A stretch of 8,536 nt of DNA from a virus (taxonomy: Duplodnaviria > Heunggongvirae > Uroviricota > Caudoviricetes). The stretch lies in the IMG/VR virus record IMGVR_UViG_2737471865_000006, positions 1 through 8,536 of that record; one strand, 5' to 3'. The notes under the pieces were generated by a model. The model worked only from the letters and a program-made list of their open reading frames with translations, was not told the origin of the DNA and did not search any database. Both the position numbers and the translations under genes were made by a program. This document shows, piece by piece, positions 1-8,536 of this stretch (position 1 is its first letter; every line of letters starts with the position of its first letter).

Positions 1-12
1 TTCACCGGATGC

Positions 13-699
13 TTACGTTTTATGTGCATGCAGCTCATCAATAATGGCGCAGTGGATGTTCAGACCATCCAGGTTGTTTGCATCCGAGGAAAGCGGTTCA
101 AATTTTGATGCGCTCTGCTCCTGGTAAATCGCCAGCTTGTTGAAATCAAACAACCGCCCGAGTGTCGACCGGGCTTTTCTGACCATATTTTTGGCGTCTT
201 CAAACACAATTCTGGCCTGGTCACGCGTGGTGGCGGCTGAATACACCTCAGCACCGCCTTCACCATCTGCCCCCGTCATATACAGGCCGATACCCGATGA
301 CAGAGTTGATTTTGCGTTTTTACGGGCGACTTCGTTGTACGCCGTCCGGAACCGGCGCACCATCACCGGACGTCCGCTGCCATCGCTGCGCATGACGACT
401 TCCCCGGTCTCTTCATTCACCAGCGGAATGACAAAACCAAAAATATTAATGAGGATAAATACATGCCAGTCCATCAGTTCAATGGGCTGGCCTGCCAGCG
501 CCCCTTTTACATGAGGCACAAATTTGTAGAAATTCAGGATGTGCTGCGCACGGGGTTCACTGAAATAAATCCCCCGCTCTTCGCCGTACTTCAGATCATC
601 AAGAAAACGCTGGCAGGCCAGGCGGACAAATTCGCCAGCAACAATTTCTCCTGCAACAACACGTTCGGCGTAGCGGATCCCGTCAGCCACTTTTGCCAT
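13..699 (-). CDS. Terminase large subunit, N-terminal ATPase region; frame closes with TAA at 13-15 after 228 codons
   Basis: Translation has a P-loop-like motif VARKNAKST and a Walker B-like motif CAIIDELHA. ATG at 697-699 overlaps the TGA stop of the upstream small terminase gene (TGATG). Full-length large terminases are roughly twice this length. Confidence 0.75.
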   Translation of the reverse strand: MAKVADGIRYAERVVAGEIVAGEFVRLACQRFLDDLKYGEERGIYFSEPRAQHILNFYKFVPHVKGALAGQPIELMDWHVFILINIFGFVIPLVNEETGEVVMRSDGSGRPVMVRRFRTAYNEVARKNAKSTLSSGIGLYMTGADGEGGAEVYSAATTRDQARIVFEDAKNMVRKARSTLGRLFDFNKLAIYQEQSASKFEPLSSDANNLDGLNIHCAIIDELHAHKT

Positions 700-1181
700 C
701 AGTCTCTCGCTTTTAAAAGCTCCGCCAGCGGATCAACATCATCCGGTCCGGCGATATTTACTTTAGCCCGGCTTGCCGGTGACATACCAAACTCTGCAAG
801 CATTGCCCGGATCCGCTTCCAGGCATCCGCTTTCATTGCCGCCGCGGGGTGCGCCTTAATCAGTACATCACCGCTCTGCGTTTCCGTGCGGTAGGTATAC
901 CCCTCAACATCGAGTGTTTCGCAGTGATGCCGATATTCGGTGTAGGCTTCCACCAGCAACTCGAGCGCACGCGCATCAAGCTGAGAAATGATCCCTTCCG
1001 CATTCAGCTCTTCCGCCATTCGCCTGAACCAGTACTTCCCCTGAGCCCCTAAATGCTGCGGAATTTTAGGAAGACCTTTTTCATCCTTTTTAGCGGTTTT
1101 TTTGTGGTCTTTAACGGGGCGCTTTGAGGGGTTGCCTCGAATCAAATGCAGGCGTGGCGGGGTTTTCGGAGGTCCTGACAT
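699..1181 (-). CDS. Terminase small subunit, P27 family
   Basis: 160 aa; basic N-terminal region followed by ...AWKRIRAMLAEFGMSPASRAKV, typical of P27-type small terminases; sits directly upstream of the large terminase with stop/start overlap. Confidence 0.8.
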   Translation of the reverse strand: MSGPPKTPPRLHLIRGNPSKRPVKDHKKTAKKDEKGLPKIPQHLGAQGKYWFRRMAEELNAEGIISQLDARALELLVEAYTEYRHHCETLDVEGYTYRTETQSGDVLIKAHPAAAMKADAWKRIRAMLAEFGMSPASRAKVNIAGPDDVDPLAELLKARD

Positions 1182-1329
1182 AATCGGTCTTACCTATCAA
1201 TCGTTTGTTCACATTTCCAAAAAAAAGTTTTCGAACCTGCGGCGATGTGAGGAAGGGTCAGGCGGCGGTACTGAGCAGCCAGGGTTGCAGAGATTTGACC
1301 CGCCCCTCCCTTACAGATTAGAACGATTA

Positions 1330-1680
1330 TCAGTTGATGCGTTCACGCGCTGTTTTCGCCTTGTGGCATGGCCAGCACAGGCTCTGCAGATTACCGTCTG
1401 CATCCGTACCGCCATGCGCTTTCGGAATGATGTGGTCCACAGTTCTGGCTTCAACGGCTCTCCCATTGCGCAGGCAGTTCTGACACAAATGATTATCACG
1501 CTTCAGTATGCGCGCACGTATGGCATCCCATTTCGAGCCATAGCCACGCTGGTGGCGGCTCAGTCCGCGTTGATGTTGTGTCCAACCTTCGCCGCGATGC
1601 TTATCGCAGTAGCCAGAACTGTCCGTCGTTGTGCCTGCACAGCCTCGCTTACGGCATGCACGAGGGATTTGTGATGGCAT
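1330..1680 (-). CDS. HNH endonuclease, packaging-associated
   Basis: Cys-rich N-terminus (CRKRGCAG...CDKH) and HNH core (DHIIPKAHGG...N...CWPCH). Start chosen at the ATG at 1678-1680, which has an AGGAG ribosome-binding site 9 nt upstream, rather than the ORF-track start at 1716. Position immediately before the small terminase matches HK97-type packaging modules. Confidence 0.8.
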   Translation of the reverse strand: MPSQIPRACRKRGCAGTTTDSSGYCDKHRGEGWTQHQRGLSRHQRGYGSKWDAIRARILKRDNHLCQNCLRNGRAVEARTVDHIIPKAHGGTDADGNLQSLCWPCHKAKTARERIN

Positions 1681-1722
1681 AGAATTTCGCTCCTCTAAAA
1701 AATATTCTGCTCTCACCGTCGG

Positions 1723-1905
1723 TCAGTTCTGCATACACTGCCGGACACTATCAACAATTTCACAGACCTGAGAAGCTGTATCGAAAAGCTGGCGCGCCTT
1801 ATCCAGGCTGACGCAGCCCACCAGGAAAAAAGGCACCAGTATCGCTACCAGTGCCCATTTCACCGCCGTTCGCGGCATTCTGTGTGTCCAGTGTTTTCGC
1901 GTCAT
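1723..1905 (-). CDS. Small lipoprotein, 60 aa, function unknown
   Basis: Basic N-region, hydrophobic core WALVAILVPFF and lipobox LVGC; GGTGGTGA ribosome-binding site before the ATG; short Cys-containing mature part. Not proline-rich like lambda Rz1. Confidence 0.5.
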   Translation of the reverse strand: MTRKHWTHRMPRTAVKWALVAILVPFFLVGCVSLDKARQLFDTASQVCEIVDSVRQCMQN

Positions 1906-1989
1906 ATCACCACCAACGCACAGCCCAAATCAGAACAGCGACCGCCACAAGGCGGATTGCAAAGGCCGTTGCCCGAATAAAATCAGCAC

Positions 1990-2187
1990 TCATCTGTTTA
2001 AATAAATTGTTGTGTATGCAACCAGTGCAGTACAAATAATCCATGCAACTGGCGTCAGTATATGTCTGATGCCCCGGCATACCGCGATGATTTTTGCGGC
2101 ATCATCAGCCCCCTGCGGGGTGGTTTCTGCTTTTATCATCAGATCATCTCCAAATTTATCTTTCGTCGTGTTAGGCTTTACTGGCAT
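1990..2187 (-). CDS. Hypothetical small protein with C-terminal transmembrane segment
   Basis: ATG at 2185-2187 preceded by GGGGA; C-terminal hydrophobic stretch PVAWIICTALVAYTTIY. No recognisable family; coding status uncertain. Confidence 0.3.
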   Translation of the reverse strand: MPVKPNTTKDKFGDDLMIKAETTPQGADDAAKIIAVCRGIRHILTPVAWIICTALVAYTTIYLNR

Positions 2188-2229
2188 GAATGATCCCCAT
2201 GCGCATTCACAAAATGAATCCATAAACAC

Positions 2230-2261
2230 AAAGCCCCGATTGCTCCAACAACCGGGGCTTT
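2230..2261 (-). terminator. Intrinsic terminator-like hairpin downstream of the endolysin gene
   Basis: Perfect 9-bp stem AAAGCCCCG / CGGGGCTTT (2230-2238 with 2253-2261) and a 14-nt loop; T-rich flank on both strands. Confidence 0.5.
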
Positions 2262-2268
2262 GCTTTAT

Positions 2269-2646
2269 TTATCGTTTCAACTGAAAGTGAGGCCCATCCT
2301 TTAATGACCGCCACTCACCGCCCCATTCGATGGGGGTATTCAGCTCTGCGGCAGCCTGCTTAAATGCCTGCGCTATTTTCTCATACAGAGGCAAGTCCCA
2401 TGACACCTGGCTGCCAACCCAGGCAACAACATCCACCGCATCACCGGTCAGGTGGCGGCTGTTCATGGTCTGGCTTTTCCCTTCCGCGACCAGCTGTTTC
2501 TGGCGTTCTTTCGTGCGCAGCCCTTCCGTAATACCGAAATCAACCTCCGTCAGCTCCAGCGCACGGCGAACGACAGCAACCAGCTGTGGTTTAACGCCCT
2601 CCAGATTCTTTTCGCTGCGACGACTGAATCTGAATTTACCCGACAT
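2269..2646 (-). CDS. Endolysin, peptidase M15 family (phage T5 Lys-like L-alanyl-D-glutamate peptidase)
   Basis: Motifs KFRFSRRSEKNLEGVKPQL, RRALEL, SRHLTGDAVDV (His...Asp zinc-ligand spacing) and a C-terminal His match the T5 endolysin pattern as recalled. ATG at 2644-2646 has GAGGTGA upstream and lies 2 nt after the stop of the preceding gene; a GTG at 2652 is an alternative start. Confidence 0.8.
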   Translation of the reverse strand: MSGKFRFSRRSEKNLEGVKPQLVAVVRRALELTEVDFGITEGLRTKERQKQLVAEGKSQTMNSRHLTGDAVDVVAWVGSQVSWDLPLYEKIAQAFKQAAAELNTPIEWGGEWRSLKDGPHFQLKR

Positions 2647-2648
2647 AT

Positions 2649-2924
2649 TCACCTCAACAATGGAAAGATTTTTGTGACGTTCCCGCGTGCGCGTATCACC
2701 AGCACGCAGAACAGCAGGTTAAAAAACACTTCCAGCCAGCCCGTTGCTAACGGGCGACCACACAGATAGCTGAGGGGCGCAAAGGCATACAGCAGCATCA
2801 GCAACCAGGCCAGCCATGACATCAGCGGTTTATGTCTGGAATCACGACGACGATAAAAAAAGAGCGTCAGCACGATAACCGTGCATAACGCCACATTCAG
2901 CAATCCGGGAAGGTTACTTAACAT
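2649..2924 (-). CDS. Small membrane protein in lysis cassette (holin/antiholin-like), about 91 aa
   Basis: ATG at 2922-2924 preceded by GGAGGAGG; three hydrophobic segments; overlaps the holin 3' end by 11 nt and is coupled to the endolysin start. Confidence 0.55.
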   Translation of the reverse strand: MLSNLPGLLNVALCTVIVLTLFFYRRRDSRHKPLMSWLAWLLMLLYAFAPLSYLCGRPLATGWLEVFFNLLFCVLVIRARGNVTKIFPLLR

Positions 2925-3306
2925 TGCCGCCTCCTCCACCCCGCAGGCGGGAGAACAGGCCGGACACCAGCGATGCAATATCCTGCTGGTGGATGAACGA
3001 GAGAATCTTCACCGACACCACCGCCACCAGCACCGCACACAGTGCATCCGCCGATGTACCGTCATAACCTGTTTTTGATGCAATCCAGGCTGACAGCACA
3101 TGCGCACCCAGCACGCCAACGATAAACGACACCAGAAAATGCGCCGCCACACGCCAGGCTGAAAGCGCCTGCGGCATCGTTGCCACAAATAACGCCCCAG
3201 CGAACGCCCCAAACACAATCCCGAAATCCGTTCCGGTAAACAGCCCGAATACCGTCGCCCCGCCGAGCGCCGCAGCCGTACCGGAACCGGACAAGGGTTC
3301 AGACAT
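2914..3306 (-). CDS. Putative holin, about 130 aa, multi-pass membrane protein
   Basis: ATG at 3304-3306 with AGGAG 7 nt upstream; Gly/Ala-rich hydrophobic helices; first gene of the lysis cassette, directly upstream of the endolysin. Confidence 0.6.
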   Translation of the reverse strand: MSEPLSGSGTAAALGGATVFGLFTGTDFGIVFGAFAGALFVATMPQALSAWRVAAHFLVSFIVGVLGAHVLSAWIASKTGYDGTSADALCAVLVAVVSVKILSFIHQQDIASLVSGLFSRLRGGGGGNVK

Positions 3307-3320
3307 ACTTTTTCTCCTGT

Positions 3321-3346
3321 AAATAAAAAAGGGCCACTGTCGGCCC
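3321..3346 (-). terminator. Intrinsic terminator immediately upstream of the holin ribosome-binding site
   Basis: Minus-strand RNA GGGCC-GACAGU-GGCCC followed by UUUUUUAUUU (3321-3330); the holin Shine-Dalgarno begins about 4 nt after the U-run. Confidence 0.55.
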
Positions 3347-3432
3347 GTAAAAAAACAACACCCCGTCAAAGGCACCCGCAGATACCTTTTGTGTGGTGTT
3401 ATCTGATGTGATGTGCGCCGGACGTGGCGCGG

Positions 3433-3460
3433 ATATAAAAAAGGCCCGCCGCAGCGAGCC
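3433..3460 (-). terminator. Intrinsic terminator downstream of the AraC-family gene
   Basis: Minus-strand RNA GGCUCGC-UGCG-GCGGGCC (7-bp stem including one G-U pair, tetraloop) followed by UUUUUUAUAU; about 25 nt after the stop at 3486. Confidence 0.6.
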
Positions 3461-3485
3461 TGTTTTCAATGAGTGCAAAATTCAA

Positions 3486-4229
3486 TTATTCTTGAGTAAC
3501 ACTTAAACTCATCTCATTGAATGCAGCCATCCTGTAACCTGCCGGTGTAACACCAAAATAACTCCTGAATACGCTGATAAAATAAGATGTAAAATTATAG
3601 CCACACTGAGCAGCGATTCTGTTGATGGCGCAACGAGATTGATTCAACAGCATTGCTGCCATTCTCATTCTCTCTGTAAGCAACAACTCACTGAAACAGG
3701 TGCCTTCTTCTTTCAGTCTTTTTTTTAACAAACTTTCACTGATACATAACCGCGAAGACACATCTCTCAGAGTCCAGTTTGCTGCAATGTCCGTACGAAA
3801 CAATGCACTAAGCCTGTCACTAATATTGCCAATACACGCGGTCAGAAACGACGAAAACATTTTCTCTGATGAGAAAAACGCCAGACACGAAAAGGAAAGC
3901 ATTTCCGCTAAATTGTCCGTATGAATCTTTTCCTCACAAAGATAATCAATCAGGATGCCCATCAATTCTGCCTTGGGAAAACTCACGCAAAGATATCGTG
4001 GTATTTGCCGGACTAAAACTACATCCTGTTTTTCGTCTCCACACAACAGGTAACGGATAATTGTCGATTCACTGAGACTTATTCGCCGAAAACATTCCGA
4101 AAAGGGCAATAACGATCCAGCTCCCCCCCTGACAAGAAGTGCACTACCACTTTCCAGAGAGAGCTCTTTTCCTTCAAAGAGCACAACAAACGGGGAATGA
4201 ACAAAAACAACAGAACAAGCTTCATTCAT
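3486..4229 (-). CDS. AraC/XylS-family transcriptional regulator, AppY/AdiY/GadX-like group
   Basis: C-terminal helix-turn-helix signature SESLLKKRLKEEGTCFSELLLTERMRMAAMLL...QCGYNFTSYFISVFRSYFGVTPAGYR; N-terminus MNEACSVVFV resembles the AppY family as recalled. Start set at the ATG at 4227-4229 (247 aa), not the TTG at 4289. Markedly AT-rich relative to flanking phage genes. Confidence 0.8.
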   Translation of the reverse strand: MNEACSVVFVHSPFVVLFEGKELSLESGSALLVRGGAGSLLPFSECFRRISLSESTIIRYLLCGDEKQDVVLVRQIPRYLCVSFPKAELMGILIDYLCEEKIHTDNLAEMLSFSCLAFFSSEKMFSSFLTACIGNISDRLSALFRTDIAANWTLRDVSSRLCISESLLKKRLKEEGTCFSELLLTERMRMAAMLLNQSRCAINRIAAQCGYNFTSYFISVFRSYFGVTPAGYRMAAFNEMSLSVTQE

Positions 4230-4262
4230 ATCAATTGCCCTGACATTACTGGTCACAAGATA

Positions 4263-4290
4263 AGTATATATCGATTTACAAAAATACAAG
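4263..4290 (-). promoter_or_regulatory. Candidate sigma70 promoter for the AraC-family gene
   Basis: Minus strand -35 CTTGTA (plus 4285-4290), 16-nt spacer, -10 TATACT (plus 4263-4268), about 30 nt upstream of the ATG. Match by eye only. Confidence 0.35.
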
Positions 4291-4350
4291 CCGAAAGACC
4301 AGTATTCGCAACCACCAGCGCGTTTAACGTCCTGTACCGTTTTTCAGGCA

Positions 4351-4377
4351 TAAAAAAACCCGCTCAGTGGCGGGTTT
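4351..4377 (-). terminator. Intrinsic terminator between the ORF6N gene and the AraC-family gene
   Basis: Minus-strand RNA AAACCCGC-CACUGA-GCGGGUUU followed by UUUUAUGCC; palindromic, so it could act in either direction. Confidence 0.55.
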
Positions 4378-4452
4378 AAGCTGTTTGGCGTAGTAACCAC
4401 TCTTAACAGGATATTCAACTTTTTACGATCGTAAAGCGTTCGGGGAAAATTT

Positions 4453-4758
4453 TTAAAACCGTTCCAGAGTGCATACCATCGCATCGGCGGGTAGTTTTTC
4501 CGTGAAGAGGATGAGGTGCTTTGTACGCGGTGCAACTAAGTTACTTTGAGTAACCTTGTTCTTAAATTCCCGCAACTCAGCCCCTTCCAATTTGAAGTAG
4601 TGTTTCCCACAAACAAAACGCTCGGCATTGCGTGTATAGTTCACTTTGATGTTATTAGTTTCGGTGCCATAAAGTTGTGCCAAAAGCTCGGTAGTAATGA
4701 CAGGGATTTGGTTATGGGTGATCGGGGAAAGAGTTTCAACTGAGATTTGAATAGCCAT
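4453..4758 (-). CDS. ORF6N-domain protein (phage antirepressor-like DNA-binding domain), possibly C-terminally truncated
   Basis: Motif LAQLYGTETNNIKVNYTRNAERFVCGKHYFKLEGAELREFKN ... LFTEK fits the ORF6N pattern; AAGGA ribosome-binding site 7 nt before the ATG; first ORF downstream of tR'. Confidence 0.5.
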   Translation of the reverse strand: MAIQISVETLSPITHNQIPVITTELLAQLYGTETNNIKVNYTRNAERFVCGKHYFKLEGAELREFKNKVTQSNLVAPRTKHLILFTEKLPADAMVCTLERF

Positions 4759-4911
4759 AGGATGATCCTTTTTCTATGTGAATCATCACCACTGCTGACG
4801 CCAATCAGTATGGTGGTGAACTGTGCAGGGTTGGCGTAACCGGGAAAAAGGAACCGGCGCGGATCGCTCCGCCCCCACACAGCCCACCATTGAGATGTGA
4901 CAGTGCAAACG

Positions 4912-4937
4912 ACAATAAAAAAGACGCTGGCGCGTCT
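4912..4937 (-). terminator. tR'-like terminator of the short late transcript
   Basis: Minus-strand RNA AGACGC-GCCA-GCGUCU followed by UUUUUAUUGUC, about 70-75 nt downstream of the predicted pR' start site. Confidence 0.55.
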
Positions 4938-4997
4938 GTTGTCGCCTTTTTCATCCGGGACGCCAATCCCGACGCCAGATTTTGCTGGCGCGTGAGG

Positions 4998-5027
4998 AAT
5001 ATAGCCCCGGACAATGTGTCTGGTCAA
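4998..5027 (-). promoter_or_regulatory. pR'-like late promoter immediately downstream of Q
   Basis: Minus strand -35 TTGACC (plus 5022-5027), 18-nt spacer, -10 TATATT (plus 4998-5003), starting 5 nt after the Q stop. The initial transcribed region has hairpins CGCCAG-N6-CTGGCG (4973-4990) and CGGGA-N6-TCCCG, as expected for a Q-utilisation/pause region. Confidence 0.5.
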
Positions 5028-5031
5028 GCTC

Positions 5032-5418
5032 CTACATGATTCGTTCTACGTATCTGTCCATCTCCAGTCGGATATCAAGCATCATCAACATGCCATCAAT
5101 AACCCCTTCCGCTTTCTGCAGGCGCTTGCCAATACAGGTATCCGAACACCCATGCTTTCGTGCCAACCCCATAAAAGTCATTCCACCTACGTAATAATCC
5201 ACCAACAAATCGTGCAAATCCTGATTTTTCTTGTTCAACCGGGCCATACAGCCACAAATTATCATTGCATCATCATCAGAACACTGAGGGCGTGATTTCA
5301 CTTTCGGCGGGATTAATCCTTTAAAACCAGCAGCGATTGACGCCCATGACACATCTTCGTGATTGTTCGCAGCCCATGCTCCCCACCGCTCCATAACCTG
5401 CTGAATATCACGCACCAT
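5032..5418 (-). CDS. Late-gene antiterminator Q (phage 82 / QuuD-like)
   Basis: [21 protein letters not shown]...[14 protein letters not shown]...LLVDYYV...[16 protein letters not shown] pattern of Q antiterminators. ATG at 5416-5418 with AGGTGA 5 nt upstream; overlaps the rusA 3' end. Confidence 0.85.
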
Positions 5419-5779
5419 CGTTATCACCTGTAATTTCGTAAATCTTCACGCCCAACCGCCCACCAGGAACAGGCAGTCCGCGCACAATATTGATTTCATC
5501 AAACTGCTCGTCGTCTATGAGAAGTCCGGCATGCGTCAGCGCATCCAGTGGTGCCTTCAGGATATTGTCCAGGTCGCGGCGGCGCTTATCCGGTGGCTCT
5601 GCAATAATTTTTATTGCCAGCCTTCCGGACAGGTTTAATTTCAACCGCTGCTGGCGAACAATTAGTGCCACATCACGGCGATAACGCTCCCCTGCTTTTG
5701 ATACAAAATATGTGTTGCCACGACGTCGCCAGTAAGTATTCACCGTCGGCGGATAAGGCAAAACAAACTCTATACGCAT
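5408..5779 (-). CDS. rusA: Holliday junction resolvase RusA
   Basis: [16 protein letters not shown]...[29 protein letters not shown] matches RusA conserved motifs; AAGAGG ribosome-binding site 7 nt upstream. Confidence 0.85.
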
Positions 5780-5791
5780 CAGTAACCTCTT

Positions 5792-6841
5792 TTACCCGAG
5801 CACGCCGGTTGCAAAGGCGTGATCAAGAAAACGAAAAATTAAATCAACCTGGGAACCATGCTTTTCTTCGAACGCCAGCGGATCCGCATGAAGTTCGTTG
5901 TGATGTTCCCGGCACAACGGTAGCGTGAAAATATCGTGGGCCTTTGTTCCCATCCCTCCCTGACCGTGACCAATCAGGTGATGGGGATCGTCGGCTGGCT
6001 GACCACAACACGCACACGGCTGTGTCTTCACCCAGCGCGTATATTTCTCATTTACCCAACGGCGACGTTTAGGTCGCCTCATGAAAGATTCCGGAGACTC
6101 CGGATCAACGGTGATGCATACCACCGTCTTTTCCTGTGGTGGGTTCTGTTGCTGGTGGGCATGAGGCAACGGCGCAAGATTTTTTGTGCGCTGCTTCAGT
6201 ATGCTGGTGGCGGTCTGCTCTCCCGGTACGATGTCGCTTTCGCGGTACAAGGAGCGGATTTTTTCCGCACGTAACCCCAGAGAACGACGTAATACTGCCT
6301 CCGGAAGCGCGTCCGCCACCTGATTGCAGACCGCCCACCAGGATAATTCAGCCAGCGACAATTCCCGCTCCTGCGTGCCATTCATTGCATGGCGTATGAC
6401 GTCAATCATCCATGCTGACAGGTTTTGATGAGCAAGTTGCCCGAGTGATTCGGATGTCTGGTCACGCAACTGGTTGTCGCAGTGCCAGCACAACACCATC
6501 GCGCCGGTACCGTAACGATGTATGACGATTTCACTGTGATGATAGTCACCATGAGGCCACTGGCAGGATTTGACATGACGCAACAGCCAGTCAGACAGTG
6601 CCCCAGCGCCGCCAGCAGCACGAATCACCCGCTCATCGCTGAAAAATGGCAGTAATGATTTATCCTCCGCCAGCGGCTGGCGAACGGCAGGGACGACTCC
6701 GGACGGCAGACCGCGCATGCTTTTCGGTTCAGGCTCCACCAGCACTCGAGGGTTATGAAATACTTGCATGGATTCACGGCCCGGCCTAAGGACCACCAGC
6801 CCGAGTTCCGGTACCAGAACAGGTCGAAGTAATATCCGCAC
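5792..6841 (-). CDS. DUF968-like prophage protein (YdfU-like) with C-terminal Cys/His HNH-like motif
   Basis: Large nin-region ORF with C-terminal CACCGQPADDPHHLIGHGQGGMGTKAHDIF...CREHHNELH. Start proposed at the GTG at 6839-6841, which has GGAGGT upstream and follows the upstream gene's TAA by 1 nt, giving 349 aa. The ORF-track start at 6913 would overlap the upstream gene. Confidence 0.6.
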   Translation of the reverse strand: MRILLRPVLVPELGLVVLRPGRESMQVFHNPRVLVEPEPKSMRGLPSGVVPAVRQPLAEDKSLLPFFSDERVIRAAGGAGALSDWLLRHVKSCQWPHGDYHHSEIVIHRYGTGAMVLCWHCDNQLRDQTSESLGQLAHQNLSAWMIDVIRHAMNGTQERELSLAELSWWAVCNQVADALPEAVLRRSLGLRAEKIRSLYRESDIVPGEQTATSILKQRTKNLAPLPHAHQQQNPPQEKTVVCITVDPESPESFMRRPKRRRWVNEKYTRWVKTQPCACCGQPADDPHHLIGHGQGGMGTKAHDIFTLPLCREHHNELHADPLAFEEKHGSQVDLIFRFLDHAFATGVLG

Positions 6842-6842
6842 G

Positions 6843-7121
6843 TTACCTCCAGATCCGTTGCTGGTATGTGCGGGATGGGCGCGGTGGGCGTTCGGAATAA
6901 GGGAGCCTGACATAGATTATCCAGTGACGATAATCGAGGCTGAGGGCTTTCTTAATCTCGTATCCGCGTCTGCGATAGTTATGAATTAGCCATTCGGCCT
7001 GTTCTTCAGTACATGGGTCATGCTGGAACCAGTCAGATTTGAAAGTGCGGGAACGCCGCCCGTGCCTGCTGGCAAAGACGGCAGAATCATCAGAATTGTG
7101 TAATTTGGTATCGTGCGCCAT
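6843..7121 (-). CDS. Hypothetical small basic protein, 92 aa, upstream of the DUF968 gene
   Basis: ATG at 7119-7121; ORF-track start at 7202 rejected because it overlaps the terminator at 7194-7218; stop is translationally coupled to the DUF968 start. No recognisable family. Confidence 0.45.
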   Translation of the reverse strand: MAHDTKLHNSDDSAVFASRHGRRSRTFKSDWFQHDPCTEEQAEWLIHNYRRRGYEIKKALSLDYRHWIIYVRLPYSERPPRPSRTYQQRIWR

Positions 7122-7193
7122 CGGTTGTCTCTGCTGGCGCAGCAGGTGCCAGTTGTTCAGGCTGGCGTGCGAATTGTAAACCAGAATGCCAGG

Positions 7194-7218
7194 AAAAAAC
7201 AAAAACCGCCGAAGCGGG
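7194..7218 (-). terminator. Intrinsic terminator with UUCG tetraloop
   Basis: Minus-strand RNA CCGC-UUCG-GCGG followed by UUUUUGUUUUUU. Confidence 0.55.
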
Positions 7219-7417
7219 TATGCTAAAACAAACTGAAAGTAATATACCGGACTTGTAAAGGAACGATAGAATAATTATTGGATTAAACCCTGACTCAATC
7301 CAGATTTCATAGGCAACAACTACGGACTAATCATCACAGTCATGTTTGATAGACTTAGTCCACATTGGGTGAGGGTTTACGGCGTTTTCACTAATAATTT
7401 ATCGTCCAAGCTATACA

Positions 7418-7810
7418 CTACTGCCCTGTTTTAACGAAGTTTTTAAAGGAAACAACTGCCTGATAGGGGTTTGGTTGACAGCCAAACATATTATCGCAAA
7501 AAGGCTTGATGAAAATTCTTGAGGATCCATCTTCATTTGGCATTTTACTCACTTGATAAGCGAGGAATGGACTATTTGGAGAGGGATTATAAGTGGAAAT
7601 TAGCGTGTCTGTCGCCGTTTGAATTTTCCATGAGGAATTATTAGCCAACCAGAATTGCGCTCGTTTCCAATAAAAGTCACATTGCTTTTCATCATTACAT
7701 GTTAGTGGCTTCATTGCTTCTGCTTTCAACGCTGGATCGACCTTTGCTGCACACCCTCCCAACATTACTGTTGCAATCATTACACCTGCGACTAAAACAA
7801 GTTTCTTCAT
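7418..7810 (-). CDS. Secreted lipoprotein, 130 aa, unknown function (AT-rich cargo gene)
   Basis: Signal peptide MKKLVLVAGVMIATVMLGGC with lipobox LGGC; four further Cys in the mature part; lower GC than flanking genes; bracketed by terminators on both sides. Confidence 0.7.
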   Translation of the reverse strand: MKKLVLVAGVMIATVMLGGCAAKVDPALKAEAMKPLTCNDEKQCDFYWKRAQFWLANNSSWKIQTATDTLISTYNPSPNSPFLAYQVSKMPNEDGSSRIFIKPFCDNMFGCQPNPYQAVVSFKNFVKTGQ

Positions 7811-7861
7811 CTCCCTGCCCCATCAATAAAAGTTCGGTTCTCTAATAACTAGAGTTAATCA

Positions 7862-7884
7862 ACGGAAAAAACGCCGAAGCGGGT
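7862..7884 (-). terminator. Terminator-like hairpin downstream of hok
   Basis: Minus-strand RNA CCGC-UUCG-GCG followed by UUUUUUCCG, about 70 nt after the hok stop; short stem; nearly identical in sequence to the 7194-7218 element. Confidence 0.45.
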
Positions 7885-7953
7885 TAAGTGCGGGTGCGTT
7901 GAGGATGCCTGACACATCAGAGGTGGCGAGGGATTTCTCCCCCGCCAGGTCTC

Positions 7954-8109
7954 TTACTCCTCAGGTTCGTAAGCTGTGAAGACAGCGACCTCCGTCTGGC
8001 CGGTTCGGATTCGTACCTCGCAGAGGTCTTTCCTCGTTACCAGTGCCGTCACAATGACGGTTAAACAGATGACGATCAGGGCGATTAACATCGCCTTTTG
8101 CTGCTTCAT
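7954..8109 (-). CDS. hok: Hok/Gef-family type I toxin (small membrane-depolarising peptide)
   Basis: 51 aa MKQQKAMLIALIVICLTVIVTALVTRKDLCEVRIRTGQTEVAVFTAYEPEE, which matches HokD/HokC (Gef) as recalled; ATG at 8107-8109 with AAGGAG 8 nt upstream. Confidence 0.85.
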   Translation of the reverse strand: MKQQKAMLIALIVICLTVIVTALVTRKDLCEVRIRTGQTEVAVFTAYEPEE

Positions 8110-8166
8110 AGCCTGCTTCTCCTTGCCTTTCGGCACGTAAGAGGCTAACCTAGATTTGCCGTTCAT
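7954..8166 (-). CDS. mok: Mok-like overlapping reading frame (in-frame N-terminally extended Hok)
   Basis: In-frame 19-codon extension MNGKSRLASYVPKGKEKQA upstream of hok, ATG at 8164-8166 with GAGG 9 nt upstream; same arrangement as mokC/hokC as recalled. Confidence 0.55.
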   Translation of the reverse strand: MNGKSRLASYVPKGKEKQAMKQQKAMLIALIVICLTVIVTALVTRKDLCEVRIRTGQTEVAVFTAYEPEE

Positions 8167-8230
8167 AGATTGAGCCTCAGATTAATGTTAAGCGTCTTGC
8201 AGGACGCGTAATGTTAACTGGGGCTTTTCT

Positions 8231-8266
8231 CTATCTGCCTTTGGTGTTCATGCCTGAGGCAGATAG
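8231..8266. repeat. Perfect 10-bp inverted repeat in the hok leader region
   Basis: CTATCTGCCT (8231-8240) and AGGCAGATAG (8257-8266) with a 16-nt loop. Adjacent are two TAATGTTAA direct repeats (8183-8191 and 8209-8217) flanking the hairpin GCGTC-N6-GACGC (8192-8207). Confidence 0.6.
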
Positions 8267-8465
8267 CCTCAAGCACCCGCAGCAATTCTACTTAACTCAC
8301 CTCACCTCGCCAATATAAAATCAATCAGAAAGGCGATCCATAAGAACAACAGCAAGGCAATAAATTGCCATTACAGCGTAAGCATCCGGTGAAGGCGCAT
8401 TGCCGGCCGTCGTAAACCACGCCATTCTGCAGGCTCTTCCTTTATATGCAAAAGTGAGAAACCTG

Positions 8466-8536
8466 ATGGCAAAAAAAATGACCCCGGCGCAGCGACGCCA
8501 GCACTACGACGCCTGGCGCGCCTTCTCCGCTGACGA
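8466..8536 (+). CDS. 5' end of an unidentified plus-strand gene running off the window
   Basis: ATG at 8466 then MAKKMTPAQRRQHYDAWRAFSAD with no stop before the window end; divergent from hok. Only 23 codons visible; weak ribosome-binding site. Confidence 0.3.
   Translation, partial: MAKKMTPAQRRQHYDAWRAFSAD

Follow-up and report, generated by a model that had tools for sequence, protein, structure and literature searches.

The large-terminase gene (terL) at the left edge of the stretch of viral DNA analysed here (8,536 nucleotides in its full length, hereafter the window) is, with a probability of roughly 0.93, truncated by an IS66-family element that lies in codon 228 of terL in an HK97/P27-type lambdoid Escherichia coli prophage. 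In the mechanism that we propose, an insertion sequence (IS) of ~2.5 kb with the genes tnpA-tnpB-tnpC would have transposed into codon 228 of terL, where its left end (GTAAGC…) joins …CAT AAA AC and gives ACG followed in frame by TAA. The product is a 228-residue stub that retains Walker A and Walker B and is without the nuclease, so that no packaging would follow. The prophage is interrupted once more, 8.36 kb away, by another copy of this IS in the opposite orientation.

The truncated open reading frame occupies positions 13..699 of the minus strand and comprises 228 codons, from an ATG at 697-699 to a TAA at 13-15. The preliminary description had reported a terL frame with ATPase motifs that closes after 228 codons just past Walker B, and both the sequence and the Pfam search bear this out. 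Specifically, the product matches PF03354 (TerL ATPase; E = 5.7e-21) over profile positions 16-135/178, the match being cut short at position 135 of 178. Sequence reading together with a clade alignment (see below) places the Walker A motif or P-loop, ARKNAKST, at residues 125-132 (304..327, minus strand) and the Walker B motif, IIDELH, at residues 219-224 (28..45, minus strand), and both align to the motifs of HK97 TerL (PDB 6Z6D). The stop is reached four residues past the Walker B histidine (IIDELH-AHKT-stop). The stub ends before the conserved GITTAG stretch, whose counterpart in the alignment with HK97 TerL is ISTQ, presumably the C or coupling motif. Everything after residue 228 is absent, including the RNase H-like nuclease domain, which is present as PF20441 in all full-length relatives. 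That the nuclease domain is missing from this frame, as had been noted, is confirmed over the whole window: TerL residues 229-585 (the C-terminal 357) are encoded in no frame of it (best tblastn E = 2.5). Upstream, the context is of the HK97 type, with an HNH gene and a small-terminase gene, and downstream of the terL stub lies the IS at the window edge. Judged by these features, the 228-residue product is without the rest of the ATPase domain (GITTAG stretch and lid) and without the whole nuclease domain, and the reading frame at 13..699 is best regarded as a gene fragment and not as a functional member of the TerL family. The stub is predicted to be unable to cut or package DNA, and the prophage would be packaging-defective.

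The boundary between terL and the IS can be placed to the base. The 5' fragment of terL, codons 1-228, is assigned to 17..699 (minus strand) on the basis of the PF03354 match and of its identity to the TerL of the E. coli UTAK-5 prophage; it spans the N-terminal region and the ATPase core to a point just beyond Walker B. Positions 1..16 hold the outermost 16 nt of an IS66-family terminal inverted repeat, which reads GTAAGCATCCGGTGAA on the minus strand and whose body lies beyond the left edge; the initial 16 nt of the IS terminus on plasmid pSB109, taken as their reverse complement, give window bases 1-16 (TTCACCGGATGCTTAC). The junction, CATAAAAC|GTAAGCATCC, reads …CAT AAA AC|G TAA GCA TCC… on the coding strand. 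Base 1 of the IS (window base 16) is the third base of codon Thr228, which becomes ACG in place of ACC; the TAA at 13..15 (minus strand; …AAA AC|G TAA GC… by sequence reading), in frame directly after Thr228, is made up of IS bases 2-4. The stop thus comes with the terminal sequence of the IS and did not arise by mutation of terL. It had been supposed that any intervening element would begin beyond the window edge, which does not hold, since the last 16 nt of the IS lie inside the window and make the stop. At the junction point intact terL reads AAA ACC CGT GAC; the intact 585-aa homologue reads DELHAHKTRDVWDV…, the UTAK-5 TerL protein across the break point is …IIDELHAHKTRDVWDV…, and terL without the interruption at window base 16/17 is …CATAAAACCCGTGAC….

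Comparison with complete genomes gives the same boundary. A megablast search with window positions 1-1800 against 5,426 complete E. coli genomes matched 1,072 E. coli records; among the matches listed, every one begins at query base 17, and these matches are annotated as terminase large subunit, P27 small subunit and HNH. Pairwise alignment with UTAK-5 shows identity up to base 17, and bases 1-16 have no homology there. A resemblance of window positions 1-13 to a terL stretch 24 nt downstream (9/13 bases in a MAFFT alignment) was considered and attributed to chance, the 16 nt being the IS terminus. An IS66-family insertion in terL that creates an early stop is an ordinary way of disabling an E. 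coli prophage.

The inserted element was identified by reference to an IS of 2,484 bp on the Salmonella enterica IncC plasmid pSB109 (NZ_CP101857.1, 103502-105985). IS66-family terminal inverted repeats begin GTAAGC… according to ISfinder descriptions, tnpC encodes the DDE transposase in this family, and an 8-bp target-site duplication is a family trait. The inverted repeats of the pSB109 element begin GTAAGCATCCGGTGAAGGCGCAT, its two ends are identical over the first 23 nt, and an 8-bp duplication, GAAATTAC, flanks it and fixes its exact termini. Its genes tnpA, tnpB and tnpC are matched by the NCBIfam equivalogs IS66 TnpA (E = 9e-11) and IS66_TnpB (E = 1.5e-31) and by transpos_IS66 (459 bits, E = 1.1e-137, for the tnpC product), so that the three IS66 genes are all present on the pSB109 copy, the window showing only the first 23 tnpA codons. 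The terminal repeat is found at both window ends, where positions 1-16 (reverse complement) and 8378-8403 read GTAAGCATCCGGTGAAGG…. The target duplication is seen for the pSB109 copy, and the far junctions of both window copies lie outside the window; by analogy with pSB109, the 8 bp that abut the IS end at the terL junction (CATAAAAC, 17..24, minus strand) are the predicted target site. Exact copies of this variant number 1 among 72,556 plasmids, and relatives of 97.3% identity occur in 168 of the 5,426 complete E. coli genomes (~3%); the variant is rare.

The junction recurs in other assemblies. An exact-sequence look-up of the 228-aa product, which lists a part of all similar places, found the same stop-containing gene on four further contigs, L004, L005, L007 and L008, each of which measures at most 10 kb, ends just past the stop and is 99.96-100% identical to the window. 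L007 and L008, which span the junction, match the window along their entire length with 100% identity. Past the junction, IS sequence extends for 141 nt in L004 (GTAAGCATCCGGTGAAGGCGCATTGCCGG…ATGGCAAAAAAAATGACCCCGGCG…) and for 29 nt in L005. The 141-nt extension shows 94.5% identity to elements of 167 E. coli genomes that carry the annotation IS66 tnpA, and 100% identity to the element on Salmonella plasmid pSB109. The preliminary description had advised inspection of the sequence beyond coordinate 1 for the remaining terminase domain in another frame; contigs L004 and L005 supply that sequence, and it proves to be the tnpA end of the IS and not an other-frame terminase. Because both inverted repeats are identical over the first 23 nt, it is through these sister contigs that window positions 1-16 are assigned to the tnpA-proximal end. 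Altogether the junction is present in at least four other assemblies, one from NCBI and three from Logan, which derive from separate sequencing runs; among the assemblies with the junction are GCA_900480575.1 and those of SRR26082362, ERR4228819 and SRR19845320. It occurs in 0 of the 5,426 complete E. coli genomes, a near-junction 18-mer has no match in viral_contigs and a near-junction 25-mer has none in the JGI metagenomes.

Six additional contigs (L002, L003, L006 and L009-L011), which come from unrelated assemblies, end at codon 228/229 without the IS, and a recombination hotspot or mosaic boundary at this place was considered. The hotspot reading was dropped, as an exact look-up of the 228-aa product picks out the few contigs whose ends fall by chance within these 3 nt. 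These six contigs read CATAAAACCCG, which is uninterrupted terL; a mosaic boundary between co-resident prophages at codon 228/229 in them is possible. Two gaps in all separate L004 from the window. At 5876-6252 of L004 two ORFs (60 and 65 aa) stand in place of the M15 endolysin gene, which is intact (127 aa) at window positions 2269-2652.

The nearest intact TerL is that of the E. coli UTAK-5 prophage (WP_001140903.1, 585 aa), whose gene is followed by portal, protease and capsid genes. The 228 residues of the stub are 100% identical to the N-terminus of this protein, which is itself 100% identical to the TerL of Escherichia phage vB_EcoM-606R7; the nearest intact genes also occur in Escherichia phage phi467, and that of phage mEp235 stands at 87%. 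Alignment with intact HK97/P27-type large terminases, which had been proposed earlier, thus shows the stub to be residues 1-228 of 585, with motifs that align to those of 6Z6D. HK97 TerL (6Z6D) matches the intact UTAK-5-type protein with E = 1.1e-35, and in this alignment ARKNAKST stands against ARKNGKTG and IIDELH against ILDETG. The stub shares both Walker motifs with HK97-type TerL (PF03354 plus PF20441), and the order of the genes, HNH - P27 small terminase - large terminase, agrees as well. Unlike its intact relatives, the stub is without residues 229-585.

The preliminary description had remarked on the P-loop, which reads KNAKS in place of a KNGKS sequence taken as usual. The reading KNAKS is correct, HK97 itself having KNGKT, and the clade thus has A where HK97 has G before the P-loop lysine; as a sign of a defect, however, it fails. 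In a clade alignment of 12 sequences, namely the stub and 11 full-length relatives that include phage mEp235, phage phi467 and homologues from Salmonella, Enterobacter, Serratia, Providencia, Xenorhabdus, Proteus, Leminorella and Yersinia, ARKNAKST is invariant in 12 of 12 members, as are D221 and E222. Because it is invariant in a clade that includes the phage isolate mEp235, KNAKS is not a lesion, and the P-loop alanine is to be read from these sequences as a clade trait.

The same comparison bears on the age of the event. It had been suggested that terL is a pseudogene in a decaying prophage; the pseudogene stands, whereas decay finds no support in the retained part, whose 228 residues are 100% identical to those of the intact UTAK-5 TerL. 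This identity and the rarity of the junction suggest a recent event, and they point to a disruption that would be a single hit in one lineage. As in other IS-disrupted genes of defective E. coli prophages, a single IS inactivates an essential late gene and leaves an inducible prophage packaging-defective. In principle nothing sets the present case apart from them; this combination of site and IS is absent from the 5,426 complete E. coli genomes. In the UTAK-5 prophage, another IS66-like element, of the ISEc23 family, lies beside an ORF6N remnant (L001, 8760-9784), and IS66-family elements have therefore hit this type of prophage more than once. A protein collection clustered at 90% identity assigns the 228-aa TerL fragment to a cluster of 7,519 members, of which the representative and most of the listed members are 'host specificity protein J' tail proteins; the grouping of a terL stub with tail protein J looks like a clustering artefact, perhaps brought about through a chimeric member.

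At the other end of the window, positions 8378..8536 (plus strand) hold the second copy of the same IS66-family element in inverted orientation, comprising its left inverted repeat and the start of tnpA (ATG at 8466), as established by identity to pSB109. This copy is 100% identical to positions 1-143 of the pSB109 IS and begins right after ATTACAGC (8370-8377), and an uninterrupted related prophage (L003) reads straight through this second junction. Taken together, identity to the pSB109 element is 100% over 16 nt and 143 nt at the two window ends and over 141 nt in L004. As distinct from the pSB109 element, only the ends of the window copies are visible, and the copy at 8378-8536 seems to be 75 nt of tnpA short: window positions 8521-8536 correspond to IS positions 219-234 and not to 144-159, the 75-nt in-frame skip in tnpA lying between CGCG microhomologies. 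At this skip L004 has the undeleted tnpA sequence. The skip may reflect a genuine deletion in this IS copy or be an artefact of the contig end.

The prophage segment between the two IS copies (17-8377) measures 8,361 bp, and the copies are inverted with their tnpA-proximal ends facing inward. Because two IS copies bracket the segment and the sister contigs all end inside the IS, the window is most likely a short-read contig broken at repeats. This also accounts for the appearance of a reading frame that ends at the window edge, since short-read assemblers break at both IS copies. The strain carries at least two copies of the rare IS66 variant. The identical IS is otherwise seen only on the conjugative IncC plasmid pSB109, and the element that brackets the block is apparently active. 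It is very unlikely, in our estimation, that the 8.36-kb block is a compound transposon by which late-region phage genes travel from one replicon to another, and not the outcome of two unrelated insertions in a resident prophage.

The genes between the two IS copies are those of a lambdoid prophage. Adjacent to terL lies an intact small-terminase gene of the P27 family (160 aa, 699..1181, minus strand; PF05119, E = 2.3e-25), whose stop overlaps the terL start and whose homologue is annotated likewise in RefSeq, and this gene is followed by that of an HNH endonuclease (1330..1716, minus strand; PF01844, E = 7e-16). The HNH-terminase gene order is the same in intact prophages and phages and is the usual HK97-type packaging arrangement. 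The segment as a whole carries hok/sok, DUF968, RusA, Q, the IsrK/C4 RNAs, an ORF6N fragment, an AraC-family regulator, holins, the M15 endolysin, HNH, terS and the terL fragment, and the second IS copy stands upstream of hok/sok, 8.36 kb from the terL junction. A hok/gef-type toxin ORF of 70 aa (7954-8166, minus strand) overlaps a sok RNA at 8104-8278 (Rfam, 111.7 bits), and the two form a type I toxin-antitoxin module of the prophage early/nin region. Directly downstream of Q, Rfam places isrK at 4917-4991, a c4 a1b1 target at 4952-5004 and a C4 antisense RNA at 4809-4894 (minus strand), and downstream of these RNAs, in the region 4453-5004 of the window, lies a 101-aa ORF with the ORF6N (antirepressor N-terminal) domain only. 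The isrK/C4/ORF6N arrangement is a control cassette of the P1/P7-like C4-ant or the Gifsy IsrK type, and its antirepressor gene may be truncated; the UTAK-5 homologue of the 101-aa ORF6N gene is annotated as incomplete. The AraC-family regulator (247-267 aa, depending on start choice; 3486-4289, minus strand) lies between Q and the holin/endolysin cassette, which is where lambdoid phages carry cargo such as stx, and many close relatives come from porcine ETEC strains.

A simple insertion would leave a second copy of the target CATAAAAC at the opposite end of the IS. The far terL junction would then consist of the IS right end, CATAAAAC and CCGTGACGTGTGGGAC… (CCGTGAC…), followed by the portal and capsid genes; a simple second insertion would likewise give the IS right end, ATTACAGC and AGCAATAGCC… on its far side. 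In longer form, the predicted far junctions are the IS right end followed by CATAAAAC and CCGTGACGTGTGGGACGTTCTGG, and the IS right end followed by ATTACAGC and AGCAATAGCCAGCGC. The predicted terL far junction was found in none of the viral, GTDB-representative or JGI metagenome collections searched. Specifically, the far-junction 18-mer GGATGCTTACCATAAAAC gave one chance match, to an unrelated contig, in viral_contigs and 18 chance matches in unrelated phyla in genome_contigs, the pattern being too short for a collection of 596 Gb, and a far-junction 25-mer gave no match in the JGI metagenomes. A search with the C-terminal 357 residues of TerL against a collection of 5.8 billion proteins singled out no free-standing 3' fragment among the 90% clusters, in which fragments are merged into large groups (P0001 = 3,590 members).

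These results leave room for an arrangement in which the IS is present and the rest of terL does not lie beyond it, having been separated by a deletion, an inversion or a composite transposon that leaves the 5' fragment an orphan; we regard such an arrangement as possible, though on the unlikely side. It would agree with the two inverted IS copies whose tnpA-proximal ends both point inward, a configuration that established transposition models predict both for a compound transposon and for inversion by intramolecular replicative transposition, as well as with the failure of every scan to find the predicted simple-insertion far junction and with the size of the junction contigs, all of which measure at most 10 kb. 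The negative scans, however, weigh little, as the collections searched do not hold the assemblies of this strain, and at both inner junctions the IS breaks a stretch that related intact prophages have uninterrupted, which is equally expected of two independent simple insertions. The data are thus compatible both with two simple insertions in an otherwise complete prophage and with an IS-mediated inversion, deletion or compound transposon. Under either structure the terL reading frame is destroyed, and whatever may survive of the terL 3' part is cut off and can no longer be expressed.

Three further explanations were considered. The window does resemble a short-read contig with repeats at both ends, and the jump of 75 nt of IS sequence just before the window's final 16 nt could be a contig-end artefact, so that the terL-IS junction might be thought a chimeric contig end in an organism whose terL is intact. 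This is very improbable, because the identical junction is found in at least four other assemblies and because the break falls exactly at an IS terminus that was set by the target duplication in an unrelated plasmid, as a random chimera would not. Point decay in an old cryptic prophage, whereby a nonsense mutation or frameshift puts the nuclease domain out of frame, would account for the premature stop itself and for nothing beyond it; with terL DNA homology that ends abruptly at base 17, IS repeat sequence in its place, no continuation in another frame and 228 retained residues without any substitution relative to intact TerL, we give it next to no weight. Equally slight is the chance that full-length TerL is still made through recoding, a self-splicing intron, an intein or a homing element. 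An HNH gene does lie nearby, and the terminase genes of some phages host introns and inteins, but this HNH gene is a standard HK97-type packaging accessory that occupies the same place in intact phages, and the inserted DNA is a DDE-transposase IS with tnpA-tnpB-tnpC and terminal inverted repeats, a class of element for which we know of no splicing mechanism. Rfam finds no intron in the window, and terL homology does not resume within the window past the interruption. Of the frameshift or intervening element that the preliminary description had envisaged at the edge, it is accordingly the element that is found, in the form of an IS66-family IS, and frameshift, recoding and splicing fall away.

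The disruption of a prophage gene by an IS is an already known and ordinary phenomenon, and the truncation of terL by an IS66-family element belongs to it. For annotation, it means that the 228-codon 'phage terminase' entries deposited from E. coli (e.g. SQK57378.1 and SQS26831.1) are IS-truncated pseudogene fragments. The case also illustrates how a stop codon in frame can come from the end of an IS, and how a gene may seem simply to close where a contig runs out in a repeat. As far as the sequence allows a judgement, the insertion in terL has probably immobilised an otherwise intact-looking HK97-type prophage.

Follow-up and report, generated by a model that had tools for sequence, protein, structure and literature searches.

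How does a phage whose lysis cassette carries no recognisable Rz/Rz1 spanin pair deal with the outer membrane of its host? As lambda Rz/Rz1 illustrates, no characterised o-spanin is known to work without an i-spanin. The question is raised by positions 1723-3306 of the window, the whole 8,536-nucleotide stretch of DNA analysed here, which comes from an E. coli prophage of the Caudoviricetes (positions 1 to 8,536 of IMG/VR record IMGVR_UViG_2737471865_000006). The reading preferred here, at about even probability, is that the last gene of the cassette, which encodes a 60-aa prolipoprotein referred to as Lpp, specifies an o-spanin-derived, partnerless outer-membrane lysis factor that works like a spanin but cannot bridge the periplasm. 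The elements of the region are as follows:

2914-3306, minus strand: holin, the first lysis membrane protein (130 aa, about four hydrophobic segments, Phage_holin_8 family)
2649-2924, minus strand: second membrane protein, a holin (91 aa, three transmembrane domains (TMDs), Phage_holin_3_7 family)
2269-2646, minus strand: M15 L-alanyl-D-glutamate endopeptidase endolysin (125 aa, soluble, without a TMD)
about 2228-2263, minus strand: strong terminator-like RNA hairpin, separating the endolysin gene from the small accessory genes
1990-2187, minus strand: accessory tail-anchored membrane protein (65 aa, or possibly 49 aa from an ATG at 2139)
1907-1993, minus strand: accessory membrane peptide (28 aa, MSADFIRATAFAIRLVAVAVLIWAVRWW; PGAP annotation WP_032285253)
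1723-1905, minus strand: Lpp, a 60-aa prolipoprotein, the conserved terminal cassette gene, in the spanin slot

Taken together, these elements make up a lysis module of the phiP27 type. Its conserved core consists of four genes, which encode two membrane proteins (Phage_holin_8 and the holin Phage_holin_3_7), a soluble endolysin that belongs to M15 here and to GH108 in relatives, and Lpp. The first product matches Pfam PF16931 (Phage_holin_8, 4.7e-23) and PHROG 198 (holin, 5.8e-42), and its gene has a pN/pS of 0.23 in frame versus 1.7 and 2.6 off frame. The start of the Phage_holin_3_7 gene overlaps the end of the Phage_holin_8 gene, and its product, with TMDs at residues 7-23, 33-49 and 61-77, matches Pfam PF05449 (6e-22) and PHROG 217 (holin, 1.5e-38). 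The endolysin (pN/pS 0.11) matches Pfam PF13539 (Peptidase_M15_4, 7.5e-11) and PHROG 465 (endolysin, 6.6e-73), and its nearest solved structures are an L-Ala-D-Glu endopeptidase (8q2g, 5.6e-42), Serratia ChiX (5opz, 4.7e-39) and the T5 endolysin (2mxz, 8e-23). The original prediction of a holin, a second membrane protein and a T5-type peptidase endolysin is borne out by these Pfam, PHROG and structure matches, and the terminator that it placed after the endolysin corresponds to the hairpin at about 2228-2263 (−31.1 kcal/mol, z = −6.4, equalled by 0 of 200 shuffles), the U-tract of which is interrupted (UUUGUGUUUAU). This hairpin is missing in minimal cassettes, where the endolysin adjoins Lpp. 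Two further terminator-like hairpins lie upstream of the Phage_holin_8 gene (3442-3461 and 3331-3346), and no sigma-70-like promoter was found across 1600-3600. Off-frame pN/pS values of 0.8-2.8 lend no support to a further gene concealed within the holin or endolysin genes, and this possibility was rejected. Positions 17-5781 of the window are 99.3% identical to the E21845 prophage, and none of the complete E. coli genomes searched contains at least 80% of the window.

Two small genes separate the hairpin from Lpp. The 65-aa protein possesses the C-terminal anchor expected of it, a single TMD at residues 40-56, and has no family match in Pfam, PHROG and NCBIfam searches; its gene occurs in few of the 114 Lpp contexts described below, and in E. 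coli 99-3165 its 49-aa form precedes a canonical Rz/Rz1 pair. This protein and the 60-aa lipoprotein had been listed as the only products encoded downstream of the endolysin; both are present, but the 28-aa gene at 1907-1993 was overlooked. The ATG of this gene overlaps the stop codon of the 65-aa gene (ATGA), and one base separates its own stop codon from the Lpp ATG. Its product matches PHROG 4493 (1.5e-6) and PHROG 3246 (3e-4) and represents the TMD half of a family of 37-57-aa proteins that usually precede Rz in lambdoid phages; the 28-aa gene itself is also found immediately before Rz in L004 and in phage GER2. Judged by the distribution of charges, both proteins are predicted to be tail-anchored with the N terminus inside, exposing fewer than eight residues to the periplasm. 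Together with the hairpin, the two accessory genes probably constitute a mobile insert between endolysin and Lpp that is dispensable for the core. Since the 65-aa protein is part of an accessory insert and elsewhere lies just upstream of normal Rz/Rz1, it is irrelevant to the spanin question, and either small protein was rejected as an unconventional i-spanin, being not conserved with Lpp and also present upstream of canonical Rz/Rz1.

Lpp is a genuine gene, maintained by purifying selection and translated from codon 1, with a pN/pS of 0.17 overall, 0.13 in the mature part and 0.17 over codons 1-9, compared with 0.85 and 2.0 in the off frames. The lipoprotein noted earlier at this position has the lipobox LVG|C as described: residues 1-30 form the signal, Cys31 follows the cleavage point, and the mature part comprises 30 aa (CVSLDKARQLFDTASQVCEIVDSVRQCMQN). 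The h-region has a hydropathy of 3.1, and Val+2/Ser+3 after the lipobox Cys supply an outer-membrane sorting signal, so that Lpp combines the two targeting features of an o-spanin. A full-length profile match was obtained with PHROG 7528 (function unknown; 1.4e-37, residues 1-60 of 60), there is no Pfam or NCBIfam match at E <= 1, a PDB search yielded chance matches only (PCNA, E 0.005), and the database names for homologues are all "hypothetical" or "lipoprotein". The family consists of 132 clusters at 90% identity, mostly from Escherichia and some from Salmonella, to which an exhaustive search adds more distant members, and 313 of 5426 complete E. coli genomes (about 6%) carry it, including in Stx2e, Stx2k and ETEC prophages. 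Across the family the lipobox Gly-Cys does not vary, nor do three cysteines, even among relatives that are 35-60% identical, and most of the 89 distinct mature sequences have the same length, 30 aa.

The mature part is predicted to be helical (SpaninDB gives 83% helix for the phiP27 homologue) and amphipathic, with a hydrophobic moment (muH) of 0.35 versus 0.18 for shuffles, a hydrophobic a/d stripe, a net charge of −1 and no hydrophobic segment in its 30 residues. AlphaFold likewise models a helix, but with low confidence: the mean pLDDT is 65, and values for the mature part are about 58-61. A helix of 30 residues measures about 4.5 nm and cannot reach the inner membrane; a fusion mechanism is therefore excluded.

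No partner for this lipoprotein was encountered. An ORF with a single N-terminal TMD and a periplasmic domain, as expected for an i-spanin, is absent from the window, from the 39.5-kb E21845 prophage and from the 42.6-kb phiP27 genome, and in 113 intact Lpp contexts no cognate i-spanin embeds, overlaps or adjoins Lpp. A six-frame lipobox scan of the cassette turned up no second lipoprotein frame, and phiP27 and the near-identical E21845 prophage also contain no embedded lipoprotein frame. By sequence Lpp does not belong to a known o-spanin family (Pfam LysC PF23793 or Rz1), and with 30 mature residues and no partner domain it has nothing with which to bridge both membranes. The claims that no recognisable Rz/Rz1 pair exists here, that no +1-frame lipoprotein is embedded and that the small proteins do not resemble i-spanins all hold, within and beyond the frames examined previously. 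For neither small protein does the functional part show clear homology to any characterised spanin, both proteins being without Pfam or NCBIfam matches and mature Lpp without a significant hhalign match to LysC.

The genomic distribution of Lpp was assessed in 114 distinct contexts, drawn from IMG/VR as well as from phage records and genomes; 113 of them have an intact copy. Every intact copy (113/113) is the last gene of a cassette in which Phage_holin_8 is followed by Phage_holin_3_7 and then by an M15 or GH108 endolysin. The number of small genes between endolysin and Lpp varies from 0 to 4, the two being directly adjacent in about 45 contexts. Lpp is often coupled translationally to the endolysin stop codon, and in four contexts (L092, L136, L107 and L226) its ATG overlaps the stop codon of a GH108 endolysin (ATGA). 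The phage backbones include P27/HK97-type packaging modules, Terminase_2/portal_3 lambdoids and a Mu-like phage, and more distant relatives of Lpp (35-46% identical) directly follow a lambda-S-type holin and an M15 endolysin. Lpp moves with the lysis genes and not with the phage backbone.

This position, within the lysis cassette and downstream of the endolysin, is that of an o-spanin gene. Rz/Rz1 was found in 0 of the 113 intact-Lpp contexts. In a sister clade of holins, about 50% identical to those of the Lpp cassettes and in one case accompanied by the same GH108 endolysin type, a two-component spanin drawn from four different families occupies the same slot in 65 of 66 contexts, and Lpp occurs in none. 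The sole Lpp copy that adjoins Rz/Rz1, in phage GER2, is a pseudogene with two in-frame stops. In LT-II prophages these holins occur with a GH108-type endolysin while Lpp and a spanin are both missing, which indicates that such cassettes can persist without either, although at least one of these prophages, Rac-SA53, carries a deletion-fused terminase gene. A role for Lpp at the outer membrane is suggested by its position, its coupling and its mutual exclusivity with spanins.

Residues 2-24 of Lpp match the LysC-type Rz1 of SfV/SKA5 (BLASTP 2e-7; LysC-family HMM 19 bits), and the two share the basic signal-peptide n-region xRxHW[ST]HRxPRxxxKW. Judged by this resemblance, the n-region probably descends, or was recombined, from a LysC-type o-spanin gene. 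The homology is confined to 23 signal-peptide residues: the mature part scores −1.2 bits against the family HMM and P 0.14-0.96 in hhalign, and on these values a by-eye alignment (SLD...QxC.I....R), in which mature Lpp would represent the LysC C-terminal domain minus its linker, was rejected. Descent from SfV/SKA5 Rz1 at the DNA level was also rejected, the local alignment score of 20 being not significant when shuffles score 17 on average and up to 31.

The known systems that come close to Lpp include LysC/Rz1-type o-spanins (P2 LysC, SfV/SKA5 Rz1 and lambda Rz1): they too are outer-membrane lipoproteins (predicted, in the case of Lpp) with conserved periplasmic cysteines, encoded by the last cassette element before the HNH/terminase genes. 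Their mature parts are about 40-75 residues long and proline-rich, whereas that of Lpp is 30 residues long and helical, and, unlike them, Lpp has no overlapping, embedding or adjoining i-spanin gene. The u-spanins, exemplified by T1 gp11, are proteins of about 130 aa, held in the inner membrane by a C-terminal TMD. Lpp and T1 gp11 are both products of a single gene in the spanin slot and both carry an N-terminal lipoprotein signal, but mature Lpp, which lacks a TMD, is unable to reach across the periplasm. Colicin lysis proteins or bacteriocin release proteins (BRPs; Pfam Lysis_col) are very small envelope-permeabilising lipoproteins with mature parts of about 27-35 residues; their likeness to Lpp is limited to size class and lipidation. 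Lpp lacks the Pfam match and is encoded in a prophage late operon, not a colicin operon. The disruptin phiKT gp28, which to our knowledge is not a lipoprotein, is like Lpp a single small protein proposed in place of spanins. It is a cationic antimicrobial-type peptide (10.1101/515445), whereas Lpp, although amphipathic, bears a lipoprotein signal and a non-cationic mature part and is therefore unlike disruptin.

Other readings of Lpp have to be weighed against the preferred one. SpaninDB lists a "separated" pair for phiP27 (i-spanin 20348-20542, o-spanin 20706-20861) with the shortest periplasmic span of its set, 62 residues, and proteins with a C-terminal TMD could in principle serve as i-spanins (Kongari et al. 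2018, PMC6139136). The o-spanin of this pair, 51 aa long with 30 residues in the periplasm, is the orthologue of Lpp at 92% identity, and its start should be placed nine codons upstream, which gives the 60-aa form; on this basis Lpp might be a true two-component o-spanin whose partner is the phiP27 64-aa ORF or, in the window, the 65-aa or 28-aa protein. The phiP27 "i-spanin", however, has a TTG start, lies antisense to a 90-aa ORF and falls within an insert found in 2 of 114 contexts; nothing stands between endolysin and Lpp in the minimal cassettes, and the 65-aa and 28-aa genes, with their scant periplasmic residues, are rare and also precede normal Rz/Rz1. As the proposed partners are not conserved, this reading is largely refuted and is considered very improbable. 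The SpaninDB i-spanin entry and the phiP27 RefSeq annotation (L32, wrong frame) need correcting; no experiments on the phiP27 lysis genes were found in the literature searched. Hardly to be credited is the reading of Lpp as the decaying remnant of a LysC-type o-spanin after loss of its i-spanin. It would account for a LysC match restricted to the signal peptide, for the shortening of the mature part from about 70 to 30 residues and for the GER2 pseudogene, but it is contradicted by the selection data, purifying selection being at the level of the endolysin, and the fixed mature length, the invariant cysteines and the presence of the gene in hundreds of E. coli genomes also stand against it.

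The original prediction left Lpp as either an atypical o-spanin or an unrelated cargo gene. Cargo would here mean a moron lipoprotein lodged between the lysis and packaging genes (for instance a receptor blocker or a superinfection exclusion or serum resistance factor, like Bor, Cor or Llp). Lambda bor is a moron gene at the lysis/packaging junction; morons are common there, including the LT-II genes in Rac-SA53 and SerU-LTIIb, and Lpp is small, predicted to be lipidated and placed in a PHROG of unknown function. Yet no promoter was found for it alone, it shares the strand of the endolysin gene and overlaps that gene stop to start, it excludes spanins and it follows the lysis cassette on at least four structural/packaging backbones with different tails, which is unexpected for a receptor-specific factor; a cargo role is quite unlikely. 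Lpp might also tune lysis as a member of the module, for instance as a holin-timing regulator facing the periplasm or as an envelope-stress modulator, in phages that manage without a dedicated outer-membrane protein. [quoted passage not shown] Against tuning, Lpp occupies the exact spanin slot and never accompanies an intact spanin; the host envelope appears to demand a spanin, because nearly all sister-clade contexts carry one, and a holin-specific regulator is unlikely because relatives of Lpp also follow the unrelated lambda-S-type holin. Tuning is accordingly regarded as unlikely. The atypical o-spanin is favoured over cargo because Lpp is last in the cassette on several backbones, is coupled to the endolysin, excludes spanins and has a LysC-type n-region.

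If Lpp is the partnerless, o-spanin-derived factor preferred here, it would be produced late from a Q-antiterminated transcript, exported and lipidated at Cys31, and delivered by Lol to the outer membrane, in the inner leaflet, consistent with Val+2/Ser+3 and the lack of an Asp retention signal. There its 29-residue amphipathic helix, with two invariant cysteines, might form disulfide-linked oligomers which, once holin and endolysin have removed the peptidoglycan, would weaken or rupture the outer membrane, either directly or via a host outer-membrane factor. Cys55 in the periplasmic loop of the Phage_holin_3_7 protein was rejected as a disulfide partner, since it is also conserved in related cassettes with normal spanins and is Tyr in Rac-SA53. 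More tentatively, and at somewhat less than even probability, Lpp may represent a third kind of phage outer-membrane lysis protein, one that suffices by itself: a 30-residue disulfide-bonded lipopeptide with an outer-membrane anchor only, derived from an o-spanin minus its i-spanin and proline-rich linker, which acts without membrane fusion and is neither a two-component spanin, a u-spanin nor a disruptin. The proposed mechanism has no known precedent.

About 13-15% of the phages of Gram-negative hosts have no identifiable spanin, and disruptin is the one solved outer-membrane case (PMC6139136; 10.1101/515445). Kongari et al. counted 31 genomes in which a lipoprotein gene lacks any closely linked i-spanin candidate. 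Two cluster-C Stx phages, which have the metallopeptidase endolysin, are noted as those without the Rz pham (Pinto et al. 2021). The Lpp family offers a second, directly testable spanin-less case, in E. coli, where the lambda Rz/Rz1 complementation platform can be used, and Lpp itself is a candidate, open to experiment, for a novel mode of outer-membrane breakage by a single protein. If Lpp works alone, an outer-membrane-anchored mini-lipoprotein suffices for the final step of lysis, the annotation of spanin-less genomes would change and a minimal outer-membrane-active peptide scaffold would be gained. If it does not act alone, widespread toxin-converting phages release their virions, and Shiga or LT toxins with them, without a dedicated outer-membrane step, which, if true, would bear on models of toxin release.

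The genes of interest all lie on the minus strand, in a lambdoid late region.

Features of the window
7954-8166, minus: Hok/Gef
7418-7810, minus: 130-aa lipoprotein
5792-6913, minus: DUF968
5408-5779, minus: RusA
5032-5427, minus: antiterminator Q
4453-4758, minus: ORF6N gene, truncated
3486-4289, minus: AraC-family regulator
3442-3461 and 3331-3346: two terminator-like hairpins between the AraC-family regulator and the lysis genes
2914-3306, minus: Phage_holin_8 protein (holin8)
2649-2924, minus: Phage_holin_3_7 holin (holin3_7), three TMDs
2269-2646, minus: M15 peptidase endolysin
~2228-2263, minus: hairpin, -31.1 kcal/mol, z = -6.4
1990-2187, minus: 65-aa ORF, C-terminal TMD
1907-1993, minus: 28-aa membrane peptide, PGAP-annotated
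1723-1905, minus: Lpp, 60-aa lipoprotein ORF
1330-1716, minus: HNH endonuclease, after the lysis genes
699-1181, minus: P27-family small terminase
13-699, minus: large terminase, start only

The three lysis genes are those described in the original prediction (holin, second membrane protein and T5-type peptidase endolysin, the last with T5 endolysin 2mxz and Serratia ChiX among its structurally solved relatives), and the hairpin expected after the endolysin gene was found. The 65-aa and 60-aa ORFs, said to be all that follows, are present together with an overlooked 28-aa gene. The claim that the cassette lacks a recognisable Rz/Rz1 pair was borne out, as no ORF of i-spanin build (an N-terminal TMD plus a periplasmic domain) occurs in the window, the 39.5-kb E21845 prophage or the whole phiP27 genome, which also disposes of an i-spanin just outside the examined frames, and five Rz-type tblastn queries against the same three sequences gave no match. 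Likewise, a six-frame lipobox scan of the cassette gave no lipoprotein frame besides Lpp, as expected if none is embedded.

A prophage of ETEC strain E21845/O/A matches window positions 17-5781 at 99.3% identity (100% over 1650-2700), the whole window being found in no single complete E. coli genome, and the closest named phages over the cassette are Stx2e phage phiP27 and phiSTEC1575-Stx2k (91-92% DNA identity). Three sites in the E21845 chromosome (NZ_CP076272.1) match the two holin genes as well as Lpp, and thus one strain carries several phiP27-type cassettes. Between Q and the holin (3486-4758, GC 41-46%), in the slot that holds stx2e in phiP27, are the truncated ORF6N gene and the AraC-family regulator (267 aa as an ORF, 247 aa in the PGAP annotation), and the regulator is likely Q-dependent cargo of an ETEC-type prophage. 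The 130-aa lipoprotein, which has no Pfam match, and the neighbouring Hok/Gef toxin gene lie in the early/nin region and have no connection with the lysis cassette. A second lipoprotein of the E21845 prophage (L229 18337-18708), a 123-aa ORF with lipobox FISAC between tape-measure and tail-assembly genes, may be an exclusion-type moron.

Lpp is a real gene under selection. A word-indexed search of 5.8 billion proteins returned 132 clusters, mostly from Escherichia with some from Salmonella, every one named hypothetical or lipoprotein, and the gene is found in 313 of 5426 complete E. coli genomes (~6%). Of 89 distinct mature sequences, most comprise exactly 30 residues and have Cys at mature positions 1, 18 and 27. 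For 46 alleles, pN/pS comes to 0.17 over the whole gene and 0.13 over the mature part, against 0.85 and 2.0 in the off frames and 0.11 for the endolysin. Codons 1-9, which precede the Met used as start by PGAP and SpaninDB, also give 0.17, and where the endolysin is of GH108 type, its stop codon and the codon-1 ATG of Lpp share bases (ATGA); Lpp is therefore 60 aa long and translationally coupled to the endolysin. In the phiP27 RefSeq record the annotated gene L32 (20630-20785; L001 4569-4724) is in the wrong reading frame, and the conserved Lpp ORF overlapping it (20673-20861; L001 4612-4800) is unannotated.

The 28-aa gene overlaps the 65-aa stop with its start (ATGA) and ends one base before the Lpp ATG. 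A family of 37-57 aa (PHROGs 4493 and 3246, function unassigned there), of which the 28-aa peptide is the TMD half, sits directly before Rz in lambdoid prophages and in GER2, an Stx phage, with the same joint; the 65-aa gene occurs at these loci in a 49-aa form, and window positions 1902-2142 are 95% identical to one of them. Both proteins have basic N-terminal flanks and C-terminal TMDs, and are predicted from sequence to be tail-anchored with nearly no periplasmic part. Most Lpp contexts lack both genes, and neither can be an obligatory partner of Lpp; the two genes are passengers. The hairpin, missing in minimal cassettes, belongs to the same insert. The small 'B' membrane-protein family ends in RWW-stop, one base, ATG both before Rz in lambdoid phages and before Lpp in the window (window 1905-1910; L004, a pre-Rz locus, 3236-3238; locus L006, 1782-1784), and the site looks like a recombination joint swapping downstream content.

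Lpp belongs to the lysis cassette and not to the neighbouring genes. IMG/VR, phage records and genomes together supplied 114 distinct contexts, in which intact Lpp with available upstream sequence is always the final gene of the order holin8, holin3_7, endolysin (M15 or GH108). Zero to four small genes in shifting combinations separate it from the endolysin, and in about 45 contexts there is none, just 14-17 bases or an overlap. The genes 3′ of Lpp vary, being HNH with P27 terminase, a 115-aa gene, Terminase_2/portal_3 heads, ParB/TAGT genes or, once, packaging genes of Mu-like type. A profile search run exhaustively over 1.84 billion representatives gave relatives of 35-60% identity in which the three cysteines never vary, two of the distant ones lying directly 3′ of a lambda-S-type holin and M15 endolysin in a three-gene cassette without an i-spanin. 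Lpp thus travels with more than one kind of holin-endolysin pair and on at least four phage backbones.

A sister clade of both holin families (~50% identity; phage SKA5, Salmonella 118970_sal3, Klebsiella prophages) has matching surroundings, with DUF968, Q, holins and endolysin followed by HNH and terminase. Its post-endolysin slot holds a two-component spanin in 65 of 66 distinct contexts and Lpp in none, and none of its spanin families, namely the SfV/P2 LysB-LysC type, lambda Rz/Rz1, a Klebsiella type and a 178-aa/84-aa embedded pair, occurs in intact-Lpp contexts. These four unrelated families alternate in one slot behind near-identical holins (L140-L219); the embedded pair (L210 5269-5805 and 5492-5746, i-spanin and o-spanin) was not recognised by the reference set used. 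The sole Lpp near Rz/Rz1, in GER2, has two in-frame stops and no start codon. In the LT-II enterotoxin prophages Rac-SA53 and SerU-LTIIb, both holins and a GH108-type endolysin are followed directly by the LT-II genes, with neither Lpp nor spanin.

Similarity to SfV/SKA5 Rz1 covers Lpp residues 2-24 (TRKHWTHRMPRTAVKWALVAILV) and the Rz1 N-terminus (SRSHWSHREPRKISKWLL...; BLASTP 2e-7, family HMM 19 bits); the mature part has no match to these Rz1-type proteins, and DNA similarity is not significant. In the simplest history Lpp would have arisen from an o-spanin gene, or at least from the 5′ end of one, the i-spanin being lost. Lpp is a lipoprotein in the spanin slot that lacks an i-spanin; its signal peptide has o-spanin ancestry and its 30-residue mature domain is novel.

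SpaninDB reads Lpp as the o-spanin of a two-component pair. Kongari et al. (2018, PMC6139136) placed phiP27 among 'separated' two-component spanins, as singleton families, its 62 residues of total periplasmic length being the minimum of the set, and by their supplementary coordinates its o-spanin is the orthologue of Lpp, 51 aa long in their version. Their i-spanin (20348-20542; L001 4287-4481), a 64-aa ORF that starts with TTG and runs antisense to one of 90 aa, lies within an insert that only 2 of the 114 contexts contain, so the assignment fails; the ORF is probably not a gene partner of Lpp, and we regard the paired reading as very improbable. The same survey counts 31 genomes in which a lipoprotein gene has no linked candidate for an i-spanin, and suggests screening such cases by lambda complementation. 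Among Stx phages, the Rz pham is present in 277 of 279, and metallopeptidase-endolysin pham 762 is exclusive to cluster C and common to two phages (Pinto et al. 2021), presumably of phiP27 type. No experimental work on a phiP27-type lysis cassette was found in the literature searched.

Lpp has a lipoprotein signal whose sorting residues, Val+2 and Ser+3, do not specify inner-membrane retention. The mature part is predicted helical (83% helix in SpaninDB) and amphipathic, with a hydrophobic a/d stripe (L4-A7-F11-A14-C18-V21-M28), net charge -1 and the three invariant cysteines. A 30-residue helix, ~4.5 nm long, is too short to bridge the periplasm, which excludes spanin-type fusion. During late expression Lpp would accumulate in the inner leaflet of the outer membrane, oligomerise through its hydrophobic face and disulfides and, once the peptidoglycan is gone, destabilise the outer membrane. 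Some kind of outer-membrane lysis role is an even prospect, and that Lpp suffices for it on its own is more doubtful. A part in lysis timing or another accessory function, which its constant place in the cassette would also fit, is unlikely. Of the two options first offered, an atypical o-spanin is the better supported; unrelated cargo is somewhat less likely still than an accessory function. Decay, as seen in the GER2 copy, is the least probable account of a gene with such low pN/pS. The functional role of Lpp can be tested by simple experiments in E. coli.

Follow-up and report, generated by a model that had tools for sequence, protein, structure and literature searches.

A probable intrinsic terminator directly before the holin gene of a phiP27-like prophage closes a conserved non-coding module

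Introduction

What does a terminator do when it ends almost at the ribosome-binding site of the gene that follows, and where does transcription of that gene begin? Both questions are raised by the lysis region of a tailed virus (IMG/VR record IMGVR_UViG_2737471865_000006), in which a hairpin with a run of U lies directly before the first holin gene. The whole stretch of DNA that we analysed, referred to below as the window, comprises 8,536 nucleotides, and all genes in this 8.5-kb window lie on the minus strand. It covers late control and the beginning of the late genes in a lambdoid, phiP27-like Escherichia coli prophage. A 1.2-kb query made of window positions 3250-4450 has 100% identity to E. 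coli E21845/O/A and to several strains of bovine or environmental origin; the same query retrieved locus L003, the Q-to-terminase stretch of the window, for which the RefSeq annotation was used.

In the order of transcription, the region leads from RusA and the antiterminator Q, through a candidate late promoter pR', an IsrK-like leader ending at tR', a C4 RNA and an ORF6N fragment, to a terminator at 4377-4356. There follow an AraC-family gene, a terminator at 3461-3442, a structured non-coding stretch of approximately 95 nt, the terminator in question (term2) and the lysis cassette, after which come HNH, a P27-family small terminase and the large terminase. Both holins, the M15 endolysin, HNH and the two terminase subunits are all encoded in the same orientation, on the minus strand. 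The genes and RNAs around the junction are as follows.

5032..5415, minus strand: antiterminator Q (Q21 family; Pfam PF06530, E 6e-53, full length)
4809..4894, minus strand: C4-type antisense RNA of the P1/P7 immunity-I type (Rfam RF01695, 74 bits, above the gathering score)
4453..4758, minus strand: ORF6N-domain antirepressor fragment (Pfam PF10543; a pseudogene in RefSeq, C-terminus missing)
3486..4229, minus strand: AraC-family regulator, a low-GC cargo gene or moron (Pfam HTH_18/HTH_AraC)
2914..3306, minus strand: holin 1, Phage_holin_8, 130 aa (Pfam PF16931, E 4.7e-23; 'putative holin' in RefSeq)
2649..2927, minus strand: holin 2, Phage_holin_3_7 (Pfam PF05449, E 6e-22), overlapping the end of holin 1
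2269..2646, minus strand: M15 peptidase endolysin (Pfam PF13539; RefSeq annotation)

Results

A terminator two nucleotides before the holin ribosome-binding site

Two features meet at the junction.

3321..3346, minus strand: term2, intrinsic terminator (GGGCC-GACAGU-GGCCC hairpin, 3346-3331, followed by the U-run UUUUUUAUUU, 3330-3321)
3314..3318, minus strand: holin Shine-Dalgarno sequence AGGAG, read from the sequence, 7 nt before the ATG

Read on the minus strand, the junction is 5'-...UUUUUUUAC GGGCC GACAGU GGCCC UUUUUUAUUU AC AGGAG AAAAAGU AUG UCU..., with the holin ATG at 3306. The stem pairs 3346-3342 with 3335-3331, to which the scanning tool gives 6 pairs including one G-U. With a stem of 5-6 bp (5 G-C), a loop of 4-6 nt, a predicted energy of -9.4 kcal/mol and the U-run, the site has the sequence features of an intrinsic terminator, and it does not form a terminator on the opposite strand. 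A preliminary description of this DNA had placed the end of the U-run at 3321 and the Shine-Dalgarno sequence at about 3317, and these figures are right. It had also remarked that no promoter fits between terminator and holin gene; this is borne out by the gap of 2 nt between the U-run and the Shine-Dalgarno sequence, which leaves no room for -35 and -10 elements.

The start of the holin gene can be fixed independently of the terminator. Holin 1 has a full-length match to PF16931 and stands at the head of the lysis cassette, as a member of the Phage_holin_8 family should; positions 1-121 (of 121) of the model align to residues 1-124 of the protein and, because model position 1 aligns to residue 1, the ATG at 3306 is the true start. 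The phiP27 record uses an upstream in-frame ATG that falls in the terminator stem, at a place where the window has ACG. Thus, that record starts the holin 42 nt too early, within the terminator.

The junction TTTTTTATTTACAGGAGAAAAAGTATG is found again in most Phage_holin_8 loci, and term2 is conserved before the holins of phiP27, SerU-LTIIb and dozens of viral contigs. We consider it probable (roughly 0.8) that term2 is an ordinary Rho-independent terminator which forms the 3' end of a conserved non-coding module. The tight spacing between U-run and Shine-Dalgarno sequence is best read as a fixed recombination joint between this module and the Phage_holin_8 gene.

Late transcription under a Q21-type antiterminator

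If no promoter fits at the junction, transcription of the lysis genes has to come from further upstream, where two features adjoin Q.

4998..5027, minus strand: candidate pR' (TTGACC-18-TATATT), directly after Q, 5 nt past the Q stop codon
4917..4991, minus strand: pR' leader RNA ending at tR' (IsrK family, RF01394, 79.4 bits; hairpin 4937-4922 and U-run)

Q is intact and similar to the phage 21 Q structures 6P18 and 6JNX (E 2.6e-7), which are solved structures of Q-loaded complexes of the Q21 type. A consensus scan of the late strand from 2800 to 5500 gave no good sigma-70 match other than the pR' candidate. The IsrK match begins 7 nt after its -10 element, and the leader overlaps a c4 a1/b1 target motif at 5004-4952 (RF03163, 52.2 bits). 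As expected of a late operon, Q thus stands beside a promoter, with a short leader running to tR' and with co-oriented lysis and terminase genes downstream. Promoters of the pR' type are constitutive in lambdoid lysogens, their transcripts stopping at tR', and lambdoid late genes, lysis genes included, need Q antitermination at tR' (PMC7547250). Given the lack of promoter space at the junction, the sole sigma-70 match directly after Q and an intact Q21-type Q, the holin is most plausibly Q-dependent. In Stx2e prophages, a holin of 130 aa is needed for the fluoroquinolone-induced (SOS) rise in extracellular toxin (PMC12571312, 2025); the holin of that study, from porcine Stx2e strains, has exactly the same terminator/Shine-Dalgarno junction, which is visible in primer KanR_FW.

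Four terminators in series close four separate units

Two further terminators lie between tR' and term2.

4349..4377, minus strand: terminator closing the antirepressor-remnant unit (hairpin 4377-4356, -11.5 kcal/mol)
3433..3461, minus strand: term1, terminator after the AraC-family gene (hairpin 3461-3442, -14.9 kcal/mol)

Terminators were counted under a strict rule, namely a stem of at least 5 pairs with at least 3 GC, a loop of 3-8 and no fewer than 4 T among the 5 bases that directly follow the stem, the last requirement making it tighter than the rule of the scanning tool itself. From the Q stop to the holin ATG, the late strand holds 4 such terminators, all of them intergenic, and the opposite strand holds 0. 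Dinucleotide shuffling (300 runs) gave 0.35 +/- 0.59 on average, and no shuffle had 4, so that both the number of terminators and their strand are non-random. All four members of the series that the preliminary description had listed are therefore present, at 4937-4922 (tR'), 4377-4356, 3461-3442 and 3346-3331, with predicted hairpin energies of -8.7, -11.5, -14.9 and -9.4 kcal/mol, respectively. Each of them closes a unit of its own: the pR' leader, the antirepressor remnant, the AraC-family cargo gene and the boundary module.

The four terminators in series had suggested an unusually stringent gate, that is, a set assembled as a dedicated and exceptionally strict safety device on lysis, and four strong terminators on one strand within 1.7 kb are indeed far above chance. 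We find such a gate hardly credible. The terminators belong to separate, independently mobile units, and comparative counts contradict the claim of unusual stringency. Among 70 distinct related loci with 2 kb of sequence upstream of the holin, strict same-strand terminators within that distance numbered 0 in 2 loci, 1 in 3, 2 in 11, 3 in 41 and 4 in 13; three or four are accordingly the norm (54/70), in a set of loci that were picked for carrying the module and are mutually related, so that the counts describe this phage group and not all phages. In locus L004, three terminators lie within 200 nt of the holin start codon, and the VT2-Sakai record has three annotated terminators between the late promoter pR' and stx2A. 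Moreover, Q21-type antiterminators block the formation of RNA hairpins at the exit channel and act processively rather than on a particular terminator. Since hairpin termination is suppressed generally, extra terminators should add little stringency with respect to Q-modified polymerase; what they would add is insulation from other promoters.

A conserved module before the lysis cassette

Between the last two terminators lies a single further element.

3347..3441, minus strand: structured non-coding stretch from term1 to term2 (hp1, CA-rich linker, hp2)

Here, hp1 is the GCGCC/GGCGC hairpin at about 3430-3415 and hp2 a long hairpin at about 3404-3353. Among 5,426 complete E. coli genomes, 587 match a 151-nt query; in some of these only the non-coding part aligns and the following gene encodes a class II, EssD-type holin. 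One locus with such a holin (L004) is 89% identical to the window over 3460->3318 and another locus (L005) 75%, and in both the homology with the window stops at the Shine-Dalgarno sequence (3318). The module is also common to phiP27, to SerU-LTIIb, which has two copies, and to locus L006. In a search of one-genome-per-species contigs guided by the holin protein, 5 loci were found; relatives from Salmonella, Enterobacter and Leclercia carry a terminator of different sequence 60-110 nt upstream of the holin. A literature search with sequence strings of the module returned a cloning primer as its sole match.

A pattern search of viral contigs yielded 92 distinct junctions. In 62 of the 69 that lead into a Phage_holin_8 gene, the ATG lies 21-26 nt beyond the end of the stem; in all 23 that lead into a class II holin gene, it lies 45-47 nt beyond. 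The left neighbours vary (AraC-family gene, tRNA genes, a small DUF3927 ORF or CA-repeat expansions), and the core of hp2 and terminator is nearly constant across junctions. Stems are kept as loops differ (GACAGT, GCTGGT, GACAGA, GGTGAT, GCTGGC); at class II junctions the stem is weaker, the closing G-C pair being missing in 6 of 22 sequences. At the other end of the module, term1 and hp1 are homologous to the post-tRNA terminator and stx2A leader of Stx2 phages: term1 matches VT2-Sakai 21424-21483, annotated there as a terminator, the third before stx2A, and in phiP27 the term1 piece lies between tRNA-Arg and stxA2e. Two terminators flanking a structured spacer, with mosaic neighbours on either side, make the last 140 nt before the holin a mosaic boundary module.

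The U-tract is absent from 7 of the 69 Phage_holin_8 junctions, and term2 is thus dispensable in some relatives. This bears on the earlier assertion that holin expression depends entirely on antiterminated transcripts. Dependence on Q is still the most plausible arrangement, as no promoter fits at the junction, but 'entirely' goes too far, because intrinsic terminators leak and about 10% of related junctions (7/69) lack the U-tract.

Such mosaicism also invites the view that the module is mainly a recombination linker for the exchange of cargo and lysis genes, its terminators being leftovers of a tRNA-cluster terminator and a DUF3927-gene terminator with no special selection for holin gating. 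The same sequence is found beside very different left neighbours, stx2e among them, and, on the right, beside two unrelated holin families; homology breaks sharply at 3402 (phiP27/DUF3927 contexts) and at 3318 (class II holins); Stx2 phages have homologues of term1 and hp1 at their tRNA terminator and stx2A leader; and some relatives miss the U-tract. The strong conservation of the module could indeed reflect recombination history rather than selection for insulation. However, the stems are kept under varying loops and the U-tract is retained in ~90% of junctions, which suggests selection on terminator function and argues against a pure linker, and recombination at this site is in any case compatible with insulation and not exclusive of it. 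As an explanation of the module in its own right, the linker is possible but doubtful.

The proximity of hairpin and Shine-Dalgarno sequence might alternatively point to an element of the holin 5'-UTR in the read-through mRNA, tuning the amount of holin and the timing of lysis, either as a stabilising stem-loop after processing or as a U-rich S1/translation enhancer beside the Shine-Dalgarno sequence. Holin dosage sets lysis timing in lambdoid phages, and the gap between U-run and Shine-Dalgarno sequence is a constant 2-3 nt across Phage_holin_8 junctions, despite differences in the Shine-Dalgarno region itself (ACAGGAG versus GTGGGAGG). Nevertheless, at class II junctions the ATG lies 45-47 nt from the module behind an unrelated spacer, a difference in spacing that weakens this reading, and the predicted folds show no alternative pairing with the Shine-Dalgarno sequence. 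We regard a role of this kind as very unlikely.

A small RNA ending at term2?

A structured, terminator-ended stretch at this position raises the question of whether the main role of term2 is to end a regulatory small RNA of ~115 nt, with the insulation of the holin as a by-product. Such an RNA would run from hp1 through a single-stranded CA-rich segment, hp2 and a U-rich spacer to the terminator hairpin; in a variant, it would comprise hp2 and the terminator only and derive, in relatives, from the 3'UTR of the DUF3927 gene. Its analogues would be the AgvB, AsxR, Pas and StxS RNAs around the moron site of lambdoid prophages. The minus-strand RNA 3436->3321 folds far better than its shuffles (z = -4.9), and pairing is kept in 96.5% of cells across 22 homologues, against 47-56% in slid controls. 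The arrangement of hairpin, U-rich spacer and U-tailed terminator resembles an Hfq-binding module. Furthermore, prophage small RNAs are known at such positions (PMC4104026), and Pas RNAs adjoin the holin/lysozyme operon (bioRxiv 10.64898/2026.05.13.724894).

Other observations speak against it. One compensatory change, from C-G to U-A, occurs in hp1, but the covariation is not significant, as 116 of 500 shuffles reach one double change, in a test limited by the fact that the pattern used to gather the 22 homologues prescribes some of the 3'-arm sequence. No Rfam family covers 3321-3441, either at the gathering score over the whole window or at E <= 10 over 3250-3520, where the best sub-threshold matches were TarB (E 0.13) and STnc100 (E 0.22), the latter on the term1 hairpin only. 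The consensus scan found no promoter-like site upstream of the stretch, nor any between term1 and term2. In the Stx2 phage Sp5, the stx2A leader shares homology with the 5' portion of the stretch. The text of a dRNA-seq study of Sp5 (PMC7547250) gives two additional starts before stx2AB, one at the 5' end of StxS_S and one at a tRNA promoter located after tR', and names none in the stx2A leader. Taken together, these results make a small RNA with its 3' end at term2 appear unlikely.

Named candidates were also compared with the stretch. The published sequences of AgvB, AsxR and EcOnc03 (PMC4104026 supplement) are unlike it, and the PasA, PasC and PasD (PasD1) loci of E2348/69 have no blastn match to it. 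A GcvB sponge acting through the CA-rich linker was likewise rejected, the predicted duplex with the R1 seed (-18.9 kcal/mol) being matched by 25% of shuffles and by 9% of background 32-mers.

The case for a small RNA between the last two terminators therefore comes down to conservation. Somewhat more broadly, the ~140-nt module (3461-3321), which stands almost unaltered before two unrelated holin families across many enterobacterial prophages, might as a whole be a functional RNA element, either an unnamed small RNA or a dedicated insulator of the lysis cassette that does more than terminate; an example would be an RNA that binds Hfq and is processed out of late or cargo transcripts. This, too, we consider quite improbable.

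Discussion

We return to the reading of term2 as an ordinary terminator at the end of a boundary module, which in phiP27-like and other lambdoid prophages would sit between the zone of cargo (moron) insertion and the lysis cassette. The most likely role of term2 in the lysogen would be to insulate the lysis genes against leaky transcription and that of cargo genes. In Gifsy-1, part of the transcripts from the IsrK promoter pass the IsrK terminator without Q (PMC4825925), a leak that would make an insulator downstream useful. Where tR' leaks and cargo genes bring their own promoters, a terminator right before the lysis cassette would shield holin and endolysin. In the lysogen, term2 would thus stop polymerases arriving from three upstream sources, namely leak-through at tR' from the constitutive pR'/IsrK-type promoter, the antirepressor unit and the assumed promoter of the AraC-family gene, and the holin, second holin and endolysin would not be made. 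Upon induction, the Q21-type antiterminator would load onto polymerase at pR', and the Q-loaded polymerase would pass all four hairpins into the lysis and terminase genes. For the proposal to hold, the predicted hairpins would have to terminate, Q would have to act at 5027-4998, and insulation would have to be the function under selection. Insulation and its override by Q are known lambdoid biology and not new.

The cargo side of the boundary is consistent with this scheme. Morons, a concept attributed to Juhala et al. 2000, are reportedly self-contained cargo units, each equipped with a promoter and a terminator. The AraC-family gene resembles them in its deviant GC content, its own downstream terminator and its presence or absence among related phages. 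GC is ~41% in the gene (0.41-0.46 over 3400-4400) versus 0.55-0.62 over 2900-3400, in the lysis genes; term1 starts 25 nt past the stop codon and is thus the gene's own terminator; the flank of the gene recurs in only some viral contigs; and the same position is taken in relatives by stx2e (phiP27), tRNAs (SerU-LTIIb) or TerB/DUF3927 (L006). Upstream of the gene start at 4229, no consensus promoter was detected and by eye there are only weak AT-rich, -10-like hexamers. Possession of both a promoter and a terminator is documented for morons (Cumby et al. 2012, PMC3594210), and transcription from the cargo promoter Pstx1 leads to toxin without phage lysis. The point of difference is term2, which is not the moron's own terminator and belongs to a module attached to the lysis cassette.

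There is little new biology in these observations, and the locus is best seen as a clear example of how lysis genes may be kept silent while cargo is expressed, with Q overriding the terminators. Two outcomes are practical: the true start of the Phage_holin_8 gene is fixed, and the sharply bounded, highly conserved module can serve prophage annotation, including that of Stx2e and LT-II phages, as a landmark of where cargo ends and the lysis cassette begins. The arrangement further suggests that upstream regulators and toxins are transcriptionally insulated from lysis in lysogens, which bears on toxin release without lysis.

Comparison with known systems

The overall plan is that of late control in lambda, 21, 82, 933W and VT2-Sakai, in which a constitutive promoter and a short leader with its terminator come directly after Q, cargo, lysis cassette and terminase lie downstream on the same strand, and extra terminators precede the lysis genes. 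The Q of the window differs in being short (127 aa) and a distant relative of Q21 (E 2.6e-7). Its leader is of the IsrK/c4-a1b1 type, unlike the 6S RNA of lambda or StxS elsewhere, and its cargo is an AraC-family regulator, whereas that of Stx phages is a toxin.

In the Gifsy-1 isrK locus, the published order is antQ - PisrK - IsrK terminator - orf45 - anrP - isrJ (PMC4825925). The two loci share a Q-family gene, an IsrK-family RNA with a terminator, leaky in Gifsy-1, and a gene of the antirepressor type; in the window, however, the antirepressor is truncated and a C4 antisense RNA is present. The small RNAs of the moron site (AgvB, AsxR, EcOnc27, StxS, PasA-D) are, like the stretch before term2, short, structured and terminator-ended and lie between Q and the lysis genes, but they have no sequence or Rfam similarity to it.

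In phiP27, 92% identity extends from window position 3402 through holin 1 and holin 2 into the endolysin, the terminator/Shine-Dalgarno/ATG junction is identical, and the order of HNH, P27-family small terminase and large terminase is shared. The difference lies directly upstream, where phiP27 has stx2e and a DUF3927-type ORF and the window has hp1, the CA-rich linker and the AraC-family gene.

A conserved boundary module precedes unrelated holins

Two unrelated holin families, Phage_holin_8, to which the first holin of the window belongs, and the class II EssD-type, are preceded by the same ~140-nt module, nearly unchanged:

3318-3461, window, minus strand: ~140-nt boundary module comprising a terminator, a small hairpin, a CA-rich linker, a long hairpin and a second terminator
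3481-3619, L004 (class II holin locus): module copy
3501-3610, L005 (class II holin locus): module copy
3597-3760 and 1910-2048, L002: two module copies

In both class II holin loci, the similarity to the window stops at the Shine-Dalgarno sequence. The module carries no annotation among the records compared and has no family match in Rfam. In some viral contigs, namely, L019 (~7620-7720), L020, L082 and L091, the CA-rich linker that precedes the long hairpin has expanded into 2-4 tandem copies of ACACCAGAAA. One subgroup of Phage_holin_8 junctions (L016, L021, L028, L041, L079, L093 and L098) has kept the hairpin GGGCCGTCAGTGGCTC and lost the U-tract (…GGCTCAGATTTACAGGAG…); these phages have no canonical terminator before the holin.

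Relationship to toxin and cargo junctions

Between Q and the lysis genes, the window carries a cargo gene of low GC content:

3486-4229, window: AraC-family regulator, ~41% GC

In phiP27 the same place holds stx2e, and other relatives have TerB/DUF3927 there; a consensus search found no promoter for the AraC-family gene. The terminator of the AraC-family gene, together with the next ~35 nt (window 3403-3462), is homologous both to the terminator behind the tRNA genes in Stx2 phages and to the stx2A/stx2eA 5' leader of these phages, with counterparts at 4501-4560 of VT2-Sakai (L015) and 2365-2406 of phiP27 (L001). Judging from this sequence homology, the pre-holin site has the appearance of a toxin/cargo junction that is "empty" or re-used. 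In the phiP27 record (NC_003356), the holin (4053-4487) is annotated with a start inside the terminator stem, which places it 42 nt ahead of the conserved ATG, and a minus-strand hypothetical ORF is annotated at 3727-3924, where relatives have a small plus-strand DUF3927 gene; both look like annotation errors.

Other loci upstream and downstream of Q

A hok/sok-type toxin-antitoxin locus is present at 7954-8278: an Rfam sok match (8278-8104, 111.7 bits) overlaps ORF 8166-7954, the C-terminal 51 residues of which (MKQQKAMLIALIVICLTVIVTALVTRKDLCEVRIRTGQTEVAVFTAYEPEE) resemble a Hok toxin. A minus-strand 130-aa ORF (7418-7810), located in an AT-rich stretch that precedes the nin/Q region, has a signal peptide of the lipoprotein type with a lipobox (…VMLGGC…) and is possibly another cargo gene. 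The start of the late operon, directly after Q, is occupied by RNA elements, followed by an antirepressor remnant:

5004-4952: c4 a1/b1 target motif
4991-4917: IsrK-family RNA
4894-4809: C4 antisense RNA
4758-4453: truncated ORF6N antirepressor

Window 4809-5004 and the ORF6N remnant constitute a P1/P7-type immunity-I or Gifsy-1 isrK-anrP-like module, which has apparently decayed.

Follow-up and report, generated by a model that had tools for sequence, protein, structure and literature searches.

An AraC-family regulator gene in the Q-to-holin interval of a lambdoid Escherichia coli prophage lies downstream of a homolog of the Q933-type late promoter

Results

Layout of the locus

The stretch of viral DNA analyzed here (8,536 nt, positions 1 to 8,536 of the IMG/VR record IMGVR_UViG_2737471865_000006; hereafter the window) contains the region for late control in a lambdoid E. 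coli prophage, whose antiterminator is of the Q933 type. The locus is encoded on the minus strand throughout, with the antiterminator gene Q being followed by a relic of an ORF6N-domain gene, the gene of an AraC-family regulator and the first holin gene of the lysis cassette, which yielded profile matches to PF16931, PF05449 and PF13539 (Table 1). The GC content amounts to 0.39-0.44 over positions 3300-4650 compared to 0.53-0.60 in the flanks, and tRNA genes are not present in the window. A terminator scan returned six terminator-like sites versus 1.9 +/- 1.3 in shuffled sequences. Four canonical intrinsic terminators are located in intergenic positions on the coding strand, namely the hairpin at 4937-4922 and those designated T2, T3 and T4 in Table 1, with hairpin energies of -9.3 to -16.4 kcal/mol.

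The Q protein of the window shares 80.8% amino acid identity over 125 aa with Q of the Stx2a prophage Sp5 of strain Sakai and 82.5% with Q of phage Lambda_2G7a. While its C-terminal tail is unlike that of Sp5 Q, the Q protein of Lambda_2G7a, an isolated phage, is 125 aa long and has the same end point.

Table 1. Features of the late-control region in order of transcription (window coordinates)
Feature	Position	Strand	Evidence or remark
Antiterminator Q, Q933/QuuD type	5032..5427	-	PF06530, E 2.5e-52; PHROG 79
P_isrK promoter, TTGACC-18-TATATT	4998..5027	-	promoter scan, 10/12 positions
C4 a1/b1 target match, overlaps IsrK	4952-5004	-	RF03163, 52.2 bits (gathering 46.7), full-length
IsrK-family small RNA with own terminator	4917..4991	-	Rfam RF01394, 79.4 bits (gathering 50), full-length 1-77
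C4 antisense RNA element, antirepressor leader	4809..4894	-	RF01695, 74 bits (gathering 45), full-length 1-87
Truncated antirepressor, ORF6N N-terminal domain only	4453..4758	-	PF10543
Q933-type Q 3'-end relic (stop TAA 4425-4423) overlapping pR' homolog	4401..4452	-	homology to Stx-phage post-Q segment
pR' homolog, -35 TTTACG, 16-nt spacer, -10 TATCCT	4435-4430 (-35); 4413-4408 (-10)	-	inferred start near 4401
T2, first late-leader terminator, 8-bp stem, U7	4356..4377	-	scan; -12 kcal/mol, z -3.1
Conserved 5' region of regulator gene	4230..4355	-	comparison of diverged lineages
Candidate weak regulator promoter, TTGTAT, 15-nt spacer, TATACT	4289-4284; 4268-4263	-	below promoter-scan threshold
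AraC/XylS-family regulator, YdeO/AppY/PatE clade, 247 aa, intact	3486..4229	-	PF12833, PF00165
T3, terminator 3' of regulator	3442..3461	-	scan; -16.4 kcal/mol, z -4.25
T4, holin-module terminator, 25 nt upstream of holin start	3331..3346	-	scan; -10.8 kcal/mol
First holin, start ATG 3306	2914..3306	-	PF16931; PHROG 198 holin
Second holin	2649-2978		lysis cassette, after first holin
M15 endolysin	2269-2652		lysis cassette, after first holin

The regulator is an intact protein of the YdeO/AppY/PatE clade

An earlier note on this DNA had named a degraded AraC fragment as a possible objection to its model. This objection fails, as the protein is YdeO/AppY/PatE-like and possesses a complete dual helix-turn-helix domain, with PF12833 being covered over positions 2-78 of 80 (E 1.4e-13) and PF00165 being matched in two stretches. 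The best NCBIfam model is that of YdeO, whose alignment spans 2-230 to 2-228 of 253 and thus includes the N-terminal domain; the score of 146.9 bits lies below the equivalog cut-off of 348 bits, so that the protein does not qualify as a YdeO ortholog. BLASTP over about 232 aa gave identities of 38.9% to PatE, 36.5% to YdeO and 30.5% to AppY, and the regulator is matched over its full length by PHROG 1450 (E 1.8e-55). Its sequence is identical to WP_001345622.1, and an indexed protein search retrieved close relatives only, which carry no informative names. The regulator represents a distinct lineage and is not YdeO, GadX or HilD. It is under purifying selection, the dN/dS ratio against an 86%-identical lineage being 0.30.

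With PatE (ECs0287/Z0321), AppY and YdeO the regulator shares its length class, similarity over the full length, an N-terminal CSV motif, the dual helix-turn-helix and an invariant lysine, and all of them are encoded by AT-rich, horizontally acquired genes, although the window protein is less than 40% identical to each. The lysine (K169, in the context SESLLKK) is invariant in a seven-protein alignment and equivalent to K170 of AppY, the K170E variant of which has lost DNA binding (PMC10057817). PatE and AppY are prophage-encoded as well, but at the tail-fibre end, whereas the window regulator resides between Q and holin. All of the closest characterized relatives act on host acid-resistance promoters (PMC10057817; PMC10877973). 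Since the identity to characterized regulators is only 30-39%, the regulon of the window protein is a guess.

A promoter of the regulator's own had been proposed at 4263-4290. The candidate at this place fails the threshold of the promoter scan and has a spacer of only 15 nt, yet the approximately 70 nt upstream of the regulator ATG hardly vary between lineages with 74-86% protein identity.

The element directly downstream of Q is an IsrK/C4 antirepressor leader

Directly after Q, the earlier note had assigned the promoter at 5027-4998 as pR' and the hairpin at 4937-4922 as tR'. This promoter is the sole match of at least 9/12 positions in the region, lies right after Q and is followed by the terminator 60 nt downstream. 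According to Rfam, however, the two belong to an IsrK RNA as its promoter and terminator, and C4-a1b1 and C4 matches follow. The IsrK model match begins 7 nt downstream of the -10 element of P_isrK, and the supposed tR' is the terminator stem of IsrK, in which a compensatory change is found between phages (AGACGC/GCGTCT versus ACACGC/GCGTGT). Two Stx2a phages have conserved a promoter of the form TTGAC(G/C)-18-TATATT in their nin-region antirepressor modules, and the segment 5014-4661 is 92% identical to the nin-region antirepressor module of Stx2a phages. In Stx phages, P_isrK and the leader are located upstream of Q in the nin region, where they adjoin NinE; hence, P_isrK is not tied to Q. 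The related Q genes of Sp5, the Stx1c phage and Lambda_2G7a are directly followed by sequence different from that at the window Q.

The ORF6N open reading frame downstream of this leader represents a 5' fragment of 101 aa, the antirepressor of the Stx1c phage being about 221 aa long, and aligns to residues 1-90 of anti-repressor PHROGs of 187-268 aa, the C-terminal domain being missing. A longer RefSeq relative is a pseudogene according to PGAP, again with the C-terminus missing, and the window copy shows an additional 183-bp in-frame deletion relative to its relatives, located between 10-bp repeats at 4498-4507. We also considered that the reading frame might encode a small functional DNA-binding protein, but a relic is favored by its truncation, by the extra deletion and by the annotation of relatives as pseudogenes. 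The nearest kin of the module are the c4-icd-ant operon of P1 immI and the Gifsy-1 locus of Salmonella with the order antQ-isrK-orf45-anrP (PMC4825925). As in Gifsy-1, a Q-like gene is followed by a promoter, IsrK with its own terminator, C4-type elements and an antirepressor reading frame; in contrast to Gifsy-1 and P1, only the 101-aa fragment of the antirepressor is left, and an orf45-type reading frame overlapping the antirepressor start was not seen in the window. Function has probably been lost.

A pR' homolog and the hairpin T2 are located immediately upstream of the regulator

About 600 bp further on than the promoter proposed initially, we found a homolog of the Q933-type pR'. The surrounding segment (4352-4435) is 82% identical to the post-Q segment of Stx2a and Stx1c phages. 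In Sp5, the start of pR' has been mapped by dRNA-seq (PMC7547250), and the hexamers TTTACG-16-TATCAT are positioned 7 nt upstream of this start. Only positions 4-5 of the -10 element vary among four Q933-type contexts, the TATCCT of the window being weaker than the TATCAT of Sp5. Since the -10-like TACATT found at +7 to +12 in Sp5 reads TACTAC in the window, the loading of Q could be impaired. A second lineage (L060) keeps the unit of pR', T2 and regulator at a distance of 1.66 kb from a Q933-like Q, and hence the pR' homolog stays with the late operon.

Judged by this homology, the regulator lies downstream of the putative late promoter cognate to the window Q. As the pR' homolog and T2 immediately precede the regulator, the latter would be in the path of the late transcript and the ORF6N relic would not. 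The ORF6N gene had been counted among the late cargo together with the regulator; the reading frame itself is real (PF10543), but with the pR' homolog downstream of it, it does not qualify as cargo of the late operon.

The core of T2, AACCCGCC..GCGGGTTTTTT, is invariant in six contexts that comprise Q933-type, 21-like and DUF1133 antiterminators as well as an Stx2k phage. T2 marks the left border that the contexts of the regulator module have in common, as the homology with the other contexts begins exactly there. In Sp5, the StxS precursor has a length of 258 nt, and its 74-nt 3' part, StxS, ends at the tR' mapped by Term-seq (PMC7547250). The T2 homolog of Sp5 is contained in this precursor and is read through there, for which reason we rejected T2 as the tR' of the window phage and termed it the first late-leader terminator. 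Sequence comparison revealed that the second terminator of Sp5 (tR', +258) and the intervening 200 nt are absent from the window, where the homology to the precursor region is limited to the first ~50 nt and thus does not comprise the StxS small RNA. Because the Sp5 homolog is read through and the tR' mapped by Term-seq is a separate terminator missing from the window, T2 may act as a leaky terminator and not as a genuine tR'.

The terminator that had been predicted after the regulator is present as T3. Its segment is ~80% identical to positions 6-65 of L002, 714-771 of L003 and 4507-4564 of L008, three of the related loci, and window 3403-3462 shares ~80% identity with the hairpin segment that separates the argO tRNA from stx2A in Stx2 phages. 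Further downstream, window 3201-3350 shares 92.7% identity with the segment 5' of the holin gene of an Stx2k phage.

The slot is shared with Stx phages and recurs in E. coli prophages

The borders of the slot are homologous to the flanks of the tRNA-stx cargo in Stx phages (82% over 4352-4435 and ~80% over 3403-3462), which bears out the earlier view that the regulator is placed on the late strand between Q and holin in the same slot as in Stx phages. The Stx-phage slot (Q-pR'-tR'-tRNAs-stx-holin) resembles the window in the type of Q (81% aa), the pR' segment, the first hairpin and the hairpin before stx2A. The window differs in that it contains neither toxin nor tRNAs, nor the StxS 3' part, nor the +258 tR' of Sp5. 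Compared to Sp5, the regulator is found at the place of the StxS 3' part and the tRNAs and not at that of stx itself. The slot of phiSTEC1575-Stx2k accommodates a paralogous regulator together with tRNAs and stx2k.

The same regulator gene is present in 65 of 5,426 complete E. coli genomes, and in all seven annotated genomes (7/7) it is located between antiterminator and holin. Among the IMG/VR loci, an antiterminator lies upstream of the regulator in 41/44 and a holin downstream in 40/44, all on the same strand. The contexts span four antiterminator types, and in some of them the regulator adjoins class II holins. Regulators of the same PHROG 1450 family are also encoded between Q and holin on the late strand of the isolated temperate coliphages Lambda_2G7a, 1H12 and Lambda_ev; these are 36-37% identical to the window regulator, are accompanied by blc and ybgA and adjoin another holin class. 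The arrangement had been presented as something unusual, which is at odds with the 65 complete genomes, the 41/44 IMG/VR loci with the gene in the slot and the paralogs in isolated phages. A homolog in a P1-like phage was found as well, which is irrelevant to the question of the slot.

The slot is a cargo hot spot, which also accommodates tRNAs and TerB/DUF3927, DUF4145 and DUF6731 genes, and hairpins are recurrent at its module junctions. A full-text literature search of limited breadth, which is no proof of absence, yielded no description of an AraC-type regulator in the Q-holin interval. Seeking the location of PsrA/PsrB, we found no annotated AraC-family gene in the examined part of Sakai Sp6 or in EDL933 1,625,000-1,672,000. 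The latter interval covers a prophage with nleL/espN, the OI-50 effectors.

Discussion

AraC-like regulators of prophages such as AppY, PatE and PsrA/B tap into acid-resistance and virulence regulons of the host, and the Q-to-holin interval is known as a site where stx and other accessory genes ride the late transcript. Our analysis identifies one lineage of such regulators as a regular resident of this interval. The lineage occurs mostly in livestock-associated E. coli and in some STEC. It follows four types of antiterminator and, in a single Stx2k phage, is found beside the toxin genes. If read-through by Q or leakage of pR' controls the regulator, stress regulons of the host would be linked to the state of the prophage.

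With a probability of roughly 0.65, we favor the explanation that an IsrK/C4 antirepressor operon, the antirepressor gene of which is truncated, lies between Q and its cognate pR', which is followed by T2, the regulator, T3/T4 and the holin, and that the regulator is co-transcribed with the late genes in a Q-dependent manner. In the lysogen, T2 would shield the regulator from upstream transcription and T3/T4 would shield the lysis genes from transcription of the regulator. A weak promoter within the conserved 5' region, or leakage at T2, might then allow low-level production of the regulator. Upon induction, RNA polymerase modified by Q would start at pR' and read across T2 and the regulator gene, then past T3 and T4, until it reaches the lysis genes, and such read-through would therefore place the regulator on the same transcript as the late operon. 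Judged by its family, the regulator would likely target H-NS-silenced, GAD-type acid-resistance promoters of the host.

A real though not favored possibility is that the regulator is purely a lysogenic-conversion gene with its own or an activator-dependent promoter, whose position is a by-product of a recombination-prone slot with hairpins at its borders, and that any Q-driven expression shortly before lysis has no biological role. The conserved 5' region that travels with the gene, the terminators on either side of it and the nature of the slot as a cargo hot spot with hairpins at the module junctions would fit this explanation, as would AppY and PatE, whose genes lie at the tail-fibre end and which exert their effects in lysogens (PMC10057817). 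It is less easily reconciled with the fidelity of the ortholog group to the late slot and its orientation behind four antiterminators (41/44 IMG/VR loci, 7/7 genomes), which hints that position or orientation matters, although the fidelity might also be due to linkage with the holin module.

In Sakai Stx-phage lysogens, the Q933-type pR' shows constitutive activity. Since, in addition, the T2 homolog of Sp5 is read through, an always-on pR' may itself feed basal expression of the regulator in lysogens, which Q would raise sharply on induction, so that the dose of this acid-resistance-type regulator would report the state of the prophage in lysogens as well as in the induced subpopulation; we regard this variant as rather unlikely. 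Similarly doubtful to us is that late control has decayed in a cryptic prophage, with the tail of Q changed, pR' displaced or weakened and the antirepressor broken, leaving the regulator as the sole selected function. While the antirepressor is indeed truncated and further deleted and the -10 and pause-like elements differ from those of Sp5, the isolated phage Lambda_2G7a possesses a 125-aa Q with the same end, both the window and the related annotated genome L001 carry intact lysis, terminase, portal and protease genes, and 12 genomes as well as 13 IMG/VR loci have retained the layout of the window.

We consider it improbable that the regulator serves the phage instead of acting on host genes, for example in lysis timing or in the control of late or immunity genes. 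Its tight linkage to the PF16931 holin cassette in most contexts would be expected in this case, but it is also found in front of class II holins, its nearest characterized relatives all target host acid-resistance promoters (PMC10057817; PMC10877973), and our analysis did not identify a candidate target in the phage. Least probable is the initial model, in which ORF6N and the regulator are both Q-dependent late cargo of a pR' directly after Q, given that the predicted transcript is an IsrK RNA followed by C4 elements, that its promoter and leader recur upstream of Q in Stx phages and that positions 4435-4408 hold a distinct homolog of the experimentally mapped Q933-type pR'. As a practical consequence for the annotation of related prophages, a strong promoter and terminator right after Q may be the leader of an IsrK/C4 antirepressor module and not pR'/tR'.

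Mosaic structure between Q and the holins

All genes of the window lie on the minus strand, in transcriptional order hok/sok, an AT-rich lipoprotein-like ORF, DUF968, RusA, Q, the ORF6N ORF, the AraC-family ORF (hereafter the regulator), two holins, an M15 endolysin, an HNH endonuclease and the terminase genes. Domain, GC and terminator scans recovered the genes, low GC content, promoter and hairpins described in the earlier note: the GC content falls to 0.39-0.44 at 3300-4650 compared to 0.53-0.60 in adjacent regions, and the scan returned 6 terminator-like sites versus 1.9 +/- 1.3 in shuffles. The four hairpin terminators T1-T4, numbered in the direction of transcription, have energies of -9.3 to -16.4 kcal/mol. 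The interval is a mosaic of identifiable parts, in which the regulator follows the homolog of a mapped late promoter and which recurs as the site of this gene in other prophages.

Features of the window in the direction of transcription
Feature	Position	Strand	Evidence or remark
sok	8104-8278	-	Rfam match, 111.7 bits
Mok/Hok ORF	7954-8166	-	PF01848
130-aa ORF	7418-7810	-	lipoprotein-like signal (…MLGGCAAK…), GC ~0.39-0.41
Q	5427-5032	-	PF06530
Promoter TTGACC-18-TATATT	5027-4998	-	promoter scan
a1/b1 targets of C4	5004-4952	-	Rfam, exceeds gathering score
IsrK	4991-4917	-	Rfam, 79.4 bits, full length
T1	4937-4922	coding strand, intergenic	canonical intrinsic terminator
C4 antisense RNA	4894-4809	-	Rfam, 74 bits, full length
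ORF6N ORF	4758-4453	-	
pR' homolog	4435-4408	-	TTTACG-16-TATCCT; inferred start near 4401
T2	4377-4356	coding strand, intergenic	canonical intrinsic terminator
AraC-family ORF	4229-3486	-	
T3	3461-3442	coding strand, intergenic	canonical intrinsic terminator
T4	3346-3331	coding strand, intergenic	canonical intrinsic terminator

An antirepressor leader and relic follow Q

Three RNA families exceed their Rfam gathering scores between Q and ORF6N, and together they place an IsrK/C4 leader directly after Q, not the pR'/tR' pair that had been proposed. The 5' end of IsrK lies 7 nt downstream of the -10 element of the 5027-4998 promoter, and T1 is the terminator of IsrK. The segment 5014-4661 shows 92% identity to a piece of the nin region of Stx2a phages, which adjoins NinE there, upstream of an antirepressor gene, and does not follow Q, which likewise argues against the pR'/tR' assignment. 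In those phages the promoter hexamers are kept, and the T1 stem carries a compensatory change. The order after Q is the same as in Salmonella Gifsy-1, where antQ (a Q-like gene) is followed by isrK, orf45 and the antirepressor gene anrP and where the isrK promoter yields a short RNA as well as a read-through mRNA (PMC4825925).

Unlike intact antirepressors (~221 aa in an Stx1c phage), the one in the window is an N-terminal fragment of 101 aa, which aligns to residues 1-90 of anti-repressor PHROGs. A longer ORF6N version is annotated by PGAP as a pseudogene in twelve RefSeq relatives; compared to all twelve full-length sequences the window relic lacks 183 bp, in frame, between 10-bp direct repeats (4498-4507). 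This loss represents a second decay step of an antirepressor that had been truncated beforehand.

A late promoter homolog precedes the regulator

The Q protein is 80.8% identical to Q of Sp5, the Stx2a prophage of Sakai (Q933 type), with divergence confined to the C-terminal tail. The segment 4352-4435 has 82% identity to what immediately follows Q in Stx2a and Stx1c phages and holds a relic of the final codons and stop of a Q933-type gene (TAA 4425-4423). Hence, the antirepressor module separates the body of Q from its original 3' end. In Sp5, Sy et al. used dRNA-seq to locate the pR' start and Term-seq to locate the 3' end at tR', which lie 258 nt apart (PMC7547250). We moved these coordinates onto NC_002695.2, with the 142-nt offset verified via the terminator position, which puts the start 22 nt past the Q stop and 7 nt downstream of TTTACG-16-TATCAT. 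The corresponding element of the window lies directly upstream of the regulator. Since the ORF6N relic is located upstream of this pR' homolog, it does not belong to the late-operon cargo to which the earlier note had assigned it.

The -10 element differs from that of Sp5 (TATCCT versus TATCAT); across four Q933-type contexts (TATCAT, TATCCT, TATGCT, TATGAT) it varies at positions 4-5 only. A -10-like element at +7 to +12 reads TACATT in Sp5 and TACTAC in the window. Both changes are weak points of the proposed late expression. A second lineage (locus L060) also has the pR'-T2-regulator unit, 1.66 kb from its Q933-like Q, and the DNA between its Q and pR' contains nothing matching the window segment. 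This indicates that pR' stays with the late operon while insertions accumulate between Q and pR'.

Terminators and borders of the slot

The T2 core (AACCCGCC..GCGGGTTTTTT) is unchanged in six contexts, and homology of the regulator module starts exactly at T2 whether the antiterminator is 21-like (L009), a DUF1133 protein (L010) or a Q933-type Q; each of the three has a promoter-like sequence of its own before T2. The T2 homolog of Sp5, a canonical-looking hairpin followed by U7, spans +25 to +50 relative to the mapped pR' start (L012 870-895), within the StxS precursor; as this precursor runs 258 nt (PMC7547250), the hairpin must be at least partly read through. Sequence comparison found the Sp5 tR' proper absent from the window.

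T3 and the ~40 nt following it show ~80% identity to the hairpin-bearing segment that separates the argO tRNA from stx2A, with matches in one Stx2a phage, one Stx2 phage, the Stx2k phage and the Sakai sequence, and T4 is part of a holin module that is 92.7% identical to that of the Stx2k phage. The homology of the borders at 4352-4435 and T3 thus bears out the proposal that the slot is the one occupied by stx in Stx phages. More exactly, the regulator takes the place of the StxS 3' part and the tRNAs of Sp5; the position of stx would be between T3 and T4. The junctions at which cargo is exchanged in the Q-holin slot seem to be marked by terminator hairpins.

Further hairpins were observed in related loci. 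A regulator lineage of 74% identity (L064 ~5860-5900) carries, at the T2 position before the same conserved 5' region, a hairpin terminator unrelated to T2, so that position is kept and sequence is not. T3-type hairpins occur in Sp5 between argO and stx2A (L012 1530-1560) and twice in L060 (6770-6792, 7541-7563), at positions matching those that bracket a tRNA-Gly cargo in locus L020.

The regulator protein and its 5' region

The regulator (247 aa) possesses a complete dual HTH and is therefore not the degraded AraC fragment that the earlier note had considered. It is identical to WP_001345622.1, aligns to PHROG 1450 along its entire length and has YdeO as best NCBIfam model (146.9 bits, far under the equivalog cut-off), followed by GadX and HilD; identities are 38.9% to PatE (ECs0287), 36.5% to YdeO and 30.5% to AppY. 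Replacement of AppY K170 by Glu abolishes DNA binding (PMC10057817), and the equivalent lysine is kept in the regulator and invariant in the alignment. Comparison with an 86%-identical lineage gave a dN/dS of 0.30. Conservation is higher in the ~70 nt upstream of the ATG than in the coding sequence. With respect to the regulator's own promoter, a candidate (TTGTAT-15-TATACT) is present in this 5' region, but it is weak and under the promoter-scan threshold.

Recurrence and proposed expression

The gene is found in 65 of 5,426 complete E. coli genomes (coverage >=80%), many of them from cattle, pigs or STEC. In all seven annotated contexts inspected it follows an antiterminator and precedes a holin on the same strand, while the co-cargo varies (tRNA-Arg, tRNA-Gly, TerB/DUF3927, DUF4145, DUF6731 or the ORF6N relic). 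Among 44 IMG/VR loci with this ortholog, 40 have a holin downstream and 41 a recognised antiterminator upstream (21 DUF1133, 13 Q933-type with ORF6N relic, three 21-like, three of a fourth Q type and one Q933-like with 80% identity). PatE-type genes, in contrast, follow a tail-fibre assembly gene and precede an IS2 fragment, as does AppY in DLP12. A relative 84% identical to PatE immediately precedes a class II holin and is not at the tail-fibre end (L096 6001-7128); hence, the PatE lineage, too, reached the late slot on at least one occasion. In isolated temperate coliphages of the Lambda_2G7a group, the stretch between Q and the holin is taken by paralogs at 36-37% identity, and phiSTEC1575-Stx2k has the order Q, regulator paralog, tRNAs, stx2k, holin.

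Transcription of Q-holin accessory genes both independently and by Q read-through is textbook knowledge for stx, and acid-resistance regulators of the AraC-like type are already known from prophages; our literature search, limited in coverage, returned no paper describing this AraC family in the late slot. In the lysogen, the terminators would insulate the regulator, which may be expressed at a low level from the conserved 5' region or by leakage through T2. Upon induction, Q-modified polymerase starting at pR' would carry it into the late transcript. By analogy to its relatives, which act on GAD-type host promoters (PMC10057817, PMC10877973), the regulator might act on such promoters as well.

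Other accessory genes

The 7418-7810 ORF, which has no Pfam match, is probably a second accessory gene, sited between hok and DUF968. Positions 7954-8278 (-) comprise a complete hok/sok-type toxin-antitoxin locus in the nin region, where hokD is likewise placed in related prophages. The HNH endonuclease gene (1330-1716, -) adjoins the gene for a P27-family small terminase subunit (699-1181, -), the usual packaging pairing.

Follow-up and report, generated by a model that had tools for sequence, protein, structure and literature searches.

The stretch of lambdoid Escherichia coli prophage DNA considered here (8536 nt, referred to throughout as the window) holds a lipoprotein gene next to a hok/sok locus, with a copy of one short repeat on either side of it, and raises the question of how such a gene enters a phage genome. 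Morons bring virulence, defence and exclusion genes, and their entry at 'safe' intergenic positions is mostly credited to rare illegitimate recombination. The reading favoured here, held with a little better than even confidence, is that positions 7220–7865 together with one repeat copy (665 bp) are a moron, a horizontally acquired single-gene cassette that was inserted exactly at the hok/sok terminator when short homologies recombined at the hairpin. The features concerned are collected in Table 1.

Table 1. Positions of the features at and around the lipoprotein unit in the window
Feature	Position	Strand	Remarks
92-aa gene (phrog_1212)	6843..7121	-	Directly after the hok terminator in empty-site prophages
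Distal repeat copy	7192..7219	-	Read as the resident hok terminator, now ending the lipoprotein unit; ACCCGCTTCGGCGG-TTTTT-G-TTTTTT-CC
AT-rich non-coding 3′ region of cassette (36 % GC)	7220..7417	-	In 255 genomes, never without the cassette
130-aa lipoprotein precursor	7418..7810	-	Lipobox L-G-G-C at residues 17–20; Cys20; Ala at +2
Lipoprotein gene leader	7811..7863	-	Diverged from a conserved module of promoter and 5′UTR
Proximal (hok-side) repeat copy	7864..7884	-	Hybrid form of the hok terminator, now decayed; ACCCGCTTCGGCG-TTTTTT-CC
fbi-like element of hok mRNA (CCUCAACGCACCC)	7892..7904	-	Read from the sequence; complements the 5′ end of the mRNA
hok toxin CDS (51 aa)	7954..8109	-	Pfam HOK_GEF; mechanical ORF runs to 8166
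5′ part of hok/sok locus (hok mRNA leader and sok antisense region)	8104..8278	-	Rfam RF01794 (sok)

The repeat pair

An earlier, sequence-only reading of the window had described a 19-nt element at 7201–7219 that recurs with 18 of 19 positions at 7866–7884. The element, AAAAACCGCCGAAGCGGGT, is indeed present in exactly two copies in the window, the first exact and the second with one mismatch, at a start-to-start distance of 665 nt. By chance, a mean of 0.01 matches is expected, and none of 200 dinucleotide-preserving shuffles contained two. Allowing one 7-nt gap lengthens the repeat to 28 versus 21 nt (7192–7219 and 7864–7884), a marginal gain over the ungapped reading. The 646 bp between the copies are AT-rich: their GC content is 39.2 %, compared with 54.8 and 51.7 % on the two sides, a deviant base composition of the kind that marks morons. 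They contain a single ORF, that of the 130-aa lipoprotein. The roughly 650-bp unit outlined earlier is confirmed.

On the coding (minus) strand the 19-nt motif reads as a hairpin and T-run (ACCCGC-TTCG-GCGGG-TTTT). With its stem (ACCCGC/GCGGG(U)), UUCG loop and U-run, it serves the prophage hok/sok locus as intrinsic terminator. Both copies in the window are damaged versions of the perfect hairpin and T-run. The distal copy, which supplies the unit with a terminator of its own as is characteristic of morons, has a G-to-T change in the stem that is private to the window (1 of 64 carrier loci), and its fold energy is −7.8 kcal/mol compared with −13.8 kcal/mol for the perfect copy of the empty site; in nearly all carrier loci the distal copy is the perfect hairpin. 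The proximal copy retains three stem pairs, and the hairpin is absent from its minimum-energy fold. It is without the 3′ stem half in all 63 readable carrier loci, and the sequence on its 3′ side (TTTTCCGTTGATTAAC) corresponds in alignment to the leader found in homologous cassettes. Neither copy was called in a promoter/terminator scan of the window; the distal hairpin was missed by the simple scanner because it has fewer than five stem pairs.

Empty and occupied sites in E. coli

Among 5426 complete E. coli genomes, 2158 contain an uninterrupted junction of hok, one perfect hairpin and the 92-aa gene, and 255 contain the lipoprotein unit, which is found only at the hok terminator site. An empty allele (L001) is identical to the occupied allele in both flanks and exactly 665 bp shorter, and both junctions of the 665-bp insert fall within the hairpin and T-run. 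Related prophages in which hok is followed by the downstream gene with a single copy of the motif, as the sequence-only reading had anticipated, exist, and its proposal of cargo inserted at or after the hok terminator is supported; each of its points that could be checked was borne out. The unit is cleanly absent from close relatives, as is expected of a moron. Being present in only 255 genomes, the lipoprotein gene is not a universally conserved nin-region gene, and its E. coli unit always lies between two repeat copies; the two observations that could have spoken against the earlier account in this species both came out in its favour. As the cassette DNA is found at a single E. coli site only, there is no sign of ongoing mobility.

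Composition of the cassette

In carriers the two repeats are 665 or 664 nt apart at 50 of 61 loci, and the other 11 have a spacing of 596 or 595 nt; alignment reveals a 68-nt indel polymorphism at ~7303–7370, in the 3′ region of the cassette. On the cassette coding strand, no ORF as long as 20 aa is fully contained in this region. It folds no better than shuffled sequence (z-score −0.36) and occurs nowhere else in E. coli; an Rfam search gave no match inside the cassette. A small RNA or a gene remnant in the 3′ region is therefore unsupported.

At the other end, alignment defines a conserved leader module with the pattern ..CCGTTG.. / TGnTAGGAT / TTTTACTGATGGGGATAGGGAT-ATG, which precedes at least 15 unrelated cargo ORFs and is single-copy per genome in all 13 matching cultured phage records. 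In the window the −10 element of the leader is degenerate (TATTAG, versus the extended −10 TGnTAGGAT of relatives), and a promoter scan found no site in front of the lipoprotein gene.

The hok/sok locus and its transcript

The resident locus combines a Hok/Gef toxin ORF (HOK_GEF, PF01848, E=3e-23) with a sok-type RNA region (RF01794, 111.7 bits, E=3.9e-26), and thus has the components of a hok/sok type I toxin–antitoxin system; RefSeq relatives annotate the toxin gene as hokD. A promoter-like site (TTGGCG-17-TAGAAT, 8313–8285) was located by scanning just upstream of the 5′ part of the locus. By analogy with the hok mRNA of plasmid R1, the mRNA 5′ end GGGUGCUUGAGG (8278–8267) is presumed to be the 'tac' element and CCUCAACGCACCC the fbi element; the latter lies 7 nt upstream of the terminator.

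Since the proximal copy has lost its stem and the −10 element of the cassette is degenerate, transcription from the hok promoter probably continues into the lipoprotein gene, to stop at the distal hairpin. Such read-through would give expression at the lysogen stage as well as a longer 3′ end of the hok mRNA. The insertion is accordingly predicted to rewire a type I toxin–antitoxin transcript, because hok loses its own terminator.

The lipoprotein and its family

The N-terminus has a signal peptide and lipobox (MKKLVLVAGVMIATVMLGG-C20) that fit the pattern [LVI][ASTVIG][GAS]C. Every one of 46 diverse family members has Cys20, and four more cysteines, at residues 38, 44, 105 and 111, are conserved. 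Under the E. coli +2 rule, Ala at +2 directs sorting to the outer membrane, which is therefore implied here. The predicted product is an exported outer-membrane lipoprotein that carries its lipid on Cys20 and forms disulfide bonds.

The protein matches phrog_16082 (E=2.6e-84) and belongs to a family of 1134 clusters at 50 % identity for which there is no Pfam model. Searches of Pfam, NCBIfam and PADLOC gave zero matches, a profile search of PDB sequences gave nothing relevant, and a literature search on the RefSeq protein WP_000737636 found nothing; a scan of genome contigs for relatives gave no confirmed locus. The AlphaFold2 model (pLDDT 83) has a generic fold, and structure comparison gave no fold match to Cor/Llp-type proteins. 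The PHROG match to Cor (phrog_1119, E=0.007) covers only the signal peptide (residues 1–44). The view that the protein is not Bor-, Rz1- or MliC-like agrees with the profile searches, which also set it apart from Cor. A spanin or Bor identity was rejected, there being no similarity and the gene lying far from the lysis cassette (2269–3375).

Sequence, profile and fold searches found no link to known exclusion or virulence families. Superinfection exclusion or serum resistance, the roles suggested earlier, is a guess. The leading guess is a modification of the envelope or surface that favours the lysogen, for example by receptor masking or superinfection exclusion.

Homologues in other genera

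Homologues with 57–85 % identity occupy other sites in the prophages of further genera: in Enterobacter they lie between the tape-measure gene and gpM, in Pantoea they adjoin gpJ, and in Yersinia they lie between parDE and sieB. These homologues lack the distal repeat. Their presence elsewhere without the repeat shows that the gene is mobile among phages and does not refute its status as cargo. One clade of the family has been captured repeatedly by phages, near tail-tip genes, toxin–antitoxin loci and sieB; the family as a whole, small and predicted disulfide-bonded lipoproteins in more than 1000 clusters, has no Pfam model.

In Enterobacter and Pantoea the hairpin is found ~75 nt upstream of the homologue, and counted from the lipoprotein ATG it lies at −72 to −75 in three unrelated contexts. 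The hairpin core has a background density of 0.046 per kb (roughly one copy every 22 kb in related phages). Coincidence as the source of the upstream hairpin in other genera was rejected, because a position at −72 or −75 recurs in three contexts against such a background.

The same hairpin at other cargos

At least two other, unrelated cargos occupy the hok terminator site. In three loci (L082, L335 and L290) it holds an HTH–IrrE pair, consisting of a 216-aa protein and an HTH–Peptidase_M78 protein, and in two (L194 and L288) a Fic/Doc pair; two copies of the hairpin flank each of these cargos. As for the 665-bp insert, the indel end-points of the L082 and L194/L288 cargos fall within the hairpin and T-run. 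The rem and L347 cargo alleles at the hok site are without the second hairpin. In relatives and other hok-site cargos, a −35-like GTTGACA, GTTGCG or GTTGATT follows the hairpin and T-run within ~15 nt.

Away from hok, other temperate phages of enterobacteria have, among their tail genes, cassettes of the form leader–cargo–hairpin that end in this hairpin. It lies 19–35 nt past the stop codons of at least four unrelated cargo genes (28 of 73 module-bearing loci). In phage HK639 it follows moron genes 17–18. The 5′ flank ACTTA is common to the hok terminator and the tail-slot cassette terminator. At least 120 viral contigs, some of them environmental, contain the exact 19-mer.

Proposed entry through the terminator hairpin and its alternatives

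These cargos with the same hairpin bounds support recombination between terminator copies, a possibility raised in the sequence-only reading, as the best available mechanism, and the hairpin probably serves as the recombination joint. Entry of the cassette may have taken one of two routes. A cassette circle bearing one hairpin could cross over with the resident hairpin, or unequal exchange could occur between hairpin-bounded units; phage or host recombination functions would catalyse the reaction.

The strongest competitor treats the repeat as irrelevant: an ordinary moron with its own terminator would have entered downstream of hok by illegitimate recombination, and the two hairpins would be alike only as a favoured kind of terminator (ACCCGC-UUCG-GCGGG and a U-run) that recurs by convergence. 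The 19-mer is so common, in contigs from many environments and at the above frequency in related phages, that some coincidences of identical terminators are expected; the rem and L347 cargos reached the hok site without a second copy, and the classical view of morons invokes no flanking homology (PMC2839356). Convergence does not readily explain, however, why three unrelated hok-site cargos end with the same hairpin and start right after the resident T-run. By a rough estimate, if ~10 % of terminators were this hairpin, the probability of finding it in three of five cargos would be <0.01. The ACTTA flank common to the hok and tail-slot cassette terminators and the same hairpin-to-ATG distance in three contexts argue in the same direction, and this explanation is regarded as possible but unlikely.

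Another alternative reverses the polarity, with hok–hairpin–lipoprotein–hairpin as the ancestral arrangement and the empty alleles as deletions between direct repeats. Direct repeats of 13–28 nt promote deletion, and a crossover within the shared ACCCGCTTCGGCG would restore a perfect single hairpin, so some empty sites could be secondary losses. As a general account it is improbable: the GC content of the cassette is foreign, 255 genomes with the cassette stand against 2158 with the uninterrupted junction, homologues are located at unrelated prophage positions in other genera, and rem-type and plasmid hok loci are without the cassette. The same decayed proximal copy in all carriers fits a single gain.

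Integron attC sites are 57–141 nt long and have a GTTRRRY core. A non-autonomous transposable element (including a MITE) or an integron-like cassette, with the 19-nt repeat as target-site duplication or attC-type site, would account for a precise insert flanked by direct repeats at a hairpin and for several different cargos at one site, but is very improbable and was rejected, since terminal inverted repeats are missing from the cassette ends, neither the unit nor the DNA beside it encodes a transposase or integrase, the cassette is at no other site in the 5426 genomes, and the repeat is of the wrong size, a 19–28 nt duplication being far above the usual target-site duplication length and the 16-nt hairpin far from attC, whose core is absent.

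The hok site offers a clean before/after pair, a single hairpin and hairpin–cassette–hairpin. Together with the two unrelated cargos and the leader–cargo–hairpin architecture elsewhere, this pair points to terminators as short homology joints. Such joints would target cassettes to transcriptionally insulated sites, an idea shown experimentally for T4-type phages only.

Comparison with known systems

The hok/sok locus resembles parB of plasmid R1 and the chromosomal hokA–E loci in having hok, a sok-type RNA region, complementary tac/fbi-like elements and, immediately 3′ of the fbi-like one, a terminator. It differs in carriers, where this fbi-adjacent terminator has lost its stem and transcripts meet another only after a further 665 nt, past a foreign gene.

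As to the product, the likeness to DUF3568/Flpp3 lipoproteins and to the BamC N-terminal domain is at the level of fold only. With Cor (phi80, N15, T1-like phages) and Llp (T5) it shares the character of a small phage lipoprotein with an outer-membrane-type sorting signal, and in Pantoea and Enterobacter prophages its homologues adjoin tail-tip/host-specificity genes (gpJ). There is no sequence relationship to Cor or Llp, however, and the mature lipoprotein is larger (~110 aa with four Cys).

The moron concept (Juhala/Hendrix; HK97 gene 15, lambda bor and lom) has been reviewed (PMC3594210). Like lambdoid morons, the cassette is an extra gene that sits between conserved phage genes and that close relatives lack; it has a deviant GC content and a 3′ terminator. 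Its homologues occupy classic tail-operon slots, and an envelope product in the lysogen is predicted to be likely. Unlike them, it is bounded by direct copies of one terminator hairpin that is common to other cargos, and its seemingly degenerate promoter and the decayed hok terminator suggest expression by read-through.

A mechanistic precedent is that of the PeSL cassettes of the T4-type phages RB49 and phi1, which are shuffled via promoter/stem-loop repeats and mini-circles (Arbiol et al. 2010, PMC2839356). In both systems a terminator stem loop flanks single accessory ORFs, and indels between close relatives end within the repeated motifs; the sigma-70-type promoter beside the PeSL stem loop has a possible counterpart in the leader module, degenerate in the window. 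For PeSLs the proposed mechanism is homologous exchange at short regulatory repeats by way of circles, and at the hok site a similar exchange may have occurred, with putative circles as one of its two routes. The hok-site cassette differs in belonging to lambdoid/siphoviral temperate genomes rather than T4-type ones and in the sequence of its motif; PeSLs number dozens per genome, whereas the leader module has one copy per cultured phage genome.

A bolder extension, doubtful at present, is that in enterobacterial temperate phages the ACCCGCTTCGGCGGG-Tn UUCG-loop terminator is a generic att-like joint for circle-excised cassettes, and that the lipoprotein is the founding phage-borne member of a large family of envelope proteins, one that blocks a phage receptor. 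If so, leader–cargo–hairpin cassettes of exported proteins, toxin–antitoxin pairs and defence-like pairs could re-insert at any resident copy of the terminator, and lambdoid prophages would possess a cassette system, independent of a recombinase or using an unknown one, comparable to the PeSLs of T4-type phages or to integrons.

Repeat-bracketed insert and its empty allele

The window covers the nin/late region of a lambdoid prophage of E. coli, read on the minus strand; its best database hit, at 99.9 % identity, is a prophage in the chromosome of E. coli PF9285. After Q, the minus-strand order is ORF6N and AraC-family regulator, two holins, M15 endolysin, HNH, small terminase and large terminase. 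The duplication of a 19-nt element was borne out by a scan of the window, in which the two copies differ by one mismatch and no further copies were found at up to 3 mismatches; shuffling gave a mean of 0.01 matches per shuffle, and 0 of 200 shuffles held two. The 646 bp between the copies have 39.2 % GC, versus 54.8 % and 51.7 % in the flanks, and hold a single ORF encoding 130 aa with the N-terminus MKKLVLVAGVMIATVMLGG-C, in line with the AT-rich lipoprotein unit described in the sequence-only reading. That reading had taken the unit for cargo inserted at the hok terminator and suggested a search of related prophages for hok, a single motif copy and then the 92-aa gene. This order is present in strain ETEC6334 (locus L001), where the one hairpin is perfect; alignment is colinear on both sides, with the window longer by exactly 665 bp. 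The repeat-bracketed insert is real, and its interpretation as cargo is supported.

The complete 1.7-kb region is found in 255 of 5426 complete E. coli genomes. Both flanks without the middle occur in thousands of the others, and a 151-nt probe spanning the junction detected an uninterrupted empty site in 2158. Cassette DNA, with its non-coding 3′ stretch of 198 nt, is confined to the 255 genomes and to the hok-terminator position. A third allele, rem, as in K-12 Qin, is homologous from the hairpin toward hok only and has no second hairpin. A few carrier strains have an extra IS1203. In E. coli TW10573 and 503829 it separates hok from the lipoprotein gene, and in TW10573 it cuts the 5′ end of that gene, leaving a CDS of 348 nt, not 393.

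A second low-GC block in the window (42–43 % GC), between the Q antiterminator and the holins, occupies the position of stx in Stx phages and is likely another moron.

Coordinates of features in the window and in compared loci
Feature	Locus	Position	Strand
hok/sok	window	8278-7954	minus
Predicted hok mRNA 5′ end, GGGUGCUUGAGG	window	8278-8267	
fbi-like element, CCUCAACGCACCC	window	7904-7892	
19-mer, second copy (proximal, hok side)	window	7866-7884	
Lipoprotein gene	window	7810-7418	minus
68-nt indel	window	~7303-7370	
19-mer AAAAACCGCCGAAGCGGGT (distal)	window	7201-7219	
Private G-to-T, distal stem	window	7206-7208	
92-aa gene	window	7121-6843	minus
DUF968 gene	window	6913-5792	minus
RusA	window	5779-5408	minus
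Q antiterminator	window	5427-5032	minus
Second low-GC block	window	3400-4800	
AraC-family regulator (HTH_18/HTH_AraC) and ORF6N-domain protein	window	3486-4289 and 4453-4758	minus
IS1203, TW10573	L005	2104-3317	
IS1203, 503829	L006	2153-3366	
Second lipoprotein gene, Pantoea	L011	4374-4721	
Second lipoprotein gene, Pantoea	L070	3374-3784	
Homologue region, Yersinia enterocolitica	L197-L199	4314-7275	
Leader, phage PHB10	L196	1890-1956	

The hok terminator and its decay in carriers

The coding-strand version of the motif, ACCCGC-TTCG-GCGGG-TTTT, is an intrinsic terminator made up of a hairpin with a UUCG loop and a T-run. It lies 7 nt downstream of CCUCAACGCACCC, a complement of the predicted 5′ end of hok mRNA; promoter-like TTGGCG-17-TAGAAT precedes that end. 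These complementary 5′ and 3′ elements presumably represent a tac/fbi pair like that of the hok mRNA from plasmid R1, and the location of the hairpin just 3′ of the fbi-like element points to it as the hok mRNA terminator. Predicted stability is −13.8 kcal/mol for the empty-site hairpin (7-bp stem, z −3.4) and −7.8 kcal/mol for the distal copy of the window, while the proximal copy is absent from the minimum-energy structure, with 3 pairs left. The private G-to-T change in the distal stem (GCGGT for GCGGG) about halves the predicted stability, by which both terminators downstream of hok would be weakened in this prophage.

Carriers (n=66) comprised fetched E. coli records, IMG/VR loci and the window itself. 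The proximal copy is ACCCGCTTCGGCG-TTTTT(T)-CCG in 63/63 readable loci; the distal copy is perfect ACCCGCTTCGGCGGGTTTTG in nearly all, the GCGGT variant being confined to the window (1/64). Such uniform decay argues for one original insertion, with later spread among prophages. Two classes of repeat spacing occur, 665 or 664 nt (50 loci) and 596 or 595 nt (11 loci), which differ by a 68-nt indel in the non-coding 3′ region of the cassette. Of the 255 carrier genomes, ~223 have the long, window-type form and ~30 the short one; the indel end-points have a short CATAGG/AGG repeat in common, which suggests simple slippage, and the segment holds a GGACTAA...TTAGTCC inverted repeat.

The proximal stem is lost in all readable carriers, the cassette −10 in E. 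coli is a degenerate TATTAG versus TGnTAGGAT in relatives, and a scan ahead of the lipoprotein gene in the window called no promoter. Read-through from hok is the simplest prediction from these features: hok-promoter transcripts would run on across the lipoprotein gene as far as the distal hairpin, expressing the lipoprotein in the lysogen and adding a 665-nt 3′ extension to hok mRNA beyond the fbi-like element. Alternatively, decay of the proximal copy could reflect selection against cassette loss via repeat-mediated deletion.

Leader module and homologues in other genera

In other genera, lipoprotein homologues (57–85 % identity) are found at varied places in prophages. In Enterobacter hormaechei (L008) the homologue separates the tape-measure gene from gpM; in Pantoea (L011, L012, L070) it follows a Bro-N/Ant gene or stands between gpI and gpJ; in Phytobacter (L013) it is part of a prophage remnant; and in Yersinia enterocolitica prophages (57 %) it lies in the immunity region, with parDE on one side and sieB on the other. 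The Yersinia loci have neither the conserved leader nor the hairpin; there the homologue is directly downstream of a toxin–antitoxin locus (parDE), as in E. coli. In Pantoea L011 and L070, a second, unrelated lipoprotein gene (115–136 aa, e.g. MQKILLALCALGLSGC...) lies 3′ of the homologue, and the overlapping stop and start suggest a two-gene envelope module.

The hairpin is 75 nt upstream of the lipoprotein ATG in L008 and L011 and 72 nt in the window, and the hairpin-to-ATG sequence is homologous across the three (alignment A6). A pattern from this leader, TAGGATT-N5-12-TTTACTGATGG, matched 87 IMG/VR loci. The ~75-nt module consists of a T-run and −35 region, an extended −10 TGATAGGAT and a 5′UTR TTAGCCTCATCTTTTACTGATGGGGATAGGGAT-ATG (also given as TTTTACTGATGGGGATAGGGAT-ATG, loci L202–L285 and L196). 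In temperate siphophages of enterobacteria (L202–L285), at least 15 unrelated ORFs follow it, most with a signal peptide or lipobox; the unit is usually located between the tape-measure gene and gpM. In 28/73 leader-bearing loci the hairpin is located 19–35 nt past the cargo stop, following at least 4 unrelated cargos and immediately before gpM, often with the ACTTA 5′ flank seen at hok. Phage HK639 has the hairpin after moron genes 17–18 in the same slot, phage PHB10 has the leader ahead of a 267-aa lipoprotein, and the leader is single-copy in 13/13 matching cultured phage records. A leader before and a hairpin after many cargos indicate a recurring leader–cargo–hairpin architecture, of which the window unit is one example, located directly behind a resident hairpin copy.

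The lipoprotein

The lipobox is LGGC, with an invariant Cys20 and Ala at +2; four further conserved cysteines (38, 44, 105, 111) probably form two disulfides. The sequence-only reading recognised no match for the protein, and searches of Pfam, NCBIfam and PADLOC gave none; it matches phrog_16082, a PHROG entry without assigned function. Among 1.84 billion representative proteins, a profile search returned 1134 clusters at E ≤0.001 and 504 at E ≤1e-10. Together with C-terminal PDZ fusions in some members and two distant members in ordinary chromosomal contexts, this points to a large and uncharacterised family of envelope lipoproteins in bacteria, from which phages have captured one clade. Its gene neighbours across phages (gpJ and tail genes, parDE, sieB, hok) and the toxin–antitoxin or defence-like cargos at the hok site fit a lysogen-benefit gene. 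HK97 gp15, a tail-operon moron encoding an exclusion protein, is a precedent as cited in PMC3594210 and the reference list of PMC11364771. As the role of the window lipoprotein, superinfection exclusion or receptor masking is offered only tentatively, another envelope or virulence function being about equally probable.

Proposed cargo exchange at the hok terminator

IMG/VR loci matching the hok 3′ end plus hairpin were fetched and classified by downstream content.

Alleles downstream of hok
Content	Hairpins	Loci
Empty	one	
rem	one	
Lipoprotein	two	
216-aa protein and HTH_3/Peptidase_M78 (IrrE-like) protein	two, perfect, 1835 nt apart	L082, L335, L290
Small protein and Fic/Doc protein	two, ~845 nt apart	L194, L288
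Second, distinct HTH-M78 pair	one only	L347
hok - hairpin - hok - hairpin' - lipoprotein - hairpin		L053

The start of every cargo immediately follows the proximal hairpin's T-run, and a −35-like motif (GTTGACA, GTTGTAA or GTTGATT) comes 12–15 nt later. In L053 (IMGVR_UViG_2663762648_000006), two hok 3′ ends with their terminators stand in tandem (position ~1.3 kb past the 3′ end of the first hok); a short rem-type flank precedes the second hok, and the hairpin ahead of the lipoprotein gene is the decayed one. The hok-lipoprotein unit may have moved or duplicated as a block.

The lipoprotein unit is a moron, of a known kind. Its anatomy is unusual and informative, being hairpin-bounded at a toxin–antitoxin terminator that serves as a cargo hot spot, and its leader and terminator are common to many other cargos. 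The recombination mechanism and protein role are proposals from sequence comparison.

Short-homology recombination through the terminator is favoured, given the hairpin–cassette–hairpin structure versus a single hairpin in relatives, and the precedent of promoter-early stem-loop (PeSL) cassettes. A circle with one hairpin would cross over with the resident hairpin; unequal exchange between hairpin-bounded units would yield the same structure. The main rival is that insertion was illegitimate and every cargo simply carries a popular terminator of its own, as the rem and L347 alleles without a second hairpin would allow. The motif is also common (the exact 19-mer in at least 120 viral contigs; 36 copies of the 11-nt core in 782 kb of DNA from related phages, 0.046 per kb), so identical terminators can recur by chance or convergence. 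However, three unrelated cargos at one site all end in the hairpin, well beyond this background. A transposon or integron is rejected, with no terminal inverted repeats or recombinase, and the length of the repeat fits neither a target-site duplication (too long) nor an attC site (too short).

As PMC2839356 notes, classical moron accretion was not considered to depend on conserved flanks. In the T4-type phages RB49 and phi1, flanking PeSLs recombine, mini-circles have been detected, and crossovers map within or beside the stem-loop (PMC2839356). The stem-loop-bounded cassette exchange demonstrated in those phages is what is proposed here for the hok-site hairpin.

Follow-up and report, generated by a model that had tools for sequence, protein, structure and literature searches.

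A reading frame for a Hok-like toxin lies on the minus strand of a viral DNA stretch of 8,536 nucleotides (IMGVR_UViG_2737471865_000006, hereafter called the window), and it raises the question of whether this toxin belongs to a complete type I toxin-antitoxin system and, if so, what such a system may do for the prophage that carries it. The hok/mok/sok module is a long-known killer module, and its hokD/hokW type is present in many Escherichia coli lambdoid prophages. Its sequence marks the region as a complete hok/mok/sok type I toxin-antitoxin cassette that belongs to the hokD/hokW clade and constitutes a moron within a lambdoid prophage; taken jointly, this identity and an RNA-switch mechanism of the plasmid R1 type are very likely correct. 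The evidence in hand comes from sequence elements, from alternative folds predicted for the RNA, from covariation in the family and from the near-identity of the locus to validated ones. The coordinates of all features are collected in Table 1.

The Hok peptide (51 aa, 8109-7954 on the minus strand) reads MKQQKAMLIALIVICLTVIVTALVTRKDLCEVRIRTGQTEVAVFTAYEPEE and matches the Pfam family HOK_GEF (PF01848) with E=1.2e-23 and 82.9 bits for a cut-off of 22, as well as PHROG 251, 'MokW-like host killing', with E=2.8e-33. It is identical to HokD of E. coli K-12 and 92% identical to HokW, in agreement with the original prediction, made from the sequence alone, of an essentially HokD/Gef-like toxin at this place. 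The match to the NCBIfam Hok subfamily stayed under its cut-off (48.5 vs 73) and the PADLOC defence-system models gave no match for Hok; these two resources brought no gain over Pfam and PHROGs. The mok reading frame is preceded by a Shine-Dalgarno sequence, GAGG (8178-8175), placed 8 nt upstream of the mok ATG (8166), and by analogy hok would be translated via mok through translational coupling. Two antisense open reading frames on the plus strand, 7976-8140 and 8211-8318, were rejected: they have no support and lie under the hok and Sok RNAs.

The Rfam model RF01794 ('sok') matches the minus strand at 8278-8104 over its full length (model positions 1-157) with 111.7 bits, for a gathering score of 59, and E=1.9e-25. 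Chance does not account for such a score, nor for the folds of the transcript (z=-7.3) and of Sok (z=-5.6). A match on the hok-sense strand is expected since the hok AUG is where the model stops, so that it covers the leader. This covariance-model search had been suggested as a check along with the original prediction of a standalone hok/mok type I locus inside a prophage; together with the Pfam match, the 93% identity to hokW-mokW-sokW and the lambdoid neighbours, its outcome bears that prediction out. The limits first given to the locus, 7954-8300, enclose its core but are too narrow, since the promoter reaches 8313 and the 3' UTR extends to ~7866: the functional locus runs on the minus strand from ~8313 (promoter) to ~7866 (terminator).

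The cassette is widespread. Segment 8377-7850 and loci that carry the annotation 'hokD' in complete E. coli genomes have 99.8% DNA identity, these loci being among the best matches listed; 84 records of complete E. coli genomes share at least 99% identity with the same segment and at least 80% of the query is present in 1583 of the 5426 complete E. coli genomes. The copy of strain 165 lies in a lambdoid prophage and occupies the same position, with replication genes on one side and DUF968/RusA/Q on the other, and phage records include temperate coliphages with 98-99% identity, for example Tritos, where the gene is annotated 'HokD toxin'. In the window, the lambdoid neighbours comprise TerL, TerS, an HNH endonuclease, an M15 endolysin, two holins, Q, RusA and DUF968, accompanied by an AraC-type regulator and ORF6N/Ash-like proteins, and the site of the cassette is the early-to-late regulatory region of the lambdoid prophage. 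With the whole window as a megablast query, no complete E. coli genome was covered by more than 73%.

The upstream limit of the cassette is set by an insertion sequence. Intact hokD loci are homologous to the window exactly as far as 8377/8378, from where the plus strand reads GTAAGCATCC... toward an open reading frame starting at 8466. The original prediction regarded the latter as a divergent plus-strand gene; the start position is right, but the gene is not a prophage gene. It displays 94.4% identity to E. coli copies of tnpA, an accessory gene of the IS66 family, and is therefore the first open reading frame of an insertion sequence running off the window. The junction between this element and the hok locus was not found in the 5426 complete E. 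coli genomes, nor was its 30-mer present in any IMG/VR contig. The element lies 65 bp upstream of the hok -35 hexamer and could alter hok promoter activity; it adds one more case of an insertion sequence adjoining a hok locus.

A consensus scan for promoters and terminators recovered the hok promoter and failed to find the Sok promoter and the hok terminator, whose positions were set by homology and folding. The hok promoter is followed at 8278 by the start conserved in the family, GGGTGCTTGAGGC, and in other hok loci a -10-like hexamer is located 6-8 nt upstream of the conserved start GG(G/C)..GCTTGAGGC; transcription would accordingly begin at ~8278 as judged by these motifs, although complementarity of the tac side to fbi reaches 8281. 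Counted from this putative start, the 5' UTR spans 169 nt before the hok ATG is reached and 112 nt before the mok ATG, and the leader is hence shorter than the roughly 300 nt first proposed. The perfect 10-bp inverted repeat noticed in the leader at the outset is present on the minus strand (CTATCTGCCT at 8266-8257 and AGGCAGATAG at 8240-8231) and corresponds to the upper tac stem; an independent repeat search returned it as the core of a longer repeat (21 nt, 76% complementary) linking tac and ucb. The same search uncovered a perfect 9-nt long-range inverted repeat between 7889-7897 and 8273-8281.

Table 1. Features of the hok/mok/sok cassette and of its upstream boundary, in window coordinates
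Feature	Position	Strand	Description
IS66-family left end (GTAAGC...; tnpA ATG 8466)	8378..8536	+	outside the hok locus but bounds it
hok/mok mRNA promoter	8285..8313	-	-35 TTGGCG (8313-8308), 17-nt spacer, -10 TAGAAT (8290-8285); promoter scan
tac element GGGUGCUUGAGG	8267..8278	-	putative mRNA 5' end; Rfam model start 8278; pairs with fbi in the MFE fold
upper tac stem	8231..8266	-	CUAUCUGCCU (8266-8257) / AGGCAGAUAG (8240-8231); perfect 10-bp inverted repeat
ucb / anti-SD box AAAAGCCCCAG	8219..8229	-	predicted partner: mok SD (full-length mRNA), tac (3'-trimmed mRNA); MFE folds
Sok target region	8141..8180	-	mok SD 8178-8175, mok ATG 8166, variable loop 8163-8153, dcb AGCCUC 8146-8141
mok reading frame	7954..8166	-	70 codons, in frame and co-terminal with hok; layout and length as in the mokW CDS of 933W
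hok toxin gene	7954..8109	-	51 aa; SD AAGGAG ~8123-8118; HOK_GEF match
3'-UTR hairpin GGCGGGGGA-GAAA-UCCCUCGCC	7925..7946	-	folds
fbi element CCUCAACGCACCC	7892..7904	-	tac complement; 48 nt past the stop codon
eroded intrinsic terminator	7866..7882	-	CGC-UUCG-GCG then U6; 3-bp stem predicted
Sok antisense RNA	8158..8228	+	71 nt; coordinates via alignment from the sokW misc_RNA of phage 933W
Sok promoter	8123..8151	+	-35 TTGCCT (8123-8128), 17-nt spacer, -10 TAACCT (8146-8151)

In the 3' UTR, the GAAA hairpin presumably protects the 3' end of the processed mRNA, its analogue in R1 being the last stem-loop of the Tr-hok mRNA (PMC9841398). Further downstream, the intrinsic terminator is degraded: relatives carry AACCCGCUUCGGCGGGUUUUU, with the 7-bp stem AACCCGC/GCGGGTT, whereas the window has ...GCUUCGGCGUUUUUU and a stem of 3 bp. 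The same terminator sequence as in the window occurs in strain 165, whose locus belongs to the 99.8% matches, and homology to other clade members ends right at the terminator. Owing to this degradation, the mRNA may end elsewhere than modelled, which would also shift the moment at which fbi is removed, and read-through into a downstream lipoprotein-like gene (7810-7418) is possible.

In R1, the closure of tac on fbi leaves ucb to mask the mok Shine-Dalgarno sequence, and trimming of the mRNA leads to tac/ucb and SDmok/dcb stems (PMC9841398). The latter state permits translation and Sok binding, and a metastable hairpin forms at the 5' end during transcription (PMC9841398). In our models, the predicted folds of the window transcript reproduce each state of this switch. 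The unconstrained minimum free energy (MFE) fold of the full-length transcript (8278-7866) reaches -167 kcal/mol (z=-7.3); it pairs 8278-8267 (tac) with 7904-7892 (fbi) and GCCCCAG with CUGAGGC, so that the folded hok mRNA leader put forward by the original prediction finds support. When the 3' end is trimmed to anywhere from 7925 to 7910, GGG.GCUU/AAGCCCC (tac/ucb) stacks on the 10-bp stem and a GAGGCU...AGCCUC hairpin forms, whose apical region contains the mok AUG and the Sok-complementary loop. That the Sok target region adopts this SDmok/dcb hairpin in the trimmed mRNA is predicted by the truncated and nascent folds and by the Rfam consensus structure. The nascent RNA, in its first 39 nt, folds into a different 5' hairpin, GGGUGCUUGAGGC/GCCUCAGGCAU.

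These structures are also visible in the family, for which comparison loci were taken from GTDB genomes. In 49 loci falling into five 5'-end types, tac and fbi co-vary: the 5' end and the fbi box change together in the pairs GGGUGCUUGAGG/CCUCAACGCACCC, GGCGCUUGAGGC/GCCUGAAGCGCC, GGGUGCCUGAGA/UCUCAUGGCACCC and GGCGCCUGAGA/UCUCAUGGCGCC, and in most loci compared the fbi element lies 45-57 nt past the stop codon. Cognate tac/fbi duplexes have a mean energy of -20.1 kcal/mol vs -15.9 kcal/mol for non-cognate ones, in a matrix that is not strictly diagonal because G-U wobble allows some 5' types to pair with the fbi of other types. The window duplex itself amounts to -21.5 kcal/mol, compared with -12.9 +/- 2.4 kcal/mol when the 3' UTR is shuffled. 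An RNAalifold consensus of 25 leaders recovered both the tac/ucb stem (columns 2-8 with 72-78) and the SDmok/dcb stem (columns 124-129 with 162-166), with compensatory changes in 7 of 20 pairs; within the upper tac stem, column pair 15/65 is compensatory (UA in 11 leaders, AU in 10, GU in 2 and GC in one). Such compensatory changes in the clade point to purifying selection on the structure.

On the opposite strand, sequence comparison places a putative Sok gene, with promoter, recognition tail and terminator hairpin, across the mok translation-initiation region. The original prediction of a plus-strand Sok-like antisense RNA around 8110-8230 is sustained by homology to sokW as regards its existence and location, but its extent is reduced to 8158-8228. 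The predicted molecule begins with a single-stranded 5' tail of 14 nt, continues with a long terminator hairpin comprising the TAATGTTAA repeats and finishes with GGGGCUUUU (U-tract); it folds with -30 kcal/mol (z=-5.6). The hairpin initially described between direct repeats is present, the two TAATGTTAA copies being found on the plus strand at 8183-8191 and 8209-8217 around GCGTC..GACGC; the bracketed hairpin is that of the Sok terminator, to which the ucb/SDmok hairpin corresponds on the sense strand. These repeats belong to an extension of ~18 nt, located at the top of the Sok terminator hairpin, that is common to all hokD/hokW-clade loci examined, while the hokC, hokB and R1 groups are devoid of it. 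We also considered the 9-bp TAATGTTAA repeats around a 17-nt palindrome as a target-site duplication; this origin is unsupported, the extension being clade-wide and encountered in other Escherichia species and in Kluyvera.

Transcription of this RNA would depend on a promoter that both the first reading by eye and our scan had missed because its -10 hexamer, TAACCT, shares just 3 of 6 bases with the consensus and is therefore weak by this measure. The failure to recognize it by eye is thus understandable, but a TTGCCT-17-TAACCT promoter could be located at 8123-8151 on the plus strand. The 26-mer 8127-8152 is identical in 933W, and the promoter is positionally equivalent to TTGCGC-17-TATCCT of an R1-type locus. 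The pro-less sokW mutation, as rebuilt from published primers, alters the same hexamer (TAACCTA to GAGCCGG), and this change de-repressed HokW toxicity (Takada et al., PMC8621323). Hexamers and terminator are those of sokW; the differences between the two antisense genes are limited to the 5' tail and one loop base.

Assembled, these elements suggest the following mechanism. A constitutive minus-strand promoter (8313-8285) would produce a stable mRNA of ~410 nt, whose 5' end would be held in the metastable hairpin at the nascent stage. In the complete mRNA, tac (8278-8267) would pair with fbi (7904-7892) and ucb would hide the mok Shine-Dalgarno sequence, allowing neither translation nor Sok binding. 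Exonucleases would then slowly trim the 3' end as far as the GAAA hairpin (7946-7925) and so strip fbi, after which tac would move onto ucb and the mok Shine-Dalgarno sequence and ATG would become exposed in the hairpin with dcb. As long as it is synthesized, the unstable 71-nt Sok (8158-8228, plus strand) would pair with the mok start region via its 14-nt 5' tail, block mok and therefore the coupled translation of hok, and mark the duplex for RNase III. A stop in Sok synthesis, be it through loss of the element, shut-off of transcription by an infecting phage or prophage induction, would lead to Sok decay; Mok and Hok would then be translated and the 51-aa Hok would depolarise the inner membrane.

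For the window copy, we infer expression, processing, toxicity in its present host and a physiological pay-off, and we consider this copy to be probably active. The closest experimental guide is hokW-sokW. HokW is toxic and is neutralised by sokW, partly via RNase III and Hfq, with published Northern detection (PMC8621323). [quoted passage not shown] A 2026 preprint reports in addition that HokD is toxic and that hok genes are enriched about four-fold in prophages and show no enrichment near defence systems (10.1101/2025.08.07.668861). The hokW-sokW findings and the facts of this preprint favour an active cassette whose main benefit would go to the prophage at induction. By analogy with hokW-sokW, help with host lysis and phage release at induction may tentatively be regarded as the main role; prophage addiction and phage exclusion are possible as well but are less supported than lysis assistance.

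Stabilisation of the prophage by post-segregational killing of the cells that excise or lose it would extend to the window copy the role classically assigned to hok/sok of plasmid R1 (10.1101/2025.08.07.668861; PMC9841398). The enrichment of hok in prophages agrees with such an addiction module, as does the annotation of 933W, which labels hokW 'prophage maintenance'. An integrated prophage is, however, seldom lost by segregation, and the earlier work recounted in the preprint obtained no post-segregational killing with the native chromosomal loci hokA, hokB and hokC (10.1101/2025.08.07.668861); addiction is therefore an unlikely main role.

Abortive infection or exclusion would operate when a superinfecting lytic phage shuts down transcription in the host: with Sok decayed, Hok would kill the cell before any phage is released. 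The proposed mechanism would indeed answer to a transcription shut-off, prophages often carry defence genes (discussed in 10.1101/2025.08.07.668861), and R1 hok/sok on a high-copy plasmid was reported, in work cited in PMC8621323, to lower the efficiency of plating of T4 by 42% and the plaque size by ~85%. This T4 effect, as cited there, is nevertheless modest and was obtained from a multicopy plasmid; the idea is further tempered by the absence of hok enrichment beside defence systems (10.1101/2025.08.07.668861), PADLOC models gave no match, and the phenotype of the nearest relative, hokW-sokW, is an aid to the release of the resident phage itself (PMC8621323). As a main role, exclusion is likewise improbable.

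Lastly, a silent relic, intact in sequence but inactive and drifting with the prophage without contribution to fitness, is a minority possibility kept in consideration by the erosion of the terminator and the nearness of the IS66-family element (65 bp from the promoter), along with the lack of killing by chromosomal hokA, hokB and hokC in the earlier work related by the preprint (10.1101/2025.08.07.668861), the IS186 directly downstream of K-12 hokC and the 5' truncation of K-12 hokD, but it is quite unlikely given that all known regulatory elements and both reading frames are intact, that other complete-genome copies are 99.8% identical, that the compensatory changes of the clade indicate purifying selection on structure and that activity has been demonstrated for hokW-sokW, which is 93% identical (PMC8621323).

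With an active, induction-linked cassette as the preferred reading, one feature of its antisense RNA deserves a separate comment. The Sok 5' tail, together with mok codons 2-5 (8163-8153), is the most variable stretch of a cassette otherwise conserved at ~93%; six of the first nine Sok bases differ from sokW in this tail, and cross-recognition is therefore probably reduced. A somewhat speculative and rather doubtful extrapolation is that the variable tail and the extended terminator hairpin reflect selection for orthogonal Sok/hok pairs, by which prophage copies could coexist without cross-neutralising, and that the eroded terminator and the insertion sequence might re-time or re-wire activation, for instance by read-through into the lipoprotein gene. 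If orthogonality were true, several prophage copies of the hokD/hokW type could share one cell without neutralising each other.

The cassette itself is nothing new: the family has been known for decades and near-identical copies are already annotated in complete genomes and phages. Its possible biological effects, on lysis timing at induction, prophage retention and phage exclusion, are not new in kind either. The main value of the present analysis lies in annotation, as RefSeq entries of near-identical loci mark the hokD CDS alone; precise positions for the mok frame, the Sok RNA, the promoters and the tac, ucb, dcb and fbi elements can be taken over from hokW/sokW and R1.

Among known systems, the closest is hokW-mokW-sokW of 933W/VT2-Sakai (Sp5), where mok, hok and sok are annotated and DNA identity attains 93.3% over 421 nt. 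Both loci are carried by lambdoid prophages and possess a 70-codon mok, a 51-aa Hok (92% identical), a 71-nt Sok and the clade-specific Sok terminator hairpin extension of ~18 nt flanked by TTAACATTA repeats; their Sok promoter, Sok terminator, tac and fbi sequences are identical. They differ, apart from the Sok tail, in the Hok C-terminus (TAYEPEE in the window, VDYESEK in HokW), in the 3' flank and terminator, and in genome position, the 933W locus being near the right end beside L0136-L0141 whereas that of the window is located between the insertion sequence and the DUF968/RusA/Q block.

The likeness to R1 hok/sok (parB) is one of architecture and extends to the tac/fbi pairing, ucb, SDmok/dcb, the metastable 5' hairpin and the predicted RNA switch, to an in-frame mok that adds 18-19 codons to hok, and to a Sok promoter overlapping the hok Shine-Dalgarno sequence and dcb. 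The R1 Hok protein, in contrast, is only 41% identical to that of the window. The 5' end reads GGGUGC... in the window and GGCGC... in R1, with matching changes in fbi; R1-type leaders have a longer tac-stem loop, whereas the window clade has a longer Sok terminator hairpin, resulting in a 71-nt Sok. The carrier is a plasmid for R1 and a prophage for the window.

The third comparison concerns hokD (relF) of the K-12 Qin prophage, which encodes the identical Hok, has the same DNA from the hok Shine-Dalgarno sequence through fbi but for single-base differences at a few positions, and shares the prophage neighbourhood of DUF968/ydfU and Q. Homology starts at AGGAGAAGCAGGCTATG, ~13 nt upstream of the hok ATG, and relE of the relBE pair lies upstream of that point: K-12 hokD has no promoter, tac, ucb, mok start or Sok, and relBE stands in their place. 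The original prediction had described this Qin arrangement correctly and was right in stating that relBE is absent here, the window having a full leader in place of relB-relE. K-12, on the other hand, keeps the full 7-bp terminator stem that the window does not. On the strength of this alignment, the window, like the 1583 of 5426 complete E. coli genomes with at least 80% of the query, carries the intact locus of ancestral type, and the relBE-hokD arrangement of K-12 is derived by truncation from such a complete prophage hok/mok/sok cassette.

The hok/mok/sok cassette of the window is preceded by an IS66-family insertion sequence lying on its upstream side, 65 bp from the hok -35 element, and the junction between the two found no match in 5,426 complete E. 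coli genomes or in IMG/VR. In E. coli strain 165, whose intact hokD locus is 99.8% identical, the 3' end of a putative 29-codon hydrophobic ORF (VLVLKCALAIAAVMAIYCLAVVLMDRLSD) lies 8 nt ahead of the hok -35 element. The window retains a remnant of it (see table).

Features flanking the hok cassette and the Q gene
Feature	Position	Strand	Remarks
IS66-family insertion sequence, left end	8378-8536	+	GTAAGCATCC...; tnpA ATG at 8466
Putative hydrophobic 29-codon ORF, intact copy	5969-6057 of comparison hok locus L001	+	AGGAGG SD; without annotation
Remnant of the putative hydrophobic ORF	8321-8377	-	5' part removed by the IS
Lipoprotein-like gene downstream of hok	7810-7418		PHROG 16082; LGGC lipobox
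isrK	4917-4991	-	Rfam
C4 antisense RNA	4809-4894	-	Rfam
a1/b1 target of C4 antisense RNA	4952-5004	-	Rfam

Positions 7889-7897 and 8273-8281 display perfect long-range complementarity between the 3' element fbi and the 5' end of the hok mRNA. It reaches 3 nt beyond the start assumed at 8278, on the upstream side; the real transcription start could be located at 8280-8281. The 11 nt at 8153-8163 (-) encode mok codons 2-5 and form the Sok 5' tail as well. When ten loci of the hokD/hokW clade are compared, no other stretch of this length is as variable: non-majority bases make up 31% of it, versus a mean of 7%. This variability may insulate co-resident hok copies against cross-talk. Further along, hok codon 47 is TAC (7969-7971, -) in a UACG context, and its tyrosine is aligned with the C-terminal cysteine of HokB. 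TadA-mediated A-to-I editing, converting Tyr to Cys, has been stated for hokD mRNA as for hokC and hokE, the edited-in cysteine being needed for the disulfide (preprint 10.1101/2025.08.07.668861). The candidate editing site is conserved at this codon in the window.

The genome contig search also retrieved eight hok loci (L018, L027, L033, L038-L040, L054 and L072) in assemblies labelled Veillonella, Acinetobacter, Xanthomonas, Ferruginibacter, Streptomyces, Oscillibacter, Dysgonomonas and Vagococcus. Most of them are identical to Hok of the E. coli or R1 type. As short contigs carry most of these loci, a genuine distribution is less likely than contamination or mis-binning.

Erosion has left the hok terminator of the window (7866-7882, -) with a stem of only 3 bp and a UUCG loop; in K-12 and in other members of the clade the stem has 7 bp. 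The mosaic junction to the lipoprotein-like gene downstream falls at this very place, so transcriptional read-through from hok into that gene is possible.

The isrK, C4 and a1/b1 matches all score above the Rfam gathering score. They directly follow the Q antiterminator gene (5427-5032) on its downstream side, and ORF6N/Ash-like ORFs come after them or overlap them. This region (4809-5004, -) looks like an antirepressor control module, P1/P7 immI-like or Gifsy IsrK-like.
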